Shown in pieces: positions 1 through 64,000 of a DNA stretch of 64,000 nt. The translations under genes and the position numbers were made by a program. Source of the DNA: a virus; the IMG/VR virus record IMGVR_UViG_3300044950_000375, positions 17,509 to 81,508 of that record, one strand, 5' to 3'. The notes beneath the pieces were generated by a model. It made no database searches. It was not told where the DNA came from and worked only from the letters and a program-made list of their open reading frames with translations. Each line of letters opens with the position of its first letter. Position 1 is the first letter of the stretch.

Positions 1-1
1 C

Positions 2-109
2 TGGCTGGTATTGCACTAGATCAAAGTGCTGTTGCACCAGGTGAGCAATAGCACCTTGTGTGAAATTGGGGTAGTCCTCCTCTAAATATAACAATTTAAT
101 TTTGGTCAT
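2..109 (-). CDS. Hypothetical protein, N-terminal part only (runs off the window start)
   Basis: ATG at 109 overlaps the end of the 96..1316 gene; the frame reads MTKIKLLYLEEDYPNFTQGAIAHLVQQHFDLVQYQP with no stop to the edge. Not in the ORF track. Confidence 0.6.
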   Translation of the reverse strand, partial: MTKIKLLYLEEDYPNFTQGAIAHLVQQHFDLVQYQP

Positions 110-1316
110 TGTGATAGTTTAAAATATCAGCCAATTCTGGTGCAACGTCACGCAAGTTTTGTTCTCGTTTGCGATCCAAGTCACGTATCTTCATGTTGGT
201 CATAAACCCATCAGTACTTGCACCATTATTCATAAAGTCAATAATGCGATTGAATTCTTCACGGTATTTAGATGGCACTGACGCCGAGCGCAAATGTTCT
301 GTAATTTGCGCCTTGGCCGAGTCTGGCAGTGTGGCAATTGAAAAATACCATGCGTCATGCATGATATTCCAGTACATAAAGTCAAACCGTTGCAGTGCTA
401 TCCAGTGTGCTAGTTGGTCAATATAACGCACATTAAACACATTGACGGTACTACAGCATTGTAAACGTAGGTTGGGCAGAGAATCTTTGAGATATTGAAA
501 ACTTGTAATGTTGTCCAGCACCACAGCCCAATCTGCATTGGTGCGTTGATATTCAAATCTTGCACCCACATCGTCAATTGAGAATGCTACTTCTACTGTT
601 TTAAAATGTCGCCAAATTTCTGGTCCGCGTGTGGGCCATTGTGTGCCATTTGTGTTGTAGTGTATTTCAACTTGATGTGCAATACCACGATCCACAATGC
701 CTTGCAACATATCAAAGTGTTCAGCAATCATAAATGGTTCACCACCGGTGAATTCAATGTAACGTATGTCATTTAAACAGGTGTCAATTTCTGTCCAAAA
801 TGATTGATTTTCTCTGGGCCAAGCGCCGGCACGAAGCATTTGATAGGGAAATGATTTCTTTTTGTCTTCATCAGGCGGCATATCATTGAGCTCTTCTGTG
901 GCAAATTGGCTTGATGACCATGATCCGCATATACGGCATTTTAAATTGCAGATGTTGCCCAGTTTTAAATCCAAGAACATTAAGGGCTTGGCGTCTGCGG
1001 TCCATTCACCTGATATGCCCATGTGCTTCATTCTGTCTAGTGTGTGCATGCGTTTTGACGTGCGTCCTGACCGTTCTTCCATCCAGCATTTTCTACAGGT
1101 CTGTGGTTTCTTGCCTGCTAAAAATTCTTCACGCAGTTCAGTCATTGCCCGAGAGTTTTGTATGCTTGCAAAGTCAGCTGTGAGCAATGAAAACTTTTCA
1201 CCGTTATCATCCGTCAGTTCGTCGTCGGCTAAACAACATGGGCGCACTGTGCCAATGGGCGAAGCTTCTAGGCTAACCCAGGGCAATACGCAAAATTTAT
1301 CGTGTGGTATGTTCAT
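96..1316 (-). CDS. Radical SAM protein with N-terminal twitch/SPASM-like domain
   Basis: CNLKCRIC (CxxxCxxC), FTGGEP, YNTNG and FSIDD motifs; N-terminal FCVLPW..VRPCC..CRKC cysteines. Confidence 0.9.
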   Translation of the reverse strand: MNIPHDKFCVLPWVSLEASPIGTVRPCCLADDELTDDNGEKFSLLTADFASIQNSRAMTELREEFLAGKKPQTCRKCWMEERSGRTSKRMHTLDRMKHMGISGEWTADAKPLMFLDLKLGNICNLKCRICGSWSSSQFATEELNDMPPDEDKKKSFPYQMLRAGAWPRENQSFWTEIDTCLNDIRYIEFTGGEPFMIAEHFDMLQGIVDRGIAHQVEIHYNTNGTQWPTRGPEIWRHFKTVEVAFSIDDVGARFEYQRTNADWAVVLDNITSFQYLKDSLPNLRLQCCSTVNVFNVRYIDQLAHWIALQRFDFMYWNIMHDAWYFSIATLPDSAKAQITEHLRSASVPSKYREEFNRIIDFMNNGASTDGFMTNMKIRDLDRKREQNLRDVAPELADILNYHNDQN

Positions 1317-2689
1317 AAGTTATATTTTTTAAATTCATCAACCAGCCAGGGAAATACTGTGGGCCAATGTGTGTTACGTCTGTGATCCATTGTATTTAAA
1401 AAATCAAACAACTCTCGTATTTGTTTTGGCTTGGGCCCACCATGTTTACTTTGTTTTGCTATGCCCACAAGATAGTGTTTGCTGGCAATCTCTTCTGGCG
1501 TTTGGGTGGGTTTTAAACTGATTGCAAGATCAAAGTCTTCACAAAATATATCTCCAAACAAATCAATAAACATGTGATCAGGACTGTTAACAGAGTTTTG
1601 ATAGTGATATACTTTTCTTTTAAGATTCCATTGATTTATCTTGTGCAACAAGTCTGGTAATGTCTTTACAGTTAACGGAGTCACAGTGGAAGAAACAATC
1701 AAATTGATCCAAGATTGATCCAGCAAATATTCAAAGTTTCTTTCCCATTCTTGTAAGTTTAAGGGATATCGCACATATTCCTGTGGTGCACCCCAACAGT
1801 CCAGGCTGGCAGTAATTTCAAATTCTCTAATGCTTCCACGGTCAATCAACTTGCGAACTCGTTGCACTATCTTTTGCAGGTATGGCAATCGAGCATTTAA
1901 ATTTGTAAACATTTGCAATTTAAGCTCAGGCGCTGGATACTGCTCAAATAATGTAAGGCATTGTTCTAACTCTGGCTGATACAGTGGTTCACCGCCCAGG
2001 ATGTTGAACACTGTGAGTGTATGCCCGTGCAGTTTCAACCATTCAAATAGTTTTTGTTTGTTGCTTTCGATGTTGGTGCTTTTGGCAAATGCAGGAATAC
2101 CATGCCGCACATTCTCAGCGTCCCATAAACTGCTAAAATGCGGGCCGCAATAAAGACATTTTAAATTACAAGCGTTGTCAAAATACACTTCTAGTATTCT
2201 GGGAGTAACATGTACTGCCACAGGATTCTGATCCAGTTCAGGTGGTGCATGTATACCGGGAAAATCCAAGTTTGTTATTCTATCACTTTGACCACCTGCT
2301 GCTTCAATGTCTTGACAGTAGGTGCATCCTTTTGCAGGCCATTTGCCGTCAAGCATTCTCATGCGATCATCTATTTTGGTAGCTGTGTTATGAAAATCAA
2401 AGTCAGAACCAAATTTATGCCCATTGGTTCTATGACAACTGGCAGTTTGATCAGTGGTTAAAAATATTGTACTCCAGGTCCATTTGAGTTGGCAAGCTGT
2501 GTTGCTCACAATGGGAAAACGTTTGTTAATCAATTTGGATTTGTTTTGAAAACTGACCGGAACATATCCAAATTGATTGATACATTCTGATTGAATTGAT
2601 TCTGGAAGTTGTGTGAAATTTTCTTCAGACTCGCAATCCGGCCACTGTGGGTCACGTACAGCTGAATAAAACTCTTTCCATGTGCTCAT
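1313..2689 (-). CDS. Radical SAM protein with N-terminal twitch-like domain and a short N-terminal extension
   Basis: CNLKCLYC, LGGEP, FTN and ASLD motifs; ACQLKW..SCH..CTYC upstream. Confidence 0.9.
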   Translation of the reverse strand: MSTWKEFYSAVRDPQWPDCESEENFTQLPESIQSECINQFGYVPVSFQNKSKLINKRFPIVSNTACQLKWTWSTIFLTTDQTASCHRTNGHKFGSDFDFHNTATKIDDRMRMLDGKWPAKGCTYCQDIEAAGGQSDRITNLDFPGIHAPPELDQNPVAVHVTPRILEVYFDNACNLKCLYCGPHFSSLWDAENVRHGIPAFAKSTNIESNKQKLFEWLKLHGHTLTVFNILGGEPLYQPELEQCLTLFEQYPAPELKLQMFTNLNARLPYLQKIVQRVRKLIDRGSIREFEITASLDCWGAPQEYVRYPLNLQEWERNFEYLLDQSWINLIVSSTVTPLTVKTLPDLLHKINQWNLKRKVYHYQNSVNSPDHMFIDLFGDIFCEDFDLAISLKPTQTPEEIASKHYLVGIAKQSKHGGPKPKQIRELFDFLNTMDHRRNTHWPTVFPWLVDEFKKYNL

Positions 2690-3945
2690 TTTAATGCTGC
2701 TAATTCTGGAATTGTATCCAGGATGTTTTCCGTTCGTATAGCATCAAGTTCGTTTGTTTTGCGCCAGAATGTATCTATTAGGTGTGTGTTGTCTGTGGCA
2801 TTCATAAAGGTAATAGCTGATTCAAAACCTTGTGTGGCACGATTTAAAGGGTCCTGCCCGTGAAGCCATTGGATATGACTTTGATACAGTGCTGTGAGTG
2901 AGTGTTTGTATTCAGCTGTGGCAATGTCTATTCTATAGTGTACAGGATCTTGCAGGATATTTACATTTAAATCCTGTGCGCGGATCAGACCTTTTTCCAC
3001 CCAGTCACGATGGAAATTGGGCAGGTGCCAGGCATTCATTATGCTCAAGGTAGGTGAAATGTAGAAATCCACTTCAGGGCACACACGCAACATATCACGT
3101 CTGTTCTGTTCTACTACGGCCCAGTCTGTGCCTTTTCTAATGTATTCGCCACGGCTACCCGATGCGTCTAGACTTGCACCCACTGCCACTGATCGAAACT
3201 GTTTCCAGTATTCAAATACACTATTGCCTTTTAAATCAGTGTGTGTGAAGTTTGTGTTGTAGATCAGTCGCACATCAAAGCGTTTGCGACGGACCAGCTC
3301 GTCTAGAATGCGGTAGTGTTCTTCCATCAACAGTGGCTCACCACCGGCAAAGTAGATTTGTTCTACATAATCCAAATGGGGCTCCAGTTGCGACCACATG
3401 TCTGTTTCCGTGCGGCCAGCATAGTTAAGAACTGTGTTGCGAGCTTTCCAGTCACCGCCTGCTAGTTTCACTTGATCTTGATACCATTGTGAGCTAAAGA
3501 TATGCCCACATGATCTACACTTTAAATTGCATAGGTTTGAAAAACGAATATCCCAGTAAGTCATTTCAAATGGATTTTCCGCCAGCTTCTTTATGTGATG
3601 TCCATGATGTTTGTTGGCTGACTTACGGCCTGAAAAGAATCCTGACTCTTCCTGCTCATAACAGCGTGTGCAGGCGGCGTGTGGCGTTTCGCTCAACATA
3701 TCTGCACGTAGTTTCTGCATGGGTGCATCCTGCCATATTTCTGCCAGTGTAGTTGTACGGCAATTGCCCACTATGCCTGGTTTCATTTCAGCATGGCAAC
3801 AGGGATATGCTTCGCCAGTGGGATAGGCGTGTAAATGAATCCAAGGATAGATGCAAAAGGTCTTGGACTCTTTTAATAAGAATTCTTCACGTTTTGTTAA
3901 TTCTGTGGGTCTTACTAGATCTGTTGAGTTGTAATTATAGCTCAT
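2686..3945 (-). CDS. Radical SAM protein with N-terminal twitch/SPASM-like domain
   Basis: CNLKCRSC, FAGGEP, YNTN and ASLD motifs; FCIYPW..AYPCC..CTRC. Confidence 0.9.
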   Translation of the reverse strand: MSYNYNSTDLVRPTELTKREEFLLKESKTFCIYPWIHLHAYPTGEAYPCCHAEMKPGIVGNCRTTTLAEIWQDAPMQKLRADMLSETPHAACTRCYEQEESGFFSGRKSANKHHGHHIKKLAENPFEMTYWDIRFSNLCNLKCRSCGHIFSSQWYQDQVKLAGGDWKARNTVLNYAGRTETDMWSQLEPHLDYVEQIYFAGGEPLLMEEHYRILDELVRRKRFDVRLIYNTNFTHTDLKGNSVFEYWKQFRSVAVGASLDASGSRGEYIRKGTDWAVVEQNRRDMLRVCPEVDFYISPTLSIMNAWHLPNFHRDWVEKGLIRAQDLNVNILQDPVHYRIDIATAEYKHSLTALYQSHIQWLHGQDPLNRATQGFESAITFMNATDNTHLIDTFWRKTNELDAIRTENILDTIPELAALK

Positions 3946-5266
3946 TGTACCATTCTATTAAGTTGGGAAACGCAGTACCAAAGTCTTTATTTCGTCGTTG
4001 ATCATATTGTGTATAAAACTGTTTAAAATCATTTAGCAGTTTGGGCATTTCAAATGCGTCTGAATGCGGAGTTTTCACTACATCTAAGTAATCAATTAAT
4101 CTTTGTAGATGATTGATCTCATGTTCGTGTAAGAATTCACTTTGGCTGTTTTGTGTGAGCCAAGTTTCTAATACTGTTTTGTAGTGTGTTTTTGATGCGT
4201 CTGGCAGTATCAGCGGGCTTTGAAATGATGGAAAGCGCAGAATATTTAATGTGAATGACACAGCATCGCGCCCGTATTCTGTTTTCCATTGCAGTATGCA
4301 TTCCAGCAATTGATCCAGGCTGTCCAGGCACAGTGCGTTAATGGTACACATCACATGTATGCCGCGGAACTGTCCAGAGTCTAGCAGTCTTTTGACAGTA
4401 TTAGCCCAACTGTCCCACTCGAGCCCGTCACGAATGTATTCGGCTTGCAGTCCGACTGCTTCATTTGAAGTGTACAAATCAATTGCCATGCCTTTTGTGC
4501 TTGAGAGCAAACGGTCGATGTCCACTTGTGATCCCAGGTTACTATTGATAGCCAAGCGTGTGCTACTCTTGCCTGAATTTGTTTTAAACCAGTCAATGAG
4601 CCGCCAGGTGTGAGCAGACATGAGGGGTTCTCCTCCGGTGATTCTGAGCTCTTGCAGTGTGCGATGCAGATCCGACTCCCACCACTTAAAAAATGCATCA
4701 ATGTAAGGATTGCTTTCTCCATAATCGTAAAGTTGTGCGTTAGCATGATCATGGGTAAAATGGTTGCGACCATCACTGACCAAGTTCTGGTAAGCTCCGT
4801 TGCGTCGGATGTCTTTAACCCATGTTGAACTGAAAGCTGGATTACAATAGCTACAAGCAAACTGACAAGTGCGATCAAAAGCGATCTCAAGAGTTCTAAG
4901 GTTGACGTCTTCAGTGTATGGTGTATTTCTAGCTTCATTTAGGGCCTCTATGGGATATATCTTTGATTTGTACACACGGTCACTCACAGCATCGCGACCC
5001 ATGTCTTCAATTTTCCAACAGTACTCGCAGCCAGGGGGACGCTCCCCTGCGATCATCTTGCGACGATCTTCTTTCTTTTGATCGGTATTGTGCAGCAGCC
5101 TAGAGTTGATACTGACTTTATCTTTGTCGATCAAATGGGCTGGCGGGTGATGACAACTTGTGGTCTGTCCACTTCCTAACCAAATGGTCGCGTTGTACCA
5201 TTTTGCTGCACAAAAACTGGCTGAGAGAGGGTCTAATACTGTGTGTTTGAATTCTAAATCATTCAT
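3935..5266 (-). CDS. Radical SAM protein with N-terminal twitch-like domain
   Basis: CQFACSYC, ITGGEP and INSN motifs; FCAAKW..SCHHP..CEYC. Confidence 0.9.
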   Translation of the reverse strand: MNDLEFKHTVLDPLSASFCAAKWYNATIWLGSGQTTSCHHPPAHLIDKDKVSINSRLLHNTDQKKEDRRKMIAGERPPGCEYCWKIEDMGRDAVSDRVYKSKIYPIEALNEARNTPYTEDVNLRTLEIAFDRTCQFACSYCNPAFSSTWVKDIRRNGAYQNLVSDGRNHFTHDHANAQLYDYGESNPYIDAFFKWWESDLHRTLQELRITGGEPLMSAHTWRLIDWFKTNSGKSSTRLAINSNLGSQVDIDRLLSSTKGMAIDLYTSNEAVGLQAEYIRDGLEWDSWANTVKRLLDSGQFRGIHVMCTINALCLDSLDQLLECILQWKTEYGRDAVSFTLNILRFPSFQSPLILPDASKTHYKTVLETWLTQNSQSEFLHEHEINHLQRLIDYLDVVKTPHSDAFEMPKLLNDFKQFYTQYDQRRNKDFGTAFPNLIEWYNEL

Positions 5267-6321
5267 TTGTTTGAGTTGATAAATTGAAAGAATCTCGCGG
5301 GCAACTGGTCCATGTGCTGACGAGCAAACTCTTGAAGATGCTGTTGATTGTATTTACAAATGGATTCCGCTGCCTGGACAAAAGCCCCAAGGTCTTGACT
5401 GCACAGGTCCTGGATAGTGTGGACCATGCGATCCATGCGATCTTGGTTGTTATCTAACTGATCAAATGTTTCATCAATCAAACTGTGAAACGTTTGGAAC
5501 CCAAGGTCACGCAGATCACGATAGAATCCGTAATTGGCCACAGCAACAAACGGGTGGCCAATAGCAAGTGGTTTACACATTTTTTCTGAAAACAAACTCC
5601 ACGGATAGTTATAAACAGTTTCTGTAACTACTGAAAAATAAGTGTCAATATATGGCTCAGGTTTAATGTAAATTTCTCCCCATTCGTTATTGAACAATTG
5701 TGCTTTTACATACCCTGATTCCACAGCAGTGCCGTGATATCTATCAACTTCGTAATAGGCAGGCAACAATCGAATTGGCCTTAGATGATCATCAAGATTG
5801 GTCCACAGAGCACCATCAAGCAGGCCCAATTGCTCCAGCTGATTTAGTATAGCACATCTATGCGGTCGACCGCGACCATTTAGGCACAAAAAAGAATAGG
5901 GTTTTGTGAGTTTGGAAAAGATTTCGGGTGTGCGTTTGCAGGCTTCTTTATTTTCTTCATATCTAAAAGGTTGTGTTAGAAAATGTTCAAACAGCATGCA
6001 ATTGTATTCAGGAGGCATGCGACCACCACCTATCAGTTGAATTTGGCCGCCAAGCACCAGATCTTCAACGCCATATTTTCTTAGGTGCCATAATAAAGTT
6101 TCTGAACCTTCTGCAGGATTGGCAAATATAATTTGACATTGCTCACACATGCTTCTCACACGATGGCCGTTCAGTCGCAGTTGCTCACGACCTATCAAAT
6201 ACGTGGCTCCAGGCACCACAGGTAGTTTTTCAAATTCATAATACAATTCGTCAGCGTAAGGGTGCAAAAACTCAGTGAGCTCAGTGCAAGCGTCAAGATA
6301 AAACATTAACGGTGACTCCAA
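5263..6321 (-). CDS. Putative glycosyltransferase-like protein (GT10-like C-terminus)
   Basis: FLCLNGRGRPHR, SVVTET and FSEKMCKPLAIGHPF resemble the TEK..KP..P motif of GT10-like phage proteins. Confidence 0.5.
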   Translation of the reverse strand: MESPLMFYLDACTELTEFLHPYADELYYEFEKLPVVPGATYLIGREQLRLNGHRVRSMCEQCQIIFANPAEGSETLLWHLRKYGVEDLVLGGQIQLIGGGRMPPEYNCMLFEHFLTQPFRYEENKEACKRTPEIFSKLTKPYSFLCLNGRGRPHRCAILNQLEQLGLLDGALWTNLDDHLRPIRLLPAYYEVDRYHGTAVESGYVKAQLFNNEWGEIYIKPEPYIDTYFSVVTETVYNYPWSLFSEKMCKPLAIGHPFVAVANYGFYRDLRDLGFQTFHSLIDETFDQLDNNQDRMDRMVHTIQDLCSQDLGAFVQAAESICKYNQQHLQEFARQHMDQLPARFFQFINSNK

Positions 6322-7703
6322 TATTCACATTCTGCCCACCATGACTTCATTTCGGGAAAGGTTTTTAAAAAGTCAGTGCCTCTGCGTCGATCGTGTTCCT
6401 GAAAGAATCTATAAAAGTCTGCCTTGGCTTGGGAATGATCTTTGTCCTGCCCTGCTCGCATCCACGCAATATCTCTATCCAACCGTGCTATTTCGTAGTC
6501 TTTGAATCCGTGGAATGGATCTTCGGGGGTTTCACTCTGTCGTATCATCCAGGCCCACAAGTGTTCCAGCCGGTCGGCATAGGCTTCAGGTAGGATTTGC
6601 AAGCTCTGCCAAGCAGGTTCACGCAGTACAGGTGTGTCAAACCACACACGCTGATAGGTCCGTGAGTATGTGTTACGCAAGCCCAAGATGCCAGCAAACA
6701 AGTTTTCCAAGCTGGTCACTGATAAGTTGTTCATAGTAACAATAAATGTTAAGCTATTGTAACTAGGCACTTCTGTTAGGAATTGATTTACTCTATCCCA
6801 TAGCAGGTCAAAATCAAGTCCGTGGCGCATGTATTCTGCTTGTGAGCCCCATCCGTCTAAGCTCACATACTGCATGAAATGTTCGATACGCCCATCGCAT
6901 AGTTGTTTCACATAGCCCAGATATTTTTGCCATGACTTTTCATCCACAGAGAAGTTTGATGTAACATTCAAATGCAGTTTGGCAGACGGATTGGCCAACA
7001 CATGATCAAACACTCTATATGTGTTTTTATCTAGCAGGGGTTCCCCGCCTGTCATGCGGAAGTGTACAAGCTCGGGATACAGAGTAGGCCACCACTCCCA
7101 GAATGCTTCTACATAAGGGTTATGCTCTCTAACCGGTATAACCCGGCGATCTCCACCAAAATGCCCAGGATCATTGTGAACACGAGCAGTAGGGTAGCCG
7201 CCCGATCGGTCCACTTCTTGTTGCCAGCTGCTAGAGAATTGCGGACTGCAATAACTGCACATGAGATTACACACATTATTAAAATTAACCTCAACGTAGC
7301 TAGGGATAACGTCATTTTCTTCTCCTGTAGAGTTCTGGATCTGTGCAAAGTCCACAGCGGCCCAGGGCTCGCCTGATCGATAGTGTCTATCACTCAGTTT
7401 GTTTTCTGCTTCCATGTTCCAGCAGTATTCACACTCTGCGGGCTTTTCGTTCTGTAGCATCATCACACGTTGCGCTTTCTTGTGCGGTGTGTTGTGCAAG
7501 GATCCAGGATTGGCTGCAAGATTTTCCACAGGTATCTTGTGCAGTGGCGGATGGTAACAGGAGTTGTTGAGTCCTGTGGGCAAGTGCAGGCTGACCTGTT
7601 TCCATTTAGCAAGACACAGCGCAGGTCCTAGATTCTCTTTCATCTGTTCAGCAGAGTTTAAGAAACGACTTTTGTTGTCTACTGTTTCGTCGCCTTTGTT
7701 CAT
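6306..7703 (-). CDS. Radical SAM protein with N-terminal twitch-like domain
   Basis: CNLMCSYC, MTGGEP, TSN and VSLD motifs; LCLAKW..SCYHP..CEYC; clear paralog of 3935..5266. Confidence 0.9.
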   Translation of the reverse strand: MNKGDETVDNKSRFLNSAEQMKENLGPALCLAKWKQVSLHLPTGLNNSCYHPPLHKIPVENLAANPGSLHNTPHKKAQRVMMLQNEKPAECEYCWNMEAENKLSDRHYRSGEPWAAVDFAQIQNSTGEENDVIPSYVEVNFNNVCNLMCSYCSPQFSSSWQQEVDRSGGYPTARVHNDPGHFGGDRRVIPVREHNPYVEAFWEWWPTLYPELVHFRMTGGEPLLDKNTYRVFDHVLANPSAKLHLNVTSNFSVDEKSWQKYLGYVKQLCDGRIEHFMQYVSLDGWGSQAEYMRHGLDFDLLWDRVNQFLTEVPSYNSLTFIVTMNNLSVTSLENLFAGILGLRNTYSRTYQRVWFDTPVLREPAWQSLQILPEAYADRLEHLWAWMIRQSETPEDPFHGFKDYEIARLDRDIAWMRAGQDKDHSQAKADFYRFFQEHDRRRGTDFLKTFPEMKSWWAECEYWSHR

Positions 7704-8251
7704 ATTGTCAATAGTTGTTGTTTGTAAAGATCATCAATTGGTGCCTCAGCACCATAGTTTTCATAGCAATCCCATGCAAAATCAAACCAGAAATTTTTAA
7801 TATCCAATTCTTTGCGCATGATGTCACCAAAGGGTGTGGTATCTGTAGCAATGTCAATTAGTACATCGCAGTCCCAGTCTTGTGTTTTATAGTAGTCTTG
7901 ATGCCACACAATCATGTCAAACATATGAGATACTTGTTGTTGTTGACTGCAAGGCTGCCAATGATATTTCATTTCTACTTCCCATTCTCTACAAAGACTT
8001 GGTTTCAAATCAAATTTAATTTTTCTTATTTCGTGACCTGGCCATAATCGCTTGATGTTGGCAGTGTTTAATGTATGAGTTATTTGTATTGTATTAACGT
8101 CAAACAATTGAGTTGTAATACAAGTATCCAATGCATATCGTATGGGCATGGAATCATTGTGCATGTGAGCACCACGTTTGCCAAAAAATCGATTTTGCAA
8201 AAACAATTTGTAACGATGGCCTCCGCTGCCCGGATAAAATCCAACAATCAT
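7700..8251 (-). CDS. Hypothetical protein, possible sulfotransferase/P-loop-like fold
   Basis: N-terminal IVGFYPGSGGH loop; overlaps both neighbours by 4 nt. Confidence 0.45.
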   Translation of the reverse strand: MIVGFYPGSGGHRYKLFLQNRFFGKRGAHMHNDSMPIRYALDTCITTQLFDVNTIQITHTLNTANIKRLWPGHEIRKIKFDLKPSLCREWEVEMKYHWQPCSQQQQVSHMFDMIVWHQDYYKTQDWDCDVLIDIATDTTPFGDIMRKELDIKNFWFDFAWDCYENYGAEAPIDDLYKQQLLTI

Positions 8252-9339
8252 AGATTGCCTTTGAGATCACTGTTTAACAGTTTTTGTTGAGAAATGTCTG
8301 CATAAGTTAGTGTGTTGCCGTGATTGTGTGTCCAAGCACTGTGCTCAATCAGTGCTTTATGATTCATTTGGTCTGCTGTGTAAGGCAAAGCATATGAACT
8401 GGGATTGATTTGTGTCCATTTATTGTAGTATTCAAGGCAGGCTGGTGAATTGGCAATCAACTGTGTTTTTTGTTGCAGTGTATGAAGCTTGATTGGTACT
8501 CCAGAAACCAGTATGCCCTGATCTTGAAGATCCTGAATAGCTATTCTACAACGAGTATAAAGATCAATATTGCTAGACATAAATTCTTTTTCTTCATTGG
8601 AGAACACATGATCAAAAGGCACCAAGCTCAGCAAAAAGTGCATGCGATTCCAATCAGTCCAGGTAATATCCCAACGATCATGCCAGGTCCGACCTGGCAT
8701 GGGTTTTTGAAAAACTCTTAGGTTCAAAATATACTGCTCAAGATCAGCAAGATCTCTTTCATATTCAAAATAACTGTTGACTTGAAAGTGACGGTCTACC
8801 CATTCCATGTACTCCTGATACTGATTTAGATATTTTTCAATCATTTCTGCTTGCACAGTTACTGGATTGGATAAAATTTTGTTGTAGATTGTGTGTTTTT
8901 CTTCAAACGAGTAAACGTTTAGTTTTTTAGCTTCCACTGCAATGCACCAACTCATTACATGTTCAAACAAATTCTTTCGACGAGCTGCAATAATATAAAA
9001 GTTTTCATTGAGGTATTTGTAAAACGCCAGTTGATCGTTTGTGCTGTCTTGACGCTTCTTTAGGTGATAATGTGCCAGACGACTCACAATATCGTGATCA
9101 CAGTTATCAATCATACCAGTTATGGTTTGCAAAGTTTGATGGTAGCCCCAGCCGTCTTGTTTTTTGCCTATAACTGATTGGTTGAACGTTTCGTTGTGAT
9201 AACTTACTAGGCCGTTGGTCAACTCATGCAGATTAATTGTTAGTGGATTGTAGTTTTCATTGATGTTTGCATAGATTGTGATCAATCGTTGCAATAATGT
9301 TGACCCCACTCGATCCGGAGTAAGTATTAGAACATTCAT
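8248..9339 (-). CDS. Sulfotransferase-like (P-loop) protein
   Basis: ILTPDRVGSTLL resembles the 5'-PSB loop (xxRSGST); later RRKNLFEHVMSW and YE motifs. Confidence 0.55.
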   Translation of the reverse strand: MNVLILTPDRVGSTLLQRLITIYANINENYNPLTINLHELTNGLVSYHNETFNQSVIGKKQDGWGYHQTLQTITGMIDNCDHDIVSRLAHYHLKKRQDSTNDQLAFYKYLNENFYIIAARRKNLFEHVMSWCIAVEAKKLNVYSFEEKHTIYNKILSNPVTVQAEMIEKYLNQYQEYMEWVDRHFQVNSYFEYERDLADLEQYILNLRVFQKPMPGRTWHDRWDITWTDWNRMHFLLSLVPFDHVFSNEEKEFMSSNIDLYTRCRIAIQDLQDQGILVSGVPIKLHTLQQKTQLIANSPACLEYYNKWTQINPSSYALPYTADQMNHKALIEHSAWTHNHGNTLTYADISQQKLLNSDLKGNL

Positions 9340-9345
9340 TAAAAA

Positions 9346-9353
9346 TATTTATG
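9346..9353 (-). promoter_or_regulatory. Late-promoter-like box (CATAAATA)
   Basis: Minus strand reads CATAAATA 6 nt before the ATG at 9339. Confidence 0.45.
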
Positions 9354-10058
9354 TACCTAGATTTTGTTTCTCAAAAGATCAACATTCCATTTTATGCCAA
9401 TTTACAGACTGACATCCTGGGCATGGACAGCAAACAGCACTGCTTAAACGCAGAACTATTTAATGCTTGGCCCTTAATAACTTATCAATTCAATCAAGTG
9501 GGATTTCGCACTCACAGCATTGACAAATTTGATCCTAACGCAGTTTTAGTGCTAGGCGATAGTTTTACGCTTGGCCTAGGGGTCAATAGTGCTGATCGTT
9601 TTTCAGACATCATTGAACAGCGTATAAAACATCAGGTGCTAAACTTCAGTTTAAATGGGGCAAGCAATGATTGGATTGCGCGAAAACTCCAACAACTATT
9701 GACCGTGTTTCAACCAAGAGCTATTGTTGTACATTATACATTCAGTCATCGCAGAGAACGACCTAATTTGGATTGGTTAGACGACGAGCGCACTGAATGT
9801 GAACCATTTTATTCATCTCAAGAAAATTTTGATAACTGGGCCGCAAACTTTAACAATATTTGTAGTATGACCAAGCATGTTGCATTAATTCATAGCTTTA
9901 TACCAAACTGGCATGATCACACTGTGAACTATTCTAATTTTGGACTCAATGTACTAACACCACAACATCAAATTGATCATGCTCGTGACGGATTTCATTA
10001 CGGGCCGCTTACACATCAACTGTTGGCTGATAAAATTACCAGCCTTCTTGCTGCCTAA
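9351..10058 (+). CDS. SGNH/GDSL hydrolase-like protein
   Basis: LGDSFTLG (block I), NFSLNGASN (block II), DGFHYG (DxxH, block V). Confidence 0.7.
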   Translation: MYLDFVSQKINIPFYANLQTDILGMDSKQHCLNAELFNAWPLITYQFNQVGFRTHSIDKFDPNAVLVLGDSFTLGLGVNSADRFSDIIEQRIKHQVLNFSLNGASNDWIARKLQQLLTVFQPRAIVVHYTFSHRRERPNLDWLDDERTECEPFYSSQENFDNWAANFNNICSMTKHVALIHSFIPNWHDHTVNYSNFGLNVLTPQHQIDHARDGFHYGPLTHQLLADKITSLLAA

Positions 10059-10968
10059 TAACATCAATCTCGCGGGTCATTATGCCTTGGTTGTGCCAGT
10101 TGGATCTGTAGTGCTTCTTAAAGAACTCGCTTTGTTCTGCTTCCATCACAATCATGGGCAAGCCTAACTGTGTGTTTAAATCCTCTGCCAGTCGTCCGGC
10201 CAACAGTCTAGGTTCTGACGTTTCCACAGTTCGCCACAGTTCAGCTAATGCTTCAAAGTTTTGTACTTGAGTGTGATCCCACTGTGTCAGCATGGTCATG
10301 TATGTGCCTTGACGTGCGCCGGCAATGGCCCAGTAGCCGTGCTCTGCGTCAGCACCCACGTTGTGCCAAATGGTCAGGTGATCCAAGTTGCGTTGATGCA
10401 CACGATCTTGAAACTCTGCTGTGGTGGGTTTGCGTCCACGATCCAAGCACATCTTAACACCTTCACGAAAACCTGCACGCCAAGCATGAAATGCTGATCC
10501 ATTTGGGTAGGTAGTCGAGTAGCAGTTATACATGGGCCAGTATAAGGGATCAAAACAAAATTCTACTTGTGTTTCTGCTGTGCCGTCTGTGGCTTCGTGT
10601 GTACGCATGTTCTGTACAAAATCCTTTGTCCAACTACTGAGGCCGCCGTTGCCATACATCAATCCGTTGATATGGTTACGTGCCCGCCACCGGAACACAG
10701 CACTCTCATATTCTTTGCTAGAAAAAACAAGTGTTTGATTAAAGAACGCCGGATCGGGGAGATTGTCGCCATCGATGAGAATGAATCTATCCGTACTACT
10801 CGCCCGGGCTGCCGCTTTGTGAGCCGCATCGCTCCCCAGAACACCGTCCACCCTTCGAGCCCAAGGCACCATATTCCTAATCTTGATCCAAAATTCTTCT
10901 CGTTGTGGTTCATCGTATGTCAAGTATATGCAGTCTAAATCTGCTATGTCAATTTGATTCAAGGCCAT
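10036..10968 (-). CDS. Glycosyltransferase (GT-A fold)-like protein
   Basis: YLTYDEP, AAHKAAA, FILIDGDN (DxD), YGNGG, AWRAGFREGVKM. Confidence 0.65.
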   Translation of the reverse strand: MALNQIDIADLDCIYLTYDEPQREEFWIKIRNMVPWARRVDGVLGSDAAHKAAARASSTDRFILIDGDNLPDPAFFNQTLVFSSKEYESAVFRWRARNHINGLMYGNGGLSSWTKDFVQNMRTHEATDGTAETQVEFCFDPLYWPMYNCYSTTYPNGSAFHAWRAGFREGVKMCLDRGRKPTTAEFQDRVHQRNLDHLTIWHNVGADAEHGYWAIAGARQGTYMTMLTQWDHTQVQNFEALAELWRTVETSEPRLLAGRLAEDLNTQLGLPMIVMEAEQSEFFKKHYRSNWHNQGIMTREIDVIRQQEGW

Positions 10969-11284
10969 ATGTTTGTTTGCTCCATGGTGTTCCGTGTTGA
11001 GTGACTACAACCGCAACATTTTGCGGGTGGCACTGTGTACCTGTATTGCCGGGCACAAGTTTGTCTGATGTGCGAGTAGTAATGTATTTGAGCTTGCGGT
11101 CTACCACACGCACATTGGCAGGTGCCAGACCAAATGTTTCAGCATCAATGTCGATGTAATTACCTGGCAGGTCCTCCATGCTGTAATAAACTGGTTTGCC
11201 TGCATCATTGTAATACAAACGATAGAATACTGGTAACGGCTCGGGCGCAGAATGTAAAATGTCCCAAAACTCTTCAGGTGTCAT
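10949..11284 (-). CDS. Hypothetical protein (~111 aa)
   Basis: Likely start MTPEEFWDIL at 11284, in an ATGA overlap with the upstream stop; the ORF-track start at 11362 lies inside the upstream gene. Confidence 0.6.
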   Translation of the reverse strand: MTPEEFWDILHSAPEPLPVFYRLYYNDAGKPVYYSMEDLPGNYIDIDAETFGLAPANVRVVDRKLKYITTRTSDKLVPGNTGTQCHPQNVAVVVTQHGTPWSKQTYGLESN

Positions 11285-12051
11285 TGATGCCAGTCCTTTA
11301 CATGATAGTGAAAGGCACCCCATTGTGTTTGAGTTTGTATACGCATGGGATCCATTTCCCACACTAACTCATTGGTCCATTGCTGTGTCTTTGTGCCGGC
11401 ATGTGCTTGTTTCATGTGTACAATCCGTGGGTATGTAGCAAATGGCATGGTCACTAGTTCTCTGCCAATTATGTCTGCTGCCATTGCGTACACAAGATCA
11501 GTGCTGGGTACATCTTCGGGAAATTTAATCAGCTTTTTAAACTCTGACCAATTGGCAAATATATCACGCACCAGTACAAAGAAATCTCTGGCTGTTTCAC
11601 TCAATCGCCAGTAAGTTATAGCATTGTACACATCTGGTAAATTGTTAGCATCAAACACTTTTCTATAGTGCCTGGCTGTGCTGACCTGATCCTGCCATGT
11701 TCTGCAACCCGTAGATATCACAACATCTCGATGTCTAAACATAGTCCACCAGTGATCAATCGAACTGGCAATCATCATGTCTGCTTCTAGTTTGATAGTT
11801 TCGCGATAAGGCGAATTAAAAAACACTTGCCAGTCGTTTGCATACAAGTTATCGCGATCGATGTTCTCAATCACACGATAGTAATTGTACAAGGGATCGT
11901 TGGCATGAGTCTTGTCCGTGATCAAGCAAACACTGGCATGAGGATTCCATTGTTTGATTGTTTTTGTCAATGTTCTAGCACAATCCAAGTAGTCAACTTG
12001 GGGCGTGTTCAAGGCCATGATCACATAGCCTTGTTCTTCTATGGGTTTCAA
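11281..12051 (-). CDS. Nucleotide-diphospho-sugar transferase-like protein (GT8-like)
   Basis: SPYRETIKLEADM (DxD-like), DVYNAITYW, STDLVYA; paralog of 11993..12838. Confidence 0.6.
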   Translation of the reverse strand: MKPIEEQGYVIMALNTPQVDYLDCARTLTKTIKQWNPHASVCLITDKTHANDPLYNYYRVIENIDRDNLYANDWQVFFNSPYRETIKLEADMMIASSIDHWWTMFRHRDVVISTGCRTWQDQVSTARHYRKVFDANNLPDVYNAITYWRLSETARDFFVLVRDIFANWSEFKKLIKFPEDVPSTDLVYAMAADIIGRELVTMPFATYPRIVHMKQAHAGTKTQQWTNELVWEMDPMRIQTQTQWGAFHYHVKDWHQ

Positions 12052-12838
12052 CTATTGCTCCTAAATCTCTTTTGCCCATGGCATGAAAGTCCAGCCCAAC
12101 AATTGAGACTGTTTTACATTTACCTTGTGCATCTTGATACTCAATATTCCAGAACGTTTCGTTATCAAGCGTTAGTTTGTTTTCGGGTACTACACTGGGC
12201 ATGCCCCAGGGTATGGCATCTACTTTTAGTGTCTGGCCACTCACAATACCCAATGCTATGCTTAGTGCATAGTCGTTTCTGTATGTGGGTTGTGAGATGT
12301 GATAGAGATCTCTGTAGTGCTTCCAGTTCTCACGAATCATCTGCATGGCATCAAATATGTACTGTGCGGTGTTTGATCTGCGAAACATCATCACAGTAGC
12401 CCAGTACATGGGAAATTGGTATGTGCCAAAAGTATTTAAAAATTCTTCCTCAGGCCTAGCAAGATTGTATGCTGATCTAAAGCACATGAAATCTTGTGGG
12501 CTGTCAAGCACCACTTTTAAATCTTCACTATTGATCACAAAGTCAGCATCCAACACTAGAGTTTGCTCCCAAGGTGACAAGTTGTAAGCATCTACTCGGT
12601 TGCTGTTATGCCAAGGTACATGATCTTGTATATCACCAAACCAGCGTGAGTTTTCGCCCAACGGATCAGCATATATCACTTGATCAAACACAGTTTCGTT
12701 GCCGGCAGCAGGATTGTTTGTGACCACTGCTACAGGAATGTTTATGAACTGCTGGACTCGTTCAGCACAAAAGGCCGCCATGTCAAGATAGCGTGTGTGT
12801 TCAGTATCAAATGCAAAGATCAGTGCGCCAGTAGTCAT
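11993..12838 (-). CDS. Nucleotide-diphospho-sugar transferase-like protein (GT8-like)
   Basis: SPWEQTLVLDADF (DxD), WATVMMF, RNDYALSIA. Confidence 0.65.
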   Translation of the reverse strand: MTTGALIFAFDTEHTRYLDMAAFCAERVQQFINIPVAVVTNNPAAGNETVFDQVIYADPLGENSRWFGDIQDHVPWHNSNRVDAYNLSPWEQTLVLDADFVINSEDLKVVLDSPQDFMCFRSAYNLARPEEEFLNTFGTYQFPMYWATVMMFRRSNTAQYIFDAMQMIRENWKHYRDLYHISQPTYRNDYALSIALGIVSGQTLKVDAIPWGMPSVVPENKLTLDNETFWNIEYQDAQGKCKTVSIVGLDFHAMGKRDLGAIVETHRRTRLCDHGLEHAPS

Positions 12839-13140
12839 CGTTTGGTGCTAACTTCGTTGTGTTCCAACAGCCAAGCATTCATTTGCTCTTGCCAACGTTG
12901 CATGGCCAAGCTGCGCAGTTCTTCTGGACGTATTTGTACTGGAGTTTCATACAAGTCTAACAGAACTGCATCTCCTGGCGGCACAGTAGCCAAGATGTTT
13001 AGGAGTTCAGGACCAGCACGCCACATGCCACCGCTGTGGGCAAATATCATTCGGGCTTGATATTTCTCTTGAAGTATGCGCTTGGCAGCCACATGGTCAA
13101 ATCGAGCACGGCTGTGCGAAATTAAATCGTCAGTGTTCAT
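12835..13140 (-). CDS. Hypothetical protein (~101 aa)
   Basis: Likely start MNTDDLISH at 13140; 4-nt overlap with the next gene. Confidence 0.6.
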   Translation of the reverse strand: MNTDDLISHSRARFDHVAAKRILQEKYQARMIFAHSGGMWRAGPELLNILATVPPGDAVLLDLYETPVQIRPEELRSLAMQRWQEQMNAWLLEHNEVSTKR

Positions 13141-13146
13141 GTTACG

Positions 13147-13175
13147 ATTGTACAGGATGTACAGGGAAAAGTAAA
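13147..13175 (-). promoter_or_regulatory. Sigma70/T4-early-like promoter
   Basis: Minus strand TTTACT-N17-TACAAT, 6 nt upstream of the ATG at 13140. Confidence 0.45.
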
Positions 13176-13193
13176 GGGGCAACAGCCCTTTTT
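13167..13193 (-). terminator. Intrinsic terminator after the tail-protein gene
   Basis: Minus strand AAAAAGGGC-TGTT-GCCCCTTTACTTTT: hairpin plus T-rich tail just after the stop at 13196. Confidence 0.55.
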
Positions 13194-13195
13194 GG

Positions 13196-14194
13196 TTAAG
13201 CTACTGATGCAGTTACTGTGGGTGTGCCCCAGCTAGCCGATAGGTAAGTAGTTGATGGTGGCTGAATTAAAACCATTGTGGTTGGTGCAGTTCCAAAGCC
13301 AGAATAAGGAGAACCTGTGTTTGTGCCACCTGAAATGTTTGTGCTTTGGCCTGCGCCTGTTCGAGAGGAACTATTCCAAGTTGTGGTGAAAGTCAATGTA
13401 GTGGCACCAGCATTTTTGGCCGCAGTAGTCAAAATATAGTCACCAGTATACGGACTAACGTCATCGTTCAATTGAAATATTGATGTGGCAGCAGCGCCAG
13501 CAGTTAACGAATACCACCCAGTAGTTGTTGCTAGTGTGGTTTGAGTGCCACCTGTGCCACCTGCTCTTGTGGTTCCTGTGTAACTAGTGCCACCGATTGT
13601 TTGTGCAGCACCATTAACACGTCCGACAAATGCAAGACTGCCAACTTTTCCCACAAATGTGTTCCAGTCTGGATCATTATCTGTGCCAGTAGACGACTTG
13701 TTATAGTATACTCGAACAATGCCGCCTGCATTCCAAAAATATCTTGCTTGATCAGCTGACGGAAAAGTTACAGTGTGGGTAAATGTAATAGTCCAGGCAT
13801 TGGTGCCAGTACCAGTGCCTGATGTTTTAGATGTGGTTCCTAAAAAACTTTGATTTAATGTTCCGGCATTTGAAGCACTGCCGCGATTGGTATTGCAATT
13901 GGTAATGTCTGTGGCCACAGCCGCCAACACACTAATAGTTTGCCCCGCGGTAGGAGCAGATCGAGAAGTAATAGTTGTGCCGGTTTGACTGCCCATAGTG
14001 GCAAGTGTGTTGACCAAACTGGCCCAGTTTGTAGCTGTCACAGTGCCGCCAGCACTCACTGTACTTAGAGCACTTTGTCCCCAGCCACTGTCGGTTGAGC
14101 CTGTGCTCCAGATGTTATTGATGTTTGGCGATCCAGTGCTTACAAACCCGTTAAAGTCTGATGCTTGAATTAATCCACCGCTTGAATATGTCAT
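13196..14194 (-). CDS. Virion structural protein (tail/fibre-associated, Gly/Thr/Ser-rich)
   Basis: MTYSSGGLIQASDFN start, GWGQ and ARYFWNAGG motifs; beta-rich composition; downstream of the fibre gene. Confidence 0.6.
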   Translation of the reverse strand: MTYSSGGLIQASDFNGFVSTGSPNINNIWSTGSTDSGWGQSALSTVSAGGTVTATNWASLVNTLATMGSQTGTTITSRSAPTAGQTISVLAAVATDITNCNTNRGSASNAGTLNQSFLGTTSKTSGTGTGTNAWTITFTHTVTFPSADQARYFWNAGGIVRVYYNKSSTGTDNDPDWNTFVGKVGSLAFVGRVNGAAQTIGGTSYTGTTRAGGTGGTQTTLATTTGWYSLTAGAAATSIFQLNDDVSPYTGDYILTTAAKNAGATTLTFTTTWNSSSRTGAGQSTNISGGTNTGSPYSGFGTAPTTMVLIQPPSTTYLSASWGTPTVTASVA

Positions 14195-14206
14195 TGTTTG
14201 TTCCGA

Positions 14207-15988
14207 TTACTTTATAGTCACAATTGCTTCTATTGTACCTGGACCAGGGGTGAGTTTGTCAACCAGTGCTCGTCCAATTACGTTGAATGCTGTGGCTTCA
14301 CCTGGTTGAGCAGCTCTGGCCATGCCTGAACCTGCTGATACCAATCTGTCACCTTTGCGCACTACTCCAATTACTTGCACCGGAACACGGCCAGTCATTG
14401 CAACTGGTGGATGCGTGTCGTCTTCTCCAGCGCCGCCATTCATTAGGTAGGCTGCTCTTGTACTTATAACGCCAAACACATTTTCGCTTAAATCTTGTTG
14501 AGATCTTGTGATTTCAGCTGTACCGCCTAGTTCAACTACGGTACCAGGTGCCAGTTCTTCATCAGCTGCAAAACGTTCTGCAACGTCAGCATACAAGGCT
14601 GTGGTGGCTGTGGCAAACAATCGATTGAAATAACTAGCAGAGGATCCAATATTGCCCACAGCATTTGTGCCAGTGTGTTCGATACTTGGTGTGCTCAATC
14701 CAGTGACAATTGCTCCGGTAGTGGCCAGCACCATGACATTCCCAATGCCGCCAATTGTAAATGCAATATTGCCGCCGGATGATGTAACATTGCCTTCTGA
14801 AGTGCCGTTTTCAATTTTGGTAACACTAACAGCTGAACTCAATCCAGTAAGCTGACTACCGTTGCCCAAGAAAAATCCAGCACTGACGTTGCCTACACCA
14901 GAAACTCTGCCTGATCCGAATAGTACGTTACCACCTGTAATATTACCTGTGCCAGAAACTATTCCAGAACCAAATAGCACGTTTCCACCAGTGATGTTGC
15001 CTGTGCCACTCACAATGCCAGATCCAAATAACACATTGCCGCCAGTTATATTACCGGTTGCGCTGACCAGACCAGCAGTTCTTATGTTACCACCTTGGAC
15101 GTTTCCAGTTACTGTAGCAAGGCCAGCAGTAATAAGATTGCCGCCTGTAGCATTGCCGGTTGCTGACATTATTCCACCGGTTAAAAGATTGCCACCTGTA
15201 ATATTCCCAGTAGTACTAACTGAGCCGCCGGCAGGTGGAATTACATTGCCAATAAAGTTTGGAGCAGTAATATTGCCAGTGGCACTAACTAATCCAGTGA
15301 CAAAAACGCCTGTGCTGGCCACAGTTTCAACAACACTTCCAGCAACTGCTAACGTGATGTTGGCTGGGTTGCTGATGTTGCCGCTGCTGTTGCCAATATT
15401 CCAGACTGTAAAGCCTTTGTAAATTTTAGGAAATCCCAATCCAACGTATGCACTACTATTACCAGCTGGTGTAAAGTCAGCAACTTTACTAATAATACCA
15501 ACCAAGTCACCAGCAGCATACAATCCTGTGACAACATAACCTGTGGTACCATCGCCAATGGTAAGGGGTATAGCGCCAGATTGTCCTTCGATACTTGAAT
15601 ATGCTGGACCAACCACAATAAATGTGCTAGGGGCCACTGAACAAACTTTTAACTGCTGATTTGTGGTATCATACCACAAGTCTCCTTGTACAGCAGGGCT
15701 TGGTGCTGTAGATGATGATGTGGCACCGCTAATAACTTTCCAGGTTGTTCCTGAATAAACTTTCAATAGTGTATTGGTGCTGTCCCACCATAGTTGTCCA
15801 GTAAGCGGAGCAGCAGGTGCTGTTGTGTTAGCTGAATTTTCCAACAAGTGAATAAAATTGTCGTCTAGGAACTGCCCGTACCCAGCATAATTTTTGCCGA
15901 TCAACGTCATCGAACTGGCAGTGTTTACAGTACCATCTGTTATGGTAGCAAACGTTGTGCCGTTTGTTAGATTAATTGTATATGCCAT
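14207..15988 (-). CDS. Tail fibre-like protein with GNITGGN repeats and a C-terminal chaperone-like domain
   Basis: LIGKNYAGYG..NFIHLLEN N-terminus, GQLWWD/GDLWYD motifs, GNxTGGN repeats, C-terminal YADVAE..GTVVELGG..GRVPV. Confidence 0.75.
   Translation of the reverse strand: MAYTINLTNGTTFATITDGTVNTASSMTLIGKNYAGYGQFLDDNFIHLLENSANTTAPAAPLTGQLWWDSTNTLLKVYSGTTWKVISGATSSSTAPSPAVQGDLWYDTTNQQLKVCSVAPSTFIVVGPAYSSIEGQSGAIPLTIGDGTTGYVVTGLYAAGDLVGIISKVADFTPAGNSSAYVGLGFPKIYKGFTVWNIGNSSGNISNPANITLAVAGSVVETVASTGVFVTGLVSATGNITAPNFIGNVIPPAGGSVSTTGNITGGNLLTGGIMSATGNATGGNLITAGLATVTGNVQGGNIRTAGLVSATGNITGGNVLFGSGIVSGTGNITGGNVLFGSGIVSGTGNITGGNVLFGSGRVSGVGNVSAGFFLGNGSQLTGLSSAVSVTKIENGTSEGNVTSSGGNIAFTIGGIGNVMVLATTGAIVTGLSTPSIEHTGTNAVGNIGSSASYFNRLFATATTALYADVAERFAADEELAPGTVVELGGTAEITRSQQDLSENVFGVISTRAAYLMNGGAGEDDTHPPVAMTGRVPVQVIGVVRKGDRLVSAGSGMARAAQPGEATAFNVIGRALVDKLTPGPGTIEAIVTIK
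14896..15060 (-). repeat. Intragenic tandem repeat, three 54-nt units (TGNITGGNVLFGSGIVSG)
   Basis: Three near-identical 18-aa units with synonymous divergence in the DNA. Confidence 0.8.
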
Positions 15989-16017
15989 GTTGGTCGCCTT
16001 GTTCCTATATTTTTCTA

Positions 16018-16025
16018 TATTTATA
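16018..16025 (-). promoter_or_regulatory. T4-type late promoter TATAAATA
   Basis: Exact TATAAATA on the minus strand, 29 nt upstream of the fibre gene ATG. Confidence 0.65.
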
Positions 16026-16644
16026 CAGCATTTATGTTGCTTAGTGTCTGTATACGCAGAGTGTAATCAATCTGAATCTGACGGTTCAAGCTCTTTTGCA
16101 CTGGGTGGAAAATTACATGAGTAATCAGTCGCAAATCTGTTGAGCTGCCGTTCCAAGATTTAAGGCCTAGTTCATCAAACACATATTCGCCGTTAAAATT
16201 GGTAGAATTGTCAAATGCTTGTTGTGTGGGCGGTTCGCCGTAGTCTAACAAACAGGTCACAAGAATATCTGTATAAACAGTACCTGCTGTGTGTATCACA
16301 GTCATAAAGTTTGTGTCAGGATCGCTATCTGCAGCCGAGTTATCGTCAACAACTTTGGCGTAAGTTTCATTGTACAGTCCGGCGTTTTGTCCCACAGTGT
16401 TCGGGGGCAAATATGTAATCACACCTGTAGGGTCCACAGAGCTGCCGCCGTTTCCAAATGCCATAGAATAGATAATTCCCAAACTAGACCCGTTTGCGTC
16501 CAATCTATTGCTTAGGGCTTGTGCCATAGCAATTGATATATTTTCATAGTGAATTGCGTTTTTCTTATCTACCAACACTTCACCTGTGTTGGGATCGTGT
16601 ATTTTAATAAAGCCTTCAATACGGGCCAATCCTGGTTCTATCAT
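16021..16644 (-). CDS. Baseplate/tail-associated structural protein
   Basis: KNAIHYEN, AFGNGG, FDELGL and HVIFHPVQKSLNR..IDYTLRI motifs; lies between the giant protein and the fibre gene. Confidence 0.6.
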   Translation of the reverse strand: MIEPGLARIEGFIKIHDPNTGEVLVDKKNAIHYENISIAMAQALSNRLDANGSSLGIIYSMAFGNGGSSVDPTGVITYLPPNTVGQNAGLYNETYAKVVDDNSAADSDPDTNFMTVIHTAGTVYTDILVTCLLDYGEPPTQQAFDNSTNFNGEYVFDELGLKSWNGSSTDLRLITHVIFHPVQKSLNRQIQIDYTLRIQTLSNINAV

Positions 16645-16799
16645 GCTCTGCCCTCCATATAAACTTCGCGAGTTTTTGGATCAAAAATACGCACATGAGC
16701 TTCGACGGAAAACGATCCTTGCTCGTTGGGACGTTTAGGCTGAGGTTGTTTTTTCTCAGAATTTGCAGTTACTGGCTGTTTTGGCATAGTAGTTGACAT
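16641..16799 (-). CDS. Small 52-aa protein absent from the ORF track
   Basis: MSTTMPKQPVTANSEKKQPQPKRPNEQGSFSVEAHVRIFDPKTREVYMEGRA; fills the gap, follows a GGTAAATA box, and its stop overlaps the next ATG. Confidence 0.7.
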   Translation of the reverse strand: MSTTMPKQPVTANSEKKQPQPKRPNEQGSFSVEAHVRIFDPKTREVYMEGRA

Positions 16800-16806
16800 G
16801 ATCGTT

Positions 16807-16814
16807 TATTTACC
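16807..16814 (-). promoter_or_regulatory. Late-promoter-like box (GGTAAATA)
   Basis: 7 nt upstream of the ATG at 16799. Confidence 0.5.
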
Positions 16815-16817
16815 TTG

Positions 16818-19800
16818 TTATAATCCACGTAAAAACCTTGCAGCATTTGTGTCAGTGATCTGTAGTGCTTCGCCGTTGCTAGGTGTTCCGTTACCCGGAG
16901 CATACCAAGTTACACCTCTACGCTGTAATATCACCACCTCAACACCTGCACCTGGAGCAGGCAAATCGTTGGCTGTAAGGAACTGTATTGCTAGTGGATT
17001 GTAATCGGTTACTTGGTAGTAGTTGCTGGCCAAACTGGTGCCAGCAACACCTGTTCCTGACCCTGCCCCTGTAGCTGTAAATACCACGCCCGGCAATGGA
17101 TAAACATCGCTTGGCAGGCCAATAGCATGCCAGTTGGTGCTGCCAACACTAGCAATAGTGTAAGTTTGTCCTATCACAAACTGCCCAGCATAGTAACCTA
17201 CTCTAGCACGGTTGCCGCCGACATATACTTCAATACTGTTGACTTCAAAAGAACTGTCACTTAAATCAAATTCAATTGTAGGAGCGTAAAATATTGTGGT
17301 AGATCCATCACCCGTACTGGTATCGCTTACAATATAGTTTTGAAACTCTTGAGGTTGTCTGTTACCAAGCCCCATGTCATACACTTCTGCATTGACTGAA
17401 TGACTGGTAGCGGCTGTGCCAGCAGTACCTCGTTGTAACCCAGTGATTGAATTTGTAGACAAATTTCTTTCGCGATATAGTATGCGTTCACCATCAATTG
17501 TAACTACACCAAAAATACCATCAGTCAAGTTGGGCTCACTAAGGGCTGCGACATTTGCGACGTAGATAATGTCTGCTACAGCTGACACTGCCTGAGCTAC
17601 TGTAGTTGTTGTTGAGGCAGTGATACGGAACGTAGTTTGCACTCCACGCATGTCCTGGAACAATCTAAATGCCATAGCACCTGGCACAACACTCTCAGTA
17701 AATTCAGTTACTGCCAGCACTTGTGCCGAGCCAATAATACCACTGCCCAGTATCAAATATTGTCCTTGCACTGCATAATCCACGCCTGGATACAATCTAT
17801 TGCCATCCAATGTAACCCATAATCTGTTGGCCAATATTCCTTCACGACCTAGATTAAAATCATTAGTTGGAACAGCCACGCCTACGCTGAAGTCAAAGCT
17901 GCCTGATGTGTCATTGGCTGCATCTGGAAAACTGTATCCAGTGCTGTCATATGGCTCAATCACTGTGAGACCTGTGACTATCGGCCCCACAAAAACCAAA
18001 GTTAACGGATCTTGTTGTGATGTATCATTCCAACTGGTAATTGCAATTTGATCGCCTAAATTAAGCAACGGAGTTATTAACAATCTGTTGGGCGAGCCTA
18101 TCACAACTGTGTATTGTGCAATGGTGCTAACTGATATTAAAATCTGTGCGCCATCGGCAGGTGGAGTAAAAAATACCACTTGTCGACCCGGAGTATTACT
18201 GCCATCATAATTGGTTACAGAATAATTACCTACAATAGCACCATAATTTTGTACTTGTAGGACATTGTCTACCCAAACTTGAATATCAGTGTAAGCATTG
18301 ATAGCAGATTGTGGATAGCCACCACCGCGCTGTGGTAACCCAAAACTGCTGCTGGTTCCGTCACCAGTCCATTCAATACCCTCAGGTGGGTGTAGGCGTT
18401 TACCATTAACAGTGACCACTAGGTTGGCCACATTGGTTCCTTGCATGCTGTTGTCAAGATTGATACTGTTGGTCAATATATCAGACTCAGTGGCAGTATG
18501 ATACTGTGTTACTGCTGTGCTCCAGCTGTATTGTGGATCTTCAACACCCATGGCAGTGATAGAAATTCCATCTCCTGGACCATATGGTGCTTCGGTACCA
18601 ATAAATCGAGTCCAATCAATCTCAGTAGTTCCGACAGAGATAGACGGATTTGATGTGCAGACCCATCTTGTGGCAGCATTGGTTGATCCCGATGTAACCA
18701 GGGTAATTGCGCTAGGAATATCTAGAGAATCAACAAAATCTGTTGCTCTGGTCAATATCCAACCAATTGTGCTATTACCAACTCTAGTAACAGTATAGAT
18801 ACCATTAAACGTTGCACTTTGCGTGGTATCATTGGTGTATGTGCCAGTTTCATCCTTGACAAGTATGCGATCTCCTACCAATGGAATAACGCCGTCAATT
18901 GTTAACGCAGTGTAATCATCAAATACGTTGTAATTTGTCAGTGTTGCCCCAACACCGTTTGTGCCATTGTTGTACACATAGCCATAAGTTCCAAATAACG
19001 ATGTTGTGGTTGCATATTTTACATTGGCCATTGGGTACGGAAATGTAACTGTGGATTGCACAGTTGGAACAAATTCTATCCAATACAATGGATCATCTAA
19101 TAAAATTCCCGGCGGCACTGATTGCAACGCTCGATAATACAATTGATTATCTTCAACAACAGTTTGTGCTGCATAAGAATTTTCGTAAGTCCAAGGCACA
19201 CTGTTAGCATAAGATGTCCAGGTAGCACCTGACACATTTGTACCATTTACAAACAATACCAGTTCATAAATTTCATCAGCATTTACAGGAATTACTACAG
19301 AATTATTGACTTCTGTTCCGTTGTAATTTCCGCGGAACAACTGATTGCCACCACCCATTTCGTAAGCAGTAACACTGATCACATCACCATTTGTAATGCC
19401 ACCGTCGGGAACGGCTGTTATAGTTTGGGCCTCCCAATCCACAACGTAGTCTACGTCTGGTGTGAGATCACTATTTGTATTTTCATTAGAAACTTCAATG
19501 TTTACCGGATTTTGCACCAATGTGCCCCAGTATAAGGCATTGCCGTCATAAACATAATTGAATGTGCCTATAGCAAAGCCATGTCCGTCACCTGTCCAGT
19601 CTGCACCTGGACGAGTATACACACGGAAATCTAGTGTGTCGTATTCTGATCCGTTGACCAATTCTTCTGGAGCATGTCCTTCGTATGGTCCAATAAATTC
19701 ACCACCATCTACATTGATATCAGTTGGACGTAGTCCCAAAAACATATCAGTAAAGCTGCTGGCATAGGTAGCATCTATTGGTTCTGGCACATCGGCAACC

Positions 19801-22800
19801 ATGGTGCCGGTGGCAGAAGTCAAACTAAATGTCAACCCATCTGGTGCCAAGGCAACTGTAAAATGTGTTGCATCAACAATGGCATTTACATAATAAACAG
19901 TACCAGCCACGATGCCACCAAACACCGTGCCGTAGAATCTGATTGGATCACCAAGCGACAATCTTGCTGTTTGAACACATGTGATTTCGTTGGTAGTTGC
20001 ATTGGTAGCAGTACACACCAAGGTAGGACTTGCCGGAGCACTGCCCAAGAAATAGTCTCCCCAAACTTGCACACCTGGATAGCTGGTGCCATCTACTAGC
20101 AATTGCAAATCTAATCCAAATTCGTTTACGCCCGGAACATAAAATCCCATGGTACGATTGACACCACTGAGTGTGGCTGCATCTACCAGTGTCCAATCTT
20201 CAAGATTGAAAACTGGGCCAATCACCGCACTACTGCCGTCTGCACTGTCAGCTTGCCATACACGATCATCATACCGAACCAGTGTGCCATTTTCGTATGT
20301 GCCATCTGAACTCCAGGTTAATACAGATGTTTGATATTGATAACGGTCGTATTTGAGAACTGTGCGGAAACTGCGCACAAGTCCGTTGTCCATCTGAGGG
20401 TATGCAGCAACGCCTGTGCCATTGCCACCATCAAACGCCACAGTTGGAGTTGAGCGGTAGCCTGAACCGCCATTGATCAATGTTATAGATACGACATTGC
20501 CTGATGAGTTTAGCACTGCTGTGGCTTCTGCTCCAGACCCAGTGTCACCTTCAGCCGGTACAATCAACACTGTAGGCGCAATGGTATAGCCTGTGCCTTG
20601 ATTGGTAACTGTAATTGAATCTACATGTAGCAAATAGTTGTCAAACCATTGACTGTAAGGCCACTCTGGCCACAGAGTGCTATTAGGAGCAGTGTCACTG
20701 AGTGTGTTAAATGCCTGAGCTGTGGCATGTTCATAAGGTAACAAAATTGGGCTTACATACTGTGGTATAGTCAAATTTGTGTCATAGTATGCTGGCAAAT
20801 CAAAGTCAGTTAAACTGCCTTGGAAGTTATCAATGCCATCATATGTTAGATTGAATTCACGAACTTGTACGTGGTAGGGTTTGACTTCTTGAATATACTC
20901 ACTCACAAAGTCTTGATTGTCACGGATGTAATTTTGATATGGCACCAGATCTCTAACTTTGTGTTGAACATCAATCAAACTGGTTTTAATCAACCATTCT
21001 GGTGCTAGTAACTCGCTTAAAATAAAGTTAAACATCAAAGTAAGTGACTGATTTCTTTCAATTTTCAATTCGTCAACAAACAATTCTTCATTTATAGCTT
21101 GAATAATTTTACGTGTTTCAATCACTGGTTCTTGATCAAAATATTGTGCATCAAACACTTCAACGTCAAACCCAAATCTGCCTAGCGCATAATCATAAAT
21201 TTCAGCAGAAATTTCAATGGTACCATCTTCAAGGCCTACTCGATCCCATCCTGTATCGGTACGCAGATAGATTTCAAACTTGCCTTGTGCATTGGCAGTG
21301 ACTTTAACACTTGATCCAATGGCCACACTTAATGTTTCCAATGTAGCATAGTTTGGTACTTCGGCCACAATAATTGAACTAGAATTGTATCCTGGCTGAT
21401 ACCAGTTAACGTAACTCCAGTATTGTGGCGTGTTATAATTTTGCACACGACTTAACACCAATTCTCTCACTGTTGGATCATTTGTAGCTTGTACTTCATT
21501 AATGGTCCATAATCCACGATTCAAACTATTGGTAACCACAAGATATTTGTAACCCAATGGCACAGCATATATGTCTTGAAATCCTAGTATTTCTAAGTTA
21601 GCCACTCGCAAATTCCACTCACCGCTGGTTGCACTAGGTTCGGGTTCTGCACTGTTTAACAATGCAAAACTTCTAATTTCTGTTATCGGATACAATGCAA
21701 ATACATCATTGGCACGTTGAATATAATTTTTTAACGCTAAAAATCGATCCACAAACATACTCTGGCGTGGTCGGAATTGAACACCATATTGCTGAGCGTA
21801 GTTAAGATTTGGATCTGGAACTTTATTGCCAGTTGTGTCTACTCCACAAAAACTGTCTTGTAGTTTACGATACAAATTATCACTTAAGAAAGCATCATCT
21901 TGCCCTTGTGCAATTAATTCGTATTCAGTGTGTACATTAGCCTCTGTAAGAACTTGATCAAACTCCACACTGATGATAGTATCTGCTGCCAAAATGTATT
22001 CAATTGCATTGTAGATTGCAATAGTGCTAGAGTTAATTGGCGCAACATAACTAATACCACTGGCCTTTGGTTCTTGAATATAAGATGCCACTGTGGCCAC
22101 GCTAAGTGTCTTGCCTGCCTGTGATGCAGTTTCAGTTATGCCACGCACCCAGAAATAATATTCAGTAACAAATGTTCCAGACTGATTTAATCGAGTGCTT
22201 ACTACATAACTAATGATGCTGTATGGTGTGCCAACTCCGGCGTAATTTGCAGGTGGTACTGCGCTAGAAATCCATTGATATACATCCACTGTACTGCCGG
22301 GGAATACTTGTCCCCACCGACGGCTGGCATAAGTTGGATTATCCTGATTTGGATTAATAAATCTTACTGTGCTGATGTCCCACCAAACTTCTCCAACATG
22401 GGTAGTCGCCCAAGTGTCACCGCGATTGTTTACAGGACCAACATTGTAAGAAGCAGGGTCAATTGCGCTGATAAAATCTATATTCTCTTGAGCAGCACCT
22501 AATACTTTTCCTTGCAGTGGATCAAAGAAATCAAAGAATTGACTCTTGGCCGAAGAGATTCTGTCATACATGTACACACTGGTCAACAGTCGTATATCAA
22601 CAACTGGTTGTTGAATAGCAATTGGCTCCCATGCAAGACGTTGTGTGGGATTTTCAAATATATAAGCAGCACCGTATTCGCTGAATGTGCTATCTTCAAA
22701 GTCTTCGCCAGGCGCAGTGGCTACCAAAACACCAGAATTGTAACTTACTGCATAACCATATTGATCCAAATATGATACACCATCAGTTTCAACTTGCTGT

Positions 22801-25800
22801 CCAAATATAAACTTACCCGGATTGGCTACGCTGAGGCTGTTGCTAGGCAAATAGTCATATGTATAAACTGCACCTGCCTGTACTAATGAACGAGTAACAT
22901 AAGAACCGTTGACCAAGACCATAACCACTGAGCTAAAGAATATGGTAGAGTTACCATCAAACGTTGTTCCTGGTTTTTCTGTTGTGGTATTATAATCAAA
23001 CACCATAACTGAATATAGTGTGCCTTTTGGTGATCCAACCACAAGATTAAGTGCAGTGTCATTTACAGCCACTGAGTAACCAAATTGACCAAACTCTACT
23101 GGTCGTGGGCTTGCAATAGTTTGTGTGTATTCAAAAGTCACAAATTCAAGCGCAGAAAACACTGAGCCAACTGAACCCGGTGCCACTTGTAATTTGTTGC
23201 CTTCTGGTGCAGCATCAGTGTTGGTCACAAAAATAGTCAAGTAGCCAGTTGAGGAAACTACCGCGGTAGCATTAGGAGCACCTGAATTGGTTCCTGCTTC
23301 ACCACCATTGATTGCAGCAGCAAGGCCTGCAATATTGTTGTTTGGACTAACAGGCACCACAATGTCAACATTGTTTACTCGTAATGTTTGCCCAGCAGTC
23401 AGACTAGGATTGGCAATGGTAGAAGTAATTGTGCCATAACTTCTGGCTTGGTTTACACTGCGTTCAACCACACCACCTTTCCAAACAACGCTAGAATCTT
23501 GCGGCGCACCCACATACAAACTACAGTTGTATGGACACAAATCCAAACTTTGGCCGTAGTTTGTGAATTCGGCAATTAAATTTTCTGTGATCAATTGTTG
23601 TTCAACAAACTGATTGATTTCAATTTCAATTATATCGCCCACAAACAAATCTTTGTTGATGGTAATGTTGTTGCCACTCACTGAAAATGTGTTGTCGGCA
23701 CCAACAATACTGTTAGTTTGGTTGGTTAAAAATACATTGTTAACTAGAACACTAACTGGTGCTGCCACGGTCCCTAACACAGTATACGTGTTTGAACTAT
23801 CGTCCTGACGAATGAACTTTTGTACATTTCTGTCAACCACATACACTGAACCTGCTTCGGTCAATGTGCTAACTGTGGCGTTAGGACAGCCAATTATAAC
23901 TTGACGTCCATCTGTAGAACACTGAACGCTTGCACCAAATCTTGCACCAGCAGCAACTGCCACTGTTGGTGTAATGGTGCCAGCCAGTTGATAATAAAAC
24001 TGCGATGTCACTATAATATCATTACTTGGGGCACTGGCAAATGTCAGGGTGGTGCCAGAGTAGGTGTAATCAATGTTAGGACGTTGTAATACACTATCTA
24101 CACTGACTGAGAATGAATAAATGTTGTTTGCTGTGGCTGTAAACAACCATGGTGACAATGAATATGTAGTACCACTTGGACTAAATGTTTTGACATATTT
24201 TCTTGAAATTGTAATAACATCACCAGCAGCAGGCATTGCAGTAAATGTCACAGTGGTAAAACCAGCGTCTACAGTGTAATCTGTTGTGAGCGTCAATACT
24301 GCATTGTTTTTAAGCACAGCAATTTGATTGGCATTGTTTATTTGTATAGTATCGCTGATGTCAGCAGTATTGCTAGTGCCGTTGGCAATGTATTGTAAAA
24401 CTTGATCTTGCCATTGCACTTGTCCGTATGCATACACTGTGTTCAGTCCAGGTGCACCAACGTACAACCAGCGTTCGTCAAGACTCATAGCCACACTATA
24501 ACCAAATTCACCAGCACCTGGGGTGGTGGTTGGTGTTGTTCCAGGTAATGTCAACAACTGTGGTTGAGACCAAGGACTGGTGTTGGCTGCCCCAGCTGTG
24601 GGGTCACGCCATAATACTACAGCGTATCCGTTGTTGACAGGTGATCCTGCAGGTGCTGGTCCCAAGCTGGCGCTTGCTCCGCCAACAGCAAATGTTTGAT
24701 TGCCAGCATCTACAGCATTGCCATACCCGCGCAGGCCTGTTGTGCTTAATGTAAGAACAGTGTCTTGTCCGCCAATGGGACTGATTGGCACATACTGGTC
24801 GCTGGCATTTCTTACATACAAATAGATACCGCCCTTGGCAGTACCCAATCCAAACCCATAACGCGGACTACCAACAAACAATGCTGCTCGATTTGTGGCT
24901 TGTGCTACAGATGCTCCGTATTGTTCTGTGGCATCAAGCAACACTGGCGCTAACACTGCTCGGTCAGTAAAAGGATTTTGTTTTTCTAATACTTCCCATA
25001 ATCCGTCACCGTTATCATCAACCCAAACTTTTGCGCCGGGTAAAAATTGTTGTGCGTAAGGCAAATCTATCACGTTGCTGGCCTGGTCTACACGCATGGT
25101 TTCTAGGGTAAACCCAATGCCTGTGCCGTCAACCACAGTGCGATCACCTGCAAGATCCAATGCAATGTTCACAGTGGTCAAATTGGGAACACTTAATACG
25201 GTGTAAACACCATTGACTTCTGTATCAAAAAATCTTATGATCAATTGATTGCCAGTTATCAATCCATGTTGTTTGCTGAATATAACTCTGCTGGTTCCAT
25301 TAAGATTGTCACAAACGTGTTGTATAGTTCCTGGCACAGCTTCTGCACGATAAATGTTCCAGTCATAGTTGTTTACTTTGGCAACCCAGATGCTGGTTCC
25401 AACTATAATAGAATTGATGTTGGCATTGAGATTTGCAGGATCATCTAAATCAAAAACTGTGATATCAACGTCATCAATATTAACATATCCTGCACTAGGC
25501 AAAGATATATCTGTTGGCAATGTGGTTGTGGTTGGTAAAAGTGCAGGAGTGGTCAACGGGAAACTACTTTTCCATACATCGCTAAGGAAAATTTGTTGAT
25601 CAGCAGTGCTTGTTTCGTTTGGCACCACAACCTGTACCAAGCTAGGATTGCTTGATAACAATGCACGATTCAGTCTCAAATCAAAGAAACTGCGATTGGC
25701 GTTTGCACCATATACCCCACGTTGTATTGCCCAGTTTTCAAAAATTTTGTATTCAGCAACTTCTTTGTTGAACTTAGCTTGCCCAAACAAGTCAACACTA

Positions 25801-28800
25801 TTTTTAGTTCCTTTGGTTCCAAGGAATTCTCTATAAATGTTAAGCTGACTAACATCATCAAGATTTAGTGCAGCCATATACTGTCTAGGTCTAAATCCTA
25901 TCAAGCCATAACTTAACAAATCATTGTCACTGACTAAATTTGCTGAGTTGATATCATAACTGTTGCTAAGTTGGTCAGCTTTGTTTGCAAGATTAGCCAA
26001 TAATCCTTGTTCAATAACTGTGTAATCGCTTTGATTCCAGTCATTGTAATTGAACTTGGTGCTGGGTTGTACAATTGTGGCAGCACTCCAGTATGCACCT
26101 TTGTATGTTACTATTTCACCTTTGGCATAAGTTTTTAAACCAGTCCATGCAGGAATGTTGTTTTGATTTAATATAAATCCCTGCGCATCAACACTGCCGT
26201 TCCATTCTGTAGAAGTAGTGCCAGCAATATACAATCTGCTTTGTCTAGCGCCTGTTATAGGTTCAAAAATTAAGTCGCCAAACAAACTGGCGTTATCCAA
26301 CACAATCATACTTTCGAAGCTGGTATAACGCATGTCAATAAAACTCAAACTTTGATTGTTCAAAGGTTGGATAGTAAAGTTGTTGTCAACTCGCACAATA
26401 TTGAGATCACGTGTGGGGAAATCTTTACGATTCTGGTCTAATATTACATGTTCCGCAGTTTGTGATGTTATGTTGTCTACTACTGCTTGTTCCTTGAACA
26501 CAGACAGTCCTATAGCCAACGGATTCAAATTGATTAAGCTGCCATTGCCCCAGCCTTGTTGACTCCAGTATATGAACTCGTACACCATTTGTGACCAGGT
26601 CATCAAGTAACCATTGGTCTGATTGGTAAATTCAAAGCCTTGTGATTCTAAAAACTTTCCATAACTCAACAAGAAATTGGCCACAGCACTTTCAGTTGTG
26701 AACACAAACCCATAGGGAATTTGAGTGACAGTGTCTGTGTAATTGGCAGGTACTTGTATAGTTTTACTGGCCACACTGTATGTTTCAAATTGTCCAACTG
26801 GAATACTGGTGAATGTATTAAAATATGGTCTTGCAGTGCTGTAGCCAAATACTGCGTAGCCACCATCCACAACTTGAATCACCACAGAACTGTAAATTAA
26901 TCTGTCAAATGGTTGATTTTTGTATACCAACAGTTGATAGCTTTCTGGAGGAATCTGCAACGAGGCGTTGGTTGATCTAGGACTAGATTTTTCAGTGTAA
27001 ATTTTCAAGTACTGTTTGTCTGAGAATGAAGCCATTCTGTAACACAAACGTACATCTAAATTTTGCAAATCTGTTTCTAATGCCACAGTGCTGTCAGTAC
27101 CTGTGAGGCGATTGTAATCCACAATCCAGTTGATGTAACTGGCTTTGCTGGTACCGTCACCATACACTTGCACGCCGTTGGCGTCTAATCTGTAACGACC
27201 ATTATAAAGATACTGATCAAATTCTGTGCTATACTTGTACAAGTCTCTGTCAGCAAACAATGCAAAGAATTTTGCTGGACGAGTAAGCGCCAGCAACCGC
27301 ATGGCTGCAAATGGGTAATCGCTTGAATTCCACCACGAAGCTTCTACCGGACCGCCATCACCGGGTGCCCAGCTTTTCTGCCACGTTTGTGGATTGTATC
27401 TACCTACAACTGATTCCAATGGCGCTAACAGATTGCCTGCACTGTCAGTTGGTAGCACAGATAGCAAGCCAGGTCTTGCATAAGCTGGTAGTGTGTATGC
27501 GCCAACCGGATCTCTCACAAGCCCTAGTTCCAAATCATCCCACAAGTTCATGTTGTCAGATGTATAAGGTGCCGGGCCGTATGTTATTTCCCACCAGTCG
27601 GGTTGAACTGAAAAACCAATCATCTCCCAAGGAGTTAGTTCTGGTTGTTGGGTATCGTAAAAATAACGATAGATACCACGCCAGGCACCTAACAAATTTT
27701 CATTGTTAAGTTTGTTGGTTGAAGAACTATAATTGTAGGTAAATGGATTACCAGCATTGTAATTTTGCGTGGTGTAATCCAACTTGTTCCAACCCACATA
27801 AGTCAAAAAACTAGATTCTAATATGGTATTAATTTCAGCATAACTATAACCAGTATTTCTAAACTGACCTGGCAACACATCCACAACATCCAGTGGCACA
27901 GGATTGTCATCTAACTTGATATTGTTATAAATTCTAGTTTCAAATTCTAACAACACTTCGTCACGTATATCACCAAAGATAGGTGTCTGACTGCCATCAT
28001 GTCCTAGTATAACCAGTTGTTCACCTGCGCTGGTCTTGACTGTCAAAATTTCTGGCCGCCATGCAGGATACAATCCCATTTTGCTTGGAGTATTAGGCAC
28101 ATAGGTGCCATAGGTAGCATTGTATTCTTGAATGGTAATTATATCACCAATGGCCAGTGTAATCAAAATCTCAATTCGTGGACCATCTGTGGCCACTGTG
28201 TATTCTAAATCTCTAGTTAAGATTTGGTCATTTACATACACATTCATACCAAGGTAGTTGGCTGATGTGTAGTTGTAAACTTGCACAGTGTCAAACACCT
28301 GCCTGGTAATATAGCTCACAGTGTAAGTTGTTGTGGTGAATACTGCGGTAGCAGGCAGCATGTCACTCCAATAGAATGGATTATTTTCTGTTCGTCCTAT
28401 TGTGATTTCAGCTATCACAGTATCAAGCACTTGTGATGTAGTTTCGTATTGAATAGTCTGTCTAGTCACTGCCTCTAGCAGTTGATTTTTGTACTTTTGA
28501 TATTCTCTGCTGTTGTATTCTATTGCACCAAAAATATTGTACTGCTGAGATCTCATGAAGTATCCAGCTAGGGTCAATGGAGAACTTTGTTGTAAAATCA
28601 GTTGACCGTAAGGAATAACATTACCAAGGTCTCTAGTGTTATTTGCACCATTAATTGATCCTGAGAATGTAGTTAAATTTTGACAAATACTGTCATAGTG
28701 AGTGCGCAATGTACCTAATGTAAAACTTGGGCTGTTGGCATTCAATGGATTGTTATTGAGATTTAACGGAACTTGATAAAAAGCCACTTGGCTGATTTGG

Positions 28801-31800
28801 TCACTAAGCACTTCAACTTCAATTACATCTCCCACAACGTGTGCAGTATGTAATGTAATAGTTGTGGTATTGGCGGTAGTGGCCACTGTGTATGTGCCTG
28901 GATCTTGGAAGATAGATCCCACAAACACTGTTACGCTAGGCACAGTTGTCACAATGTTTGACTGAACAGCAACATCCAATTGTAATGGTTGTAAATTATA
29001 AACAAATTTAAACTGCTGTCTCATTAGTGTAGGCACTACTGCTGTTTGCCAACCAATCAATCGTTCATACACAGTTCTTGATGCATATTCATAAACAAAT
29101 CCTGAACTAATTGGTGCTGTGGTGCTAACATTGTCAATCACATACACAAATGAGTCTGAGTATAAATTATTATCAAATACAATGTCTCCTACATTGGTCA
29201 ATGAAAGATATTTGAGCACTAGTTGTAGCACTGGGTCAGCAGTTCCTGAGCCTGTGGCATAACTAAACAATTTTGTGCCTGTAAATGTTGAACTAGGATA
29301 TGTAGTTCTGTTGGCCAAACTCACTCCGTCAGCATCAAATATGTCAAACAGTGGTGCCTGTTGTACAGCAGTTTTTTGTTGTGCTTCTAACCAATTTACA
29401 CCATCATACCAGTAGGTAACGCCAACTTGCGAACCACTAATGCATGTGGTAGTTTGATCAACAAGTATTTCTCCATCTGATGCTTCTACCAAATTAATAA
29501 TAGGTTGTGTAATCAATGGTGCCACAGTATCTGGTACAATAAAATTTACCACGTAAATTTTGCTTCGTACATTCTGATCTTCGTCAGCAGCAAATATCAC
29601 ACGACTGCCATTGACAAATGTGTAATCATTCACTGAATATCCAGTGCTGCCTTCAATGTTACTGAATGCATCAGTTTCAGTAAAATCAATTACGTTCACT
29701 GGTTGCTTGGCATCTGTGCCCATGTTATACAATCTGATGCCACCACGGAATTGTATAATTGGCCGCTTGCCTTTACGGTCATTGTCTATTACCACAGGCG
29801 TGTCATTGTAAGCACCTGTAGCATTGAGCACATCAATGTGGAACCATCGATTGCTACGACTCCATGCATTTAGATCTGGACTGTCTCGGTTGATTGTGAG
29901 ATAATCAACATTGTAGGCAGACGCATACTCTTCAGGAGTGATATAATTTGTTACTGGCAATAGTTCAATTGCTGTGCCTACACCACTAACATAGTATTGC
30001 GGATTTTGACTGGTAGTTGCAACCATACTACCATTGGCCGAGGTCAACGTCACTGCTGTGCCATCTTTGGTTGTGCTTACTTTAAATTGACTGCTGCTAA
30101 ACACTGTTTGAACGTAATAGGTAACACCAGTGTTTACTCCGCCGAATGCTGTGCCATTAAAAATAATTTCCTGACCTACTGCCATGCCTGCTGTGGATTC
30201 AGTGGTAATGAGATTGATACCTGCTGCGGTGTTTGTGCAAATAAATGCAGCAGACCCAGTGGCGTAGCTGGCAGGTGATACATTACCTAAAAATTGAACT
30301 TTTAATCCATTGGTAAATGTAACACCATTTGGACTGGTGTAGTTGGTTTTTCCTAACACATCTTCGATGTATATTGTACTGCTATTGTCTTGTTCAATTA
30401 GACGGATGGTGCCAAAAATTTCTGGGTCGGTGCCATCTTGGTAATACAATGTATCCAACTTGGCTGTAAGCTGAGGCATTTCAACAATATATCCAGTTTG
30501 GTTTTTGTACCACTGTGTGCTGGAATATTCAGTGCCATATCGTATGGTCCATTTTTCTAAATTAGCTATATTTTGAATGCTGCCTAATGATAGATAGGTA
30601 AAGGCACCCACAACAACATAACTTATACGCCATATGCTATAATAATTAGTAGAAGGATCACCCACACTGTTTGCAAATACCAATGTTCGTGTGTTGAGAT
30701 CAGTGATGCCATCAATGCCACCATAGGTAGCTATAAATTGATCTAGTCTGGCTCCGTCGATATTATTGAAAAACAAATCAGTAACAAGATCAACCGACCC
30801 AATGCTAACAAGATTGTAGAAAAAGTCTTGAGCTGTTTTTTGTGGTACGTTAAAATTAAGTGTGCCAAGATCAATACCATTGTTGGTAACACCGTAGATG
30901 GATCTAGAAGTTACGTTTGGAGTAGTAGGATCTAATCCATTGATTCCGGGTGCTGTCTGAATCCAAAATCCTGGACCGTCACCAGGTTGGGCATCAATCA
31001 CACTGATGGTACCTCTCATGAGACTTTGAGTCTGACAAGAATAATATAGTGTATTAGGTGCGTCTTGGGGTACAGTAAAAGTCACTGTGCCTACTACTGA
31101 TCCATTACGTGTGACACCTGAGTTATACTGATCACCTGTGCCTGTTGTAGGTGCAGTTTTGATCCAGAACGGAAAGTCGCCTTGCACAAACAGGTTAAAA
31201 GTGTATGTGTTACCACGAATTAAAACAATTGGTGCATTGGGTTCGTTGTCAATGTTAAAGCTGGTAACATTAGTGCGTGTTACTTTGTAATTAACAGTTT
31301 CTTTGTTGTTTTGCGATACTTGAAAAGTGTAGTTGCCGCCACGAACTAAATTTATAGTAGGGTTGTTACCAGTTAATCCTGAAAATGTGTAAACTCCATC
31401 AGCTCTGTCTACAACAAAATTTTGGCTCAACGCCACACCCGGTGATTGCACAGTAACTACATCAGGGCCATCTGGCACCCAGTAATACTGACTAAAGTTT
31501 ACAAACGTGTCAAAATCCATAAACGGATCAAGACTATAATAATCACTAGTATACAGTCGACTGGGTTGTGTTGATGGACTACCTTGATATACCAGTGTAT
31601 CAGTTATGCCTGGATACGTAATAGCATCTATTATTTTGTTATTGTCTGCAGGATCAACACTAATCACACCTGGCTCAAGTTGATAGTCAGCGCGAGTTTT
31701 GTCGGGCTCAATCACATACTTGTCGTTGGGATTTACACCTGGGCCAACTGTGCGGCCAATATAACCTTGAGTCTTTTTAAACTTTGGCTCTTGAATCAAC

Positions 31801-31886
31801 TGATCCAAAGTAGCAGCCAAAAATTGCTTGTTGGCGTCCGTCTGAAAAATCTCAGGAAGAAAATCTACACTGCGTACTCGTGCCAT
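16818..31886 (-). CDS. Giant 5022-aa multidomain virion/baseplate protein
   Basis: Uninterrupted 15-kb ORF directly after the gp6-like gene; FG-GAP-like repeats (FGYSVA..LYVGAP), WxxxxxYxxGxxV carbohydrate-binding-like motifs, VKPYH baseplate-wedge-like motif. Confidence 0.8.
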   Translation of the reverse strand: MARVRSVDFLPEIFQTDANKQFLAATLDQLIQEPKFKKTQGYIGRTVGPGVNPNDKYVIEPDKTRADYQLEPGVISVDPADNNKIIDAITYPGITDTLVYQGSPSTQPSRLYTSDYYSLDPFMDFDTFVNFSQYYWVPDGPDVVTVQSPGVALSQNFVVDRADGVYTFSGLTGNNPTINLVRGGNYTFQVSQNNKETVNYKVTRTNVTSFNIDNEPNAPIVLIRGNTYTFNLFVQGDFPFWIKTAPTTGTGDQYNSGVTRNGSVVGTVTFTVPQDAPNTLYYSCQTQSLMRGTISVIDAQPGDGPGFWIQTAPGINGLDPTTPNVTSRSIYGVTNNGIDLGTLNFNVPQKTAQDFFYNLVSIGSVDLVTDLFFNNIDGARLDQFIATYGGIDGITDLNTRTLVFANSVGDPSTNYYSIWRISYVVVGAFTYLSLGSIQNIANLEKWTIRYGTEYSSTQWYKNQTGYIVEMPQLTAKLDTLYYQDGTDPEIFGTIRLIEQDNSSTIYIEDVLGKTNYTSPNGVTFTNGLKVQFLGNVSPASYATGSAAFICTNTAAGINLITTESTAGMAVGQEIIFNGTAFGGVNTGVTYYVQTVFSSSQFKVSTTKDGTAVTLTSANGSMVATTSQNPQYYVSGVGTAIELLPVTNYITPEEYASAYNVDYLTINRDSPDLNAWSRSNRWFHIDVLNATGAYNDTPVVIDNDRKGKRPIIQFRGGIRLYNMGTDAKQPVNVIDFTETDAFSNIEGSTGYSVNDYTFVNGSRVIFAADEDQNVRSKIYVVNFIVPDTVAPLITQPIINLVEASDGEILVDQTTTCISGSQVGVTYWYDGVNWLEAQQKTAVQQAPLFDIFDADGVSLANRTTYPSSTFTGTKLFSYATGSGTADPVLQLVLKYLSLTNVGDIVFDNNLYSDSFVYVIDNVSTTAPISSGFVYEYASRTVYERLIGWQTAVVPTLMRQQFKFVYNLQPLQLDVAVQSNIVTTVPSVTVFVGSIFQDPGTYTVATTANTTTITLHTAHVVGDVIEVEVLSDQISQVAFYQVPLNLNNNPLNANSPSFTLGTLRTHYDSICQNLTTFSGSINGANNTRDLGNVIPYGQLILQQSSPLTLAGYFMRSQQYNIFGAIEYNSREYQKYKNQLLEAVTRQTIQYETTSQVLDTVIAEITIGRTENNPFYWSDMLPATAVFTTTTYTVSYITRQVFDTVQVYNYTSANYLGMNVYVNDQILTRDLEYTVATDGPRIEILITLAIGDIITIQEYNATYGTYVPNTPSKMGLYPAWRPEILTVKTSAGEQLVILGHDGSQTPIFGDIRDEVLLEFETRIYNNIKLDDNPVPLDVVDVLPGQFRNTGYSYAEINTILESSFLTYVGWNKLDYTTQNYNAGNPFTYNYSSSTNKLNNENLLGAWRGIYRYFYDTQQPELTPWEMIGFSVQPDWWEITYGPAPYTSDNMNLWDDLELGLVRDPVGAYTLPAYARPGLLSVLPTDSAGNLLAPLESVVGRYNPQTWQKSWAPGDGGPVEASWWNSSDYPFAAMRLLALTRPAKFFALFADRDLYKYSTEFDQYLYNGRYRLDANGVQVYGDGTSKASYINWIVDYNRLTGTDSTVALETDLQNLDVRLCYRMASFSDKQYLKIYTEKSSPRSTNASLQIPPESYQLLVYKNQPFDRLIYSSVVIQVVDGGYAVFGYSTARPYFNTFTSIPVGQFETYSVASKTIQVPANYTDTVTQIPYGFVFTTESAVANFLLSYGKFLESQGFEFTNQTNGYLMTWSQMVYEFIYWSQQGWGNGSLINLNPLAIGLSVFKEQAVVDNITSQTAEHVILDQNRKDFPTRDLNIVRVDNNFTIQPLNNQSLSFIDMRYTSFESMIVLDNASLFGDLIFEPITGARQSRLYIAGTTSTEWNGSVDAQGFILNQNNIPAWTGLKTYAKGEIVTYKGAYWSAATIVQPSTKFNYNDWNQSDYTVIEQGLLANLANKADQLSNSYDINSANLVSDNDLLSYGLIGFRPRQYMAALNLDDVSQLNIYREFLGTKGTKNSVDLFGQAKFNKEVAEYKIFENWAIQRGVYGANANRSFFDLRLNRALLSSNPSLVQVVVPNETSTADQQIFLSDVWKSSFPLTTPALLPTTTTLPTDISLPSAGYVNIDDVDITVFDLDDPANLNANINSIIVGTSIWVAKVNNYDWNIYRAEAVPGTIQHVCDNLNGTSRVIFSKQHGLITGNQLIIRFFDTEVNGVYTVLSVPNLTTVNIALDLAGDRTVVDGTGIGFTLETMRVDQASNVIDLPYAQQFLPGAKVWVDDNGDGLWEVLEKQNPFTDRAVLAPVLLDATEQYGASVAQATNRAALFVGSPRYGFGLGTAKGGIYLYVRNASDQYVPISPIGGQDTVLTLSTTGLRGYGNAVDAGNQTFAVGGASASLGPAPAGSPVNNGYAVVLWRDPTAGAANTSPWSQPQLLTLPGTTPTTTPGAGEFGYSVAMSLDERWLYVGAPGLNTVYAYGQVQWQDQVLQYIANGTSNTADISDTIQINNANQIAVLKNNAVLTLTTDYTVDAGFTTVTFTAMPAAGDVITISRKYVKTFSPSGTTYSLSPWLFTATANNIYSFSVSVDSVLQRPNIDYTYSGTTLTFASAPSNDIIVTSQFYYQLAGTITPTVAVAAGARFGASVQCSTDGRQVIIGCPNATVSTLTEAGSVYVVDRNVQKFIRQDDSSNTYTVLGTVAAPVSVLVNNVFLTNQTNSIVGADNTFSVSGNNITINKDLFVGDIIEIEINQFVEQQLITENLIAEFTNYGQSLDLCPYNCSLYVGAPQDSSVVWKGGVVERSVNQARSYGTITSTIANPSLTAGQTLRVNNVDIVVPVSPNNNIAGLAAAINGGEAGTNSGAPNATAVVSSTGYLTIFVTNTDAAPEGNKLQVAPGSVGSVFSALEFVTFEYTQTIASPRPVEFGQFGYSVAVNDTALNLVVGSPKGTLYSVMVFDYNTTTEKPGTTFDGNSTIFFSSVVMVLVNGSYVTRSLVQAGAVYTYDYLPSNSLSVANPGKFIFGQQVETDGVSYLDQYGYAVSYNSGVLVATAPGEDFEDSTFSEYGAAYIFENPTQRLAWEPIAIQQPVVDIRLLTSVYMYDRISSAKSQFFDFFDPLQGKVLGAAQENIDFISAIDPASYNVGPVNNRGDTWATTHVGEVWWDISTVRFINPNQDNPTYASRRWGQVFPGSTVDVYQWISSAVPPANYAGVGTPYSIISYVVSTRLNQSGTFVTEYYFWVRGITETASQAGKTLSVATVASYIQEPKASGISYVAPINSSTIAIYNAIEYILAADTIISVEFDQVLTEANVHTEYELIAQGQDDAFLSDNLYRKLQDSFCGVDTTGNKVPDPNLNYAQQYGVQFRPRQSMFVDRFLALKNYIQRANDVFALYPITEIRSFALLNSAEPEPSATSGEWNLRVANLEILGFQDIYAVPLGYKYLVVTNSLNRGLWTINEVQATNDPTVRELVLSRVQNYNTPQYWSYVNWYQPGYNSSSIIVAEVPNYATLETLSVAIGSSVKVTANAQGKFEIYLRTDTGWDRVGLEDGTIEISAEIYDYALGRFGFDVEVFDAQYFDQEPVIETRKIIQAINEELFVDELKIERNQSLTLMFNFILSELLAPEWLIKTSLIDVQHKVRDLVPYQNYIRDNQDFVSEYIQEVKPYHVQVREFNLTYDGIDNFQGSLTDFDLPAYYDTNLTIPQYVSPILLPYEHATAQAFNTLSDTAPNSTLWPEWPYSQWFDNYLLHVDSITVTNQGTGYTIAPTVLIVPAEGDTGSGAEATAVLNSSGNVVSITLINGGSGYRSTPTVAFDGGNGTGVAAYPQMDNGLVRSFRTVLKYDRYQYQTSVLTWSSDGTYENGTLVRYDDRVWQADSADGSSAVIGPVFNLEDWTLVDAATLSGVNRTMGFYVPGVNEFGLDLQLLVDGTSYPGVQVWGDYFLGSAPASPTLVCTATNATTNEITCVQTARLSLGDPIRFYGTVFGGIVAGTVYYVNAIVDATHFTVALAPDGLTFSLTSATGTMVADVPEPIDATYASSFTDMFLGLRPTDINVDGGEFIGPYEGHAPEELVNGSEYDTLDFRVYTRPGADWTGDGHGFAIGTFNYVYDGNALYWGTLVQNPVNIEVSNENTNSDLTPDVDYVVDWEAQTITAVPDGGITNGDVISVTAYEMGGGNQLFRGNYNGTEVNNSVVIPVNADEIYELVLFVNGTNVSGATWTSYANSVPWTYENSYAAQTVVEDNQLYYRALQSVPPGILLDDPLYWIEFVPTVQSTVTFPYPMANVKYATTTSLFGTYGYVYNNGTNGVGATLTNYNVFDDYTALTIDGVIPLVGDRILVKDETGTYTNDTTQSATFNGIYTVTRVGNSTIGWILTRATDFVDSLDIPSAITLVTSGSTNAATRWVCTSNPSISVGTTEIDWTRFIGTEAPYGPGDGISITAMGVEDPQYSWSTAVTQYHTATESDILTNSINLDNSMQGTNVANLVVTVNGKRLHPPEGIEWTGDGTSSSFGLPQRGGGYPQSAINAYTDIQVWVDNVLQVQNYGAIVGNYSVTNYDGSNTPGRQVVFFTPPADGAQILISVSTIAQYTVVIGSPNRLLITPLLNLGDQIAITSWNDTSQQDPLTLVFVGPIVTGLTVIEPYDSTGYSFPDAANDTSGSFDFSVGVAVPTNDFNLGREGILANRLWVTLDGNRLYPGVDYAVQGQYLILGSGIIGSAQVLAVTEFTESVVPGAMAFRLFQDMRGVQTTFRITASTTTTVAQAVSAVADIIYVANVAALSEPNLTDGIFGVVTIDGERILYRERNLSTNSITGLQRGTAGTAATSHSVNAEVYDMGLGNRQPQEFQNYIVSDTSTGDGSTTIFYAPTIEFDLSDSSFEVNSIEVYVGGNRARVGYYAGQFVIGQTYTIASVGSTNWHAIGLPSDVYPLPGVVFTATGAGSGTGVAGTSLASNYYQVTDYNPLAIQFLTANDLPAPGAGVEVVILQRRGVTWYAPGNGTPSNGEALQITDTNAARFLRGL

Positions 31887-34800
31887 TAAATTACTCCGCT
31901 ACCAGGTGCAGTACGCAAATTAGTACTGGTCAATGCATCAATCACAACAATATTGTCAATGGTAGCGCCGTTAACAAATATTTCACTGGGTTCTGCTCTT
32001 ACTTCGTACATGTCGCCAAAGTATTTTTGTGTGTCTAGTGGTACCAATACCACTGAACTGATTATGGTTCCAAGATATCTGTGCAGGTACGCCGCCAGTT
32101 CTGAAAAATAGAATGTATCGCCAAATCCCCATTTGTCAATGCTAAAATATTCATTCATAGCTGCCAACACAGAACTTTGTATTTCGCTAGTGCTGGCTGT
32201 GGAATTTTGAGCACGAATAACTTTGATTGTGGCTTGCAATGTTGTGGCTGCTTTAGGTCCAAACAATGGTTTAAACACTACAGAATTCAAAATAATGTTG
32301 TCACTGATCATCTTGTATTCATTAAGTCCTTGATATTCTGTACTAAGCTCATCAATGGTTGGCACGTCAGGTTCTGTAACTGTTCCGGTGGTGTCTTTAA
32401 TCCAATTTTGATAAGCAGTATAGTATGACTGTGTTACAACATACAAGTCAATAATATTAGTGGTGCCAGGATCAATTCTATTGGTCAATGGTGAGTTGTG
32501 ACGATATTGGAAGTACAATGCTTGTCGTCCTGTTCTAGCAATCCAATCGCCTTCTGCTGCTTGCGTGATAACTCTCACTCCGGCAGTATTAACAGTCAAT
32601 GTAAAAAATAATTCATCGGTGTAGGCATAGAAAACTTGCCCAGGTGAGTATTGAAACTTTACCAGTTCAATATTATCATACGTAGGATAGTCTGAATTGA
32701 CCACTCCAGGTTCTACCAGCAAATATCGTTGCAAATTATCAAAGTCTACAGTTTGTTGCAAGAATATAAGTTTAAGGTTGGGATTAACTGTTGGTGCAAC
32801 AATTTCATTGAAGAAATCTGGATTGTCTGGCACGCCATCAGAGTCAGAATCTCTATAGCTGATCAACACCTGAAAGTCATCAACATAGCCATCAGACTGT
32901 ACAGGCTGTCCAGTGATTGTGGTATAGATATCTCCAGGCAGCGGTGATGAGCTGTCTGGTTTGGTGTTTACTGCCAGCACGTTAATAAAATCTTTAATGG
33001 TGGTGCCTGTGCGGCTGTCGTAAATCTTTTGATTTCCGTAAAAAAAGAATCTTGTTTGCAGTACTGATCCAAAGTAATAAGCAAGTCCTCGAAATGTGAT
33101 TGTGTATTTGTTGTCCACCGCCACAAACTGTGCCATCCAACTTGCATCTAAATTGTTTCCTGATGTGTTACCTGCATACGCTTGACTCCAAGTAGCATCA
33201 GCATCTAGATTGGTACTGGTAATAACATACCAAGTCCCGGCAGTGCCTGTAATGGCACCATTGTTATCATAGCCAAGACCAAAATTTCTGTACAACAAAA
33301 TTTGTTGTGTCATTTGTTCTCTAATAGACGGAGTCAAATCTGTAAGGAATACAGGAATAATACTGTCCACTACAGCACCTGTAGGCACAAAGTTATTGAG
33401 TGCAATAGGGCCTTGGCCATTGGTTAAATTACCAATGCCGTTATTACTGCCGTCACCTACTATGGCAAGTGGACTGGCCCAAATTTCCAAATGGTCTTCG
33501 GGTCTAGTTGGCAGTCCTTGTTTCAATCTATTGTTTGCATCAAAGTAATACGGTTGTCCATTAATAACTGGAGGTATGAATTTAATTAAACTTTTTTGCA
33601 CCACATACTTGAATGCAGTACTGCTAGAAGTTCCAACCATAACTGGTTCACCCAATGCATTTTGAAAATACCCTGTGGTTTCGTTAGCCAGTGTTGTGCT
33701 TTGATTCCAAGTGCTTAGAGCAGTAACACCAGTGTTTACAGGTATTCTTGGAAAGTTTGCATAGTAAAACTGTTTGAATGTGGTATCGATGATAGCAGGC
33801 TGTACTTGGTTGGCAATGAGGTCAGCAATCTCATTGCGATTGATCCAACTAAACAAAATACTAGGAAGAACATTGTATTCCCACATAGCCCCGTCACTGG
33901 AAAATGTGTTGGTAGACGAATACTTGCCTGTGTTGTCCACAAGATCAAGATACCGACTAGTGCCAATACTAGCACGGTTTACTGCTTTTGATTTGATAAT
34001 AGAATTGTAAAGAGTAAACGGAAACAAGTTATAGTCTTCACCGTTGACCATGCGATTCTGTGTGTAGTATCTTGCTGGAGCACGTTGCTTGATAGCATCA
34101 ATGCTTTCACGACTTTGAGCATTGCTTACAGGTTGTGTGATACCACAAGTAAAAGTAATTGTTTGCAGATTACCATTCCGGTCAATGTAACTGATGGGCA
34201 ATACTACATTCTGCATTTCGGCAGGATTGATAATGTATTGAAGGCCATTACTTGCACGAACATATGCACGGAAAATGCCCACTGGTATTTCTGAGAACAC
34301 GCCATCACCAAACACCATAGTAATCTGATCATTGGTTCTGCTGGTCACAGAAAATATTGGTCTTAGTGTTGCAGTTTGTTCCGCAGCAGCTGAGTAAATG
34401 TTGTCAGTAAATGCCCACTCTCGACTGATGCTACCCACATTATCTAATTGGAATAGCCAACGATCTTCGTTGTTAACACCATCAATGTTGATGTTTACTG
34501 TGCGATTGGCAATACGTTCAGCCAAGTTAAAATCTTGATTTTGCAATGTGCCTTGTTTGAAAAAGAAGAAAAATCCATTGTTAGCACTTTGGTATCCTAA
34601 CTTATCATTACGATACAATATATTGAATGTGGCATTGGGTTTTGGACTTGGTTCATAAATGTAGTCTCGACCAGCTGTGGACGACGTTGTGGCTTCAAAC
34701 GGCATGTTTACTCCATCCACTGTGGCAGTGTACGGAATTACTGGCAAGAATCCTGGCACTAAGTTAATGCCATATTCATTGGTATCTACACCCAAAATGG

Positions 34801-35332
34801 TTTGACGATTAGCAGGACGTCCAATTTTTTGACTGCTGACCAAGGACGAATTCACAATAGCATTCCACTGTTCCAACCAATCAAAGTTTGTGGGATCGGC
34901 CCAATTAACTGTGACATTGGCCAAGTTAACACCGTTGTAATCCACAACATTTTCTGTTGTGGTCACTGAGAATGCTTTGAGCAGGCCCTGGGCGGCTGTG
35001 TTACGTTTGGCTGTATAGCTAACAAGATTGGCCAATCGTGTGACTGAATCTCTGCGTTCTGCTGTGTCTAAGTAATTTTCTCTTGTGTTAAGGTCTGTGC
35101 GGAAGGCAAGTGCCTGGCCCATAAACGCAATAACATCTAATAGCGCAATATATTCAGATGACTCAATGTAGTCGTTGAATGTTTCTGGATAGTACAAACG
35201 CAGGTAATCGGTGAAACTCTTGCGTAGAGTTTCAAAGTCGTAGCTTTGAAAATCTGCTTCGCGATAGGTTTGATAGATTTGTTTCCAATCTTCTACACCA
35301 AATATCGCTGTTTGTCTAGTGGTTTTTGCCAT
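31886..35332 (-). CDS. Baseplate wedge subunit (T4 gp6-like)
   Basis: DFETLR..YLR, ENYLDTAERRDSV..LA, FGDGVF, ESIDAIKQRAP..QNRMVNGEDY. Confidence 0.85.
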   Translation of the reverse strand: MAKTTRQTAIFGVEDWKQIYQTYREADFQSYDFETLRKSFTDYLRLYYPETFNDYIESSEYIALLDVIAFMGQALAFRTDLNTRENYLDTAERRDSVTRLANLVSYTAKRNTAAQGLLKAFSVTTTENVVDYNGVNLANVTVNWADPTNFDWLEQWNAIVNSSLVSSQKIGRPANRQTILGVDTNEYGINLVPGFLPVIPYTATVDGVNMPFEATTSSTAGRDYIYEPSPKPNATFNILYRNDKLGYQSANNGFFFFFKQGTLQNQDFNLAERIANRTVNINIDGVNNEDRWLFQLDNVGSISREWAFTDNIYSAAAEQTATLRPIFSVTSRTNDQITMVFGDGVFSEIPVGIFRAYVRASNGLQYIINPAEMQNVVLPISYIDRNGNLQTITFTCGITQPVSNAQSRESIDAIKQRAPARYYTQNRMVNGEDYNLFPFTLYNSIIKSKAVNRASIGTSRYLDLVDNTGKYSSTNTFSSDGAMWEYNVLPSILFSWINRNEIADLIANQVQPAIIDTTFKQFYYANFPRIPVNTGVTALSTWNQSTTLANETTGYFQNALGEPVMVGTSSSTAFKYVVQKSLIKFIPPVINGQPYYFDANNRLKQGLPTRPEDHLEIWASPLAIVGDGSNNGIGNLTNGQGPIALNNFVPTGAVVDSIIPVFLTDLTPSIREQMTQQILLYRNFGLGYDNNGAITGTAGTWYVITSTNLDADATWSQAYAGNTSGNNLDASWMAQFVAVDNKYTITFRGLAYYFGSVLQTRFFFYGNQKIYDSRTGTTIKDFINVLAVNTKPDSSSPLPGDIYTTITGQPVQSDGYVDDFQVLISYRDSDSDGVPDNPDFFNEIVAPTVNPNLKLIFLQQTVDFDNLQRYLLVEPGVVNSDYPTYDNIELVKFQYSPGQVFYAYTDELFFTLTVNTAGVRVITQAAEGDWIARTGRQALYFQYRHNSPLTNRIDPGTTNIIDLYVVTQSYYTAYQNWIKDTTGTVTEPDVPTIDELSTEYQGLNEYKMISDNIILNSVVFKPLFGPKAATTLQATIKVIRAQNSTASTSEIQSSVLAAMNEYFSIDKWGFGDTFYFSELAAYLHRYLGTIISSVVLVPLDTQKYFGDMYEVRAEPSEIFVNGATIDNIVVIDALTSTNLRTAPGSGVI

Positions 35333-35361
35333 TGCGTCTGGGCCTTGTGTTCTTTATCTGT

Positions 35362-35390
35362 TATTTATACGGATAAAAAACGGCGTAGTT
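35362..35390 (-). promoter_or_regulatory. Late promoter TATAAATA with upstream element AACTACGCCGTTTTT
   Basis: TATAAATA at 35362-35369 and a 15-nt element at 35376-35390; the same arrangement recurs at 43854-43882. Confidence 0.65.
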
Positions 35391-35763
35391 ATACATAGCT
35401 AGCCGACCGGCTGACTTGATTGAAGAATACGTTTAGTATTTCAGCATTGACTCCACCTACAGTTTGAATTTCTAATTCAATCAGCATGCCATTTTCTTGT
35501 GGGTACACATTGATGTTGCTGATGAATACTCTAGGATCGCCGCCTGCCACTCGTTGCACTTCATTAATAATACCTTGTTGAACAGCATCAACTTGATTTT
35601 CAAACAGATAATTCCACAACACTGTGCCATACTCTGGACGGCCAGGCAGTTGACCTTGGCGAATGTTAAACGCATTCAAGAGATCGCGTTTGACCAATTC
35701 AAAATCTACTAGCGTGAATTTTTTGTATTGATTCTGTGTGTTAAAGCCAACAAAGGTAGTCAT
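35389..35763 (-). CDS. Baseplate wedge subunit (gp25/GPW-like)
   Basis: LVKRDLLNAFNIRQGQLPGRPEYGTVLWNYLFE..DPRV motif. Confidence 0.85.
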   Translation of the reverse strand: MTTFVGFNTQNQYKKFTLVDFELVKRDLLNAFNIRQGQLPGRPEYGTVLWNYLFENQVDAVQQGIINEVQRVAGGDPRVFISNINVYPQENGMLIELEIQTVGGVNAEILNVFFNQVSRSASYV

Positions 35764-35771
35764 AGCAATAT

Positions 35772-37151
35772 TTATGCGGTGGGATTAGGCCTTGGATAGC
35801 CTATTGCAGTGAGACTTGGCAGACCACGACGTAGTCGTTCGGCATTCACCCGATCCCACACTATCTCGTCATTTCCAGTGTAAATTAAATCCTCATCTTT
35901 GGTATTGGAATAAGCACTAGATTCTATGGCTACTGGCAAAATACTAGGCACTTTGGCATTACCCACAATGCGTTTAGCGGCTGCTTCAAGTGTGTCTGTA
36001 TTTACAGTATCAATAGCAGCTATAGGTGTGTACTCCTGAAGCATGGACGGGTCTATTTTAGTTTGCGCCAAATTTACAGCAAACGCACCATTAACTGCGG
36101 CAGCATCAAATTTGGATTTGATGTCAGCCGATAACCCAGGAGTATTTTTGGCCCAATTTAGTGTGTCAGGCACACTCTTTGCAGCATTGGTGGCCAGACC
36201 GCTAAGTGCTTGTGGTGTAAGTTTGTCTGTGGGAATTCCCAGTGATTTTAAGTCAGCCACACCCGAAGTCATCAATCCTTGCTGAATTTTGTTTTGAAGT
36301 CCTTCATTGCCCAGCAACCCATCGAGACTTTTTACACCATCTCTGCCAGTCCACACTGTGGGACTTTTTAACACACTGGTAAGATTACTACTGCCTTGTG
36401 CCAAAAATGTAGCAGCAGTTCCTGGTTTAACAAGACCCCATCGTTCAAGTTGACTGGCATCAAGTCCAAATTTACCTGCACCTGCTGTGTTACTAATAGT
36501 GTCTGCACTTTGACCTACCAACTTTGACGCTTGAGCCAATGTGCTTGTTACATCGGGTAAACTCATGCTACCAAGTCCAGTTAATGCTGGTCCTTGTTTA
36601 GCAAAGTCTGCCACATTGATACCACTTGTAGGAGTTCCTTTAATCAATCCAGATATGGTACCAACTGCGGTGCTAGCCAAACTGCCTACTCGTGCAGCAG
36701 CACCAGTTAACGCACCTGTGATGGCTGATGTTGAAGGTAATGAAAATCCGGCGCCTGCGCCAGCCAATGATGCGCTGATAGCAGCAGTGCTTCCACCTGC
36801 TCCAGTAGTTAATGAATTGAATGCAGCCGCGCCACCTTGTAGTGCGCTGGCCACTTGTGTGCCTGCACCTTGCCCTAGTGCGCCTATACTGGCTGTGAGA
36901 CTGTTCAGATTCGTACCTGCAGGTAATTTGCTAGATAATGATGCCAGTCCTTGTGTGAGCTGACTTTGTGCGGCTGCTAGGCCGCCAGCTGCTTGTGTGT
37001 CAGGACTTAATACATCACCAACTCTAAATCCTGTGAGGCCACCGCTGGCTGTTTGTTGATCAAACACCGCCTTTGCCTGCTCAAATGTAGCGCCAGTTGG
37101 AGCTTTAATTTCAAACTTTTGGCCGTTGAATTCAAAATTAAATGTGCTCAT
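35772..37151 (-). CDS. Baseplate/tail-associated protein, possible degenerate lysozyme-like domain
   Basis: Ala/Gly-rich N-terminal half; GKFGLDASQLE..WTGRDGVKSL segment; lies between the gp5-like and gp25-like genes. Confidence 0.45.
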   Translation of the reverse strand: MSTFNFEFNGQKFEIKAPTGATFEQAKAVFDQQTASGGLTGFRVGDVLSPDTQAAGGLAAAQSQLTQGLASLSSKLPAGTNLNSLTASIGALGQGAGTQVASALQGGAAAFNSLTTGAGGSTAAISASLAGAGAGFSLPSTSAITGALTGAAARVGSLASTAVGTISGLIKGTPTSGINVADFAKQGPALTGLGSMSLPDVTSTLAQASKLVGQSADTISNTAGAGKFGLDASQLERWGLVKPGTAATFLAQGSSNLTSVLKSPTVWTGRDGVKSLDGLLGNEGLQNKIQQGLMTSGVADLKSLGIPTDKLTPQALSGLATNAAKSVPDTLNWAKNTPGLSADIKSKFDAAAVNGAFAVNLAQTKIDPSMLQEYTPIAAIDTVNTDTLEAAAKRIVGNAKVPSILPVAIESSAYSNTKDEDLIYTGNDEIVWDRVNAERLRRGLPSLTAIGYPRPNPTA

Positions 37152-38662
37152 GCTTTTCTTGTAAATTCAAATCCAGCAGGAACAGGCACAGCACCTGGAT
37201 TTGGTGGCGGTTGTCCTGCTTCTAACGGAATTTCAATATCTACACCTTTGTTGTGATAGGGATATGGCTCGTGTGTGGGTGCTCGCGTCACAATACTGTC
37301 TAGTCCATCTGTTTTGACCGTCCATCCAGTGGCGCTACTAAATGTAGTGTCATCTAAAATAGTTGTGGTCAAGTTATTGGGCGCTGACACTGAGTCAGCT
37401 GCTGGTCCGTTGAGATCAATACCGCCTGCGGTAAATTTTAATGCACTGCCACCGTTCCAACTTCCACTAGCACTTTGTAATGCCAAACTGCCGTCGGCCT
37501 TTATACCAATGTAATTTTTGCTGTATAGTTTTAAATTTTGTTGTGCAATAGCTGTAAGGTCTGCATCAGCTTGTAATGTAATATCTTCTGCAGCCTTGGC
37601 TTTGATACTGCCGCCGGCATACATGTTGATGTCTCTATCAGCATGCAAGTTAATGTCACCACGTGTGCGCAAGTTGATTGAGTTTGTGGCATACACATCT
37701 AGCGTGCCTTGAGCGCCAAGTTCAAACCAGGCTAAGCCATTGGCATGAGTGATGTAAAAGAAGTCTCCGCTATCACTCATTGTGATTTGATGACCAGCTG
37801 TGGTTCTAAATCTTATCAGTCTAGTATTGCCATCAGTATCACCGTCATCCATCACAATACTATGACCACCTACACGTCCGATAACATTGAGATCTTGAGG
37901 TTTCAATTGTCCAGTTTGAACTTTTCGTTGTATTTCTCCCAGTTTCATGCCACCTTTATAAACCGCTGGTCCAGGCGTGCTGACACCAAACACAGCACTG
38001 GGACTTTCTCTCTGGCTTGAACTTGATATAGGACCACGTTGTGGATCTTTAATCAAGCCTTGACGAAACATGGTTTCTGAAACTACACTTTGAATAGGTT
38101 TAGGAGCATCAAAAAATCTAGCGTTTTCTTCAAGAGCAAGATTGTTGGTGTTGATTTCAACTACTGGTAATTGTGATGCTCCTTTAAAATACGCTGCTTG
38201 ATTTTCATTTTCTGCAATCACCTGAGTGGCAACTGGTGCGGCGCCAATGGCAGGAACCATGTGTCCAATGCTCTGATCCGGTGCAGTGCCGATATAAAAC
38301 CCTTGACTGCGGTCTCCATTCACAAAAACACACAGCACTGTGATTCCTACATCTGGTGGTGTAAACCACATGCCATAGCTGTTGGAATTGCCATCAATGT
38401 ATTTTCCCACGCCCGTTGCCGCAGGGTTGTAGGGAGTTGATCCAAAGAACTGCGGCATGTAGCTTACTGTGATCCATTTTGAAGGATCATTTTCGTTGCC
38501 GTTGGAGAATGCATCAATGTAAACTTGTATGCGACCTGATCTTATTGAATCTGTGGTGTTTTTTACCACGCCATAGAATGGTCCAAACTCCGCAGGTACA
38601 CCTCCGCGATCAAACTTGTAGTTTGTGGGGCGTCCTCTACTGCGTTGTACTTCTGTTGCCAT
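37148..38662 (-). CDS. Baseplate hub/spike protein (gp5/VgrG-like)
   Basis: OB-fold-type GVVKNTTD..GRIQVYI and SYGMWFTPPDVG; GHSIVMDD and RTTAGHQITMSD beta-helix repeats; PTHEPY C-terminus. Confidence 0.8.
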   Translation of the reverse strand: MATEVQRSRGRPTNYKFDRGGVPAEFGPFYGVVKNTTDSIRSGRIQVYIDAFSNGNENDPSKWITVSYMPQFFGSTPYNPAATGVGKYIDGNSNSYGMWFTPPDVGITVLCVFVNGDRSQGFYIGTAPDQSIGHMVPAIGAAPVATQVIAENENQAAYFKGASQLPVVEINTNNLALEENARFFDAPKPIQSVVSETMFRQGLIKDPQRGPISSSSQRESPSAVFGVSTPGPAVYKGGMKLGEIQRKVQTGQLKPQDLNVIGRVGGHSIVMDDGDTDGNTRLIRFRTTAGHQITMSDSGDFFYITHANGLAWFELGAQGTLDVYATNSINLRTRGDINLHADRDINMYAGGSIKAKAAEDITLQADADLTAIAQQNLKLYSKNYIGIKADGSLALQSASGSWNGGSALKFTAGGIDLNGPAADSVSAPNNLTTTILDDTTFSSATGWTVKTDGLDSIVTRAPTHEPYPYHNKGVDIEIPLEAGQPPPNPGAVPVPAGFEFTRKA

Positions 38663-38671
38663 GTGTTATCC

Positions 38672-41509
38672 TTAAAAGTCTCTTACTATATCTTGTGGTC
38701 CAGATGGTGAGTTGCCAAGTCCATCTGCAGAAATTCTGCCGGACAGCGTACCTGGTGGTACAAATGGGTCTCCTACATTTAAATTCTCTCCGGAGCCCGA
38801 TGTTGGTGGCTGTGGTGGTGGTGCAGGAACTACTGTGTCTTTTGGTCCCGGCGGCGCCGAATTTATTACATTTGGTGTGCCGCTACCCGGACCAGCACTT
38901 AACGCTGGCACAGCTAGTGTTGTGGGTCTTCCACTTGCGCCCGCGGCAGCTGCGGATGCATTTGTATGACTAGGATTGTCAGACGTGGTTGCATTGTCTA
39001 TTCTTCTTACATCAGCTTGAGTTGCCGGTGGTGGTGCTGTCATTGCTTTATTAGAAGCATTGGGCTTCATAAAGAAATACAACTTGCCTTGTATGTTCTG
39101 ATAGAAACTACCTTTACTAAACTCACTAGTGCATTGCATAGCAGTATATACTCGGCTCTGCACTGGTTGTCGTTTGCTAGATCCAGCATACGGATCAGCT
39201 AACCCAGTATTGATATCATAGTCTTGTGGCCGCTGCCAGGCTATCTCAAACATGACTTCTCTGGCATCAAAATTAATAGTGCCGTCAGGTAAGAATGCGT
39301 TAAAATCAAATTCTTTTGCGCTGACTCCACCCGCAAAACTTCCTTGCTGTATCCAGGCAGGATCACCTACAATTTTAATATTACAATTGGCCAGACCTAC
39401 TGGATCATACAAACTTTCAGCCAAATTGGCTTGTGGTTCGTTTTGTTTGCCATTATCACCAGCACTGTTTTCCGTGCTGGCTGTTTGAAAATTGTAAAAG
39501 GGTTGATCTCTCATGCTACTGGTAAAGGCCTTGCGTTGCTGAAACGCAAGGTTGCCTTTGGTCTGATCTCCACTAATAGTCAAATTGTAGAGATTGTTCA
39601 TGGTTTCTTTGTAATCAATCACAGAGGTATTTTGACCAGTAAACCAATAGTTGTATTGTTTATGTAATCCACGAAACTTGTTGATAGGATAATAACTGCT
39701 GTTAAAGTTCATAGGAGTGTATGTGTTGATTACAAAAGTTATCTTTTGTGCAAAGTCATTGCGTTTGTTATCATAGTCTAATTGTATTGCTTGAAAAGTA
39801 ATATTGAACCACACAATGTCTTTTTTGTTAATATTGTCTTTGACTTGTAATGCATCATTTTCGTCAAAAAACAAAACATTTTGGCCTGTAACAAATGTAC
39901 TGTTTCTTATGGCAAGTTCAATGGCCTGAACCAATTGCATGCCAGCAGTGATAGCATAATTTCTACTTTTGATATCCTTGTAAATTCTCTCCATGTCTGC
40001 TGAGTCTGGACTGGTAGTAACAGGCGGAGCTGTTCCAGACTGCTTTGCATTAGTTTTTGCCCCTGGTGGGATCAATCTAGCATTTTTAATTGCGGTTCCG
40101 CCACCGCCTGGACCAGGATTAGCAAACACAATCTCATATTGATCTGCTTTTTCATACACACCTTCGTCTACTAAGTTTTTTTGGAATTGATTCATTGCAC
40201 CCATAAGGCCTTGGACAATGCTGGTTTTTTTTGTCGTGGGAGCTGCGTCAGCTTTTGGCGGTGGTGCTGCATCCTCGCCAAATTCTCCTTGCAATACAGG
40301 ATTCACAAAAGTAGTAGTAGCGGTACCCGGAGTGGCTGTAGCTGCTTGAGTAGCAGAGTACACTACATCTTGCCCCAATAAGTCGCCAATGGTAGATGCA
40401 GTTAATTCAATATTGTAAGGTATGGTTCCACGACGAGTTCCAGCAGCAGATCCTTCGCCAGGCGCAAGTCCTTCAAAACTGTAGGTGACTAATTTGCTGT
40501 CAATAGTCCAGTCGCATTTGGAAATTTTAAATGGCACAAATTTTTCAATCACTGAATTGGGATCAGACTTGTTACCGCTAATGTTAGTGACCAAATTGCC
40601 TTGCTCGTCGTATCCGTAAAATCTTATTACCATGAGATACACTACAGAAGAATAGTTGATGCCATTTTTTTGACCACTAGCAGGCATAAAGTCTTGTACT
40701 GCTTCATATAGTCTATCTAGCAAAGTAATACCGTTGTTTTCTACAACAGTAAATTTTATATTTTTGACTGAGTGTGGTGCTCTAGTACCGCCACCTGTGA
40801 GAAAGTTTTCAATGGTAACATTGTCAATATAAAAATCCAAAGGAAAAGCTGGGTTGCGACCAGCGTCAGCATCCTTGGCACCTGGAATCTTAACAGCCTC
40901 AACTGATCCATCAGGATATGCTTGTGGTTGTTGGGTGCCTTTTGCGCCTTGAAACCCGCCTGAATTTTGTGGAGCACCACCGCTTTGCACCAGCAACATA
41001 TAACCATTCACTGTTTTTTTCTTGCTGAATACCAACTGCTTGTATTGTGCCGGTGTCATGAGATACCAACTGGCTCTATAGGTGTAGCTGGAAAAACGGT
41101 CTAAAACATTGGCTTGAGGTGTTATTACTTGATTGCTGCCATCAGTAGATATGGTTCCAGTTTGTGTTCTTTGTTGAAGTAATGCTTGATTTAACGCATC
41201 ATTTTCTTCTTGACTGGCACCACCATATGATGATCCAGCATCATCACTTAAGGCTTGTTCAACATTTGTGCCTGCTCCACCTGTTGCATCATCATACTGA
41301 CCAACACCAGTACTGGTAGGAGGAATAGCTCCTTGGCCAACTCCGCCAGTGTCATCGTTGGCACTGGGGTCTTGTCTGACGCTGCCTTCAAATCCAGTTT
41401 CATAATCCGACGTTGACTGTGTTTGTGTAAATGATCGTGTGGCTGCGTTGGTGCCTTGATCGCCGTCACCTGCATTAGTAGTAGGAGTAGTTTCTGGGAG
41501 GGTGGCCAT
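38672..41509 (-). CDS. Putative baseplate hub protein (gp27-like position)
   Basis: NVLDRFSSYTY, FYIDNV, KQYNYWFTGQN and IKIVGDPAWI motifs; sits between the gp53-like and gp5-like genes. Confidence 0.55.
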   Translation of the reverse strand: MATLPETTPTTNAGDGDQGTNAATRSFTQTQSTSDYETGFEGSVRQDPSANDDTGGVGQGAIPPTSTGVGQYDDATGGAGTNVEQALSDDAGSSYGGASQEENDALNQALLQQRTQTGTISTDGSNQVITPQANVLDRFSSYTYRASWYLMTPAQYKQLVFSKKKTVNGYMLLVQSGGAPQNSGGFQGAKGTQQPQAYPDGSVEAVKIPGAKDADAGRNPAFPLDFYIDNVTIENFLTGGGTRAPHSVKNIKFTVVENNGITLLDRLYEAVQDFMPASGQKNGINYSSVVYLMVIRFYGYDEQGNLVTNISGNKSDPNSVIEKFVPFKISKCDWTIDSKLVTYSFEGLAPGEGSAAGTRRGTIPYNIELTASTIGDLLGQDVVYSATQAATATPGTATTTFVNPVLQGEFGEDAAPPPKADAAPTTKKTSIVQGLMGAMNQFQKNLVDEGVYEKADQYEIVFANPGPGGGGTAIKNARLIPPGAKTNAKQSGTAPPVTTSPDSADMERIYKDIKSRNYAITAGMQLVQAIELAIRNSTFVTGQNVLFFDENDALQVKDNINKKDIVWFNITFQAIQLDYDNKRNDFAQKITFVINTYTPMNFNSSYYPINKFRGLHKQYNYWFTGQNTSVIDYKETMNNLYNLTISGDQTKGNLAFQQRKAFTSSMRDQPFYNFQTASTENSAGDNGKQNEPQANLAESLYDPVGLANCNIKIVGDPAWIQQGSFAGGVSAKEFDFNAFLPDGTINFDAREVMFEIAWQRPQDYDINTGLADPYAGSSKRQPVQSRVYTAMQCTSEFSKGSFYQNIQGKLYFFMKPNASNKAMTAPPPATQADVRRIDNATTSDNPSHTNASAAAAGASGRPTTLAVPALSAGPGSGTPNVINSAPPGPKDTVVPAPPPQPPTSGSGENLNVGDPFVPPGTLSGRISADGLGNSPSGPQDIVRDF

Positions 41510-41512
41510 AGG

Positions 41513-41815
41513 TTAGAACCCCAGTGTTGATCGCAATGTGGTGATCTTTGGAATGTAAATTCTAGTGTCTGCTTTGAAGTCTAGTGGAGGTGCCGTGAGT
41601 GTGTTGGGATTGCGTTGGTAAAACGTCCACCAAAGTCCAGCATCGCCATACAAGTCATACGCAAGCAAGTCTGGACGATACTGATAGGTGACATTTATGA
41701 TCCACAGCTTGTCATCGCTTTCTTTGGGTATGGGTCTGTTGACCATCACATCCAAATAAAACTGATTGTAGCCAGTTTGAAAGTATGGACTGGTACTTGT
41801 GTAAGTTGCAGCCAT
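41513..41815 (-). CDS. Baseplate wedge protein (gp53/LysM-like)
   Basis: YQYRPDLLAYDLYGDAGLWWTF..IYIP motif. Confidence 0.8.
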   Translation of the reverse strand: MAATYTSTSPYFQTGYNQFYLDVMVNRPIPKESDDKLWIINVTYQYRPDLLAYDLYGDAGLWWTFYQRNPNTLTAPPLDFKADTRIYIPKITTLRSTLGF

Positions 41816-43836
41816 TACCAGAACCCTCCGCCTGCCAGCAACGAACCATTGGCAAAAGATTTCAAACTAAATTGTTTGCTGACTTGATTGCGTGTTTGCA
41901 TGGGCAATAGTGTTATTGAAATTTCCATCTTGGTCGGAACGTAAGTGCTGTTAATAGAAGTCTGATTGGTGACATTTTGATTGACCTGACTGGGACTAGG
42001 ACGATTGGTTAAACTGCCGTTGCTCAATCCAGCATTGTTCAATCTGTCAAGAATAGCCACCACTGTGCCTAGCGATCCACCTATTGCAGGCCCAGATGAT
42101 TGGTTTCTGCGATTTTCCATGTTCAGTCCAATGTTGTTAAATCCGTTGGCACGAATGTAATCCACATCAGTAGGCAAACTATATCCAAAAGTAGTGACCA
42201 CACAAGGACTTTCGTTAAACTGATATTTTCCAAATCCACTGAGATATACCAAGGGCGGCGGGGTGCCAGCTTCGGCATCTTGGCCGTAAAACATTTTTGT
42301 CACAGATTTAAAAAAGTGTATCACTGCCAACAGGTACGCAGCTTCTCGAGTGTCTTGTGCAGTGAATGTGCCTTTGATAGTGATATTTTCTACTGAACTA
42401 TTTTGGTAAAAATATCCACGATAGTTGGAATGTGTGAGATCATAGTTTGCGTATTTGGCTTGATAACTGGTTTCAATTGCAGGAGTATATGGAAATACCA
42501 CACCGTCAGTAGCAGCCAATGGTGCAAGTATTCCTGGTCCACCATTACCGGCAGGCACTTTGTAAAGATAATTGGCATTTGGTGCCAATCTTAATCGCAC
42601 ACGCCAGTCAGCTGCGGCAGGAGTATTCTGACGAGTTTGCAGTGTGCTTTGATTTTGTGCGTTATTGATCAATCCGCGTGTGACTGCGGCGTTGGCATTT
42701 ACATCATCTTGATTCTGCACTACATTTGGTGTACCAAACTCAGCTTCATTCAATGCAGACAACGAAACTGGAGCAGGTGATGTAGTCGGTGGCGGCGTAA
42801 AGAGATCGGCAACACCATTTGTGTTGTCAACTGGCAGAGGAGTGGCTGACTCGGCAGCTATTTGCAAATCAGCAGCCTCTCGTGCTCTTGCAGCCGCCTC
42901 AAAGCCTGCATCTCCAGAATTGGCCAAATCAACTTCAGCAGCACGATCCAGTCTGGCATTAAAGGCAGCATCTGCATTTGCTTGTGCAATCTGTTCAGCA
43001 TCACTTACATAGCCAGTATCTAAAGGAGATACCGGATTGGCCGATTCAGATGCTATACGCAAGTCAATAACTTCTTGAGCAGCTTGAGTAGCCGCCAATG
43101 CTTCGTCGCCATCAGCCGGCAACGGACTGGTGGCAGTTGCACGTATTGGGTTTGGTGTTGTTCCAAGTTGAATTTCAGTTTGTTGATTTATTGCTGGATC
43201 ATCTCCAGCTGGGGCCTGCACCGGAGTGTTTATTGCGGTGGTTCCACTGGTCACAGTTTGTGTGGTAGTGGTAGTATTTGGTACTCTTATGACCGAAGGT
43301 GTGCCTGGATCTTCAGCGGCTTGTTGTTGCAGATCCAATGCAGTTTTTTGATTCCGAAGTTCTGCTGCTTGTGCGTTTCTTGCTGCTTCTTCTTCTGGTG
43401 TCAGAAGCGGTAGGCCTTGACGTTTGCGAACAAAGTTGCTGGGATTATCTTTGTAGAACTGATTAATTTCAGCTTGTTTTGCACTTGCTTCAGCTGCGTA
43501 TACTTGGCTTTCTGCTGTGGATGTTCTTGCGCCAGCAATAGTTGTAGTAGATCCGCCGCCGCTCACAGTTTCAGTGCTGGTTGTGGTATAATTAATTGGT
43601 GTTTTGCTACCAACAGGTGCGTCAGCTTTTTCGGGATAGTCTACTTGTTTAATTACTTCTACATCTGATCTAGGGCCAGTGCCTATAACCAGTGCGCCCA
43701 TTTGACCATTTGTGCCAAGGGCGTAATTACCAATGTCAGCATCTGTTATTCCAGCCTGTGCCAATGCGGCATCTTCGCTCAAGCCTTGTTGACGAAGTTG
43801 ATTAAATGTTGCTGCTTTATTTGGATCGTAGGCCAT
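41815..43836 (-). CDS. Tail tube initiator-like baseplate protein (gp48/gp54-like) with a long low-complexity N-terminus
   Basis: C-terminal GVVFPYTP, THSNY, FTAQ and PPPLVYLSGFG..PCVVTTF motifs. Confidence 0.6.
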   Translation of the reverse strand: MAYDPNKAATFNQLRQQGLSEDAALAQAGITDADIGNYALGTNGQMGALVIGTGPRSDVEVIKQVDYPEKADAPVGSKTPINYTTTSTETVSGGGSTTTIAGARTSTAESQVYAAEASAKQAEINQFYKDNPSNFVRKRQGLPLLTPEEEAARNAQAAELRNQKTALDLQQQAAEDPGTPSVIRVPNTTTTTQTVTSGTTAINTPVQAPAGDDPAINQQTEIQLGTTPNPIRATATSPLPADGDEALAATQAAQEVIDLRIASESANPVSPLDTGYVSDAEQIAQANADAAFNARLDRAAEVDLANSGDAGFEAAARAREAADLQIAAESATPLPVDNTNGVADLFTPPPTTSPAPVSLSALNEAEFGTPNVVQNQDDVNANAAVTRGLINNAQNQSTLQTRQNTPAAADWRVRLRLAPNANYLYKVPAGNGGPGILAPLAATDGVVFPYTPAIETSYQAKYANYDLTHSNYRGYFYQNSSVENITIKGTFTAQDTREAAYLLAVIHFFKSVTKMFYGQDAEAGTPPPLVYLSGFGKYQFNESPCVVTTFGYSLPTDVDYIRANGFNNIGLNMENRRNQSSGPAIGGSLGTVVAILDRLNNAGLSNGSLTNRPSPSQVNQNVTNQTSINSTYVPTKMEISITLLPMQTRNQVSKQFSLKSFANGSLLAGGGFW

Positions 43837-43853
43837 GTCTGTTTCCTATAGCT

Positions 43854-43882
43854 TATTTACCGCTGACAAAAACGGCGCAGTT
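43854..43882 (-). promoter_or_regulatory. Late-promoter-like box GGTAAATA with upstream element AACTGCGCCGTTTTT
   Basis: Box at 43854-43861, element at 43868-43882; heads the baseplate operon. Confidence 0.6.
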
Positions 43883-43892
43883 TAACAAGAGG

Positions 43893-43920
43893 TTGACAAT
43901 TGTTGTAAATATGCTACAAT
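43893..43920 (+). promoter_or_regulatory. Sigma70-type promoter for the gp55-like gene
   Basis: TTGACA-N16-TACAAT with an extended -10 TG; AAGGAG RBS at 43927-43932. Confidence 0.7.
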
Positions 43921-43945
43921 CCGATTAAGGAGACCTTGTCATACT

Positions 43946-44842
43946 ATGACTTTATTACCAAAAGCGGCACCTCGTGTCAATTATCTAAACAACCGTGATA
44001 TTTTGAAAGAAATACACCACAGCAAGAACACCTATTGCTGGTATCGTGATCCTGTACAGGACCATCAATTTGATTTGATCCTGCCCGGCCTGGACAAAAT
44101 CAATCAACGCACTGTGGTTGAGGCAAGAAAAAATCGTGCTGATCGTATCAAACGCGAAACAGGCGAAGTAATTGATCAAAAGAAAATACCCAACACTGAC
44201 CTAGTTTTCAGGATCACCTGTTGGGATCACATCCCTAAGGCGCCTAAAAAAATTACCAAGGCCGAAGCCAAACGCAAAAAGCTAGAAGACATTTTTGAAC
44301 TAGATGATATTGCAGAAGATCCACTAGCAGACATTGTGGATGTGCCGGTGCTGGATCTAAATCATGTGCGAGTGAACTTTCCTCCGTTTGAACAGTATAG
44401 ATTGGATGAAGACAAAAAGCCTTACATTGTGGGCCGCTCACATTGGAAGGGCGATTTGGTCACAGGAGAGTTTTCCAAAGATCACGGCAACATGACTCGC
44501 AAGTTGGCTATGATGTTTATGAAACTGTGCGAACGCTATGCCACTCGATCAAACTGGCGTGGCTACACCTACAACGAGGAAATGCGTGGACAAGCTCTTT
44601 TACAACTCAGTCAAATTGGACTGCAATTTGACGAATCTAAATCGCAAAACCCCTTTGCTTACTATACCGCTGCTATCACTAATAGCTTTACACGGATTCT
44701 TAACATCGAAAAGAAAAATCAAAATATCAGAGATGACATCCTGGAAATGAACGGCTTGAACCCGTCATGGACTAGACAAAACTCCGGCAAAGCTGGTATG
44801 GCAGCCATGAGTGGTCCAGTGACCACCACATATGAAGAATGA
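43946..44842 (+). CDS. gp55: Late-transcription sigma factor (T4 gp55-like)
   Basis: NYLNNRDIL N-terminus; RSNWRGYTYNEEM and FDESKSQNPFAYYT..NSFTRILNIEKK; upstream of gp47/gp46. Confidence 0.85.
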   Translation: MTLLPKAAPRVNYLNNRDILKEIHHSKNTYCWYRDPVQDHQFDLILPGLDKINQRTVVEARKNRADRIKRETGEVIDQKKIPNTDLVFRITCWDHIPKAPKKITKAEAKRKKLEDIFELDDIAEDPLADIVDVPVLDLNHVRVNFPPFEQYRLDEDKKPYIVGRSHWKGDLVTGEFSKDHGNMTRKLAMMFMKLCERYATRSNWRGYTYNEEMRGQALLQLSQIGLQFDESKSQNPFAYYTAAITNSFTRILNIEKKNQNIRDDILEMNGLNPSWTRQNSGKAGMAAMSGPVTTTYEE

Positions 44843-46452
44843 CAGATATAGTAAAATCTTTCAAAGACAATTTGTTATCTCAGTATCAAATTGATTCGTT
44901 TGTTTTTATAGAAGATCTCGAATCTTCACCAAGCTCAACCTTGTATCAGACTTTAAAACCTCTGATACAAGAAGCGTATCAATCTCACTATAGATTTGTA
45001 TTTTTTAACTTTAGACCTGTCGATATCAAAACATTAACACATGTCTATAACATCATAACATTTTTTGACATATCACCGTATTTTGTTTTGGTCATTACAA
45101 ATCAATTAGCCACAAAAGAATATTTTGAAAATTTGCCAGAGCCTATCAGAGTAGATTACATTGACCAACAAATCAGTGATCATACTGAGATTGGTAGTGT
45201 GACTCCTCTGTTTAATAACAACTTCAAGATGTGTGCGTATGCTTGGAGTGGCATTCATGTCAATCCTTCGGGTACAACACAGATTTGTTGTCATTACAAC
45301 GATATCATTAAAGACAGCCAAGGCAAAGAATTTTCTATCAAAACACACAACATCAATGACATTGTCAACAGTGAGTATCTTGTTAATATCAGAAAACTGT
45401 TTAGAAATGGTATCACTCCTGTTGGTTGTAGAAAGTGTGAACAACAAGAGGCCACTGGTGGTGAAAGCAAACGAAGCCTTGCACCGTATAAGTTAAAAAA
45501 TATATACGGTGATATAGATTGGGAGTCTGAAGTTAAGTTTCAATGGATCGGTGGACACTTAGGAAACTTGTGTAATCTAAAGTGTAGAATTTGTAACGAG
45601 AAATTCAGTTCGTCGATTGCTGCTGAAAAACTCAAACAGATACCTATTAGTGAAGTAAAATCACACCAAGTATATGCTACATTGAAAAACAACAACTGGA
45701 ACAAAGAAGATTCTGATTTTTGGGTGTCAGTAAGATCGTTGCCAACTCTTAAAAACTTTGAATGGCTTGGCGGAGAACCATTGCTTGTGAATGCCAATAT
45801 AAATTTTATGCAATATCTTCTAGACACAGATCAAAGTCAAGATTGCATTTTTGAATTTGTAACCAATGGCACACAATATCCTGACATTCTTGATCAAGCT
45901 CATAAATTTAAAGAATTTTTTATAACAATCAGTATTGACAATATGGGCAAGATGTTTGAGCTTGAACGGTCGGGGGCCAATTGGCATGAAGTTGATACCA
46001 ATCTTGGCAAATTTATCGCTTGTCAACAAAAAAATCCAAACGTAAAAATTGGTATCTCAATCACTGTTGGCATTCAAAATGTGTTGTATCTACCAGAATT
46101 AATTACGTACCTCAATCACAAAAAAGTAAATCACTATTATCTGAATATGCTAACGCACCCCAGTTGGATGTCAATATTCAACCTAACACCACAAGCAAAA
46201 CAGTTGGCGTTAGCTCGATTGACCCAATCAAATTTGAACAACAAAGATATGGACAAGTTGATGTATATAATAAAAAATCTACAGAATTCCAGAATCAGCG
46301 ACGGGTCAGAGTTTCGCAAAAACATGACCTTGTTGGATCAACTTCGGAATGAAAATTTTTCTGACACGCATAGAGAAATTGCTCAAGCTATGGGGTTTGA
46401 GTCATCAAACCATTGCTCAACACCTACTGAATCATATACAATTACACAATGA
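44839..46452 (+). CDS. Radical SAM protein with N-terminal extension and twitch-like domain
   Basis: CNLKCRIC, LGGEP, VTNG and ISID motifs; MCAYAW..ICC..CRKC. Confidence 0.85.
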   Translation: MTDIVKSFKDNLLSQYQIDSFVFIEDLESSPSSTLYQTLKPLIQEAYQSHYRFVFFNFRPVDIKTLTHVYNIITFFDISPYFVLVITNQLATKEYFENLPEPIRVDYIDQQISDHTEIGSVTPLFNNNFKMCAYAWSGIHVNPSGTTQICCHYNDIIKDSQGKEFSIKTHNINDIVNSEYLVNIRKLFRNGITPVGCRKCEQQEATGGESKRSLAPYKLKNIYGDIDWESEVKFQWIGGHLGNLCNLKCRICNEKFSSSIAAEKLKQIPISEVKSHQVYATLKNNNWNKEDSDFWVSVRSLPTLKNFEWLGGEPLLVNANINFMQYLLDTDQSQDCIFEFVTNGTQYPDILDQAHKFKEFFITISIDNMGKMFELERSGANWHEVDTNLGKFIACQQKNPNVKIGISITVGIQNVLYLPELITYLNHKKVNHYYLNMLTHPSWMSIFNLTPQAKQLALARLTQSNLNNKDMDKLMYIIKNLQNSRISDGSEFRKNMTLLDQLRNENFSDTHREIAQAMGFESSNHCSTPTESYTITQ

Positions 46453-47465
46453 CTAATCTATTCCGCAAGGCCGCAATCTTCACTGACATACACTTTGGAC
46501 TCAAAAGCAATTCAACACTACACAATGAAGATTGTTTGGCTTTTGTAAAATGGGCCACTGCCAAAGCCAAAGAGGAAGGCTGTGAAACTGCCATGTTCCT
46601 GGGTGACTGGCACAACAACAGAGCCAGCCTAAACATTGTTACACTCAACTACAGCCTTCGATCACTGGAGCACCTAAATGACAATTTTGAACATGTGTAT
46701 TTTATTCCTGGTAACCACGATTTATATTATCGCGATAAACGTGACATTCAAAGCGTGGAGTGGGCAAAGCACCTCCCTCGTGTTCAAATCTGCAATGATT
46801 GGTTTAGCAGTGGTGATGTCGTTATTGCCCCTTGGCTATGTGGAGACGATCATAAGAGGATACCCAAGCTAACTGGCAAGTACATGTTCGGGCACTTTGA
46901 ACTGCCCGGCTACTTGATGAATGCCATGGTAGAAATGCCAGACCACGGAGAGGTGCGTAGAGAAGACTTTGAGAATTTTGAACATGTATTCACCGGACAC
47001 TTTCACAAGCGACAGACTAAAAAGAATATTACCTACATCGGTAATGCGTTCCCTCACAATTATGCAGATGCTGGTGACGACGAACGAGGCCTCACTATAC
47101 TGGAGTGGGGAGGAACGCCTGAGTTTCATGCTTGGCCTGCTCAACCCACGTACAGAGTATACGGTCTTGCCAACCTTATTGATAACGCTCCGGCTCTTCT
47201 TAAGCCCAAGATGCATGTGCGTGTTGGACTAGACATTGAGATCTCATACGAAGAAGCCAACTTTATCAAAGAAACATTCATCCGCGACTATGACCTGCGT
47301 GAGATGAGTTTGATACCAAACAAGAACTCAGATGTGGACACAGACATGGCGCCTGGCGAGATCAAGTTTGAATCTGTGGATCAAATTGTAACAGACCAAC
47401 TCACAAACATCGAATCAGAATTCTACGACAACAAGCTACTACTGAAGATTTATCAAAACTTATGA
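46449..47465 (+). CDS. gp47: Recombination endonuclease subunit (gp47, Mre11/SbcD-like)
   Basis: Metallophosphoesterase motifs DIHFG, LGDW, GNHD, GHFE, GHFH. Confidence 0.9.
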   Translation: MTNLFRKAAIFTDIHFGLKSNSTLHNEDCLAFVKWATAKAKEEGCETAMFLGDWHNNRASLNIVTLNYSLRSLEHLNDNFEHVYFIPGNHDLYYRDKRDIQSVEWAKHLPRVQICNDWFSSGDVVIAPWLCGDDHKRIPKLTGKYMFGHFELPGYLMNAMVEMPDHGEVRREDFENFEHVFTGHFHKRQTKKNITYIGNAFPHNYADAGDDERGLTILEWGGTPEFHAWPAQPTYRVYGLANLIDNAPALLKPKMHVRVGLDIEISYEEANFIKETFIRDYDLREMSLIPNKNSDVDTDMAPGEIKFESVDQIVTDQLTNIESEFYDNKLLLKIYQNL

Positions 47466-48262
47466 TCTATTGTGTTTGGTATCCTAGTGGCGGATTTGGA
47501 CACTTTATCAATGCGGTATTAACTTTGCATGGCGATAATTTTGTAAGACCATCAAACTCATTAAAATTTTCCAAAACTGGAGATAGCCATAATCTTAACT
47601 TGGTTGTTCCTAAATACTTGCACGAATGTTGGCCTGGCGGAATCGAGTTCCTTAATGATAAAAATTACTGTGTGTTGATAGACAACGGTATTGACAACGA
47701 GTCAACCAAATTTAAATCTATCTTTCTCAATTCAACTATTATCAAAATTTGTTACACAGATCGTACTTGGCCTATTATTGCTCGAACTATGATTGACAAA
47801 GCCATGAAAAGTAGCATTGAACAACAATTGCCAACTGATAATTGGGATACAGATGAACCTTGGGCACGTCGTGAAAAGTATTTTTTGTTTTTGCGTGATC
47901 ACAAATTTAGGCATGCCTGGAAATCTCAAGAAGATAGTGCAGTATATATAGACGAGTTATACAATGACTATGATGAGTTTTTTTACACATTAAATTCTAT
48001 TGTAAAACTAAACTGGTGCAAAGAGTTATGGTCCGAATGGCGTACTGCAAATGCCACGTACATTGATCCAATCAAAGACGCAAAAAGTGTTTTGAACTAT
48101 GTAAAAATGCAATGTTCGTCTGACTTGACACATATTACAGATGTATGGACGCAGGCTGTGATTTATTATTACATCTGGCTGGAGTTTGGTATTGAAGTTC
48201 CACACAACGATTTTGCCAACTTTTTTACCAATACAGATCAAATTATAGGATTAATACAGTGA
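47462..48262 (+). CDS. Hypothetical protein, possible sulfotransferase/P-loop-like
   Basis: N-terminal YPSGGFGHF loop resembles that of 7700..8251. Confidence 0.45.
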   Translation: MIYCVWYPSGGFGHFINAVLTLHGDNFVRPSNSLKFSKTGDSHNLNLVVPKYLHECWPGGIEFLNDKNYCVLIDNGIDNESTKFKSIFLNSTIIKICYTDRTWPIIARTMIDKAMKSSIEQQLPTDNWDTDEPWARREKYFLFLRDHKFRHAWKSQEDSAVYIDELYNDYDEFFYTLNSIVKLNWCKELWSEWRTANATYIDPIKDAKSVLNYVKMQCSSDLTHITDVWTQAVIYYYIWLEFGIEVPHNDFANFFTNTDQIIGLIQ

Positions 48263-49002
48263 GACTATTAACCCTGTCAGACGGGTATGGCGATAGTGTT
48301 GCGGTACCGCCCTGGTATCCTAAGTATTGGAAGTGGCCAGAAATTATCAAGTTGATGACCAAGGGTGTGGCTCTCAACAATTGTAGCAGATATGGCGCTG
48401 GCAATGAGTTTATAGTTAATCAATTAAAAAACAATATTGATTCTGCCGATATGGTAATAGTACAGTGGGCACAACCAAATAGATTAGACTTGGTTCTTGC
48501 TCACCCTGATCCTACATTTTGGAAAAATGTAATTGCAAGTGATCAAATATACAATAACAACATAGTAGATTGTGGTAACAACAAATTTTGGATTAGCAGT
48601 GCATCTAAAACTGACGCAGTACAAGAGTATCATCGACGGTATATATCTGTTAACCAACACCGATTGAGATCGCAAATATTTGTTGAGTATGCTAAACTGT
48701 TACTTGAACAACGCAACATTGATTATCAATTTATGCTGGTAGATGATAGTGATTATCTTGGCATCAATGCCAATTGGATTTGTCACGAGCCGTTTAAAGG
48801 TATGAGTGATTTCAAACACAAAAGCAAATATTCTAATCTAGATCTTGGTATTGTGCAACCAACTCCATTGGTTGCATTTGATTTTATCAAGCAGTATATA
48901 ATGCCCAAAGTTGCTCTTCAGTGGCGCACTGATCACGAAATTAACGCAGTTGAAAACATGCTATACAAACATTATCAAGAGGCAATAAAAAATAAACCAT
49001 GA
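48259..49002 (+). CDS. SGNH-like hypothetical protein
   Basis: LSDGYG, WPEII, SRYGAGN and VQWAQPNRLD form divergent SGNH-like blocks; GTG start. Confidence 0.45.
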   Translation: MRLLTLSDGYGDSVAVPPWYPKYWKWPEIIKLMTKGVALNNCSRYGAGNEFIVNQLKNNIDSADMVIVQWAQPNRLDLVLAHPDPTFWKNVIASDQIYNNNIVDCGNNKFWISSASKTDAVQEYHRRYISVNQHRLRSQIFVEYAKLLLEQRNIDYQFMLVDDSDYLGINANWICHEPFKGMSDFKHKSKYSNLDLGIVQPTPLVAFDFIKQYIMPKVALQWRTDHEINAVENMLYKHYQEAIKNKP

Positions 49003-50762
49003 TTCAAATACGCAATCTCACTGTTAAAAACTTCATGAGTGTGGGCGCAGCCACACAGGCCATTGACTTTGATCGCACGGACCTTACCTTGGTACTGGGA
49101 GAAAACTTGGATCTAGGTGGTGATGGATCACGCAACGGTACAGGCAAGACCACAATCATCAATGCATTGAGTTATGCCCTATACGGACAAGCACTTTCAA
49201 ACATCCGCAAAGACAATCTAGTAAACAAGACCAATGCCAAACACATGTTGGTCAGTTTAGACTTTCACATTAACGGCACAGACTACAAAATTGAGCGTGG
49301 ACGCAAACCAAACGTGCTCAAATTTTATGTGAACAACGAACACAAAGCCGCAGAGGACGAAGCACAAGGGGATTCAAGAGAAACACAAGATGCCATAGAA
49401 CGTATTATCGGCATGAGTCACGACATGTTCAAACATGTGCTGGCCTTAAACACCTACACCGAACCGTTCCTAAGTTTAAAAGCCAATGACCAACGCACCA
49501 TCATTGAGCAGTTGTTGGGCATTACCCTATTGAGTGAGCGTGCAGATCGCATCAAAGAACTCAACCGGCTGACCAAAGATGCTATCCAGGCAGAAGAGTT
49601 TAGAATCCGTGCTGTACAAGAAGCCAACAAGCGCATTGAAGAACAGATTGTCAGTTTAGAAAAACGCCGAACCATGTGGTTCAAAAAACAACAGGAAGAC
49701 TGTGCAGGATTTGAAACCGCCATTGGCGACCTTGAACACATTGACATTGATGCCGAAGTGCAGGCACACAGAAATTTAGAAGCGTTTCACATTAAGAAAA
49801 AAGCCATAGACGAGGCCAACCGATACATTCGACAGATTGCCGCAGATGATGTCAAGCAACAAAAACTGTTGGACAAGCTACGAACCGAAATTGCAGCCTT
49901 AGACGATCACAAGTGTCACTCATGTGGTCAGGACTTGCATGACAACAAACAGGACGAACTCAAGCAGGCCAAAGAAGAACTGCTTAAAGAAACTGCGTTG
50001 CAGATGTTGGCTAATGATACACAACGACAAGAACACCAAGATACACTGGCCAGTTTAGGAGAACTAGGTGTAGCGCCCACTGTGTTTTATGATACACTAG
50101 AAGATGCACTGAATCATCGCAACACTCTTAGCACCTTGCGCACTAGTTTGGATACACGAAAAACAGAATCTGATCCATACACAGAACAAATTGCAGACAT
50201 GCAAGGGCAAGCCTTACAAGTTGTAAGTTATGATCATTTGAATGAGCTCACTAGAGTGCAGGATCATCAGGACTTTTTGCTCAAACTGCTCACAAGCAAA
50301 GACTCATTTGTGCGCAAGAAGATTATCGAACAAAACTTGAGCTATCTCAATCAACGTCTAACACATTACTTGGATAGGATTGGACTGCCACATACAGTAA
50401 AGTTCATGAACGACTTGACAGTAAGCATCGAAGAACTGGGTCGTGAATTAGACTTTGACAACTTGAGTCGTGGCGAACGCAACAGATTGATTCTCTCCAT
50501 GTCATGGGCATTCCGTGACGTGTGGGAAAGTTTGTACTCGCCTATCAACTTGTTGTTCATTGACGAGATGATCGACAACGGCTTGGACACACAAGGTGTT
50601 GAGAATGCGCTGGGATTGCTGAAGAAGATGAGCCGCGAACGCCACAAGAGCATTTGGCTGGTGAGTCACAGAGATGAACTCACAAGCAGGGTAGAGAACA
50701 TTCTCAAAGTTGTCAAAGAAAACGGCTTTACTAGTTACAACACGGATGTAGAAATTGCGTAA
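48999..50762 (+). CDS. gp46: Recombination ATPase subunit (gp46, Rad50/SbcC-like)
   Basis: KNFMS, Walker A NGTGKT, CHSC zinc hook, LSRGE signature, Walker B LLFIDE, VSH. Confidence 0.92.
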   Translation: MIQIRNLTVKNFMSVGAATQAIDFDRTDLTLVLGENLDLGGDGSRNGTGKTTIINALSYALYGQALSNIRKDNLVNKTNAKHMLVSLDFHINGTDYKIERGRKPNVLKFYVNNEHKAAEDEAQGDSRETQDAIERIIGMSHDMFKHVLALNTYTEPFLSLKANDQRTIIEQLLGITLLSERADRIKELNRLTKDAIQAEEFRIRAVQEANKRIEEQIVSLEKRRTMWFKKQQEDCAGFETAIGDLEHIDIDAEVQAHRNLEAFHIKKKAIDEANRYIRQIAADDVKQQKLLDKLRTEIAALDDHKCHSCGQDLHDNKQDELKQAKEELLKETALQMLANDTQRQEHQDTLASLGELGVAPTVFYDTLEDALNHRNTLSTLRTSLDTRKTESDPYTEQIADMQGQALQVVSYDHLNELTRVQDHQDFLLKLLTSKDSFVRKKIIEQNLSYLNQRLTHYLDRIGLPHTVKFMNDLTVSIEELGRELDFDNLSRGERNRLILSMSWAFRDVWESLYSPINLLFIDEMIDNGLDTQGVENALGLLKKMSRERHKSIWLVSHRDELTSRVENILKVVKENGFTSYNTDVEIA

Positions 50763-51606
50763 GATCAAAGTATTACATCTTGAGCCCACTGACGTGTGCC
50801 AAGCTGCATGCCCGGCATGTGCTAGAGAAACTGACTCAAAGTTTCGCAAAGATCAAAAACATCATTTGACCATTGGGCACATACAACGACACTTTTCAGA
50901 CCGCAGAATCAAAAGCCTAGACAAAGTGTTCATGTGCGGCAACTATGGCGATCCAGCCGCAGGTGCGCATACTGGTGATATTTACAAATGGGTTCGACAG
51001 CTAAACCCCACAATCACACTTGGTATGAATACCAACGGTGCCATACAAAACACTTTCTGGTGGCATGAAATTGGACGCTTGTTCAATCAGCCCCGAGACT
51101 ATGTGGTATTCAGCATTGATGGGCTGGAAGATACCAATGGCGTGTATAGAAAAGGTGTGAGCTGGACCAAGCTCATGCAAAATGCACAAGCATTTATCGA
51201 AGCAGGTGGGTCAGCACACTGGGACATGTTGATCTATCAACACAACGAACATCAAGTGGATGAGTGCGAGCAGCTGGCTCGCGACATGGGTTTTAAGTGG
51301 TTCCGTGCCAAGGTCAGCAAACGACCATTGATCGGCAGACTGGAGTGGCCACGCAACTATCAAGCACACTCATTTGAAGGTGCTATAAAGTGTCATGCAC
51401 AGCAAGAAAAAAGTGCGTACATAGATGCTCGCGGCAATCTCAGCCCGTGTTGTTGGATAGGTGGCACACAAACAGATTTTGTTCGCACTGATTCTGTGGT
51501 GGACTTTTATCCAAAGAAACATGAGACTTGTGTTGCAACTTGCTCAACAGATCAATCACAAACGGCATTTTTAAATCAATGGCGCAAAGAAATTGAGTTA
51601 TGTTAG
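50755..51606 (+). CDS. Radical SAM protein with C-terminal twitch-like cysteines
   Basis: CQAACPAC, MCGNYGDP, NTNG and FSIDG motifs; C-terminal KC..YIDARGNLSPCC..CVATC. Confidence 0.85.
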   Translation: MRKIKVLHLEPTDVCQAACPACARETDSKFRKDQKHHLTIGHIQRHFSDRRIKSLDKVFMCGNYGDPAAGAHTGDIYKWVRQLNPTITLGMNTNGAIQNTFWWHEIGRLFNQPRDYVVFSIDGLEDTNGVYRKGVSWTKLMQNAQAFIEAGGSAHWDMLIYQHNEHQVDECEQLARDMGFKWFRAKVSKRPLIGRLEWPRNYQAHSFEGAIKCHAQQEKSAYIDARGNLSPCCWIGGTQTDFVRTDSVVDFYPKKHETCVATCSTDQSQTAFLNQWRKEIELC

Positions 51607-52610
51607 CAACTTGGCATTTTCACATTGAGATTTCCAGCAAGTGTACCTTGCGGTGTCCTCGGTGTGCCCGTCAAGAAGTACCCGATGGACTTGTGAACAC
51701 AGAACTAGATTTAGAATTTTTTAAACGTAACTTCACTCCTGAGTTTGTGAGAGCCAATGTAGAGAAGATTACATTCTGTGGTGATGATGGTGACCCTATC
51801 TATGCACATGATTTGATACCCGTAATTAGCTATCTTAAAAGTATAAAACCTGTTGAAATTGTCATTGTTACCAATGGATCACATAAAAAATTAACTTGGT
51901 GGACTCAATTGGGTACTTTGTTGGACTCAAAAGATAGTGTTCACTTTAGTATAGATGGATACGACAACGCCAGCAATAACTTGTATCGAGTAAACAGCGA
52001 TTATGACAGCATCATTGACGGTTTGCAAACATTACGTGGCATGAGTGATTGCCAAATTGTGTGGGCTGCCATTGCATTCAAGTTCAACGAACATCATATA
52101 GACACAATGAAAAAAGTTGCCCAACAACTTGGTGTGGACAGATTTCAATTGACCAAGAGCACAAAGTTTGGCAGTGTGTATCCATCGTATGGTGTTGACG
52201 ATCCACTTGAACCCAGCGTAAAATTTGTCAGCAGTTCACATCGCTTCGAACGTGAAGTTACCCCGCTAACAGAAGCAGGCGAATGGACTGCAATTCCACT
52301 CACAAACAACCGACTATTCAATCAAACTCAAAGTCGTAACGGTGTAACACCGTTATGCGAAATAGGCAACAAAGGATTGTACATTGATGCCCGCGGCAGG
52401 CTATTCCCTTGCTGTTGGGTGGCCAACAGATACAATCACAATTCAGACTGGCAACAACTAGCAAACAACTTTGATCTAAATACAAAAACACTAACAGACG
52501 TATTGTCAGATAACTTTTGGGCTAACGAGTTCCAAACTTTCAAATGGCAAGAATGTCAAACCAAATGCTCTAGTGCATTAGTTGACGAAAAATACGCCAC
52601 TTCTTGGTAA
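51600..52610 (+). CDS. Radical SAM protein with C-terminal twitch-like cysteines
   Basis: CTLRCPRC, FCGDDGDP, VTNG and FSIDG motifs; YIDARGRLFPCC..CQTKC; paralog of 50755..51606. Confidence 0.85.
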   Translation: MLATWHFHIEISSKCTLRCPRCARQEVPDGLVNTELDLEFFKRNFTPEFVRANVEKITFCGDDGDPIYAHDLIPVISYLKSIKPVEIVIVTNGSHKKLTWWTQLGTLLDSKDSVHFSIDGYDNASNNLYRVNSDYDSIIDGLQTLRGMSDCQIVWAAIAFKFNEHHIDTMKKVAQQLGVDRFQLTKSTKFGSVYPSYGVDDPLEPSVKFVSSSHRFEREVTPLTEAGEWTAIPLTNNRLFNQTQSRNGVTPLCEIGNKGLYIDARGRLFPCCWVANRYNHNSDWQQLANNFDLNTKTLTDVLSDNFWANEFQTFKWQECQTKCSSALVDEKYATSW

Positions 52611-52644
52611 AAGGACTAACTATAGCACATACGCAAAATCACAC

Positions 52645-53073
52645 ATGACATGGCTTTATCAAGATACCCCAATTGAGACACTGCCCGAAGAATGTGTAGG
52701 TTTTGTTTATCTAATCACAAATAATCTATCTGGACGCAAGTACATAGGCAAAAAATTAGCAAAGTTTAGCAAAACAACATACAAAATAGTCAAACAAAAG
52801 AACGGCACAAAGAAACGGAAGAAGATACGCTCAAAGATTGACTCAGATTGGAGAGAGTACTATGGGTCAAGCCCAGAATTAACCGCAGACGTAATCACTT
52901 TAGGCACCGAAAACTTTACCAGAGAAATACTTTACTATTGTAAATCAAAATCAGAATGTTCGTACATTGAAGCAAGAGAACAGTTCACAAGAAAAGTATT
53001 AGAATCAATAGATTATTACAACGGCCATATTCAAGTTCGTGTGCATGGCTCACACATCATAAACAAACTTTAA
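52645..53073 (+). CDS. Stand-alone GIY-YIG family endonuclease (~142 aa)
   Basis: GFVYLIT..KYIGKK (GIY-YIG), YYGSS, conserved E (YIEAREQ) and YYN; likely ATG at 52645 rather than the track start at 52582. Confidence 0.75.
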   Translation: MTWLYQDTPIETLPEECVGFVYLITNNLSGRKYIGKKLAKFSKTTYKIVKQKNGTKKRKKIRSKIDSDWREYYGSSPELTADVITLGTENFTREILYYCKSKSECSYIEAREQFTRKVLESIDYYNGHIQVRVHGSHIINKL

Positions 53074-53460
53074 TCACGACTCTGTGCTGAGTGTTTGACT
53101 CAGCCCCATTGAGGAACGGTGCAATACCCGGTCCAGACTTGGGCGTCAAAGGCAACTGTTAACTTAAGGCAGCAAATGGTTTGGGCTCTGTGAAAAAGCA
53201 ACCCATGCTCGTAGAATTTAGATCTATTCTGGATTACTAGGGTTCCGTTGATATGTGAAGCTAGAGTAGGGGGTACCGGTCAACCGCCTCCGCGTTGGAA
53301 ACAACAATCTCTTTAGAATAGATGACTGCGGTCACTCAGATGATGCATTCAATTCACCGTGCATACGGTGAATTATGACCACAGTATCTAGATGATACTA
53401 ATTCAAAGAAACAGTTAGTTGTTGAGCGATAGCGAAAACAACAGACTTGCGTAGCAAGTC
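53074..53460 (+). ncRNA. Candidate large structured non-coding RNA of unknown class
   Basis: 387 nt without an ORF of 60 aa or more in a gene-dense genome; at least seven hairpins or long-range helices identified by eye, including a GAAA tetraloop hairpin. Confidence 0.6.
53444..53460. terminator. Perfect hairpin GACTTGC-GTA-GCAAGTC between convergent transcription units
   Basis: 7-bp stem with a 3-nt loop abutting the stop codon at 53461; no clear U-tract. Confidence 0.35.
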
Positions 53461-54006
53461 TTAAAGTCTTCCATGCAATATCAAAGTAAGTCTTAAACAA
53501 TCTAATTTGTTTGGAGCATGACCAATATGGAATGCTTGACTATCAAATTCTATTAGTTTTCCTGGCTCTGGAAATTCTTGGTGAACGAGTTTTCCATCAA
53601 CTACAAAATCTGTAGTGCCTCCCCATGTGTTGTCCCATTCGGTATTCAAATACACCAAGTATGTTCGAAACGTTCCGTCAAGTGATAAGGTTGTATCAAG
53701 ATGTAGCTCTTGTTCTTGACCATATGTTTGGCCAGTTAGTGCATATCTCATGAGTTTGAAGTTGGGTCCAGCCAATTGATATATCTGTTCAAACAGTGTA
53801 TGCCATGGCTTGCGAACATTTTTTATATTGGGTTGATTCCCATACCATGAACTTTCGTCTGATTGCTGATAGGGAAGTAGCCCGTCAACAAGATAGTATC
53901 TCCAAAATTTATTTCTAAACATCCAATTTGCATTGCTTGTCAGTTCAGTATGCATTTGTTTTAGCGTAGCTGAATCTATAAATTGAGAATGTCGAGAAAA
54001 TATCAT
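53461..54006 (-). CDS. 2OG-Fe(II) oxygenase
   Basis: HLD (HxD), LVYLNTEWDNTWGGTTDF, distal H (FHIG) and R; likely ATG at 54006. Confidence 0.8.
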   Translation of the reverse strand: MIFSRHSQFIDSATLKQMHTELTSNANWMFRNKFWRYYLVDGLLPYQQSDESSWYGNQPNIKNVRKPWHTLFEQIYQLAGPNFKLMRYALTGQTYGQEQELHLDTTLSLDGTFRTYLVYLNTEWDNTWGGTTDFVVDGKLVHQEFPEPGKLIEFDSQAFHIGHAPNKLDCLRLTLILHGRL

Positions 54007-54341
54007 AGATTTTGATCCGGCCAATCTCTAAACAGGGCATGTTGAATTGTGCCTGAAACAAACTGATTGAATGACTTGTGTTTGTCTTCTAGTTCGCCTT
54101 TGAGTGGTGCTACTCGACGGAATGCTGAGTCCATTTGACCCATGTCCTTAAATTCCATGAGAATCATCCATTCGGGCATGTCTGCAATTGAACGAAATCC
54201 CATCTTGCAACGAGTGATTCTGTAGGATTCCATCTTGCCTTCAGAGATCAAATGATCAAAGAAACTTTTCATTCCGTTCACCCAGTCTAAGTCTGAAATG
54301 TCGCCTTCTTTGTCTGCCCAAATTGTATATAAGTCTGCCAT
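54003..54341 (-). CDS. Small dimeric alpha+beta barrel-like protein (DUF6614-like)
   Basis: YRITRCKMGF..PEWMILMEFKDMGQMDSAF pattern. Confidence 0.45.
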   Translation of the reverse strand: MADLYTIWADKEGDISDLDWVNGMKSFFDHLISEGKMESYRITRCKMGFRSIADMPEWMILMEFKDMGQMDSAFRRVAPLKGELEDKHKSFNQFVSGTIQHALFRDWPDQNL

Positions 54342-54343
54342 GT

Positions 54344-54778
54344 TTACTCCAGTGGTCCTAGTATTTCAAATCCCGCCATGTCGGATTTGTATAAGTGTGC
54401 TTGCTCAAGATACAGGTATTGAAATCCGCGTTCCTTGTAGATAGCACACTCTGTTTTCATTGTTTCTATGCCCAAACGCAACTTTGGATTGTTGTAGTTC
54501 CATGCAAATTGATCGCACAGAGCATTGTGATCATCGTAGCGTTTGATTAAACTAAACGCCACTAATTTATCTCGGTCGTAGTATCCAATGACGTCAGTCA
54601 TTTGATCTGTGTATCTGCTGTCAAATATGGGCATTACACTTGCAAAATGTTTGTATTTGCAGTAGTCTCTATAGATAGCATTTAACTGTTTGATATCGGG
54701 GTCAAACAAGTACTCCCACTTTACAGTTGGTACATAATTAGTTCTGCTTAGATCAATTCTTGCAAACTGATAGCTCAT
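54344..54778 (-). CDS. GNAT-fold protein resembling the arginyl/aminoacyl-tRNA-protein transferase (ATE/Bpt) C-terminal domain
   Basis: YYDRDKLVAFS..FAWNY..LRLGI...E..IYKERGFQYLYL..YK parallels the ATE_C pattern (KLVAV..SLG..EI..G..Y.YLG..YK). Confidence 0.5.
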   Translation of the reverse strand: MSYQFARIDLSRTNYVPTVKWEYLFDPDIKQLNAIYRDYCKYKHFASVMPIFDSRYTDQMTDVIGYYDRDKLVAFSLIKRYDDHNALCDQFAWNYNNPKLRLGIETMKTECAIYKERGFQYLYLEQAHLYKSDMAGFEILGPLE

Positions 54779-55275
54779 CGTGGATCCTTCCGATGTTCAA
54801 ACAGGCCTTGCAAGTACTCTTCTGGCCAGCCGTGATAGAACCCCTTCTCGGCCATTGTTCGAGCTCGAGCATCAAGATCACTAAGACTTTGCACTAGAGC
54901 CAGTGCGTATGTGCCTTGGTTCATGCACACACCATTCACCATCTCAACGTCTGCGGGATGATCCTCCAGTGCAAGAAGATCCTTGCGCAGTAAAAATTCT
55001 TTGTTGGCAATTTTCAAACTGTCACTAAACAACTCATATGGCCATTCTGCAGGATCATATGCATAGATTACCACTTCCCAGGTGCCCATGCCCCATCGAG
55101 CTTGATTTTTCAAATCAAAGTAAGGATGTACACCCACTCGCACATCGTAACTTTTTTTCATTCGTGCGGCTCTTGCATACGGACAAGGTGCCCAGCCGCC
55201 AAGAGCAGGATGTGGAACTTCCACAAAGTTCACAATCCACTGCTCAATATCGTGTTTAACTGTATCCGAGTCCAT
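54775..55275 (-). CDS. DUF1415-like hypothetical protein
   Basis: WIVNFVE..PCPYAR and DHP motifs. Confidence 0.4.
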   Translation of the reverse strand: MDSDTVKHDIEQWIVNFVEVPHPALGGWAPCPYARAARMKKSYDVRVGVHPYFDLKNQARWGMGTWEVVIYAYDPAEWPYELFSDSLKIANKEFLLRKDLLALEDHPADVEMVNGVCMNQGTYALALVQSLSDLDARARTMAEKGFYHGWPEEYLQGLFEHRKDPR

Positions 55276-55508
55276 TAGAAGAAAGGCAATCCTGATTTTT
55301 TGGTAGTTTCAATATTGTCTTTGGCTAGTTCAGCAATCATTCGTCGTTCGTTGCTGCTGAGTTGTAATACTTGTTCGTAAGTTATGCCGCCGCGCATGTG
55401 CCAGGCCAATTTGAATCCTTCTTCTCGAATTGAATTGGCCTCCTTTTCCATGCCTTCAATCATGTCATTGATTTGTTCTGCGCTTGCGGTCAGGAGGCGG
55501 CGCCGAAA
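55275..55508 (-). CDS. Small baseplate/tail assembly protein, probably expressed as a -1 frameshift extension of the upstream gene (alternative ATG at 55463)
   Basis: Open -1 frame entered at the slippery site AAATTTTTTC; WHMRGGITYEQVLQLSSNERRMI resembles the 'T'/gp51-like portion of tail chaperones. Confidence 0.6.
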   Translation of the reverse strand, partial: FRRRLLTASAEQINDMIEGMEKEANSIREEGFKLAWHMRGGITYEQVLQLSSNERRMIAELAKDNIETTKKSGLPFF

Positions 55509-56332
55509 AAATTTGCTGTATCCAAAGTAAAGTTTTGTTCGTATTCGTGTTCGCAATTGGAACATTTCATTTTTATTGGTTTAAATTCGTCATAGGTACG
55601 GATTTTGATTGCATGATCTCTAATCTCGCCGTACAATTGGCGATCACAATTCATTAGAAAGTCTTCAATAAATTCTGGTTCAGACACTAGAGCTTGCGGT
55701 GTTTTGATTCCAACAATGCTGCTTCTAATGGCTTTCACAGTGATCTTAGTAATCTGTTGAATAGCATCGTTTAGCATTTTGGTTTTTTGCTCTTCAGTCA
55801 AATCTGAATTTGGTAACTGTGCCAACACACGTTGTTGTTCAAATTGCAACAGGTTGATTTCAGTTTGCTTTTCGTATCCAACAGACTGAAAATAAATTTC
55901 AAGATCGCCGTGCTTGACAGATTCTGAAAAGTCTGGGGCTTCTAACGTGTCCAATAGATTTTTTAGATCCAATTCAAAATTATTTTCTGTAGAACATTTC
56001 TCACAAGTGGTGTCAACTTCCATCATTGGGCCATAACTGGCAATACGGATGGCTGTGAGAATAGTGTTTAGATCGCAGTTGGGCATGTTCCAAGCATTTT
56101 TAATGCTGGGTATGCAGCTTTGTACCACACTCACAATGGCTGCTCCGTTAAACAATGCATCTGGAGTGCGATAGGTAATTTCGTCCATGGCAGTCATGGG
56201 TAGAATTGGCAGTTCTCGATTGACTGGCATGTCTAAGCTGCCTGGCGGCCAAAATTGTCCATCACTGGGCAAGCGAATGTAAATGGCAGGTTGACGAAAA
56301 AACGCTCGTAGCGGGTTCAAAGATTGGGTCAT
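55490..56332 (-). CDS. Baseplate hub assembly protein / tail chaperone (T4 gp26-like)
   Basis: NPL..FRQP.IYIRLPS, MTAMDEI, D...IL.AIRIASYG, two CxxC pairs, C-terminal NFF. Confidence 0.75.
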   Translation of the reverse strand: MTQSLNPLRAFFRQPAIYIRLPSDGQFWPPGSLDMPVNRELPILPMTAMDEITYRTPDALFNGAAIVSVVQSCIPSIKNAWNMPNCDLNTILTAIRIASYGPMMEVDTTCEKCSTENNFELDLKNLLDTLEAPDFSESVKHGDLEIYFQSVGYEKQTEINLLQFEQQRVLAQLPNSDLTEEQKTKMLNDAIQQITKITVKAIRSSIVGIKTPQALVSEPEFIEDFLMNCDRQLYGEIRDHAIKIRTYDEFKPIKMKCSNCEHEYEQNFTLDTANFFGAAS

Positions 56333-56341
56333 TTTTTTACC

Positions 56342-56349
56342 TATAAATA
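56342..56349 (+). promoter_or_regulatory. T4-type late promoter TATAAATA
   Basis: Exact match in the 42-bp divergent gap upstream of the tape measure gene. Confidence 0.65.
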
Positions 56350-56374
56350 TACTTCTACTTATAGGTACTAAACT

Positions 56375-59300
56375 ATGGCCACAACAATTGATGATTCAGC
56401 AGACCGAAGCAATGGTGCACTAGAACGATTAGCTGCCTCAGCAGAACGGGCGGAACGAGCCTCTGAAGCAAATGCTGTAGCAACTGCACAAGCTGCGGTT
56501 GTGACCAAAAAACTTGCAGACGAAGAAAAAACCGCTACTGAAGCAGCCGCTCGATTCAAAGCCAAAATGGACACTGCTACCGGTGCTGCCGGTAGTCTAG
56601 TAGATGCATTTGTTACCTACAATAAAGAAGTATACAAAGGATCCAGTGCTAACGAAGCTGCTGCTGCCAGCATGCATAAAATGGGCGAAGCAGCCAAATA
56701 TGCAGGTGCGTTTCTTGCAATTCTAGTTCCAGGTGGTCCGGTAGTCAAAGCATTGGTTGCCAGTTTAGGTCTGCTTGCTGCCAAAGCAGCCGAAGCCGGT
56801 GCAGAACTAGCACTACAAACTGATGCTGTTTACAAGTCCTATCAAGATTTAGCCAAAGCTGGCGCCACTGGTAAAGGTGGCATGCAAGATGTGTTTAACA
56901 GCCTACAAAAAGTAGGATTGGGCACACAAAAATTTGGCGAGTATCTCAAACTTGTCAATGACAATTCTCAAGACTTAGCGTTGTTTAGTGGAACAGTTCT
57001 CAAAGGGCGCAAGATCTTTGAGGCCACCATGGGATCTTTGACGGACCAGCAAAAAGAGCAGATGGAGCTGATGGGCTTGAATGACACTGCTAGAGCCGAA
57101 GCCACCATGAATTACATCAAGCAACAACGCTTGTTGACCATGGGCACCAGAGAGCAGATGAACACATCCAGCACGGCTGTGATGAAGTATATTGACGAAA
57201 CTGATAAACTTGCACGTATAACTGGAATTAATAGAAAAGAACAAGAAAAAGCCGTAGAAGAAGCCATGCGGCGTCAACAATTTGCAGCCACAATAGATCA
57301 GTTGTTAGCAGAAGGAAGAATAGATGAAGCTGCTCAACTGAAACAAGGATTGATATTAGCCAAAGCAGCAGGTAAGACTGTAGAAAACGCTTATCTAGAT
57401 TCTGCTGGTGGATTTGTTGGGTCAAGTGAAGCTGCTGCCAAAGGAGCAATGGCCACTAATTTTGAAATGCAAAACTTCATTGATACACTGAAGAGTGGCA
57501 AGGTCAGCACAGAAGAAATAATGGCAGGTTTTGGCAAAGTTGGCAAAGCAGCCGGCGATGTATACAATGGTGTGGGCCGAATACAAGCTCAAATGGGAAA
57601 TATGGAGTCTTTTGGTCTTTCTATTGAAGATACTAGAAGACTGATACAATTCTCGACCAATGACATGGCCAAAGCATTTAGAGAGGCTGGTATTGATTCT
57701 AAAGAGTCTGCTGATGAGTTAGCTAAAGCACAAGCCAAAACAGCAATAGACACTCAAGCAACTCAACTGGAATTGCAAAGAAAACTCAATGAGTTAATGC
57801 CTGGCTATGTGCGTGAACTTGAAAACACTGCTGAAAAGAATAGAGCATTAGTAGTAGCCACTGGCAAACTTGCCGACGATATATTGGACAAATTATCTCC
57901 AGCGTTTAAGCAATTATTTGAAGCATTAGGCCCTATGGTCACAAAAATAGGCGAGTTAATGAAAGACCATGTGCTGCCAGCACTAGTAAGAGCAATTGAA
58001 AGCCTGGCTAAATTTATAACAAAAGTTACTGGCGGAATTTTTAATGTAATGAATGCCGACGGCACAGATGCTAAAGTTAAAGCCTCTGGCAAAGCTGAAT
58101 TGGGAGAAACCGTAGGCGAAATTGGCGGAGCCTACGCTGGTATGAAAGGAGGGGCAGCTCTTGGCACAGGAATTGGAACTGCGCTTATGCCCGGTGTGGG
58201 TACGGCCGTTGGCGCCGTTGGTGGTGGCATTGTTGGAGCACTTGCTGGATATTTTGGAGGTGGAGCACTAGGAAGAGCCGCGGATGCATCAGCACAAGAC
58301 AAAAGTGGTATGCAACAACTTGCAGCTATGTTCGGCAGAAAAAATGAAGCAGAAGTAGAAATAAGTGAAAGAGATAAAGCCTTTTTAGAAAAACATAAAG
58401 CAGGCATTGGCACAAGAGCTGCTGGTGGACCAGTATCGGCCAAAACTCCATACCTAGTGGGCGAAGAAGGTCCAGAGCTGTTTGTTCCCAGCCTGGCTGG
58501 TGATATTGTACCTACTGGTCAACTGCAAGGAACTACTGGCTCAGCACTAAAGCAAAGTGCTGCAATTGAAAAAATTGTTGATCAAATTGTCTTAGATATC
58601 AAGTCAAGACAAAAAATTTCAGACATTGATGCTGACCGCGCAAAAGATCACAGTGAAGAACAGAAAACTCAAACTGCTAAAATCAACAAGTCTATCAACG
58701 ACATTGTTGTTAGCAGTAAAGAACTAGACAGCATTAGCAAAATAGATCTCAAACGTGCTCAAGACTATAGTATTTTTTACAAAGGATTTATTGAGACCAA
58801 AACCAAGTTTGAAAAAGATCAACTTGAAGCAATAAACTATCAACTTACTGAAGGATCTAGTGGTAGCCAACCAGGCAGTGCTGGCAGTAGTGGCAGCGGT
58901 CTGAAATTACCCAGCATGCCTGGTATCTCTGGAATGGGTGGTGGGCAAGGGCTGCAAACCACCAAGCAAGATGACTTGTCTAAGATGGGATTGAATATCA
59001 AAACTGGCGATGTGCAAGCAGAAGGTGCAGGCATTAGTCCCAGGTTGATTGAACTGGCTCGTCAGATTCAAGGCGGCGTACCAGGATTCAATTATTTCAG
59101 TGCATTCAACGACAAGTTCCATCAAGAAAAAGCCCCCAGCAGTCAGCATGCCAAAGGCCTAGCACTAGACTTTACTGTGGCACAACAGCCTAGCAAGGAA
59201 GAAGGCAAGGCCATCACTGATTGGCTCAAAGGCCTAGGCGCCAGTTTGGCCATTGATGAATACAACAATCCCAGTTCAAAATCCACAGCAGGGCATTTTC

Positions 59301-59551
59301 ATGCACAAATTCCTGCCTTTGAAGAAGGTGGAATGCTGGGTGCAGGCAAAGTGGGCATTGCAGGCGAGGGTGGCAAACCAGAATTGATATCTGGTCCAGC
59401 TAGTATTACACCAATGAATGACCTAATGGGTGCATTGAACAATCTCAATGCTGTGATGGAACGCAGCCATAGCACACTGTCTGAAATTGCTAAAATCAGC
59501 AAAGCCACCAGTGACTCAAGCGCCAAGATGCTGTCGTATGCACAGAACTAA
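56375..59551 (+). CDS. Tape measure-like protein with a C-terminal peptidase M15-like domain
   Basis: Long Ala-rich helical region; Gly-rich hydrophobic stretch; RAAGGPV..YLVGEEGPELFVP motif; SQHAKGLALD..GHFH. Confidence 0.7.
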   Translation: MATTIDDSADRSNGALERLAASAERAERASEANAVATAQAAVVTKKLADEEKTATEAAARFKAKMDTATGAAGSLVDAFVTYNKEVYKGSSANEAAAASMHKMGEAAKYAGAFLAILVPGGPVVKALVASLGLLAAKAAEAGAELALQTDAVYKSYQDLAKAGATGKGGMQDVFNSLQKVGLGTQKFGEYLKLVNDNSQDLALFSGTVLKGRKIFEATMGSLTDQQKEQMELMGLNDTARAEATMNYIKQQRLLTMGTREQMNTSSTAVMKYIDETDKLARITGINRKEQEKAVEEAMRRQQFAATIDQLLAEGRIDEAAQLKQGLILAKAAGKTVENAYLDSAGGFVGSSEAAAKGAMATNFEMQNFIDTLKSGKVSTEEIMAGFGKVGKAAGDVYNGVGRIQAQMGNMESFGLSIEDTRRLIQFSTNDMAKAFREAGIDSKESADELAKAQAKTAIDTQATQLELQRKLNELMPGYVRELENTAEKNRALVVATGKLADDILDKLSPAFKQLFEALGPMVTKIGELMKDHVLPALVRAIESLAKFITKVTGGIFNVMNADGTDAKVKASGKAELGETVGEIGGAYAGMKGGAALGTGIGTALMPGVGTAVGAVGGGIVGALAGYFGGGALGRAADASAQDKSGMQQLAAMFGRKNEAEVEISERDKAFLEKHKAGIGTRAAGGPVSAKTPYLVGEEGPELFVPSLAGDIVPTGQLQGTTGSALKQSAAIEKIVDQIVLDIKSRQKISDIDADRAKDHSEEQKTQTAKINKSINDIVVSSKELDSISKIDLKRAQDYSIFYKGFIETKTKFEKDQLEAINYQLTEGSSGSQPGSAGSSGSGLKLPSMPGISGMGGGQGLQTTKQDDLSKMGLNIKTGDVQAEGAGISPRLIELARQIQGGVPGFNYFSAFNDKFHQEKAPSSQHAKGLALDFTVAQQPSKEEGKAITDWLKGLGASLAIDEYNNPSSKSTAGHFHAQIPAFEEGGMLGAGKVGIAGEGGKPELISGPASITPMNDLMGALNNLNAVMERSHSTLSEIAKISKATSDSSAKMLSYAQN

Positions 59552-59552
59552 C

Positions 59553-59560
59553 GGTAAATA
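59553..59560 (+). promoter_or_regulatory. Late-promoter-like box GGTAAATA
   Basis: 7 nt upstream of the portal ATG. Confidence 0.5.
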
Positions 59561-59567
59561 AACAACC

Positions 59568-61337
59568 ATGGCAGAACAAAACAAATCCGGCTGGAAAAAG
59601 TATTTCAAAGTAGCAGACACGTCTGGAGTGATGAGTCCAATTTCGGGAACCAATCAGTTTGGGTTTCCAGGATACGGCAAGAACGATGGCGGAATGGGCA
59701 ACACCAATGAGTTTGGATTCCGCAACTATGCCAGCAGACTGCCAGAAGTTTACTCTGGTCACCCCAACAGAATTGAACGTTATAACCAGTATGAGAACAT
59801 GGACATGGACTCAGAAATCAATGCCTGTTTGGATATCATTGCAGAGTTCTCCACACAGCTAAACGAACAGAACGGCACGCCGTTTGAAATTGACTATCAA
59901 GACAAGCCAACAGACCATGAAATAGAAATCATCCGCAAGCAAATGAAACAGTGGGTGAAGCTGAACAAGCTGGACCAGCGCATATTCAAACTGTTCCGCA
60001 ACACCATCAAGTATGGTGATCAAATCTTTGTGCGTGATCCAGAAACATTTGAAATGATGTGGGTGGACATGAGCAAGTTGGCTCGTGTGATTGTGAACGA
60101 ATCAGAAGGCAAGCGTCCTGAACAGTATGTGATCCGTGACATCAATCCCAACTTCCAAAATATGACTGTGGCAGCAAAGACCACCACAGACTACATGACC
60201 AATCCAGTTACTGGATCAATTTCAGGCAGCTCTAACTATACCATGCCTAATGGCGGCACAGGTGGCGGTGTGGGAAACAGTCGCTTTATGACTGCCATGA
60301 ACGAAGTTTGTCTAGACGCCAAGCACGTGGTGCATATGAGTCTGAACGAAGGTTTGGACACGTTCTGGCCATTTGGCAAAAGCATCTTGGAAAACATCTA
60401 CATGGTGTTCAAACAAAAGCAACTGCTTGAAGATGCTATCCTAATCTATCGTGTGCAACGTGCTCCAGAGCGTAGAATTTTCAAGATTGATGTGGGTAAC
60501 ATGCCGTCACACTTGGCCATGCAGTTTGTGGAACGTGTGAAAAACGAAATGCACCAGCGCAGAATTCCCACTGTAACAGGTGGCGGAAACAACATGATGG
60601 ACTCGAGTTACAACCCGCTATCCATCAACGAAGACTACTTCTTCCCCCAAGGTCAAGACGGACGTGGCTCATCAGTTGAAGTGTTACCCGGCGGTCAGAA
60701 CTTAGGCGAAATTGACGATTTAAAGTATTTCAACAACAAAATGGCCCGTGGCCTGCGTGTGCCATCTAGCTATTTGCCCACTGGTCCTGACGACTCAGAC
60801 CGTGTAACCAGTGACGGAAAAGTAGGCACAGCCCTTATACAAGAGTACAGATTCAACCAGTATTGTGAGCGATTGCAAGCACTAATTGTGCAGAAATTAG
60901 ACGATGAATTCAAGATGTTCTTGAAGTGGCGCGGGTTTAATATTGACTCTAGCCTGTTTAATATCAAGTTCAATGCACCACAAAACTTTGCAAGTTATCG
61001 TCAAAGTGAACTAGATAACACTAGAATAACAGCATTTACATCATTAGAACCCTTGCCTTACATGAGCAAGCGTTTTATGCTAGAACGTTTCTTGGGTCTA
61101 ACTGAAGACGAAATTCAGAAGAACGAAGAAATGTGGCGTGAAGAACATGATGACGTTGATGCACCACCTGTGGCTGGCAGCGACTTGCGAGCTGTGGGCG
61201 TGACCCCAAGCGGTATGGAAGCAGACATTGCTACTGGTGAAGAAATGGCCGGCATGGATCAACCTGGTGCAGAAGGCATGACAGGACCGGGAGCAGCGCC
61301 TCCAGCAGCCGGACCGGGCGCACCTGGAACGTTATAA
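59568..61337 (+). CDS. gp20: Portal vertex protein (T4 gp20-like)
   Basis: LLEDAILIYRVQRAPERRIFKIDVGNMP, EDYFFP..GRGSSVEVLPGGQNLGEIDDL.YF, LRVPSSYL. Confidence 0.95.
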   Translation: MAEQNKSGWKKYFKVADTSGVMSPISGTNQFGFPGYGKNDGGMGNTNEFGFRNYASRLPEVYSGHPNRIERYNQYENMDMDSEINACLDIIAEFSTQLNEQNGTPFEIDYQDKPTDHEIEIIRKQMKQWVKLNKLDQRIFKLFRNTIKYGDQIFVRDPETFEMMWVDMSKLARVIVNESEGKRPEQYVIRDINPNFQNMTVAAKTTTDYMTNPVTGSISGSSNYTMPNGGTGGGVGNSRFMTAMNEVCLDAKHVVHMSLNEGLDTFWPFGKSILENIYMVFKQKQLLEDAILIYRVQRAPERRIFKIDVGNMPSHLAMQFVERVKNEMHQRRIPTVTGGGNNMMDSSYNPLSINEDYFFPQGQDGRGSSVEVLPGGQNLGEIDDLKYFNNKMARGLRVPSSYLPTGPDDSDRVTSDGKVGTALIQEYRFNQYCERLQALIVQKLDDEFKMFLKWRGFNIDSSLFNIKFNAPQNFASYRQSELDNTRITAFTSLEPLPYMSKRFMLERFLGLTEDEIQKNEEMWREEHDDVDAPPVAGSDLRAVGVTPSGMEADIATGEEMAGMDQPGAEGMTGPGAAPPAAGPGAPGTL

Positions 61338-61340
61338 ATA
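61333..61340 (+). promoter_or_regulatory. T4-type late promoter TATAAATA
   Basis: Overlaps the portal stop codon, 5 nt before the ATG at 61346. Confidence 0.65.
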
Positions 61341-61345
61341 ACAAC

Positions 61346-61564
61346 ATGCTACTGACAGAAATCTACAATCAACAGCCTCAAGCCTATCAGGACCTGAGTC
61401 AAGACAATAGTCAATTGCAACTCAACGACTTGCGTAAAACTCGATTGACCTTGCGTCAGCTAAACAAACTGCGTAAGATGAACGACATTCGTTCTGTGGA
61501 ATTCAAAGACAAACTCAAACTGATACGCAAACAGTATCAACCCCCAGCTCAACCCTTAGCCTAA
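61346..61564 (+). CDS. Small head-associated protein (72 aa)
   Basis: Between portal and core genes; RKTRLTLRQLNKLRKM; MLLTE N-terminus. Confidence 0.65.
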   Translation: MLLTEIYNQQPQAYQDLSQDNSQLQLNDLRKTRLTLRQLNKLRKMNDIRSVEFKDKLKLIRKQYQPPAQPLA

Positions 61565-61665
61565 TCAGTCGGCGAGAAAAAACAGCCGTTTTGAGGGTTA
61601 AACACTATAGTTTTTGACTGTTATATTAAATAACAGCACACTTTACCTATAGGAGTTTACCCAAT

Positions 61666-62526
61666 ATGAACCGTTTTGAACAATTGATTGAATACGTCAT
61701 CAATGACGAAGAACAAAAAGCCCGCGAACTTTTCCACGACATTGTTGTGGAAAAAAGCCGTGCTATCTATGAAAATTTAATGGCTGAAGAAGAATTAGAT
61801 GAAGCAGCCGAAGAAGAGCTAGACGAAGCTGAAGAAGACGACCTTGACGAAGGCAACATGATGGGCGGCGACGCTGCTGATGACCTAATTGACAATGTCG
61901 AAACTGAAGAAAACATGAGCATGGAAGGCGAAGATGATGCCGAATTTGACGACGAAGCCGAAGAAGCTGGCGACGACTTAACTGGTGATTTAGAAGCTGA
62001 TCACGATGAGTTTGGCGGTAGCGAAGGCGGTAGCGATGAAACTGCTACCAAAGACGACATCATGAATTTGGAAGACAAACTGGATCAGTTGATGGCCGAG
62101 TTTGAAGCTGCTATGGGCGGCGACGAAATGGGCATGGGCGATGGTGACGGATTTGGTCCTGACGAAGGTGGTGATGCCATTGAAATGGACGACACCGGCG
62201 AAATGACACCAGGCATGATGGAAGCTATCAGCTTGAAAGCAGCCCCAAAGCCAGTTACTGCTGAACAAGGCAACGGCAAAGCAGGTCCTGTAGCATTTAA
62301 TTCAGGCGCAACTGGTATGGCCAGCAAGCCAGTACACACCGGTGCAAACGAAGGTGGACGTCATGACACTGCTGCTTACAGCAACAACACAAAAGAATTG
62401 ATTGGCAAAGTGGGTAACACACCTGCTCAGTCAACACAAGATCTCAAGCCTGCTACCAAGCCACATTTGGGCCAAGCATCAGGCGTGAACACAAAGAGCC
62501 CACTACCAAGCGGTCGTAAGGGTTAA
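61666..62526 (+). CDS. Acidic prohead core protein (gp67/gp68-like position)
   Basis: Highly Asp/Glu-rich with EEELDEA repeats; AGGAG RBS; immediately upstream of the protease. Confidence 0.6.
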   Translation: MNRFEQLIEYVINDEEQKARELFHDIVVEKSRAIYENLMAEEELDEAAEEELDEAEEDDLDEGNMMGGDAADDLIDNVETEENMSMEGEDDAEFDDEAEEAGDDLTGDLEADHDEFGGSEGGSDETATKDDIMNLEDKLDQLMAEFEAAMGGDEMGMGDGDGFGPDEGGDAIEMDDTGEMTPGMMEAISLKAAPKPVTAEQGNGKAGPVAFNSGATGMASKPVHTGANEGGRHDTAAYSNNTKELIGKVGNTPAQSTQDLKPATKPHLGQASGVNTKSPLPSGRKG

Positions 62527-62530
62527 TTAA

Positions 62531-63169
62531 ATGTCATCAAGATACCTAAGAGAAGATCTTACTTTTAGCCAAGCTAACATCCAAGTTTTGGAAGAAGCTG
62601 ATGTTGGCGGCAAAAAGCACCTCTATCTCAAAGGCATTTGCATTGAAGGCGACAAGAAGAATGCAAATGAGCGTATCTATCCTAGACACGAAATTATCAA
62701 GGCAGTTGAAACCATCAACGAACAGATCCGTAACGGTAACTCCGTTTTAGGTGAAGTGGACCATCCAGACGATCTCAAGATTAACTTGGATCGTGTGTGT
62801 CACACAGTTGAAGGCATGTGGATGGACGGACATGCTGGTTGCGGCAAGTTGAAAATTCTGCCAACCCCAATGGGTGAATTGATAAAGACACTGTTGACAT
62901 CAGGCGTGAAGCTGGGTGTTAGCAGTCGTGGATCAGGTAATGTTGATGACAGAACCGGACATGTAAGTGACTTTGAAATAGTCACTATAGATGTAGTTGC
63001 CCAACCCAGTGCTCCTAATGCGTATCCTACAGCAATCTATGAAGGTCTCATGAATATGAGAAACGGTCATAAGATCTTAGAGATGGCTAGAGAGTCTGGT
63101 CAGGACGACAAAGTGAAGAAGTATCTCGCAGGTGAGGTTAAACGCCTTATCCGAGAACTCAAAATCTAA
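62531..63169 (+). CDS. gp21: Prohead core protease (T4 gp21-like)
   Basis: NANERIYP, LGEVDHP, LPTPMG, GVSSRGSG, DVVAQPSAPNAY. Confidence 0.93.
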   Translation: MSSRYLREDLTFSQANIQVLEEADVGGKKHLYLKGICIEGDKKNANERIYPRHEIIKAVETINEQIRNGNSVLGEVDHPDDLKINLDRVCHTVEGMWMDGHAGCGKLKILPTPMGELIKTLLTSGVKLGVSSRGSGNVDDRTGHVSDFEIVTIDVVAQPSAPNAYPTAIYEGLMNMRNGHKILEMARESGQDDKVKKYLAGEVKRLIRELKI

Positions 63170-63181
63170 GGAGAACCAGGC

Positions 63182-64000
63182 ATGTTTGATGCTATTAAAC
63201 CATTGCTTGACAGCGGCTTAATCAACGAAGATGTTAGTAAAGAACTCAACGAAGCTTGGGAATCTAAACTGACAGAAGCTCGTGAGATTGTGCGTGCAGA
63301 ACTTCGCGAGGAGTTTGCACAACGCTACGAGCATGACAAAACAGTGATGGTAGAAGCCCTAGATAAGATGGTAACAGAAGGTCTCGCAGGAGAATTAGCC
63401 AGCATTGCTACTGAAAAGCAAGCATTGGCTGAAGACCGTGTGAAGTTTCAACACAAGATGAAAGAGTCAGCCACTAAGTTTAACAGCTTCTTGGTTACTA
63501 AACTTGCTGAAGAAATTTCTGAACTGCGCAAAGACCGTAAGATGCACACAGAAGGAGTTGCAAAACTTGAGAACTTCGTGGTGCATGCATTGGCAAAAGA
63601 AATTCAAGAATTTGCTGCTGACAAACGTGACTTGGTGGAAACCAAAGTGCGTTTGGTTAGTGAAGCACGTAACAAACTTGAAACTTTGAAAGCACGATTC
63701 GTTAAAGAAAGTGCCAACAAAATGAGCCAGGCTGTTAGCAAACATCTTAAGGCTGAATTAAACCAGTTGCAAGAAGACATCAAAGTTGCTCGCGAGAACA
63801 ATTTTGGTCGTCGTATCTTTGAAGCATATGCTACCGAATTTGGTGCTACTCACTTGAATGAGAAAGCTGAAGTTCGTAAGTTGCATAACACAATTGCGCA
63901 CAAAGACAAGAAATTGTCCGAGGCAATTAAACTCACCATGAAAGCAAAAGTCCTGGTTGAGAATAAAGAGCGCGAACTGCGTATGATTAAAGAATCCAAT
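63182..64000 (+). CDS. Prohead scaffold/core protein (gp22-like), runs off the window end
   Basis: AAGGAG RBS and ATG at 63182; MFDAIKPLLDSGLINEDVSKELNEAWESKL..LREEFAQRYEHDK; coiled-coil-like frame after the protease; not in the ORF track because it has no stop. Confidence 0.8.
   Translation, partial: MFDAIKPLLDSGLINEDVSKELNEAWESKLTEAREIVRAELREEFAQRYEHDKTVMVEALDKMVTEGLAGELASIATEKQALAEDRVKFQHKMKESATKFNSFLVTKLAEEISELRKDRKMHTEGVAKLENFVVHALAKEIQEFAADKRDLVETKVRLVSEARNKLETLKARFVKESANKMSQAVSKHLKAELNQLQEDIKVARENNFGRRIFEAYATEFGATHLNEKAEVRKLHNTIAHKDKKLSEAIKLTMKAKVLVENKERELRMIKESN

Follow-up and report, generated by a model that had tools for sequence, protein, structure and literature searches.

A structured RNA with two matching 7-nt boxes behind a GIY-YIG gene in freshwater phages

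The longest gene-free gap of the window (the whole stretch of 64,000 nucleotides of viral DNA analysed here) almost certainly encodes a real plus-strand structured RNA of a family that we call twin-box. The RNA is form 1, which is uncatalogued, of a family that occurs in three forms in ~340-kb T4-like freshwater phages, and its 3' module carries two copies of one 7-nt word. These words covary by identity, not by complementarity; the signal is seldom reported, points to a sequence-specific reader and offers a clean experimental handle. The RNA is common in uncultured lake phages of about 340 kb, where a 24-nt core pattern collected at least 119 form-1 loci.

The gap, 53074-53460, was described in the first-pass annotation as the longest ORF-free stretch of the window, and it is indeed the longest without an ORF of at least 90 aa (the second longest is 61338-61665). 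The next gene (53461-54024) is convergent. GC content is 0.50 at 53100-53299 against 0.35-0.39 in both flanks. The plus strand folds with -119.4 kcal/mol (z -3.22), and the minus strand gives z -2.58. The same annotation preferred a plus-strand RNA; the relatives agree, as the G-U pairs fit the plus strand only (24 and 26 of 69 rows at two pairs). An Rfam covariance-model search of the window at the gathering score, extended over 52900-53600 to E up to 10, found no match, nor was there a tRNA or tmRNA match for the gap RNA; this accords with the early remark that no catalogued family was recognised. A group I intron with an endonuclease ORF was considered and rejected: no Rfam intron matches at E up to 10, the upstream gene has its own stop codon, and the downstream gene lies on the opposite strand.

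The suggestion to align homologues of the downstream region and look for covariation proved fruitful. Conservation in more than 100 loci covers about 53078 to 53400 and two 3' hairpins. In the form-1 alignment (69 relatives) the fold comprises at least 13 helices together with a single pseudoknot; over 72 pairs, 90.0% of 4909 cells are paired versus 81.5% after shuffling, and the figure falls to 41-45% when the helix partners are slid (69 rows). Changes on both sides are seen at 37 pairs, and the covariation score is 0.260 compared with 0.111 in shuffles, none of 500 shuffles being as high. The features are collected in the table.

Table. Features of the RNA and of the gene in front of it (positions in the window)
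Feature	Position	Strand	Basis
Gene of a GIY-YIG-only protein, 142 aa, SegE-type domain, PHROG 447	52645..53073	+	Pfam, PHROG
Whole structured non-coding RNA, form 1 of the twin-box family, ~380 nt	53078..53460	+	conservation, covariation
P1, hairpin	53086..53104	+	6 of 7 pairs change on both sides; 74.6% of cells paired (depressed by an alignment shift in one subclass)
P2 (53105-08/53140-43) around P3 (53113-19/53128-34)	53105..53143	+	covariation
P4, hairpin with conserved 7-nt loop	53156..53172	+	RNAalifold columns 104-106/114-116 paired in 67-69 of 69 rows
P5 and inner stem	53182..53205	+	99.3% and 100% paired
P6, hairpin; its loop 53222-53228 is the 5' strand of pseudoknot P7	53212..53239	+	99.6% paired; 3 of 10 pairs change on both sides
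P7, pseudoknot, 3' strand (partner 53222-53228)	53317..53323	+	93.6% paired; 5 of 7 pairs change on both sides; mutual information
Near-invariant core block, partly common to form 2	53235..53291	+	invariant columns (33 and 69 sequences)
Three-way junction: P8 (53263-66/53309-12), P9 (53269-74/53286-91, with inner 2 bp), P10 (GNRA hairpin 53294-53305)	53263..53312	+	
M1, hairpin (53323-29/53345-51), loop displays ACUC and box 1	53323..53351	+	cognate-stem test
Box 1, 7-nt word (AGAUGAU in the window)	53338..53344	+	repeat of box 2
P12, strong hairpin	53351..53374	+	8 inner pairs conserved; 3 helix pairs change on both sides
Box 2, same word as box 1 in the window	53390..53396	+	alignment, mutual information, regex
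P13, hairpin: 6-bp stem, GA/GAA internal loop, 2 bp, GNRA-type tetraloop	53418..53442	+	tail comparison
P14, terminal hairpin, abuts the stop codon of the convergent gene	53444..53460	+	covarying stems in alignment

Most of the helices listed at first pass are supported by the 69 relatives: GCTGAGT/ACTCAGC (P1), the GGGGG/CCUCC helix (P9), the GNRA hairpin (P10) and the strong 10-bp hairpin (P12, 8 of its 10 pairs conserved), whose position is taken by other hairpins in forms 2 and 3. The GTTGTT/AACAAC helix (P13) is upheld by at least nine different complementary stems; the hairpin is present in 116 of 127 distinct tails, with a perfect 6-bp stem in 85, 30 distinct stem pairs and a conserved loop. 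The proposed long-range helix stands in its part 53222-28/53317-23, which is P7, and not in the remainder. Two helices fell. The cognate pairing of CTGCGGTCA/TGACCACAG is no better than non-cognate pairing (66 of 300 permutations as good). One arm of the AGTATC/GATACT helix is box 2, whose G is replaced by A in 34 of the 69 rows; the C facing it never varies. The M1 stems reach -6.32 kcal/mol for cognate and -5.25 for non-cognate arms (none of 300 permutations as good).

All cells of P2 are paired (100%) and three of its four pairs change on both sides; the values for P3 are 98.8% and five of six. The closing pair of P5 occurs as four types (UA 36, GC 22, CG 7, AU 2), the closing pair of P8 as AU in 35 and UA in 34 rows, the outer pair of P9 as GC in 48 and AU in 21, and one pair of P10 again as four types. 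RNAalifold proposed a further GAGU/ACUC helix; it is invariant and clashes with P8, whose closing pair covaries perfectly, and hence we count one pseudoknot as confirmed, not two.

The 5' part of the RNA is exchangeable. Among 80 GIY-YIG loci, 37 carry the full form-1 profile, 27 match its 3' half alone, about 250 nt past the stop codon (form 2), and 16 give no match; ten of the latter, those with at least 837 nt downstream, carry a ~450-nt ORF-free form 3, and the other six have no flank. In nhmmer, form-2 loci match the form-1 profile from about position 190-200 on. One 3' module is common to the three forms: the box-1 hairpin comes first, then a strong hairpin and box 2, followed by a hairpin that has a GNRA cap and a GA/GAA internal loop, and last by a terminal hairpin. 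The 5' domains of the forms are unrelated in sequence.

Form 2 begins with a known motif: its first 141 nt are Polynucleobacter-1 (RF01718), found with 89-122 bits in all 20 of the 27 form-2 loci that were examined for it. The same model (gathering score 37 bits) does not match the window, nor does it at E up to 10 over 52900-53600. RNAs containing RF01718 come from the same phage group and lie just after the same GIY-YIG gene, on its strand; past the motif they run on into the core block and the twin-box 3' module that the window RNA also has. The 5' domain of the window RNA (P1-P7) differs, however, in sequence and fold. In Weinberg et al. 2010 (PMC2864571), Polynucleobacter-1 is listed as probably cis-regulatory, from Burkholderiales and from fresh water and estuary samples, whereas the twin-box RNA is phage-borne and 3'-terminal. 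A literature search on Polynucleobacter-1/RF01718 found substantive content in that paper alone, and nothing was found on the window RNA. The orphan motif of 2010 thus covers no more than the opening third of one of the forms that a larger phage RNA takes.

In general character the RNA resembles GOLLD, ROOL, OLE and raiA, which are likewise large, many-helix, pseudoknotted, orphan in function, found by comparative genomics and partly phage-borne; none of them, however, matches the window RNA by sequence or model. We know of none among them that carries two words covarying by identity. Large orphan RNAs with many helices are rare, and several earlier ones proved to be ribozymes or cores of ribonucleoproteins.

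The boxes stand in a regular context: UGAC, then ACUC and the 7-nt word (box 1), a hairpin, UGAC again, then an invariant AUCU and the same word (box 2). The window has this arrangement, and a regular expression finds an exact identical 7-mer repeat in the expected context at 166 of 200 loci. The two boxes are equal in 89 of 96 aligned rows, and ten real box words occur. Position 1 reads AA in 56 and GG in 34 rows (n=90), and position 5 reads GG in 48, AA in 40, CC in 1 and CA in 1. On a tree from which the boxes were left out, at least 27 changes are counted for each box; in 11 independent pairs of form 1 on well-supported branches, box 2 changes in the same direction in 10.8 and in the opposite direction in 0 (p about 0.001). 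The number of boxes is two throughout, and arrays do not occur (163 of 168 loci; a stray third copy is present in the other 5). Since the boxes drift between phages and yet stay identical within one RNA, we infer one sequence-specific reader for both. If recombination exchanges whole modules, linkage could keep part of the identity.

The reader was sought in several places. Mutual information of positions 53338 and 53342 with all columns from -620 to +330 singles out the other box alone, and no complementary column appears in this range. Among the word and complement sites of genome G000 aligned to G001 (16 kb) and G003 (43 kb), none changes in step except the boxes; likewise, none of the 61 such sites of the complete genome G004 tracks the boxes in comparison with G005, G006 and G007 (134-157 kb aligned). 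Anticodon loops of phage tRNAs match the word in 5 of 7 positions at best (4 genomes). Moreover, a U in an RNA partner tolerates a change of A to G, so plain RNA pairing alone does not explain the strict identity of the boxes. There are precedents for two short reading elements: the IS110 bridge RNA reads two nucleic-acid sites by short internal segments, and the lambda nut boxB is a pair of identical protein-binding boxes in one phage. As there, the elements vary between relatives and match within one; the differences are that no recombinase or N-like partner has been identified here and that the words lie 52 nt apart in one RNA.

Identical words at an interval of 52 nt, the first of which lies at a hairpin, also recall T4 gene 60, where ribosomes bypass 50 nt and which travels with a homing endonuclease gene. 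The boxes could accordingly be take-off and landing sites, the 52 nt between them being skipped by ribosomes or removed from the RNA. This is nearly refuted: no plus-strand ORF over 53074-53460 runs into box 1, the short frames are not conserved among relatives, and the upstream sequence covaries as an RNA does. Contigs from RNA libraries of four metatranscriptome studies are colinear over 52900-53402 (these runs were kept as contigs, in which strand, ends, level and rare forms are invisible and DNA carry-over is possible). They read straight through, and no joint of 53338 to 53390, as a skipped 52-nt unit would leave, was found in the contigs of the four RNA runs. Contig cover that ends at 53472 is uninformative, because the gene beyond differs between relatives.

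The position of the RNA suggests another possibility, namely a cis-acting 3' element that protects or regulates the upstream mRNA, or insulates or terminates between convergent blocks, and has no role in trans. The RNA starts at the stop codon of the preceding gene and lies at the very end of a rightward gene block, with a convergent next gene in 91 of 100 distinct loci; it ends in terminal hairpins, of which P14 scored as terminator-like on the minus strand. However, at least 13 helices, a pseudoknot, a near-invariant block of 55 nt and twin boxes exceed the needs of a stabiliser or terminator, three unrelated 5' domains each keep their own conserved structure, and the RNA is unchanged where the preceding gene differs. 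We therefore consider a purely cis-acting element unlikely.

The preceding gene deserves separate consideration. Its product matches Pfam PF19835 (SegE_GIY-YIG, E 3.2e-32), residues 3-129 of 142 covering profile positions 1-123 of 123. No second Pfam domain, a C-terminal DNA-binding module included, was found in the protein, and the claim that it is a GIY-YIG catalytic domain alone was correct. PHROG phrog_447 spans the entire protein (E 3e-37); a search by sequence against solved structures gave no significant match. The basic insert noted at first pass is real as a stretch; it lies within the SegE family domain. T4 endonuclease II is of nearly the same size. The catalytic domain is of the type found in Seg proteins and I-TevI, the free-standing GIY-YIG homing endonucleases of T4, but the window protein has no DNA-binding domain and its gene does not show their sporadic presence among close relatives. 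The gene gave a single match in each of four genomes (95-100% complete); the family is present in 462 cultured phage records and is near-universal among cultured cyanophage-type phages that lack the twin-box RNA. This is the pattern of a core-like gene of the phage group, not of a sporadic mobile one.

The first-pass annotation proposed that the RNA partners this nuclease. In such a system the GIY-YIG protein would bind the shared 3' module, and the boxes would aim the nuclease, or the RNA would be its scaffold or inhibitor. The positional association is strong: among the matches listed, 111 form-1 loci reach far enough upstream to judge, and in 108 of these the gene lies upstream on the same strand, at most 400 nt away in 88 of the 108, and within 80 nt in 82 of 119 loci. 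The RNA-library contigs cross the GIY-YIG stop codon. The protein is reduced to its catalytic domain, and its basic stretch is 6 residues longer than in the homologues of Melnitz and phiN3, phages without the RNA. Finally, the twin words are a variable, guide-like element of the kind that the first-pass advice had in view.

Other results speak against the proposal. None of the cultured phage records gave a blastn match to the RNA, and nhmmer did not find it within 2.5 kb downstream of the homologue in Melnitz-3, P-HM2 and phiN3, the three inspected among the 462 records. On the tree of the GIY-YIG gene, at least 16 switches of RNA form are counted; GIY-YIG genes 96-97% identical to that of the window precede a form with an unrelated 5' domain, and its nearest relatives (97% identical) carry form 3. 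No position of the protein covaries with the box words (best mutual information 0.27-0.43 versus 0.96-1.05 between the boxes), and a guide of 7 nt would be very short. Gene and RNA are separated by one or two unrelated ORFs in 20 of the 119 loci among the matches listed; five of six inserted ORFs of ~1 kb have no Pfam or PHROG match, and one is homing-endonuclease-like (phrog_314, E 1.3e-15). Two records carry the RNA without any GIY-YIG gene. We consider a nuclease-RNA system quite unlikely, and a minimal nuclease adjoining a structured RNA is not in itself evidence of an RNA-guided nuclease.

Among the matches listed, three form-1 loci have no adjacent GIY-YIG gene. At L140 a PDDEXK nuclease gene (E 1.1e-24) ends 6 nt before the RNA, which again favours a link with nucleases. 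L154, in a 96-kb record without a GIY-YIG gene, has a sulfotransferase-like neighbour (an Atlas lead only), which speaks against it; at L143 an unassigned 164-aa ORF stands in front of the RNA, and the GIY-YIG gene is further up in the same record. The rule that a nuclease always stands in front of the RNA was dropped in view of L154 and L143.

The nearest known systems include the OMEGA ones, in which IscB or TnpB, a RuvC/HNH nuclease, works with an omega RNA (HEARO RNA) that bears one guide of 15-20 nt at its end. There, as in the window, a small nuclease gene adjoins a large structured RNA holding a short variable segment. The window nuclease, however, is of the GIY-YIG type and not RuvC or HNH (SegE_GIY-YIG is its sole Pfam match), the variable part of the RNA is two identical internal 7-nt words and not one end guide, and RNA and gene recombine apart freely and are not inherited as one unit.

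This frequent recombination at the junction of gene and RNA would suit an element acting at the DNA level: the words would be direct repeats (for slipped pairing, recombination or as a replication signal), or the RNA gene would be a landing pad for mobile nuclease genes. Pairing of direct repeats needs identity, not complementarity, which explains the discrimination of A versus G, and the phrog_314 ORF and the PDDEXK gene, each at a single locus, stand directly before the RNA. Still, we regard the DNA-level reading as very improbable. The covariation keeps the G-U pairs of one strand, which implies selection at the RNA level; across 168 loci the 52-nt unit is never deleted or triplicated, and no box-to-box joint is seen in the contigs from RNA libraries. 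The GIY-YIG gene also differs from a sporadic homing gene in having one copy in each of the four complete genomes and in being widespread among cultured relatives.

The explanation that we favour on balance, by somewhat more than even odds, is a form-1 RNA gene at the 3' end of a transcript, with the paired boxes as its working part and the GIY-YIG gene as a neighbour. The RNA would be made as the 3' end of the transcript carrying the GIY-YIG gene and would act in its own right. The pair of 7-nt boxes would do the work, one sequence-specific reader serving both, and the exchangeable 5' domains would form the scaffold. The simplest reader would be a complementary nucleic acid outside the RNA, in two copies or as two molecules; we offer this part tentatively and hold it to be rather doubtful. 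The nuclease would be a conserved neighbour, and it is probably that rather than a partner of the RNA.

Nonetheless, the linkage to the GIY-YIG gene in the listed loci is tighter than to any other neighbour, and in view of this and of the PDDEXK gene at L140 a functional tie between the RNA and nucleases may exist. It is tempting to imagine a dual reading head, in which the two identical words hold a target bearing the complement twice and the nuclease in front (GIY-YIG, or PDDEXK at one locus) is the effector; we give this only a slim chance. The complement may lie on two molecules or on both strands of an inverted repeat. If the idea were true, the three exchangeable 5' domains and the fast-changing words would serve as specificity alleles, for instance where giant phages compete within one infected cell or face a host element, and the whole would amount to an RNA-directed system of a new kind, with a GIY-YIG nuclease as its basis.

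Each of four complete or near-complete phage genomes has one twin-box module. In bacterial genomes a 19-nt core pattern matched 15 contigs, which give no sign of a cellular gene for the RNA; the match is real in three of them and due to chance in the remainder. Two of the three belong to one Haliscomenobacter MAG (with the GIY-YIG gene), and the third is a small contig of a Flavobacteriales MAG.

The window comes from an 81.5-kb IMG/VR virus record; the complete-genome relatives of its phage measure 331-347 kb, and two of them have terminal repeats. The GIY-YIG protein has a sole Pfam match, SegE_GIY-YIG (PF19835, E 3.2e-32), in which residues 3-129 of 142 span all 123 profile positions; the first-pass annotation was thus right to read it as a GIY-YIG domain only. 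PHROG 447 also matches over the full length (E 3e-37), and its name, "NAD synthetase", is a label inherited from annotations. The gene is present in a single copy per genome in four genomes (95-100% complete), which fits a core gene rather than a roaming one. Radical SAM/SPASM genes lie upstream of it (window 50755-52610); their number and identity (22-96%) differ among relatives.

Positions in the window of the genes flanking the RNA and of the two boxes of its 3' module
Feature	Position	Strand	Remark
GIY-YIG ORF	52645-53073	+	142 aa
Box 1	53338-53344	+	7-nt word
Box 2	53390-53396	+	same word as box 1
2OG-Fe(II) oxygenase-type protein gene	53461-54024	opposite to GIY-YIG gene	next gene 3' of the gap

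Directly 3' of the GIY-YIG stop codon, 387 nt contain no ORF, and no gap between ORFs of at least 90 aa in the window is longer, as had been noticed at first reading. The second in length among stretches without such an ORF is 61338-61665 (328 nt). The G+C content of the gap exceeds that of its flanks, and its plus-strand fold beats shuffles (z -3.22). Rfam, tRNA and tmRNA searches of the gap gave no match, in agreement with the earlier remark that no known RNA family was recognised. A protein search in viral contigs yielded 598 confirmed relatives, and 80 loci were retained; blastn matched the gap in 32 of these (at least 250 nt, 75-98% identity), and a 24-nt pattern from the invariant RNA core was found in at least 119 further stretches.

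Alignment of homologues and a covariation test had been suggested as a check, and its outcome shows a conserved RNA. The alignment comprises 69 sequences of pairwise identity below 94%, and the structure model was built from RNAalifold and mutual information. The model pairs 90.0% of the cells; shuffling lowers this to 81.5%, and sliding the partners by 1-3 columns to 41-45%. Both sides change in 37 of 72 pairs, and the covariation score (0.260 versus 0.111) was reached by none of 500 shuffles. G-U pairs are frequent and compatible with the plus strand alone, the strand initially proposed. There is one confirmed pseudoknot, between the loop of hairpin P6 (53212-53239) and 53317-53323, 90 nt downstream (93.6% paired, with two-sided changes in 5 of 7 pairs).

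Six of the eight helices listed in the first-pass annotation are confirmed; the other two do not stand. AGTATC/GATACT is confined to the phage of the window. For CTGCGGTCA/TGACCACAG, cognate pairing is no better than that of strands from different phages (66 of 300 permutations are as good); its upstream strand pairs instead with the stretch right after box 1, for which none of 300 permutations is as good. By this cognate/non-cognate test, the helix is replaced by a hairpin exhibiting box 1 in its loop. The 6-bp stem of hairpin P13 (53418-53442) occurs as 30 different stem pairs around a conserved loop (GA, 2 bp, a GNRA-type tetraloop, 2 bp, GAA); P13 is more than a terminator.

Several local variants were observed. 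Part of the loci (e.g., L008, L028, L048), the window not among them, carry a 10-nt insert, CGCUUCGCUC, between box 2 and P13; it is complementary to the conserved P13 loop, and pairing between the two, judging by sequence, might give an additional pseudoknot or an alternative fold. Four loci (L092, L099, L106, L128) have an added 19-nt stem-loop between helices P3 and P2 (at window 53135-53139), and L024 has an insert of about 70 nt, AT-rich and repeat-like, at the GNRA hairpin P10. In many loci (e.g., L085, L105, L155, L195), a stop codon plus GGCA (TAGGCA, TAAGGCA or ACAGGCA) recurs 10-25 nt 5' of the point where RNA conservation begins, regardless of the gene in front; it is absent from window 53040-53077 and might serve in processing, as a promoter or in recombination.

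When the profile of the window RNA (form 1) was run across the 80 GIY-YIG loci, it matched at full length in 37, while in 27 the match was confined to the part after about profile position 190 and began some 250 nt after the stop codon; among the 16 loci without a match, six are short of flank and the other 10 have about 450 nt free of ORFs. In all 20 loci tested from the group of 27 (form 2), the RNA opens with the Rfam motif Polynucleobacter-1, which takes up its initial 141 nt (89-122 bits). What the third group (form 3) has in common with the other forms is limited to the 3' module and the two final hairpins. Polynucleobacter-1 dates from a 2010 publication (PMC2864571), which listed it as a candidate RNA, probably cis-regulatory, of Burkholderiales and of fresh water/estuary samples; a literature search by name and accession found nothing beyond that publication. 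It is the nearest known system: the window RNA does not fit its model, yet it shares homology with that portion of the motif-containing RNAs that the model leaves out. Since form 2 starts with Polynucleobacter-1 and the 3' parts are shared, the window RNA is a sister, itself uncatalogued, of RNAs that are catalogued for their first third. It is a new version of a known orphan RNA kind.

The first-pass annotation proposed that the RNA may partner the nuclease as a guide, scaffold or antitoxin. Proximity speaks for it: among the matches listed for the RNA core pattern are 119 form-1 loci, and the GIY-YIG gene lies within 80 nt of the RNA in 82 of them, at 80-400 nt in 6 and further away in 20 (8 are too short to judge, and 3 have no GIY-YIG gene in the locus, although one of these has it further upstream in its record). 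Contigs of RNA libraries span the GIY-YIG stop codon, and in L140 the GIY-YIG gene is replaced by one for a PDDEXK nuclease. However, the protein family is found in 462 cultured phage records, mostly of cyanophages (38-50% identity), and blastn of the RNA matches no cultured phage record; Melnitz-3, P-HM2 and phiN3 have other genes next, and no RNA was found there. At least 16 changes of RNA form fall on the gene tree, a protein 96% identical to that of the window precedes form 3, unrelated ORFs separate gene and RNA in 20 loci, and the gene is, as stated, single-copy. A partner or guide role is thus not supported. The likeness to OMEGA systems is that of a small nuclease adjoining a large RNA, nothing more; the nuclease type and the joint inheritance that define them are lacking here. 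The RNA always closes a rightward gene block, the following gene being convergent in 91 of 100 distinct loci. We regard the nuclease as, most likely, a conserved neighbour: the final protein gene of an operon ended by the RNA. It may be tied to the shared 3' module.

Neither Pfam nor PHROG gives a match for five of the ORFs inserted between gene and RNA (258-355 aa; L085:4369-5256, L093:536-1600, L155:1846-2856, L175:3433-4440, L105:7780-8553); a sixth, L166:908-1636, resembles a homing endonuclease. Two contigs of one Haliscomenobacter MAG (L217 and L221; 148 and 183 kb) each carry a GIY-YIG gene and a full form-1 RNA; either they are phage contigs binned with the bacterium or they hint at the host.

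The 3' module common to all forms consists of UGAC, roughly 6 nt, ACUC and a 7-nt word, followed by a hairpin and then by UGAC, roughly 6 nt, AUCU and the 7-nt word again. The twin boxes are direct repeats that covary by identity: in 90 distinct sequences, position 1 is AA in 56 and GG in 34, and position 5 is GG in 48, AA in 40, CC in 1 and CA in 1. A regular expression finds the module with exactly identical boxes in 166 of 200 loci, the failures being mostly truncated by locus ends; L100 is the one real exception seen. In 168 loci there are always two boxes, never three or one, a stray third copy of the word in 5 of them aside. Ten real box words exist, and their two commonest changes occur in all four combinations. 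A tree was built from 96 form-1 RNAs with the box columns left out, and on it each box changes at least 27 times. Eleven independent pairs lying on well-supported branches differ in box 1 at its position 1; in 10.8 of them box 2 differs in the same direction and in 0 in the opposite one (p ~0.001). For position 5, the figure is 5 of 5 (p 0.06). Recombination able to reshuffle positions separated by 4 nt would part the two boxes, with their distance of 52 nt, much more frequently, so the identity is kept by selection; exchange of the whole module may help.

A variable guide-like segment, which was to be looked for, does exist in the twin 7-nt words. No column from -620 to +330 is complementary to the boxes, and no position of the GIY-YIG protein covaries with them. 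Six related genomes, four complete ones included, have no site that follows the boxes wherever these genomes can be aligned, and none of the tRNA loops of four phage genomes fits the words. Contigs from four metatranscriptome studies pass unbroken through both boxes; excision of the 52 nt is therefore not seen. The reader may be a nucleic acid outside this coverage (of the host, in unalignable phage DNA or in the DNA of the repeats themselves) or a reader of another sort; the twin boxes are the best handle on the function of the RNA. As to tRNAs, the window has neither tRNA genes nor tmRNA; by ARAGORN, the number of tRNA genes in the complete relatives of about 340 kb (G004, G005, G007; loci L233-L302) is 24-28, except for G007 with only 5, and a permuted tmRNA gene with a tag peptide is present in three of the four complete relatives.
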